A stretch of 32,000 nt of DNA from Candidatus Hermodarchaeota archaeon (GTDB lineage Archaea > Asgardarchaeota > Heimdallarchaeia > Hodarchaeales > Hodarchaeaceae): NCBI GenBank assembly GCA_048886185.1, contig JBHLKY010000007.1, forward strand, positions 30,001-62,000, read 5' to 3'. Shown here one piece after another: positions 1 to 32,000 of this stretch. A program made the position numbers and the translations under genes. The notes under the pieces were generated by a model that was given only the letters and a program-made list of their open reading frames with translations, did not search any database and was not told the origin of the DNA. Within the stretch, counting starts at the first letter, position 1, and every line of letters starts with the position of its first letter.

Positions 1-106
1 CATCTTAAGTTATCTTCTTTGTTCAAAATGTATTACATTCAGAGCTAATTTTGTTGTTAGTCATTAATCCAACGTTATACGACATCAGAAATCGGAAAAA
101 TACATT

Positions 107-126
107 AGAAAAAGAGGAGGGGAAAA
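107..126 (-). terminator. pyrimidine/T-rich tract directly after the longin-like gene (putative archaeal terminator)
   Basis: Minus strand reads TTTTCCCCTCCTCTTTTTCT immediately after the stop codon at 127. Confidence 0.4.
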
Positions 127-564
127 TTATCCAAAAAGTTTTCGTGCTCTCTCTTCAGGTTTCATTGCAAGATCATCAAACTGTTTTCTAATGAATTCTG
201 TAAATTCCTGTCCTTGAACTGTTTCAGAGATTTCCAAATTGTCGCTTAGTGAGGCAAAAGTTTTAACAATCTTGTCAGCAACTATTTCAATCCTTTCTTG
301 GATGATCTTGTGATTCCTTCCTCTATCGCAAATAACATAGATACTTGCTTCTTCTTTGAATAATTGCACTTTTGAGAAAAAAACAGCAAATTTTTTCATA
401 GAGAAAGATTGGGTCTCATCTGAGAACGTTGAATTGACAAACTGTTGAAGAGCTGTTAAAAAACCGGCTGTCATGAGTGGGTCTCCACTAATTCCAGGTC
501 GAAAATCAATATGGATGACTGGGAGACCCGCACTTGATATTACACCAACCTCATAAACCACCAT
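127..564 (-). CDS. stand-alone longin-like (longin/sensor-fold) domain protein
   Basis: 145 aa with the pattern beta(YEVGVIS)-SAGLP-beta, helix 'DPLMTAGFLTALQQFVNSTF', beta-hairpin (SFSMKKFAVFF), strand (IYVICD) and C-terminal helices. This is the order and the 'xGFLxALxxF' helix typical of longin-like domains in Asgard archaea. Confidence 0.7.
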   Translation of the reverse strand: MVVYEVGVISSAGLPVIHIDFRPGISGDPLMTAGFLTALQQFVNSTFSDETQSFSMKKFAVFFSKVQLFKEEASIYVICDRGRNHKIIQERIEIVADKIVKTFASLSDNLEISETVQGQEFTEFIRKQFDDLAMKPEERARKLFG

Positions 565-1013
565 TATACGTTGTATCCCCTAGTCTAATCGATTCATTTT
601 TTTTTATTTCTTCTGTTTCTATTTACGATTTTAGTTCAGATGGAAGAAGTTTTTATAAAAGTACTGTATTTAGTTGTACTCTCATCATTTTGGGATTTTA
701 GTTATTATTCAAATGTCCTACAAATATTCTTTCCATTTTATGATATTCACTTCAGTTGCAAAACTAAGTACACAACTTATTAGTTAATCAAGAGTAAGAT
801 GATTAATATGCATTTATTGGGATAAAAATATCTTTTACTCCTCTTCTTCTCTACTTTGCTGTAGATTACAGAGATTTGAAGGAAATAAGCAATTTTATAG
901 CAAGATAATTATCAAAGGATGAAACTTCTATGATTAAAAGATCACTCTGACAAATTTTAGTTACAATATCCACATCATACAATTTAGAAGTTCGAATGGA
1001 TAGTTTACAATCA

Positions 1014-2048
1014 TTAGAAAGCATTGAGATCTATATGTTCTTTCACTAATTTCTCTAATAGATTAATTTTCTCTGTTTCATCCTTGGTGAACATTATCTG
1101 CATATCATCAATTTGTTTAGCAGTAGCAAAGGTATCAGTGGAGACCAATAGTAAGGGGATGTTTGCCATATTAGCTTTTGATTCGATAATTGGATCAGCA
1201 GGTAGAATATTGTTTGTTAGTACAATCCCAGCTGTAGATGACTCCAAAGCTGCTATAATCATATCTGGCCTATCACCAGGGGTGATAATTAATTTATTCT
1301 CCAATGCCCAGAGGGGTCGTTTAATGACTTGAGCAGCAGACATGGCTCCAACGAAAATATGTTCGACTTTATTATCTAATCCTTTCTCTCCTGCGAGTAC
1401 CTTGGCAAATATGGTCTCGTATAAGTACGCCATTGAAAACTGAGTCAGCTCTTTTTGATAAGGAATTATCCCTAGAACATTAACACCAAGTTCTTTAATA
1501 GAATCTAAATAGAGATCCTTAAAGTTCTCGACATCTTTAATCTTGTTGATAATAACACCTATCAATTCGATGTCTTTAGTGTCAACACAGTTCACCAAGA
1601 AAGTAATCTCATCAATAATCTTTTCAGCTGGACCACTGAGGATGAGTAGAAGTTCTGCACCAATATTTCTCGCTACTGTTAAAGCATCAAGATGTACTGA
1701 AAGCCCATAATTCAAGTTCTTACTGCCTTCAATAAGGACAATTTCTTTATCTTTCCCTACATTTTTTAATAATTCAATTAGCTTTTCTTTCGTTGATGCT
1801 TTATCATACATAAAGCGTAATTTAGAATGTGCAAAACCAATTGAAATGTTTTCAGGTTGTTCTTCTAACCCTAAAATGTTAGTGACTAACGCTGAATCAT
1901 AATCCCACAAACGTTTCTTCTGATAAAGAAGATGGTCACCGAAAGGTTTCATATATCCAATTTTTTTATTTAGAGCTTTAGCCAAGCCAATAATTAAGCT
2001 AGTTTTACCAGCTCCTTCGTCTGTACTTGCAATAACAATTTTTTTCAT
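1014..2048 (-). CDS. phosphotransacetylase-N-terminus-like protein (BioD-like AAA_26 + DRTGG domains), no catalytic PTA domain
   Basis: N-terminal P-loop 'STDEGAGKTS', 'GYMKPFG', 'IEG', and DRTGG motif variant 'ITPGDRPD'. Protein ends at 344 aa without a PTA_PTB domain. ATG directly abuts the upstream stop and is preceded by GAGGTG. Confidence 0.88.
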   Translation of the reverse strand: MKKIVIASTDEGAGKTSLIIGLAKALNKKIGYMKPFGDHLLYQKKRLWDYDSALVTNILGLEEQPENISIGFAHSKLRFMYDKASTKEKLIELLKNVGKDKEIVLIEGSKNLNYGLSVHLDALTVARNIGAELLLILSGPAEKIIDEITFLVNCVDTKDIELIGVIINKIKDVENFKDLYLDSIKELGVNVLGIIPYQKELTQFSMAYLYETIFAKVLAGEKGLDNKVEHIFVGAMSAAQVIKRPLWALENKLIITPGDRPDMIIAALESSTAGIVLTNNILPADPIIESKANMANIPLLLVSTDTFATAKQIDDMQIMFTKDETEKINLLEKLVKEHIDLNAF

Positions 2049-4253
2049 TTAAATCACCTCTTTTTTTGAGGGGGGAGTGAGTAAAATTCGAGCATCAACA
2101 CATAAAACTCCTCTACCTTTTTCAAATACTAAACAAGGATTGATTTCAATATCTGAAATATCCAGTATTGATTGAATAACCTTACCTAGCTTCATGACAA
2201 CATCAACACAGCCTTCAATATCCTTCCTTGCCTCACCTCTAACTCCCAATAATAGTGGGTATGAGCGTATCTGTTTAACCATTTTATTTGCATCCCTCCA
2301 GGTCAGGGGTACTGCTCTGAAAGCAACATCTTTTAATACTTCAACATAAATACCACCCAGACCGAACATAACGGTTGGTCCAAAAATCGCATCTATACGT
2401 GCCCCAATAATGGTTTCTAACGCTTCATCCATTTTTATCATTGTGACAATTTCAACGCCTTGTAATAATGCATCTGGTTTGTAATTATGACAAGATCTCA
2501 TTATAGCTTCATATGCGTCAATTACCTCTTCTCTATTTTCCAAGTTGAGAGCCACACCACCCGCGTCTGATTTATGGATTATATCTTTAGAAACAATTTT
2601 CATTACAACTGGATAACCAATCTCTTCAGCATATTGAATAGCTTCTTTGAGATCCTTAGCAATATAGCTTTTAGGCATAGGTATATCAGCTGCTTCCATT
2701 ACCCGCATTGCTTCAGAAACTAATAAGAACTGCCTCCCATCCTTTCTGACCTCATTAATCACTTTCTGGATAGTTGCTATATCGATTTTTACTTCATCTT
2801 CATCAAGTTCCTCATTATCGGTTGCATAAGTTAAGGTTCGATAATTTGAATAGACAGCACCCAAACATGATACAGCTTGATAAACATCTGGAAAAATTGG
2901 TACACCTAAACTTTTAAGGCCAAAAAGACCTCTTTCAAATTCAGAACCACCGAAAAAAGAGAAAACCAACGGTTTAGCAGGTTTTGTCTCTATAAATTTT
3001 CTTTCAACGACTGCTGTTAACTGATTACAATCAAAAATAGCGGTTTCACAGCCTAAACATATAATAGAATGAATATCATCACTATCTAAAGCTGCCTGCA
3101 AAGCTTGCTCATAAAATTCATTTGATGCGCCCCCAGTGATATCTACGGGGTTCTTTGTTGATCCAAAAGATGGTGTAACTGGCCCGAAGATTTCAGTAAG
3201 GACTTCTTGATCATCGTACAGATTAATTCTATACATCTCACATGCATCTGTTGCAAGAACGCCTATACCACCCCCGTTTGTTACAATAACGGTATTTTCC
3301 CCTTTTGGCAGATCTGTTTGAATGGATAAAAACTTTGCCCAATCCAGAGCTTCCTGTACACTTAATGCCCTGAGAGCTCCAACTTGATTAATAATATCGG
3401 AAAATACATTATCCTCACCTGCTAGAGAACCTGTATGAGAAGCAGCTGCGAGTGCGCCCCTTTTAGATCTTCCTGATTTGATGATTATTATTGGTTTTAT
3501 CTTAGTTGCCTGTCTGAGAACATGAATTAGTTTTTCCCCCTCTTTAATACCTTCAATGTAAAGCAAGATGACCTTTGTTAACTCATCAGACATTAAATAC
3601 TCAATAAGATCAGCTTCATCAATGTCTGACTTATTTCCAACAGAAACGATAGCTGAGAGACCAATGCCTTCTGTTTCTGTCTTTCCTATCATTGCAACAC
3701 CCAATGCGCCACTTTGAGTCACAATTGCAACTGAACCAGGTTCAATGTCCTTTGCACCAAAAGTTGCGTTTATTGGTGATTTATTTGAATAAATTCCGAA
3801 AATATTAGGGCCTAGAACACGCATCCCATTCGCATGAGCAAATCTGACGATTCTATTTTCCTCTTCAATATCTCCAATTTCAGAAAAGCCTGATGTGATA
3901 ATAGAAAGGAATTTACAGTTTTTTGTAGCTAATTCCTGCACAGCATCAAAAACATATTCTGAAGGAATGCAAATTGTCGCAAGATCTATATCTCCATCAA
4001 TTTCGTCAATTGATCTGTATAACCGATGTCCTAGGATTTGACCCCCTTTTGGATTAATAGGATAAATCGTGCCCTGGTACTTGCTATAGACTATATTATC
4101 AAGAACTTTATATCCAATCTTATTCGGATTTGTTGAACATCCTACAATTGCGACAGAGCGAGGTTCAAAGAGATATTTGATTGATGGAACTGTAGTTTTA
4201 TTGGGACTTTCCTGCAATTTCCTATAAACCACCAGCAATAATCCTGTGATCAA
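2049..4253 (-). CDS. ADP-forming acetate/acyl-CoA synthetase, fused alpha-beta
   Basis: CoA-binding domain (FEPRSVAIVG, IYPINPKG), 'GPNIFG', 'QSGALG', phospho-His loop 'ASHTGSLAG', 'KNPVDITG', and ATP-grasp region 'GYPVVMKIVSKDIIHKSDAGGV'. The start may be the in-frame TTG at 4217 rather than 4253. Confidence 0.92.
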   Translation of the reverse strand: MITGLLLVVYRKLQESPNKTTVPSIKYLFEPRSVAIVGCSTNPNKIGYKVLDNIVYSKYQGTIYPINPKGGQILGHRLYRSIDEIDGDIDLATICIPSEYVFDAVQELATKNCKFLSIITSGFSEIGDIEEENRIVRFAHANGMRVLGPNIFGIYSNKSPINATFGAKDIEPGSVAIVTQSGALGVAMIGKTETEGIGLSAIVSVGNKSDIDEADLIEYLMSDELTKVILLYIEGIKEGEKLIHVLRQATKIKPIIIIKSGRSKRGALAAASHTGSLAGEDNVFSDIINQVGALRALSVQEALDWAKFLSIQTDLPKGENTVIVTNGGGIGVLATDACEMYRINLYDDQEVLTEIFGPVTPSFGSTKNPVDITGGASNEFYEQALQAALDSDDIHSIICLGCETAIFDCNQLTAVVERKFIETKPAKPLVFSFFGGSEFERGLFGLKSLGVPIFPDVYQAVSCLGAVYSNYRTLTYATDNEELDEDEVKIDIATIQKVINEVRKDGRQFLLVSEAMRVMEAADIPMPKSYIAKDLKEAIQYAEEIGYPVVMKIVSKDIIHKSDAGGVALNLENREEVIDAYEAIMRSCHNYKPDALLQGVEIVTMIKMDEALETIIGARIDAIFGPTVMFGLGGIYVEVLKDVAFRAVPLTWRDANKMVKQIRSYPLLLGVRGEARKDIEGCVDVVMKLGKVIQSILDISDIEINPCLVFEKGRGVLCVDARILLTPPSKKEVI

Positions 4254-4370
4254 AATCTATTGATCAATATGTTTTCAATTATAAGATGTAAGAGTTAAAC
4301 AGCTATTTCTTTAAGAAAGTCAGTTTGATTTCTATAAACATTTTGGTGAAATTTTTTAGTTGAGAATGGT

Positions 4371-6290
4371 TTAAAAATGCATTCTTAACTCATAAACTCC
4401 ATTAGTAATTCTCTTACTGAGATCTGGGAAATTAATTTCAAACAAATGAAGCATATCCCGATTTTCTACAAGAACCTCTGCTGTAAATCCTAACAAACCA
4501 GTTGTTCTAGCCAAATAAGTAATATATTTTATCATTTCAGTCCCAATCCCCATATTTTGATGATCATCTTTAACCACAAAAGCTACTTCCGCGGTATGGG
4601 TAGATTCATCTATTCCATATTGTGAAATCCCTACAATTTTTTCTAATGCGCCTTTTTTTGTTACTGCTACAATAACCATTTCTTTTGAGAAGTCTATTAT
4701 ACAAAATTCTTGTAAGCGAGCATGGGGTACATCTTTTCGGACTGACATGAACCGTCTATACATTGATTGATCAGTTAAATCATAGAAGAAGTCTTTAAGT
4801 AGTGGTTCATCACTTATCTTAACTGGTCGGAGTAATATCTCAACTCCTTTTCTAGTAGTTCTCCATGTTTCTAAGTGCTCTGGGTATTCACCTTTCTCAC
4901 CAGGGACAAATGCTTGATCTTTATAGACTAGATTGAATTCTTTTGCTTTTTGAATCAATATTGATCTAAATTTAGGATGAGCAATGGATATTAGTTGCAT
5001 AGCCCGCTCCCGGATATTCTTTCCATGAATATAAGCAATTCCAAATTCAGTAACAACATAATGAATATCTCCACGATTTAGGGTAACACCCGCTCCTTCT
5101 GAGAGGAATGGAACAATTCGGGAAATAGTTCCACTAGTTGTTTCAGCAGTAGATTGAAGCATTAATATTGATTTACCTCCCTTAGCCAGAATAGCACCGC
5201 GCATGAAGTCCGCCTGTCCTCCAATTCCGCTATAAAAGGTTCTACCTATTGATTCTGCTGATGCCTGTCCTGTGAGGTCTATTTGTAGGGCACTATTGAT
5301 AGCTGTTATGTTATCATGACGAGCAATGATTAAAGGATTATTTGTATAATCAATTACCTTGAACTCGATTGCAGGATTATCATGAATATAATCATAAGTC
5401 TCCTTTCTCCCCATACAGAAAGAAGCGACTGTTTTTCCTCGGTTAATTGTCTTTTGTGTATTATCAATTACACCTTGCTTCATTAAATCAACAAGACCAT
5501 CTGAGATTAATTCTGTGTGAACTCCGAGATGTTCTTTATCACGCAGATTCGCCATCACAGCGTCAGGAATTGAACCATAGCCAACCTGAATAGTATTACC
5601 ACTTTGAATGAGGCGAGAAACATAGTTCCCAATCTTTGCCACATTTTTAGCGTATAAATCTTCGTCTGTAGGGACTGGATTATACTCAAGAATCGGTTCA
5701 TCATAAGGCACTAAATAATCAATATCTTCAATATGGATGAATCCATCACCATGAACTCGGGGCATGTATGAGTTAATCTGGGCTATAATTAACGATGCAT
5801 TCTCTATTCCAGCTTTAACAATATCAACTGAGACTCCTAGATTAAGATAACCATGAACATCAGGAGGAGAACATTGAATCAAAGCAACATCAACAGGGAC
5901 ATGCCCATGGAAAAATAAACTTGGCGTATTAGACAAAAATACTGGAGTATAATCAGCTAATCCTTGATTAACAGAATTTCTGGTTGGTGTTGCGATGAAA
6001 AATGAGTTATATCGAAAATTTCTTTGGTAGCGTATATCAGCATAGGGTGCGACTCCTAAATTCCACCAGGATAATACTTCAGTATCAAAAAATGCCTTAG
6101 GATGTGATTCTAAGTAGGCCGCAAGAGCTTTTATTAGGTATTGAGGTTCAGCACAAGCACTCGAGACAAATATTCGATCCCCTCGATGGATATTTTGAAA
6201 AATTGCTTTTTCTGATGCAAATTTTTGAGGAAAAGTCTGCCTTAGTTCCTCATATTTTTTATTATTACCACTCAAAGACACCAGACACAC
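4371..6290 (-). CDS. acetyl-CoA hydrolase/CoA-transferase (4-hydroxybutyrate CoA-transferase type) fused to a C-terminal GNAT domain
   Basis: 'IHRGDRIFV', 'QVGYGSIPDA', catalytic 'GVHTELISDG', 'SGIGGQADF', 'VVTEFGIA'. Last ~170 aa are a GNAT domain ('LLRPVKISDE...SMYRRF', 'EVAFVVKDDHQNMGIGT'). Confidence 0.9.
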   Translation of the reverse strand: MCLVSLSGNNKKYEELRQTFPQKFASEKAIFQNIHRGDRIFVSSACAEPQYLIKALAAYLESHPKAFFDTEVLSWWNLGVAPYADIRYQRNFRYNSFFIATPTRNSVNQGLADYTPVFLSNTPSLFFHGHVPVDVALIQCSPPDVHGYLNLGVSVDIVKAGIENASLIIAQINSYMPRVHGDGFIHIEDIDYLVPYDEPILEYNPVPTDEDLYAKNVAKIGNYVSRLIQSGNTIQVGYGSIPDAVMANLRDKEHLGVHTELISDGLVDLMKQGVIDNTQKTINRGKTVASFCMGRKETYDYIHDNPAIEFKVIDYTNNPLIIARHDNITAINSALQIDLTGQASAESIGRTFYSGIGGQADFMRGAILAKGGKSILMLQSTAETTSGTISRIVPFLSEGAGVTLNRGDIHYVVTEFGIAYIHGKNIRERAMQLISIAHPKFRSILIQKAKEFNLVYKDQAFVPGEKGEYPEHLETWRTTRKGVEILLRPVKISDEPLLKDFFYDLTDQSMYRRFMSVRKDVPHARLQEFCIIDFSKEMVIVAVTKKGALEKIVGISQYGIDESTHTAEVAFVVKDDHQNMGIGTEMIKYITYLARTTGLLGFTAEVLVENRDMLHLFEINFPDLSKRITNGVYELRMHF

Positions 6291-6694
6291 TCCAATTTAT
6301 AAAATAATAAAGATTTATTATATCAAATCATTACTGTTTTTAAAAGTGAATTTAAGCTATATGATAGTCTTCAATGTGACAATTTAAAGAGACACATTTA
6401 ACAATTATGAACTTTTGTAACTTTGTACATCCCTTTTTATATCATAAATGACTCAATACTACAAAAAGATCATATTTTCGTCTAGTTAAGTGGCAAGTCA
6501 AGATCTTTAATTGTATATGGGAACAAACAGAACATATAATGTCTTATTATTAAAAGAAAATTAATGATTTAATAAGTATGACGAAAAAGTGTATATTAAA
6601 GGATTCGATATAAGTGCATTAATATAGATTTATGTCGAACAAGGTACAGGGCTCAGTAAAAATTCAGAATTAGATCAATAATTATGTTCTTATT

Positions 6695-7840
6695 TTATCC
6701 CTGACCGGGGAAAAAAGTCATATTACCCCCACAGAAGAGACAGTTTTTAACCCCTTGTTCCTTCATTTCATTATAACAATTTACACATATGCCCCTAAAA
6801 CAATTAGAACATTGATAGTGGGCTAGGGAAAACGACAAATCTTCATTGTGGACTTCACAATGGTATTTATCAGAACCAATAATTAAAACATCATCATCTA
6901 TGGTGTCATAAGTGCCTCCTGTTTCGATGAATCCTTGGAGTGATTGACGACTAATTAATCGACTTATAATTTCGTGAGTTAAACCAACCTCTAGATTTGC
7001 TATCTTAGCTATTCTTTGAATAGGAATCTGGCTGTTTTCTTCTACTTCATATAGAGTTGAAATTGAATCGATAACCAACTTCTCATTTTCACTTATTGAT
7101 TTCTCATGCTTTCGATAGTCTAAATAGTTCTGGGTTTTAGTCTTTAGTGAAGAGTATGATATCCTATCTCTTAGTTTTAACGACTTGAAATCGTCAATAA
7201 CTCTCCTTGAAACCGTTTTAATTCCTTGTCGCGACATGTTATACCTTTGAACCTTGTAATATTCACCTAATGATGTTTTTAGGTCCTTTGGATTGTAAAT
7301 CGATTGAACGTCCGATTCTTTGAATATTCGAGGAACTGGAACAAGAGACCCATTACAATAAGGACAAGTATTTGTATTTCCTTTTTGATAACAATCGCTG
7401 CAGATGAAACGGAGGCAACGGGTACATTGAAAGTGAAGTTCAAAAACGTCATGTTCCATCTGGTCGATCTGACAGAAAAAGAAGTCCTGATGGAGGACGA
7501 GGGTATCATCACTAATATCATCGGGAGTTTTATTCCCTTCAATATAGCCCTCGATTAGCCGTTGTTCAATGAATTCTTGGATTATAAAAATAACGTCGTT
7601 TTTAGGTAGTTCTACTTGTTCTGCGATAGCAGCAATCCCTATTCGCCCTTTGTGGATTTTATTAAGATTCCCAATAGCAATGAATGTTCGCTTGATCGGA
7701 TGGGTCGAGATTTTATATTCTTGGTCAAAATTTTGAAATTGATCAACTTCATCTTCGACTCTCTTCCGTAGTGATGCCTTGACTCGATCTGTAAAGCTTT
7801 CATTGGGATTTGGCACTTTATATTCCCTGCTATTATTCAT
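6695..7840 (-). CDS. hypothetical protein with two tandem [PCI-like winged helix + RING-like Cys-rich zinc finger] units
   Basis: Internal duplication at aa ~50-168 and ~255-378. Each unit has 'I.I..IA....L.......II...I....(I/L).G(Y/F)IE' followed by C-x2-[D/H]-x12-C-x2-C-x4-C-x2-C-x(8/11)-C-x2-C. Confidence 0.75.
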   Translation of the reverse strand: MNNSREYKVPNPNESFTDRVKASLRKRVEDEVDQFQNFDQEYKISTHPIKRTFIAIGNLNKIHKGRIGIAAIAEQVELPKNDVIFIIQEFIEQRLIEGYIEGNKTPDDISDDTLVLHQDFFFCQIDQMEHDVFELHFQCTRCLRFICSDCYQKGNTNTCPYCNGSLVPVPRIFKESDVQSIYNPKDLKTSLGEYYKVQRYNMSRQGIKTVSRRVIDDFKSLKLRDRISYSSLKTKTQNYLDYRKHEKSISENEKLVIDSISTLYEVEENSQIPIQRIAKIANLEVGLTHEIISRLISRQSLQGFIETGGTYDTIDDDVLIIGSDKYHCEVHNEDLSFSLAHYQCSNCFRGICVNCYNEMKEQGVKNCLFCGGNMTFFPGQG

Positions 7841-8239
7841 CCATTCGGAATTATCACAAAATTTCTAAAATGTGAGCTGTATTTCAGATATATTCACGTT
7901 TTAAGAAATATTGGCCATTATTTAAAGATTATAGTAGGACCGAAAATATATCTTTTCAGACACAATATGATAAAATGGTTACATTCAATAATTCAAAGAA
8001 TATAAAATTTACTTTAGAGGAGGATTAATTGAAATAAAAAATGTATATGCCTGTTTTTATATTTTCAGTATAATTACAGGATTTATCTAGCATGCTTGTC
8101 CTTGGTTTTATGTCTATAACTATTCTTACAGTGATACTTGTAGTTGTTAAATAAAAAAAACAGGGATTAATATGTAGATAAACCTAAACTTAGGAATCTT
8201 CATATTATAAAGATTTACCCAAAACTCAAGGAAGAATAA

Positions 8240-8365
8240 ATGTACTGCCCTCGCTGTCGTTTCCAAGGTAAAATAGTTAAAATGAAATCTTCTAAACGTA
8301 GTTTTCACAAGAAAATTAAATGGTTATGTCCTGATTGCGGATTAGTGAGAATGGAAAAACAATGA
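8240..8365 (+). CDS. 41-aa zinc-finger microprotein (CPxC...CPxCG)
   Basis: Manually translated: MYCPRCRFQGKIVKMKSSKRSFHKKIKWLCPDCGLVRMEKQ*. It has two CxxC knuckles and a purine-rich AAGGAAG upstream. It is too short for the supplied ORF track. Confidence 0.7.
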   Translation: MYCPRCRFQGKIVKMKSSKRSFHKKIKWLCPDCGLVRMEKQ

Positions 8366-8408
8366 GAATCTCTATTTCCTTTAACATATTGTAAGGTGTA
8401 ATTTCGAA

Positions 8409-9350
8409 TTGAATATTTCTTTAGGTATTTCATTTGCATATTCAAGATTCATGTCTCAAGAGAATATTATGATAAAGTTTCAGGAAATCAAAAAGAAGGA
8501 GATAAATGCAATTGAATTTGGATTACTTAATTGTGTCCTTGGTACGTCAAATATCCCTGGTACTGTTCCTTACCCATCTGAAAAACAAATAAATTTGATT
8601 TCTGATGTAGTTCCCTCTGATCAATACTATCTTTCGATTCATGCCCCCTACCGTATTTCTGCCACATCAGAGGATCCCAAGAAAATTCAATACTCGAAAT
8701 CAAATCTATCTAAGTCATTATTAATTGCTGATTGGCTTGGAGCTCATCATGTGACTTTTCATGGCGGTAGCTTCAAGCGAAAGCACGAGAATGCTCGTGT
8801 CAAAAAAGTATTGGAGGACTGGGAAGCTTGGAGGCAACATAAGGAGTATAATGCGAAGATGGCTCCAGAAGTAGGGGGGAAGTACAATTCTTTTGCTGAT
8901 TTCTTCACACTAATTGAGATTGCAGGAACCATTAACAATTGTCTTATCACATGGGACATCAGTCATGATTTCGCCCGAGGCGGTAATATTACGACCGAGG
9001 GTGGTGTTTTGAATAGACTCAATCTCCTTGATCAAACATTTGATCTAAATAAAGATAATCGTTTACCAATACACTTTTCGGGGATGATTGTGGGGAAAAC
9101 AGGAGAGAAACATCACACTCTTTTAGATCATGGGACGGGAGTACCTTGGAAACTTGTTTTCTCGGTTTTAAAAGAACAAAATTACTTAGATAAAGTTAGT
9201 ATGATCTGTGAAAGTAAGGTTCCTAAGAAAGAAAAGTTTATGGGAAATTCCTTATCAGATGTAATTCGTGTGAGAGAGTTTCTTGAATCTGATGAGCTTG
9301 TAAAGACTTACAAAGGAAAACCTGGTTATTTAGACTATTACTTCAAATGA
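8409..9350 (+). CDS. nfo: endonuclease IV / AP-endonuclease family 2 TIM-barrel protein
   Basis: Metal-ligand motifs 'SIHAPY', 'VTFHGG', 'APEVGGK', 'WDISHDFAR', 'IHFSG', 'HHTL', 'ICES'. True start may be the ATG at 8451. Confidence 0.75.
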   Translation: MNISLGISFAYSRFMSQENIMIKFQEIKKKEINAIEFGLLNCVLGTSNIPGTVPYPSEKQINLISDVVPSDQYYLSIHAPYRISATSEDPKKIQYSKSNLSKSLLIADWLGAHHVTFHGGSFKRKHENARVKKVLEDWEAWRQHKEYNAKMAPEVGGKYNSFADFFTLIEIAGTINNCLITWDISHDFARGGNITTEGGVLNRLNLLDQTFDLNKDNRLPIHFSGMIVGKTGEKHHTLLDHGTGVPWKLVFSVLKEQNYLDKVSMICESKVPKKEKFMGNSLSDVIRVREFLESDELVKTYKGKPGYLDYYFK

Positions 9351-9387
9351 TTGGGGAAAGATTATTAAAGAAAACAAGATCTTTGGG

Positions 9388-10593
9388 TTGGTTATTAAGA
9401 TGGTTATTCTCAAAATTCCTAAAAGTAGATTTGAAGAGCGTCAAGAGAAATTTCATAGAATTCTAGAAGAGCTTGACTTGGAGAGTTTTATTGTTCTGAG
9501 TCCAACATCAATATATTATCTAACTGGTTTCTCGATGATACCAACTGAACGCCCCTTTATACTTGTGTTTAGGGATTCAAGCCTAAACTTTTTTGTCCCA
9601 GAATTGGAAAAGCAACACGTGTCAGAAGAAGTTCCAGAAGCTAAAGTCGTAAGCTATTTTGAGTACCCTGATGTAGTACATCCTATGAGGCATTTTAAGA
9701 ATTTTATCAAAGACGATTTAAAGATTTCAAATAAGCTAGGAGCAGAAGGAGGGGGAGCAAGAGGAATGTGGGGATATAAAGGCCCAAAATTTGAAGAAGC
9801 GTTGAAAATGAGTGTTGCTATTCATCCTGATCTGATCGTTGATATGAGGATCATTAAGGATACAGATGAAGTAGCTTGTATTCGAGAATGTGCACGCTGG
9901 GGGAACTTAGCTCATCAATTACTTCAAGACTATACCGCTGTTGGGGAAAATGAAATAGATGTTTCCTTTAGAGCAAGTCATGAGGCATCTAAAGAAATGC
10001 GTGAAACACTTGGTCCAGAATATTCTCCCATAGGTTGGGGAGTACGACCATGTAGCGCTGGATACCGAGGCCAAATTGGACCATATTCAGCAATTCCTCA
10101 TGCTATGACTCGTAATGCAATTTTTCAAAAGGGAGATACACTCGTTACAGGTGCAAGTGGTAATATTGCTGGTTATAAATCAGAGTTAGAACGAACAATG
10201 TTCATGGGAGCACCAAACGAAAAACAACGCGGATATTTTGCTATAATGATGAAATCCCAACAAGCCGCTTTTGATACATTTGGGCCTGATGTTCCACTCT
10301 CAAATATTGACAAGGTTACTCGGAAGGTATTCAAAGAAGCGGGGGTAATGAATCTAGTCCAACATCATACAGGACATGCTATTGGTCTTGAGGGGCATGA
10401 ACGTCCATTCTTAGATATTGGTATGAATGATTTGATGAAACCAGGCATGATTTTCACGGTTGAGCCGGGCATTTATGATCGTTCGATTGGTGGATTTCGT
10501 CACTCTGACACAGTTGTCATAACAGACGAAGGAATGGAAAACATCACTAATGATTACCCTCGTGATTTAGAATCTCTAATAATTGATCGTTAG
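9388..10593 (+). CDS. M24 (creatinase/prolidase) family hydrolase
   Basis: Creatinase_N-like N-domain ('SPTSIYYLTGF') and pita-bread domain ('DMRIIKDTDEV', 'HHTGHAIGLEGHE', 'FTVEPGIY'). Metal ligands are partly substituted (see findings). Confidence 0.88.
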   Translation: MVIKMVILKIPKSRFEERQEKFHRILEELDLESFIVLSPTSIYYLTGFSMIPTERPFILVFRDSSLNFFVPELEKQHVSEEVPEAKVVSYFEYPDVVHPMRHFKNFIKDDLKISNKLGAEGGGARGMWGYKGPKFEEALKMSVAIHPDLIVDMRIIKDTDEVACIRECARWGNLAHQLLQDYTAVGENEIDVSFRASHEASKEMRETLGPEYSPIGWGVRPCSAGYRGQIGPYSAIPHAMTRNAIFQKGDTLVTGASGNIAGYKSELERTMFMGAPNEKQRGYFAIMMKSQQAAFDTFGPDVPLSNIDKVTRKVFKEAGVMNLVQHHTGHAIGLEGHERPFLDIGMNDLMKPGMIFTVEPGIYDRSIGGFRHSDTVVITDEGMENITNDYPRDLESLIIDR

Positions 10594-10602
10594 AGGGTTA
10601 AA

Positions 10603-10968
10603 ATGGATAAGAATCTTGAAAGAGGAATAGAATTAATAAGAGCAGTTGAGAACTCTGCTGCTATACCATATTTACAGAAGGCTTTGAAGAAGGATCCTCA
10701 GAATCCAGAGATCTTCCGTCATCTTGGATTAGCATATTTTAATCTTGGAAATTATATAAAAGCTCTAGACAACTGGAAAAAAGCAATTGAAATAGATCCT
10801 ACCCATCATCAAACACATTGGAATCTGGGTCAGCTTTATGAAATCGAAAAGAGATATACTGATGCTTATGAAAGCTATACTCAAGCAGGAATAGCAGCAG
10901 AAGAGGCTTCAGATCAAGTAAAAGCTATGCGATATAGAGAATGGGCTAATAGAGCCAAAAAGTTATAA
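10603..10968 (+). CDS. small tetratricopeptide-repeat protein
   Basis: About three TPRs ('AIPYLQKALKKDPQNPEIFRHLGLAYFNLGNYIKALDNWKKAIEIDP'). GAGGG upstream of the start. Confidence 0.88.
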   Translation: MDKNLERGIELIRAVENSAAIPYLQKALKKDPQNPEIFRHLGLAYFNLGNYIKALDNWKKAIEIDPTHHQTHWNLGQLYEIEKRYTDAYESYTQAGIAAEEASDQVKAMRYREWANRAKKL

Positions 10969-10974
10969 CAGTCA

Positions 10975-10985
10975 TCTTTTTTTTC
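10975..10985 (+). terminator. oligo-T tract after the TPR gene
   Basis: T8 run (TCTTTTTTTTC) begins a few nt after the TAA at 10968, before a ~410-bp gap. Confidence 0.45.
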
Positions 10986-11382
10986 GTGTGAATGTTTTCC
11001 ACTTTCTCCCCGATAAATACATTTATAAAGTAAAAATAAAATGCTGGAATCATTAATGAAAAGAGGTGTTTACTTGCAATGAGATATGAGTGTAAAGAAT
11101 ATACAAAACTTGTTTTTAGAAAAAGTGAGCAAACACCAGCAATTGCTGCATGAAGCAGAGATTTTGAATAATTGTTTTGTTTTCGCTTCTTCTTAAACAA
11201 GCATAATCTGCTGAGTTGTTGTGATAGTTTAAAGAGATTACTTCTTACTTGGAAAGATATCTTCATAGTAAGAATAAAGACAATCTTGGCCTCCATAGTC
11301 TTTAGTGGAGACTCTCGAAGATATATACGCTCAGTGGACACTCTAAAACTTAAATTTCAAAAATCCCTCTTTTCTTGAAAAA

Positions 11383-12363
11383 ATGAAATGGAAGATTATA
11401 AGATTGAGTACAGACCATAATCAAAGACTTGGATTTGGTAGATATGGGAAAACTACCCATGGTAGAGAAGAATCTCGTGAAAGTCGGAAGACTAAGACTA
11501 AAAGGCAATTAAAGGAAGTCACAATAACTGAAGCTAAAAATCAACTTCTAGCTACTGGAGAAATACAACAAGTCCTTGCAGTAATTGGTGGTGGTAAAGA
11601 GGCAACTATTCTTCTCGCTGAAAATACAGAAGAAGAATTAGTTTGTGCTAAGGTTTTCCGATATTTTACAAGTACAATCAGGAAGCGCCTTCGTGGGACG
11701 ATACATCTACTTGCTGATGATATGGCAGCTTTAGCTGCAAAACAGGAGTACTGGAATCTACATGAATTGTTTAACAGAAATATTCCTGTACCCGAACCAC
11801 GATTACTCACCAATAATATTGTTATCATGGAATTTATTGCTGAAGAAATAGGATCAACAACTCCTGCTCCTCTTCTTCGTGAAGTAAACCTGACTTATTA
11901 TGATCCAGAAGAGCTATTATATGATTCAATTGACATTCTGGCAAATTTATTTCTAGAAGGTCACTTTATTCATGGAGATTATAGTGAACATAACCTCATG
12001 CTTACTCAGAAGGGGATACTCTTTACAATGGACGTTTCTCAGTCGGTTCAATATAACAGGAAGACCTTCATCAATACTCCTTTACGAATCAGAATTGACA
12101 AAGCTATAGATCTCCTTGAAAAAGATATTCACAACATTAATCAATATTTTAAGAGAGTTTACAAAATATCTGTCAATCCTGATGAAGTAATAGAAACCAT
12201 TATTAAAGAATTACCCCAACATTTGCAGGATTTCTTGAATAAAAAGACTATGCAGATTTATCCCTCCACTATGTATTCTCCCAAAATATATTTGGGGAAG
12301 GAAGGATATCGTGATGAATTAGTCTTTCAGAGAACGGGTAAAAGTCGTCAACGACCAAAATAG
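11383..12363 (+). CDS. rio1: RIO1-family atypical protein kinase/ATPase
   Basis: P-loop 'GGGKEA', 'CAKVFR', 'EYWNLHEL...IPVPEP', hinge 'IMEFI', catalytic loop 'IHGDYSEHN', metal-binding 'MDVSQSV'. Confidence 0.85.
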   Translation: MKWKIIRLSTDHNQRLGFGRYGKTTHGREESRESRKTKTKRQLKEVTITEAKNQLLATGEIQQVLAVIGGGKEATILLAENTEEELVCAKVFRYFTSTIRKRLRGTIHLLADDMAALAAKQEYWNLHELFNRNIPVPEPRLLTNNIVIMEFIAEEIGSTTPAPLLREVNLTYYDPEELLYDSIDILANLFLEGHFIHGDYSEHNLMLTQKGILFTMDVSQSVQYNRKTFINTPLRIRIDKAIDLLEKDIHNINQYFKRVYKISVNPDEVIETIIKELPQHLQDFLNKKTMQIYPSTMYSPKIYLGKEGYRDELVFQRTGKSRQRPK

Positions 12364-12402
12364 GAGATTGAAAAAATTAGGAATGTTTGGTGAGTTGGAA
12401 TA

Positions 12403-12615
12403 GTGAAATCGCGAAGAAAAGAGTCTGAAATGGAAACAAATTGTCATATTTCTGATCAGATTTCAATATTCATTAATTTAAAAACGAAGAATGATTTTTT
12501 TGATAAACTATATACAACACCTCTAAGTAAGGTAGAAGAGGATGAAATATTCATTTATATTATCAAAGCTCAAGAAATAGTCACAAAATGGAATGAAGGA
12601 CAAATAGAAGAATAA
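12403..12615 (+). CDS. small hypothetical protein
   Basis: 70-aa ORF (or 61 aa from ATG 12430) fills the gap between co-oriented genes. No recognisable motif. Confidence 0.45.
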   Translation: MKSRRKESEMETNCHISDQISIFINLKTKNDFFDKLYTTPLSKVEEDEIFIYIIKAQEIVTKWNEGQIEE

Positions 12616-12635
12616 CACCTGAAATAGGAGAAGAA

Positions 12636-13460
12636 ATGATAATGAATTTTGAAAAAATTAGCGAACACCTTATCTGGACGGATGTAGGATATGGAAATAG
12701 CATAGCCATTGATTTAGGAGGAAAAATTTTTGTGATTGATTCTATGTTGAATTGGGAGCTTGCTGCAGAATGGAGAAAGGTGATTGAACAATATTTTGAT
12801 AGTTATCTCTCTGGATTGATTCTCACTCATCACCACTGTGATCACACTTTTGGAAACCAGGTTTTTTCTGATTTACCAATCATCTCGAGCTTTGAAATAA
12901 GAAGGATAACAACTGAATTTGAAAAAAACATATGGAATGTTCAAACTCCAGATGACTTGGATGAATGGGAAGCAGGAGGATATGGGGTAAAGGATCTTCA
13001 GTTAACACATTCTAATGTTTGTTTTGTAAATAAACTTTATTTATATGGAAGGAGGACATTAGAGCTTATTCAAGCTGATGGCCATACTAGTGGTAGTACG
13101 TACTTATGGGAACCTGAAACTAGAACGTTGATTGCTGGCGATTTAATCTTCAATAAGCAGTTTCCTTATGGGGGAGATGAAACATGTGATATAATGAAAT
13201 GGCAAAAGGTTATTGAGGATTTAATAACTCTGGAACCCAAAATTATCATTAGTGGTCATGGCCCTGCAGCCACAACCGATGATCTTGATGAAATTAATGA
13301 TTTTTTTGCCAGATGTATTGATTATATGAAAAATAAATCTATTGATGCTCTAAGAGTTGAGAAAATAGCACAAGATTCTGATTTTCCAGAATATTATTCT
13401 CATGATCGTTTGGAACGGAAAAAAATATCGATAGAACGTTGGATTGAATTTTTCAAGTAA
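12636..13460 (+). CDS. MBL-fold metallo-hydrolase (cyclase/glyoxalase II-like)
   Basis: 'VIDS', 'THHHCDHTFGN', 'GHTSG', 'IAGDL', 'ISGHG'. AGGAG upstream. Confidence 0.9.
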   Translation: MIMNFEKISEHLIWTDVGYGNSIAIDLGGKIFVIDSMLNWELAAEWRKVIEQYFDSYLSGLILTHHHCDHTFGNQVFSDLPIISSFEIRRITTEFEKNIWNVQTPDDLDEWEAGGYGVKDLQLTHSNVCFVNKLYLYGRRTLELIQADGHTSGSTYLWEPETRTLIAGDLIFNKQFPYGGDETCDIMKWQKVIEDLITLEPKIIISGHGPAATTDDLDEINDFFARCIDYMKNKSIDALRVEKIAQDSDFPEYYSHDRLERKKISIERWIEFFK

Positions 13461-13481
13461 GAATAAGATAGGAAATAAAGT

Positions 13482-14456
13482 ATGAGCTCAATTAAACTTG
13501 TAACAAATCTTCATAACTGGGCTGAATTGAATTTAGACGATTTAGCTGAATTTTCATTTAAGGCGAGACAATCCAGGCCTGAAACTTTTAATAATAAGCG
13601 TACCCTTGAACGAGAAAGAAGAATAATTAACCTACAAAAACAATTTTCACCTTCTTTTGTTGTAGTTACCAGTAAAGGGAATAAGATGCTTGGGTGGTTA
13701 TCCTTTGATTTAGAATCTCCTAATAAGGTTGAAATTGGGAGATGGCTTCCAGCTGTTCTTGAAGGAGAAGAAGAAGATGAAGTACTTGCTGCGCTTATTG
13801 AGGCCTCTAAAGATTATTGCAGAAAGATACATTATTCTAGACTAGAAGTTTCGTTTAACATTCGGGATCAAGGGGAGAGGCAGGCATATAAAATCTATAG
13901 AAGATGGTATGAGGCACATAACGTGCGAATCAAAGATGAAGTAATCTATATGTTTCGCAATCTTTCTGAGAATGATAATACTGGGATTTCCACCCCTGAA
14001 GCATTTGAAACAAAATCAATTTCGGAAATCAATGACGATGAATTGTATCTCTGTTATCATGAGGCATTCACTAAATCAAAAAATCGTATCTTTCAAGATC
14101 AAACTGAATCTGAACGTCGTGACTATTTTTTTGACTATTACAGTAAATCGAAGCCTTTCATCAAAGAAGCATCTCTTGTCCTTAAGAAATTAAAAAAGCG
14201 AGCAATTATCGGTGTGACAGTGGTACGTCCGAGAGGAGGTGATGCTCATCTATCTCTTCTGGCTATTCATCCAGATTATCAAAGAAGAGGATTAGGTAAA
14301 TTTTTGCTGAAATTAGTCATCAAACGGGTATTTAAACAAGGATTCAAATCAATTAGTCTCGGCGTCGACATAGAAAATCCGGCTATAATACTTTATCAAA
14401 AGGTAGGATTCGTTTCAACTTCTCACATAATAACTCATTCTTGGAAAACTAAATAG
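13482..14456 (+). CDS. tandem-GNAT acetyltransferase
   Basis: C-terminal GNAT with 'LAIHPDYQRRGLGK' and 'AIILYQKVGF'. The N-terminal half resembles a second, degenerate GNAT. Confidence 0.82.
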   Translation: MSSIKLVTNLHNWAELNLDDLAEFSFKARQSRPETFNNKRTLERERRIINLQKQFSPSFVVVTSKGNKMLGWLSFDLESPNKVEIGRWLPAVLEGEEEDEVLAALIEASKDYCRKIHYSRLEVSFNIRDQGERQAYKIYRRWYEAHNVRIKDEVIYMFRNLSENDNTGISTPEAFETKSISEINDDELYLCYHEAFTKSKNRIFQDQTESERRDYFFDYYSKSKPFIKEASLVLKKLKKRAIIGVTVVRPRGGDAHLSLLAIHPDYQRRGLGKFLLKLVIKRVFKQGFKSISLGVDIENPAIILYQKVGFVSTSHIITHSWKTK

Positions 14457-14494
14457 AGCAATATAAAAAGCTATTTTTCTAGGAGAAACAGTCA

Positions 14495-15652
14495 TTGAAA
14501 ATAAAAGAACTCAAATTTAATGATTTTCATATAGTTCGTTCCTTATTCACTAAATCGGAACATCTTGAGTTCACTATTGATGCCGTTATTGCAGGAAATA
14601 GTCCAATGCATATTTGGGTGGATGAAACTACCGCTCCTAAAAGTGCATTCTTATGGGATAAATCCCACTGTTATTATCTTGTTGGAGAGACTGAAAATAG
14701 TGAATTCTGTGAAGCAATTACAACATTATTATATGATACAATAATGCCTGATGTAATTGCTAGGAACCATGATATTTTTAAAATCGAGTATTTCCCAAAT
14801 GAATGGGAGCCTATTCTTGAGGAAATTTTAAGAGAAAAGTGTCCTATCAAAGCTCACCGTAAATTTTTCATTCTGGATAGACCCCTGATCTCTCAATGGA
14901 AAGATATTGTACCATCTGACTTTAGTATCCAGAAAATTGATAGAACTCTCCTTGAAAGCGATATTGAAAATGTAAATACAATTATTGATGAAATAAAACT
15001 ATGTTGGCAATCTGTTGATGATTTTTTACAGAAGGGTTTTGGTTTTTGTTTGATTCATACCCTTAAAGAAAGGAAAGAAGTTCAAGGTTGGTGTACAGGC
15101 GAGTATTTTAGTGAAGGTAAGTGTGGAATTGGTATTGAAACCTTTCAAGGCTATCAAAAAAGGGGATTTGGAACTGCAATGGCTTTAGCTTATGTAGAAC
15201 ATAGTTTATCAGTCAAAATTCAGCCATATTGGGATGTTTCTACGAATAATGACGCTTCTATACGTGTAGCAAAAAAAGTAGGTTTTAAAAAGATTCAAGA
15301 TTATACTGTATTTCTTGGTTCGTTCACTAATATTGAAAGTTTTCAAGGTAATCATTACTATCAGGAAAAGGATTACGAGAAAGCAGCTAAATGGTATGAA
15401 AAAGCTGCAAAGTCAGATCAAAGGAAATTCTATAACTACTATAATGCTGCTTGTTCTTGGGCATTAAATGGGAACATTGACTCGGCTCTAAACAACCTCA
15501 ATAAATCACTCGATTTCATGGACAAGTCCCTAAAACAATTTATCGATCGTATGAAACGAGATACTGATTTGGTAAATTTATATGGAACAAAGGGGTGGAA
15601 AAATTTTCTTAAACGATTGAATGACATTGAGAAAGGAACCAAACAGAATTAG
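14495..15652 (+). CDS. GNAT acetyltransferase with C-terminal TPR-like domain
   Basis: 'GFGFCL', 'GIGIETFQGYQKRGFGT', 'PYWD...N.ASIRVAKKVGF', then 'AAKWYEKAA...YYNAACSWALNGNIDSALNNLNKSL'. TTG start preceded by AGGAG. Confidence 0.82.
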   Translation: MKIKELKFNDFHIVRSLFTKSEHLEFTIDAVIAGNSPMHIWVDETTAPKSAFLWDKSHCYYLVGETENSEFCEAITTLLYDTIMPDVIARNHDIFKIEYFPNEWEPILEEILREKCPIKAHRKFFILDRPLISQWKDIVPSDFSIQKIDRTLLESDIENVNTIIDEIKLCWQSVDDFLQKGFGFCLIHTLKERKEVQGWCTGEYFSEGKCGIGIETFQGYQKRGFGTAMALAYVEHSLSVKIQPYWDVSTNNDASIRVAKKVGFKKIQDYTVFLGSFTNIESFQGNHYYQEKDYEKAAKWYEKAAKSDQRKFYNYYNAACSWALNGNIDSALNNLNKSLDFMDKSLKQFIDRMKRDTDLVNLYGTKGWKNFLKRLNDIEKGTKQN

Positions 15653-15665
15653 GAGGTTAAAATCT

Positions 15666-16268
15666 TTGGATAAGATGTTACTTGAGTTACCCTCAATATT
15701 AGAAACAAAAAGGTTAGTTCTACGACCATACCAAGCAGGTGATGGTTTACATTTCCTAGCAATGTTGGAACGGAATAGAAAATATTTAGCAGAGCTCCTT
15801 GGACCAATAACGGAATCAACAGAAATCAATGAGATTGAAATCTTCTTGCGGAAATTAGCAGCAGATTGGGTTGCACGTAATCGATTCGTTTTAAGTTTCT
15901 GGGAAAAATCCTCATTAAAATACCTCGGTCATATTTGGATTGAACCACTTGATTGGAGAATACCTAATTTTGAAATGGGCTGGTTTATTGATAAGGAGTA
16001 CCAAGGAAGAGGGTTTACTACTGAAGCTGCCAAAGCGGCAATCCTTTTTATATTTAAGAATATGAATGCTAATAAAATTACTGTTAGGGTAAGAAAACAT
16101 GGCTCTTATTACGAGAAAAGTAAAGAAATTGCTAAGAGATGTGGTTTCATTGAGGAAGGGATTCTTCGTAATTCTGTAAGAACTCATTGCGATAATATAC
16201 TAGTAAATGAAATATACTTTGGCCTTCTTAAAGAAGAAATGAAAGATCTCTTAAAATTGAGTCAATAA
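15666..16268 (+). CDS. RimJ/RimL-type GNAT acetyltransferase
   Basis: 'LETKRLVLRPY', 'EMGWFIDKEYQGRGFTTEA', 'AKRCGFIEEG'. Start placed at the in-frame TTG 15666, 9 nt after AGGAGG, which removes the 32-bp overlap in the ORF track call (15621). Confidence 0.85.
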   Translation: MDKMLLELPSILETKRLVLRPYQAGDGLHFLAMLERNRKYLAELLGPITESTEINEIEIFLRKLAADWVARNRFVLSFWEKSSLKYLGHIWIEPLDWRIPNFEMGWFIDKEYQGRGFTTEAAKAAILFIFKNMNANKITVRVRKHGSYYEKSKEIAKRCGFIEEGILRNSVRTHCDNILVNEIYFGLLKEEMKDLLKLSQ

Positions 16269-16322
16269 AGAATATCAACTAATTTCTAAGACATTAACAC
16301 CAGATTGTGAATTAATCAGCAA

Positions 16323-17060
16323 TTATTTCTTTTTCCCGACAGTTAAGAGATATATCACAAACTGATCTATTCCATCAAGATTAAGAACCTTGTTTAACTC
16401 TTCATCTTCAAATGCTGCAATAGCGCAAACGCCACATCCAATATTTTCTGCAGCTAGATATAAGTTTTGACCAGCATGTCCCGCATCCATATGTAGGTAA
16501 CGATACCCCCTTTCTCCATACCGCCATTTCATTCTCTCGACAATTGCTACTAATAGAAAAGTGACATTACTTTTTTTCACATGGGATTGATCAAGAGCTG
16601 CCTTCGTAATCTTATCAGCAATACTTTTCTCCAAGGTTATTGGCACGATTTTATGATCAATAGCTAAAAATCTATAGAGGCCTGGTTGAAGTCCATCTAC
16701 ATTGTTCACTAATAGATAGGTCTCAAATGCATGACGGGCTCCTGCAGAGGGGACTGTACGGAGAGTAGCTCGGTTACCCATGGCCTCTTTCACTCCTTGA
16801 GTACACCATAATAACCAAGATAATTCCATTAACGAAAGTGGCTGATCTGAATATTTACGAATGCTCTTCCGAGTTTCAATCGCTTGTCGTAAGCTTATAT
16901 CATCTATAGAAATATCTTGAGGTTTGGGAATATCAATTACTTTTGAACGATCGTAATCTAACTCTAATGATGGTTGAGGGGAACCTCTACTTTGAGCTGA
17001 AGGTTCCATGAATTTATACTGAGTCTTTCTCATAAAAACTTTACCAATATCTTCTGTCAT
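16323..17060 (-). CDS. SagB/ThcOx-family nitroreductase-fold dehydrogenase
   Basis: 'RKSIRKYS', 'LRTVPSAGARHAFETY', 'KYGERGYR'-like 'WRYGERGYRY', 'DAGHAGQNLYLAA'. Confidence 0.88.
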   Translation of the reverse strand: MTEDIGKVFMRKTQYKFMEPSAQSRGSPQPSLELDYDRSKVIDIPKPQDISIDDISLRQAIETRKSIRKYSDQPLSLMELSWLLWCTQGVKEAMGNRATLRTVPSAGARHAFETYLLVNNVDGLQPGLYRFLAIDHKIVPITLEKSIADKITKAALDQSHVKKSNVTFLLVAIVERMKWRYGERGYRYLHMDAGHAGQNLYLAAENIGCGVCAIAAFEDEELNKVLNLDGIDQFVIYLLTVGKKK

Positions 17061-17685
17061 TTAGAATACACCATTTTCTTTCAGTATATTACCCATTAAT
17101 AATGCAGACAACGAATAAATTCATGTTTTTGTTCGTCAATGGTTAATAGGCGGTTATCTTAAAAATTTGTATGAGTATATGTGTTTAAATTTGTATTTCA
17201 CTCAAAAAGAATCATTTTAAGGTGGAATACAATTTATCAATATACTAACTGCCTATACCACTATGAGCACAGGTATTGGAAGATATCTTTCTCGGAAATA
17301 ATCAAGACCCATTGGGATATAATGACAGATTAGAGTGGGGGATGAAGGATGTGGATCACCTCTTAGCATCAGAATGATTTTAGAAAATTATTGATTGAAA
17401 TTACTGATTGAGTCGTTAGAACTCATTTTATGTATATATTTAAGTTCTAATCTTTTCATTTTCCCTTTTTTGTACTCTATGAGTCACATGAAACTTAAAA
17501 TAAGGATTAAGGAGGTTTTCTTTCTCTAAAATAATCAATTACGAGTTATATAAATCATAGCAGATTCTCAAACTACTTCTGTATTTTATAGATTCAGAAT
17601 GCCTTCAAGAAAAGATTTAAATACTATTATCAATTTGATATTAGTTAAAGTAATAACATTAATAATACTATCAGAGTTGACAATT

Positions 17686-26836: not shown

Positions 26837-27997
26837 ATGGCAGAAGCGCATATTAGAATAAAGAACTTGACTAAACGTTTCGGTAAGCTTTATGCCATAC
26901 AAGATGTAAATTTAGAAGTAGAGCATGGTGAATATATAGTAATTTTAGGGCCCACTGGTGCTGGAAAAACGACTCTTCTTAAGCTAATTGCAGGTTTAGT
27001 TAAACCAACATCAGGGGAAATTTTTAAAAATGGTGAACTACTGAATAATATCCCTCCTGAAAAACGAAATCTAGCTTATCTTCCTCAAACCGAAGATTAT
27101 TCTCTTTTTCCGTATATGTCCGTATGGGAAAATACAATTTTCTCCCCTAAAATGAAAGGTAATAAATCATGGGAAGAAATAGTCTCATTAGGGGATGAAA
27201 TCCTTGATCTTGTCAATTTACGGACTCGTTACAATGCTTATCCTCACGAGCTCAGTGGAGGGATGAAACAACGTGTAGCTTTAGCCCGAGCAATAGTTGC
27301 TGATGCAGATATTTTCTTATTGGATGAACCACTAAGAGCTCTTGATGCAAGGTTACGAATTCGAATTCGAACTGAGATCCGAAAATTAGTTACTGATCTC
27401 GGTAAGACAACCTTTCATGTAACCCACGATCAGAATGAGGCATTAGCAGTTGCTGATAGAGTTTTAATTCTAAATATGGGGAAAATTGTGCAGTTTGACA
27501 TTCCAGAAAAAATATATTCTCACCCTTCGACTATTTTTTCGTCATATTTCTTTGGTACGACGAATTTGATACCTGCAACAAGAAAACAAAGCGATAATGG
27601 ATTAGTATGCCAAGTGGGGGAATATAATTTGACAATTCGGGAAAAAAATGATATTGGTAAGTCAACCGATCATAAAGAAATACCAAATGGTGAAGTTGTT
27701 CTTTCAATCAAGGCAGATCAAATTTCTGTAAGATCTCTCAAAGAACTCGAACCAAAAACACAATCTGGGGTTAATATTCTCGATGGAGTAGTCGAACGGA
27801 GTTTCTTTCTAGGAAAATGGGCAAATCTTATTGTGAGGATTGAAAAGTTTGGTGAAAAAAGCCTGCATGTTATTATTCCCTCCTTAGATCTTCATGAGTT
27901 CAATCTTGATACAAGAGTTAGATTAGAAATCCCTTATGATGTGATATCTTGTTTTCATGAACCTTGGGACACAATTAAAAAATTGGAGATGATTTAA
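26837..27997 (+). CDS. ABC transporter ATP-binding protein (PotA/MalK-like, C-terminal TOBE-like region)
   Basis: Walker A GPTGAGKT, signature LSGGMKQR, Walker B IFLLDEP, H-loop VTHDQ. Confidence 0.93.
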   Translation: MAEAHIRIKNLTKRFGKLYAIQDVNLEVEHGEYIVILGPTGAGKTTLLKLIAGLVKPTSGEIFKNGELLNNIPPEKRNLAYLPQTEDYSLFPYMSVWENTIFSPKMKGNKSWEEIVSLGDEILDLVNLRTRYNAYPHELSGGMKQRVALARAIVADADIFLLDEPLRALDARLRIRIRTEIRKLVTDLGKTTFHVTHDQNEALAVADRVLILNMGKIVQFDIPEKIYSHPSTIFSSYFFGTTNLIPATRKQSDNGLVCQVGEYNLTIREKNDIGKSTDHKEIPNGEVVLSIKADQISVRSLKELEPKTQSGVNILDGVVERSFFLGKWANLIVRIEKFGEKSLHVIIPSLDLHEFNLDTRVRLEIPYDVISCFHEPWDTIKKLEMI

Positions 27998-29092
27998 GTG
28001 CCAAATGTTCAGTTAAAGGGTATTTCTAAGTATTTTGGACGAGTTAAGGCTCTGGAGGAAATTGATTTAGAGATTAGAGATGGGGAATATCTATCGATTC
28101 TAGGACCTTCCGGATGTGGGAAAACAACGTTAATAAATTGTATTACTGGAATCGTTGATCCTACTCATGGAAGCGTGTATATTGATGGGGTAAAAGTAAA
28201 TAATCTGCCTATCGAACGAAGAGAATTTGCTATGGTTTTTCAAAGCATCGCTATATTTCCACACATGACGGTTGAGCAAAATACAGCTTATGCACCTTTT
28301 GTTAAAGATATTTCAAAACAAAGACAAGCTGAAATAAGTGAGGAAATGCTCGCATTAGTCGATTTACTTGAACAAAAACAACTACATCCCCGTTCTTTAA
28401 GTGGTGGAGCAAGACAAAAGACCGCTGTTGCTAGAGCCCTCGCCAATAAGCAGAAGCTCTTGATTTTAGATGAGCCAATATCTGCATTGGATTACAAGGT
28501 TCGTGTTTCATTACGATATGAATTGCAAAAATTAGTAAAGAAATTAGGTTTAACGGCTATTCATATAACCCATGATCAGGAGGAGGCCATGGCAATCTCT
28601 GATCGTATCGTAATTATGAGAGCAGGTCAGATTGTAGAGATCGGAACCCCCCAACAACTTTATGTAAACCCTCGAACATTATTTTCAATGAATTTTGTTG
28701 GGGAGAGTAATTTTATAGAGGGAATGATTCAAAAGAAAATTACAGAAACATCTTATAGAATAGAGTTTAGAAATCATCAATATATTGACATTCAAGGCAA
28801 TGAACTAAATTTCAATTCTGGTGAAAGCATTATCTTGGCATTTCGTCCTGAATCGCCCAACATCAGCTTTCAGGATCAAAAAGATGCTTTAAGTGGAACA
28901 GTTCTTAAAAAAAGATTTAGAGGAGGATATATTAGATATGAAATTGAACTTCAAACTGAAGATGTCATTATTATTGATACACAAATTACTTTGGAAGAAA
29001 ACGAAAAGATATTTATCCAAATTGACCCCCATGAAGCACGCTTTTTTGCTGCTCCAGAATATGGTTTAAAGAAGGTATTAGCACTTGAATAG
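27998..29092 (+). CDS. second ABC transporter ATP-binding protein (PotA/MalK-like)
   Basis: GPSGCGKT, LSGGARQK, LLILDEP, ITHDQ. GTG start directly abuts the previous TAA. Confidence 0.93.
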   Translation: MPNVQLKGISKYFGRVKALEEIDLEIRDGEYLSILGPSGCGKTTLINCITGIVDPTHGSVYIDGVKVNNLPIERREFAMVFQSIAIFPHMTVEQNTAYAPFVKDISKQRQAEISEEMLALVDLLEQKQLHPRSLSGGARQKTAVARALANKQKLLILDEPISALDYKVRVSLRYELQKLVKKLGLTAIHITHDQEEAMAISDRIVIMRAGQIVEIGTPQQLYVNPRTLFSMNFVGESNFIEGMIQKKITETSYRIEFRNHQYIDIQGNELNFNSGESIILAFRPESPNISFQDQKDALSGTVLKKRFRGGYIRYEIELQTEDVIIIDTQITLEENEKIFIQIDPHEARFFAAPEYGLKKVLALE

Positions 29093-29789
29093 CAAACATG
29101 AAGAAAGCAGTCTCCTACACTGGTTTCGTCAACGTCGAAATCAGATTATTTTGGAGAGTATTGATTCACACAATGAGAAAATACTAGATACTCTAACTGC
29201 GTGTGAGGATTTAATAGAACACATGTCTAAACCCGAATTATCTAGAGTAGAAAAGCTATACAATCGAGTAAGCATGTTAGAACGGTCTGCAGATCACATA
29301 CAGGATGACCTAGCTAATGAAATAGCACGAGGAGTTCTTCCTCCTGAAATTCGTGAGAAACTATATCGACTTGTACGATTAGCTGATGCGACTGCAAATT
29401 GGACAAAGACGGCGAGTAAAAACATGGTCATGCTCGCAAAACTAGAAATAGATATGTCCCAATTTGAGGATCCGATATTAAATTATTTTACCGCAATAAA
29501 CAAACTTACAATAGAATCTGTTCGTGTTTTTCGAAAAATGTGTTCAGCTTTAGGGCGTGATGATCAAACTATAATTGCTAATAAACAAATTATAGAAGAT
29601 CGCGAACGAGAAGCTGATGAGGTGCACTTTAGAGCACGAGAAGAAATCTTGGGTCTTTCTGATAACTTTGGATATTCAGTTCACTTCCTTCTCCACGACA
29701 CAGCAAAAAATTTTGAAAATGCATCAGATGCCATAACTTCTGCAGCTGATGTCCTTTACACTATTGTATTACTAGGGACTCCCACTTAA
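29085..29789 (+). CDS. DUF47/PhoU-like phosphate transport regulator family protein
   Basis: Duplicated helical motifs 'LERSADHIQD' and 'REREADEV', plus 'ENASDAITSAAD'. TTG start overlaps the ATPase stop by 8 bp. Confidence 0.8.
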   Translation: MNSKHEESSLLHWFRQRRNQIILESIDSHNEKILDTLTACEDLIEHMSKPELSRVEKLYNRVSMLERSADHIQDDLANEIARGVLPPEIREKLYRLVRLADATANWTKTASKNMVMLAKLEIDMSQFEDPILNYFTAINKLTIESVRVFRKMCSALGRDDQTIIANKQIIEDREREADEVHFRAREEILGLSDNFGYSVHFLLHDTAKNFENASDAITSAADVLYTIVLLGTPT

Positions 29790-29862
29790 TGAAATACCTA
29801 CTTCTTGAGATATCCTTTATTGTCGAAAAATTTATCCATTTAGATAATGCATTTGTTAATAC

Positions 29863-30579
29863 ATGGAGTCACTAGATAAAAACATTATCATTACGGTTCT
29901 CACAGGAGCAGGCTTCTCCCAAGCTTCTGGAATTCCAACTTTCCGAGGAAAGAATGGACTCTGGAAGAACTACGATCCTTCTGATTTAGCTACTCCCAGT
30001 GCATTCGCAAGGGATCCTGAACTTGTGTGGGAATGGTACAAATGGCGTTTAAAGGTTGTTTTAAATGCAGCTCCCAATCCTGCGCATTTAATTCTAGCTG
30101 AAGTTGAGAAAAAAGGTTTTGATATAGTTATTTTAACTCAGAATGTAGATGATCTTCATGAAAGAGCGGGTTCTGGTAATGTTATTCATTTTCATGGAGA
30201 GATCCGTGAAGCAAGATGTGTCAGTTGTGGGAGAATGTTTACATGGACAATAGAACTCCTTTCTACTGTTGGTGATATCCCAAAATGTGAGACCTGTGGT
30301 TCATTCTATCGTCCTAATGTTGTGTGGTTTGGAGAGGGATTGGACAGAAAAGTAATTCAAACAAGTATTGATCGATTGTCTTCAACAGATATATTAATAG
30401 TAGCTGGGACATCAGGAGTGGTATATCCAGTAGCTGAGTTTCCATTCCTTGCTAAAAGCCAAAATCCCTTGGTAAAAATCTTTGAATTCAATCTCGATTA
30501 TACTCCAATTTCCAGTATCGCATCCCAAATATTTCTAGGTCCAGTAGAAAAAACACTTCCTAATTACTTTTCAAGCTGA
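29863..30579 (+). CDS. cobB: NAD-dependent protein deacylase (sirtuin, class III/CobB-like)
   Basis: 'TGAGFSQASGIPTFRG', 'TQNVDDLHERAG', 'HFHG', CxxC...CxxC zinc site, 'RPNVVWFGE', 'GTSGVVYP'. YxxR ('WEWYKWR') is the desuccinylase-type motif. Confidence 0.93.
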   Translation: MESLDKNIIITVLTGAGFSQASGIPTFRGKNGLWKNYDPSDLATPSAFARDPELVWEWYKWRLKVVLNAAPNPAHLILAEVEKKGFDIVILTQNVDDLHERAGSGNVIHFHGEIREARCVSCGRMFTWTIELLSTVGDIPKCETCGSFYRPNVVWFGEGLDRKVIQTSIDRLSSTDILIVAGTSGVVYPVAEFPFLAKSQNPLVKIFEFNLDYTPISSIASQIFLGPVEKTLPNYFSS

Positions 30580-30618
30580 CAACTCTGTATTTCAAATCAA
30601 AAAAAAAGGTAGAATGAA

Positions 30619-31254
30619 ATGGAGACTCTAAAAATCACCTAACTTGGCCAAGCAGGTTTTCTTTTACAAGAAAATACATCTTCTTTACTAGTTGATCCTG
30701 GTAACAAAAAATCTGGTGATATTCCTGGTGATTCTGTTTTTGTGACTCATAATCATTTTGATCATACAAGGGGAGTAGACCCTTTTTTGAAACGCAATCC
30801 CGAAGCTGCGCTTATTTGTAATGAGCAAGTAGCTAAGAGTTTTAAGAAATGGAGTGATCAGATAGTTCTTGTAGAACCAGGTGAAGAGATTCAGCATAAA
30901 ACTTGGAAACTGAAGTTTATAAAAGGACGTCACGGATTATTTTCTAGCGTTAAAAACACGGGAGTGATTGTTCGCACTTCAACTATAAGTTTTGGACATG
31001 CAGGGGATTCAGTTGATTTTAGCGGGGTTTCTCAAGAAAAATTGGATTATTTTGCAATCCCAATATGTGGAATCTTTGCTGCTTCTCCTAAGAAGGCTTT
31101 GAAGGAACTTGAACGATTTAAACAACCTTTACCTACCATAATTCCAATGCATTGGATTTGGAGAAATCCCCATGGTTTCTGTCATCAGTTTTCAACAGTT
31201 TTCCCTGAAGGTCAATGTGTTGTTCCAAAAAATGGTAATACTGTTCCTATATAG
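30619..31254 (+). pseudogene. MBL-fold hydrolase (UPF0173/UlaG-like) interrupted by an in-frame TAA at codon 8
   Basis: Reading frame METLKIT*LGQAGFLLQ...LVDPG...THNHFDH...GRHG...HAGDS...IPMHW. The TAA at 30640-30642 sits where W or Y occurs in the usual 'KIT(W/Y)LGH' motif. Confidence 0.75.
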
Positions 31255-32000
31255 TCACAGGTTTGTAGTCCAGAGTTTTTCTATAAATTCATTAAATTTT
31301 GTTAAATCTCCCTCTAGCGCAAGGGTAACTGCTTCAGCTTCCTTCTCAAAATAATATGCTATATTTGATAACAGAAATCTGTTTAATAGAGCTTTAATTG
31401 GTATGAGAACTGCTTGAGGTTTCTCGACTAGATTTTGGCAAAAGTCGAGCGTGACCTGTTCAAGATCATCGATGGCACAACGCTGTGAAACAAGTCCAAA
31501 TTGTTCAGCCTTATCGATTGAAATCCTCTCGGGTATCATAGTAATTTTTTTAGCTTGTCTTAAGCCAAAGTTAAACAAAGCTAGGGTTAATGCACCAGTT
31601 GCAGGAACGATCCCAAGATCTATTTCGTTGAGAGAGAAGAAAGTTTTTGGATTTTCTCCAGCTATCACAAAATCCGCAGCTAAGCATAAAATTGTCCCCC
31701 AAGCCACCGCTGGGCCTTGAACTTGAACAACAATTGGTTTTTTTGAACGCAACATTGTCAAAACGGTGTTATTTCCATATTGTAGTAATTTAGGAACTTC
31801 TTCAGGATTAAGTTGTGTTAACATGTTTAGATCCAATCCTCCTGTGAACGCTCGATCCCCAGAGGAATTTATTCGAATTACATTAACTTCAGGATCATCA
31901 TCAGCGGTTTTTACATATTTAATCAGGAGATTAAATTCCTTCATACGTAACGCGTTCATCTTTTTAGGGCGATTAATAGTTAATGTTGCAATATGTTCTT
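31255..32000 (-). CDS. enoyl-CoA hydratase/isomerase (crotonase) family protein, 5' end outside window
   Basis: Frame stays open to the window edge (EHIATLTINRPKKMNAL). Also 'AFTGGLDL', 'KKPIVVQVQG', 'NEIDLGIVP'. Confidence 0.9.
   Translation of the reverse strand, partial: EHIATLTINRPKKMNALRMKEFNLLIKYVKTADDDPEVNVIRINSSGDRAFTGGLDLNMLTQLNPEEVPKLLQYGNNTVLTMLRSKKPIVVQVQGPAVAWGTILCLAADFVIAGENPKTFFSLNEIDLGIVPATGALTLALFNFGLRQAKKITMIPERISIDKAEQFGLVSQRCAIDDLEQVTLDFCQNLVEKPQAVLIPIKALLNRFLLSNIAYYFEKEAEAVTLALEGDLTKFNEFIEKLWTTNL

Follow-up and report, generated by a model that had tools for sequence, protein, structure and literature searches.

A duplicated winged-helix and RING-like finger protein from one Hodarchaeales genus, a tentative E3-like adaptor

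The window analyzed here, a 32,000-nucleotide stretch of a Hodarchaeales genome, carries on its minus strand a gene encoding a protein with two winged helices and two RING-like fingers (6695..7840). The open reading frame codes for 381 amino acids from an ATG at 7840. Database records and homologues begin at residue 9, a GTG at 7816, which by this comparison is probably the true start and gives a 373-aa product. From the N-terminus, and all on the minus strand, the protein comprises a long helix of low model confidence (residues 16-44; 7709..7795), a PCI-type winged helix with an acidic wing (48-116; 7493..7699), finger 1 (117-170; 7331..7492), a basic, partly helical linker that was also modeled with low confidence (171-247; 7100..7330), an acidic winged helix of PCI/DDRGK1 type (248-321; 6878..7099), and finger 2 (322-381; 6698..6877). 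A P-V-P-R-I-F-K motif (168-174; 7319..7339) lies directly after finger 1. Conservation was assessed in an alignment of 22 family members with 48-100% identity to the 381-aa protein. R171 of the motif was retained in at least 90% of these members, and all of its other positions were invariant. The linker between the units is 77 residues long and has a family mean net charge of +10. The family was restricted to a single Hodarchaeales genus-level clade.

The sequence-only reading had described the protein as two homologous units, and local self-alignment bore this out. Residues 17-170 and 224-378 aligned with a score of 159, compared to 30.9 ± 4.9 (maximum 47) for shuffled controls (n = 200). In each unit, a winged helix precedes an eight-ligand finger. 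The model of unit 2 had a pLDDT of 89.6, and the whole-protein model had a pLDDT of 68 and a pTM of 0.34, and did not pack the two units against each other with confidence. The whole-protein Foldseek list mixed MarR, TFIIE-alpha, UFL1-DDRGK1, NSE1, and cullin-Rbx1 (E 0.003-0.1) and was used for domain hints only. Rfam returned no match over the whole window, and NCBIfam and PADLOC returned none for the 381-aa protein or for its 587-aa paralogue, described below. A scan of positions 6200-8450 for bacterial-type promoters and terminators was uninformative for an archaeal host.

All sixteen of the zinc ligands proposed earlier were found at their positions. Finger 1 reads C123-x2-D126-x3-H130-x8-C139-x2-C142-x4-C147-x2-C150-x8-C159-x2-C162, and finger 2 reads C328-x2-H331-x12-C344-x2-C347-x4-C352-x2-C355-x11-C367-x2-C370, with identical x2-x12-x2-x4-x2 spacing and a last loop of x8 and x11, respectively. 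Each finger has eight zinc-ligand positions in four pairs, and the protein is predicted to bind four zinc ions. The second ligand position holds Asp in finger 1, accompanied by a His at +4, and it holds His in finger 2. Across the 22 aligned members, C123, D126, H130, C139, C142, C147, C150, C159, and C162 were invariant in finger 1, as were C328, H331, H341, C344, C347, C352, C367, and C370 in finger 2, where C355 was kept in at least 90%. The Asp at ligand 2 had been read as a possible mark of divergence in finger 1. That view fails, as throughout the wider finger family Asp is the commonest form at this position, coupled to a His four residues on. Judged from this family-wide coupling, the Asp does not reflect decay, and Cys-x2-Asp-x3-His constitutes a defined candidate zinc site of non-canonical type that is worth solving.

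Finger 1 also has I125, P160, and N163 at RING-like positions, the last of which is Lys or Asn in most homologues. Finger 2 has Leu in place of the loop-2 Pro and Gly after the last Cys, and the protein ends in a T-F-F-P tail. Among 155 distinct fingers, a hydrophobic residue occupied C1+2 in 96%. Pro at C7+1 was present in all finger 1 copies and in 83% of fingers outside the 381-aa family. As a sign of E2 binding, the conserved I/L/V at C1+2 and the Pro at C7+1 are suggestive only. An Arg between ligands 4 and 5 was nearly invariant in the finger family.

The unit profile, searched against PDB sequences, matched the plant cellulose-synthase (CesA) RING first (E 3e-5), followed at ~1e-3 by the RINGs of UHRF, RING1B, TRIM32, BRE1, and NOT4. 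In Foldseek, the finger aligned to ZZ domains (TM by target 0.6-0.7 over 58-60 columns) as well as to the RINGs of TRAF6, RNF4, and c-Cbl, and Atlas returned a zf-RING_2 cluster and a ZZ cluster. The VIA-align lists were filled by winged-helix matches, so no Z-score is available for the finger. On these fold matches, the fingers probably belong to the RING/ZZ cross-brace class. Curated RING models in Pfam were all below their cut-offs (zf_RING-like 17.8 vs. 27; Prok-RING_2 14.2 vs. 22.4), including Prok-RING_4 at 6.9 bits vs. 27 on the 381-aa protein. The earlier description of the fingers as RING-like thus holds at the level of the fold and not at that of the curated models. A Protein-Atlas feature search with finger 1 gave a best score of 0.79, below the meaningful level, and PF25080 had no match anywhere, controls included.

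Canonical RING spacing is C-x2-C-x(9-39)-C-x(1-3)-H-x(2-3)-C-x2-C-x(4-48)-C-x2-C. The fingers depart from it in having a gap of 4 between ligands 4 and 5 and Cys as ligand 4, a combination compatible only with C4C4 variants, CesA and NOT4 among them. The N-terminal C4C4 RING of CesA (PDB 1WEO, 8VI0; zf-UDP) shares the pattern C-x2-C ... C-x2-C-x4-C-x2-C-Y ... G-x3-C-P-x-C, whereas the finger here has Asp plus His, or His, for the second Cys and comes after a winged helix. Matches to zf-UDP, all of them weak, were found in 6 of 59 relatives. We know of no report of the CesA RING as an E3, and an oligomerization role has been proposed for it. Canonical RINGs (c-Cbl, RNF4, TRAF6, RING1B) and archaeal RING E3s have eight ligands, a helix from ligands 5-6, a hydrophobic residue between ligands 1 and 2, and C-P-x-C at ligands 7-8 in common with the finger described here, but canonical RINGs have a ligand 4-5 gap of 2-3 and His at ligand 4. 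ZZ domains (CBP/p300, p62, Ada2) match the model about as closely as RINGs do and are similar in the close spacing of ligands 4 and 5 and in the Y-x-C-x2-C core; their ligand set is C4-C2H2, with His-His as the last pair, as opposed to Cys-Cys here. ZZ domains bind peptides and do not recruit E2 enzymes, and they have acidic peptide-binding residues where the finger here has Arg. Pfam ZZ had no match in the 381-aa protein or its relatives. The finger occurs as a C-terminal addition to many recognition-type architectures, including TPR, WD40, or LVIVD domains with a membrane helix and winged-helix arrays, an arrangement known from RING E3s as well. Archaeal RING E3s have been described in the ubiquitin operons of Caldiarchaeum and Helarchaeia (PMC5654768; bioRxiv 10.1101/2023.07.25.550441).

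For the winged helices, PCI-type folds were ranked first by Foldseek, VIA, and Atlas, the last of which returned PCI clusters. The VIA matches included Rpn6 (Z 9.3), DDRGK1 (Z 8.9), CSN2 (Z 8.9), and CSN4 (Z 8.8), and the PCI/DDRGK1-type matches as a whole spanned Z 8.7-9.3 at 13-22% identity. The unit profile matched DDRGK1/UFL1 among PDB sequences with an E of 9e-4 for the winged helix. Pfam PCI scored 30.7 bits on the whole protein against a cut-off of 22, a total to which each unit contributes one stretch; taken singly, the two (19.9 and 18.8 bits) fall below the cut-off, and the match spans only model positions 29-74 of 84. Just one or two helices precede each winged helix in the models, and the N-terminal helical-repeat (TPR-like) subdomain of PCI is absent from them; the protein therefore does not contain a complete PCI domain. 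What remains of the PCI-like assignment made from the sequence is the winged-helix subdomain, which is of PCI type by fold. This subdomain is alike in PCI proteins (Rpn6, CSN2, CSN4, eIF3c) and in DDRGK1/UFL1, but PCI proteins have the helical-repeat subdomain that is missing here, and the 381-aa protein has no known PCI complex or MPN partner.

The sequence-only reading knew of no characterized protein with this architecture. It is not unique to the 381-aa protein, and the two-unit module is also present in a 587-aa paralogue encoded on contig 8 of the same genome (G000:C8:14034-15797). The 381-aa and 587-aa families aligned by hhalign with 99.2% probability (E 9e-20; BLASTP E 2e-13). Residues 66-375 of the 381-aa protein are collinear with residues 320-584, the C-terminal half, of the 587-aa protein, which has the same order of winged helix, finger 1 (CQxD, short last loop), spacer, winged helix, and finger 2 (long last loop). 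The spacer is a zinc ribbon in the 587-aa paralogue and a basic helical linker in the 381-aa protein, and an N-terminal winged-helix array of ~320 aa is found in the 587-aa paralogue only. By these alignments, the 381-aa protein is a lineage-specific short paralogue of the C-terminal half of the ~586-aa protein.

The longer paralogue was present in all 21 genomes of the genus. Its gene sits between E1 and Band_7/EAP30, near Ubl, E2, and JAB, and the ~586-aa protein fills the E3 slot of a conserved Hodarchaeales cluster with the order JAB - E2 - Ubl - E1 - ESCRT-II, an arrangement that was repeated in two other metagenomic loci. Cluster position makes the 587-aa paralogue a candidate E3, whereas the 381-aa gene lies outside the ubiquitin cluster. 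The 587-aa protein has a weak E3_UFM1_ligase match, carried by its N-terminal winged-helix array, and PF09743 (E3_UFM1_ligase) had no match in the 381-aa protein. Asgard E3 proteins have previously been surveyed by IPR018611 (Hatano et al. 2022; PMC9192718). A search of the genome with Pfam Ufm1 found nothing, and the contig 8 cluster is accordingly not established as a UFM1 system. The ubiquitin-like conjugation machinery to which the protein had been tentatively linked from its sequence is in place, with ubiquitin-like, E1, E2, and JAB genes all present in the genome and four E2 genes passing the cut-off. In the contig 8 cluster, E1 lies at C8:12337-13569 and Ubl at C8:11959-12288, and the genome encodes two further ubiquitin-like proteins. 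Canonical zf-RING_2 proteins are also encoded, one of them beside another E2/ubiquitin cluster; the finger family of the 381-aa protein is therefore not needed for an E3 role. Co-folding of finger 1 (residues 111-176, two Zn) with the E2 of the ubiquitin cluster gave a score of 0.00, which is below the mark and silent on binding either way.

Downstream of the 381-aa gene, and on the same strand, lie an acetyl-CoA hydrolase/CoA-transferase fused to a Pat-type GNAT (639 aa; 4371..6290), which is the downstream neighbor in most genomes, an ADP-forming acyl-CoA synthetase (734 aa; 2049..4253), and a BioD-like/DRTGG protein (344 aa; 1014..2048), the second and third genes of the linked module. At 12 loci, the 381-aa gene was directly upstream of this CoA-transferase-GNAT/ACS/DRTGG module on the same strand, and the genes on the other side differed. 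Ubiquitin-system genes were not found near the 381-aa gene in any genome examined; here the gene is on contig 7 and the ubiquitin cluster on contig 8. A second CoA-transferase-GNAT paralogue lies on contig 1, 8.5 kb from another finger protein, and since unrelated genes lie between them, no link is claimed.

The neighborhood, in which the GNAT part of the fusion matches mycobacterial Pat (E 4.5e-19), is also what would be seen if the protein were a non-catalytic zinc-finger scaffold. Its fingers would then oligomerize or bind a peptide end, and the protein would act as a regulatory or assembly subunit of the downstream Pat-type acetyltransferase/acyl-CoA enzymes with no ubiquitin-like role. 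The CesA RING as the best solved sequence match, the ZZ domains among the best fold matches, and the nearly invariant Arg between ligands 4 and 5 are consistent with such a scaffold. We nevertheless consider it somewhat less likely than the adaptor reading given below, since the closest paralogue is in the ubiquitin cluster, the RING-type E2-contact positions are conserved, and Pfam ZZ finds no match. In addition, several genomes (G056, G059, G061, G062) do not show the coupling to the GNAT module, which counts against the adaptor reading as well: G061 and G062 keep the 381-aa protein with no GNAT orthologue found, and G059 has the module without the 381-aa protein. Since a single genus-level clade contains all of the genomes, common inheritance may explain part of the synteny.

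Because the gene immediately precedes a metabolic module and is read in the same direction, it could also encode a winged-helix transcription regulator of the acetyl-CoA/GNAT operon, with the fingers as sensor or dimerization domains. A weak HTH_24 match in unit 2 (E 5e-4, 20.0 bits, short of the cut-off of 21.9), the MarR-, CRP-, and IclR-type regulators in the generic fold lists, and the strongly basic linker point in this direction. Throughout the family, however, both winged helices are acidic (average net charge −4.5 and −4.7 for winged helices 1 and 2), with Asp-rich wings and third helices that are hydrophobic or acidic, which argues against DNA binding. The best-fold and highest-identity matches are non-DNA-binding PCI/DDRGK1 winged helices, and membrane proteins carry the same module, as does the protein of the ubiquitin cluster. 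The winged helices thus do not appear to be of the DNA-binding regulator type, and a regulator is improbable. Least probable, and in our view very much so, is the proposal that the PCI-type winged helices dock into a PCI-based assembly (lid-, CSN-, or eIF3-like) and couple it to ubiquitin-like conjugation, for example with the 784-aa PCI protein at 21402-23756: this is the genome's best PCI match, and in another genome a 774-aa protein that matches PCI faintly is encoded 6.5 kb from an orthologue, but the 784-aa gene is not adjacent, no MPN partner is nearby, the 381-aa protein has no helical-repeat subdomain and itself accounts for two of the four PCI matches in the genome, DDRGK1/UFL1 and ESCRT-II, neither of them a PCI complex, have winged helices of this kind too, and nothing ties the protein to an assembly of this kind.

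We tentatively favor a soluble, putative E3-like adaptor built from two modules, each an acidic winged helix of PCI/DDRGK1-UFL1 type followed by a predicted binuclear cross-brace finger of the RING family. On this reading, a charged E2 would dock on finger 1, where the RING-type E2-contact positions are kept: a hydrophobic residue sits between ligands 1 and 2, Pro follows ligand 7, and Lys or Asn follows ligand 8. Finger 2, without the Pro and the Lys/Asn, may serve as a structural partner, much as one RING of a pair can be inactive. Target binding would fall to the winged helices and the basic linker, and the likeliest target or partner would be the Pat-type acetyltransferase/acyl-CoA module whose genes lie immediately downstream in most genomes. 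A bolder version seems to us a long shot, namely that the protein is an active E3-like adaptor bringing ubiquitin-like conjugation to this lysine acetyltransferase/acyl-CoA module and that, together with the 587-aa paralogue, it preserves a UFL1/DDRGK1-type winged-helix scaffold and a RING-type finger in one E3 polypeptide. If true, the archaeal lineage nearest to eukaryotes would have crosstalk between ubiquitin and acetylation.

New here are four findings, namely the Asp/His coupling, the collinearity with the ~586-aa paralogue, the one-clade range, and the usual acetyl-CoA/GNAT neighbors. The closest archaeal relatives of eukaryotes known so far include the Hodarchaeales, and the origin of RING-type and scaffold-type (UFL1) E3 ligases is not settled. 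In this lineage, a module of PCI/UFL1-type winged helix and RING-like finger has undergone a lineage-specific expansion, with one member in the E3 slot of a ubiquitin-ESCRT cluster and another usually tied to a protein-acetyltransferase/acyl-CoA module. This provides two small, soluble, concrete candidate proteins for E3 activity. Even if the 381-aa protein is inactive, the family would still show RING-like fingers to be general interaction modules in these archaea.

The studied protein, P0001, is encoded on the reverse strand (window 6695-7840) by an open reading frame of 381 aa, and database records and homologues place its start at residue 9, a GTG at 7816. The sequence-only reading had proposed a tandem duplication of a winged helix joined to a zinc finger, and this layout was borne out. 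Local alignment of residues 17-170 with residues 224-378 scored 159, against 30.9 ± 4.9 (maximum 47) for 200 shuffles, and the two halves (units 1 and 2) are homologous. Every Cys, His and Asp that the sequence-only reading assigned to the fingers is at its stated position. The x2-x12-x2-x4-x2 spacing is the same in both fingers, and the last loop differs (x8 in finger 1, x11 in finger 2). In an alignment of 22 members of the family, which share 48-100% identity with P0001, every ligand of finger 1 and His130 were invariant, as were His341 and the ligands of finger 2 except Cys355, which was conserved in at least 90%.

The window lies on contig 7 of a 4.84-Mb genome that is 96% complete. Within the same genus-level clade, 18 of the 21 other genomes had a full-length member of the family, one copy each; the 62 other genomes of the class yielded none. 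A search of 1.8 billion cluster representatives gave only two full-length clusters plus fragments, and named homologues were Candidatus Hodarchaeales/Heimdallarchaeota.

Immediately downstream of the studied gene, and in the same orientation, are the three genes of a module (window 1014-6290, reverse strand). They encode an acetyl-CoA hydrolase/CoA-transferase that carries a fused GNAT domain of Pat type (its match to mycobacterial Pat has E 4.5e-19), a BioD/DRTGG protein and, between these two, an ADP-forming acyl-CoA synthetase. In six orthologue loci taken from other assemblies (50-76% identity), the gene immediately preceded the module five times (gaps of 57-176 bp), and the genes on its far side were different in each. 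Within the genus set, the studied gene and the GNAT gene were adjacent in the source genome (G000) and in G048, G049, G051, G053, G058, G063 and G068. They were separated by 3-5 kb in G064 and G065, and G056 showed no linkage. No GNAT orthologue was found in G061 or G062, G059 carried the module without the studied gene, and a 551-aa relative, extended at its N-terminus, adjoined V-ATPase genes instead. The range of the GNAT fusion was equally narrow (19/21 in the genus, 0/62 elsewhere). Linkage to the module is thus common without being obligatory, and all the genomes compared are close kin. P0001 might serve the acetyl-CoA module non-catalytically, as its scaffold or as a regulatory subunit, although this is less likely than not.

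Other features of these neighborhoods were also recorded. The three-gene module was confined to the same genus-level clade as P0001, and contig 1 of the source genome (112317-114077) carries a further paralogue of the GNAT fusion (42% identity). A 41-aa ORF (window 8240-8365, forward strand), with CPRC...CPDC and the appearance of a small zinc-ribbon protein, sits in the 570 bp that separate the studied gene from an AP_endonuc_2 gene. A 784-aa protein (window 21402-23756, forward strand) was the best PCI match of the genome (37-40 bits), with a weakly CofD-like N-terminal part. In locus L010, an orthologue of the studied gene lay 6.5 kb from the gene of a 774-aa protein that matched PCI faintly.

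The Pfam PCI model matched the whole of P0001 at 30.7 bits (cut-off 22), a sum of one stretch per unit that singly gave 19.9 and 18.8 bits. Unit 2 (residues 240-381) was modelled from a 47-row alignment of units of many proteins (pLDDT 89.6). Top matches of its winged helix were PCI-type, namely Rpn6 (Z 9.3), DDRGK1 (Z 8.9), CSN2 (Z 8.9) and CSN4 (Z 8.8), with 13-22% identity versus 8-14% for DNA-binding winged helices in the same list. Foldseek likewise placed PCI proteins first, and an Atlas search returned CSN2, CSN3, CSN4, eIF3c and DDRGK1 clusters. Because ORC/Cdc6, ESCRT-II and kleisin winged helices scored nearly as well, the modelled winged-helix fold is certain and its PCI subtype only probable. 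Throughout the family the winged helices of both units are acidic, with mean net charges of −4.5 and −4.7, and their wings are rich in Asp. This acidity would count against DNA binding, and a transcription regulator is unlikely. Joining the two units is a linker of 77 residues, strongly basic (+10), that modelled poorly. The models place no more than one or two helices ahead of each winged helix, so the "PCI-like" label holds for the winged-helix subdomain and not for a full PCI domain; the proposed connection to a PCI-based assembly is very improbable.

When the unit profile was compared with solved proteins, the best finger match was the cellulose-synthase N-terminal RING (E 3e-5), followed by melanophilin and the UHRF, RING1B, TRIM32, BRE1 and NOT4 RINGs (about 1e-3 to 7e-3). 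The finger of the unit 2 model aligned to the ZZ domains of CBP and p62 (TM by target 0.6-0.7) and also to the TRAF6, RNF4 and c-Cbl RINGs; in the Atlas search it matched a zf-RING_2 cluster. None of the curated Pfam RING, ZZ, FYVE and B-box models reached its cut-off. Given these results, the finger is predicted to belong to the binuclear cross-brace class, nearest C4C4 RING variants, and "RING-like" stands in that sense. The unit profile also matched a small solved protein over the finger (PDB 9fhl chain a, 'aS34', 72 aa; E 0.0015).

About 80 further clusters carried a P0001-type finger, and among ten looked up every named one was Hodarchaeales/Heimdallarchaeota. The usual form is C-Q-x-D-x3-H-P-x-T-[DE]-x-A-Y-Q-C-x2-C-x-R-x-[IV]-C-x2-C-Y-x(8-9)-C-P-x-C. 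Asp at ligand 2, earlier suspected to be a divergence of finger 1, was paired with a His four residues on in 54/63 fingers outside the P0001 family, compared with 1/22 for Cys at ligand 2. This coupling argues for Cys-x2-Asp-x3-His as a conserved alternative predicted zinc site rather than decay. RING E3s (c-Cbl, RNF4 and others) contact the E2 through a hydrophobic residue two after ligand 1 and a Pro after ligand 7. The hydrophobic residue was present in 96% of fingers, and the Pro in 83% of fingers outside the P0001 family and in every finger 1; Leu, Ile or Met replaces it in finger 2. The last Cys is followed mostly by Gly in finger 2 and by Lys or Asn in finger 1. In other Hodarchaeales proteins (P0040-P0127), the same finger was C-terminal on TPR proteins, WD40/LVIVD proteins with a membrane helix, double zinc ribbons, Mrr-type restriction endonuclease domains and a NACHT-associated inactive endonuclease domain.

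Six other proteins of the source genome carry this finger, on bodies that include WD40 with a membrane helix, TPR and winged-helix arrays. A ubiquitin system, to which P0001 had been tentatively linked, is also encoded there, with four E2 genes above cut-off. A ubiquitin-ESCRT cluster on contig 8 (9759-17726; L015:5760-13727) runs in the order JAB, E2, a 263-aa unknown, Ubl, E1 (ThiF), a small zinc-ribbon ORF, a 587-aa paralogue of P0001, Band_7 and EAP30/Vps22-36, and this order was kept in two other metagenomic loci (L016 and L017). The 587-aa protein (contig 8, 14034-15797), a winged-helix array with two RING-like fingers, was found in 21/21 genomes of the genus and in one neighboring genus. 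Residues 66-375 of P0001 were collinear with its residues 320-584 (profile comparison, 99.2%, E 9e-20; BLASTP, 2e-13), in the common order winged helix, finger 1, spacer, winged helix, finger 2. This collinearity puts the origin of the two-unit layout before the two families diverged, so the P0001 gene is not alone in having it. Two further ubiquitin/E2 clusters lie on contig 14 (34641-45573) and contig 1 (295215-298030), and canonical zf-RING_2 proteins are encoded as well. In the contig 14 cluster, a 114-aa ORF matched zf-RING_2 below threshold.

The 587-aa protein gave a weak E3_UFM1_ligase match; the UFL1 entry is IPR018611. The Asgard E3 was surveyed with IPR018611 by Hatano et al. 2022 (PMC9192718), and UFL1-like E3 candidates and RING E3s have already been described in Asgard ubiquitin clusters (PMC9192718; bioRxiv 10.1101/2023.07.25.550441; bioRxiv 10.1101/2020.10.19.343400). 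Our literature search found no description of this finger family or its Cys-Asp-His site, of the finger paired with PCI-type winged helices, or of this two-unit protein beside a Pat-type module.

The best-supported mechanism for P0001, which we put forward tentatively, is that of an E3-like adaptor. What the data show is the anatomy, paralogy, context and range of the protein; beyond these, we infer that finger 1 would dock a charged E2, with finger 2 as a structural partner, and that a target, which may be the acetyltransferase/acyl-CoA enzymes encoded downstream, would be held by the linker together with the winged helices.
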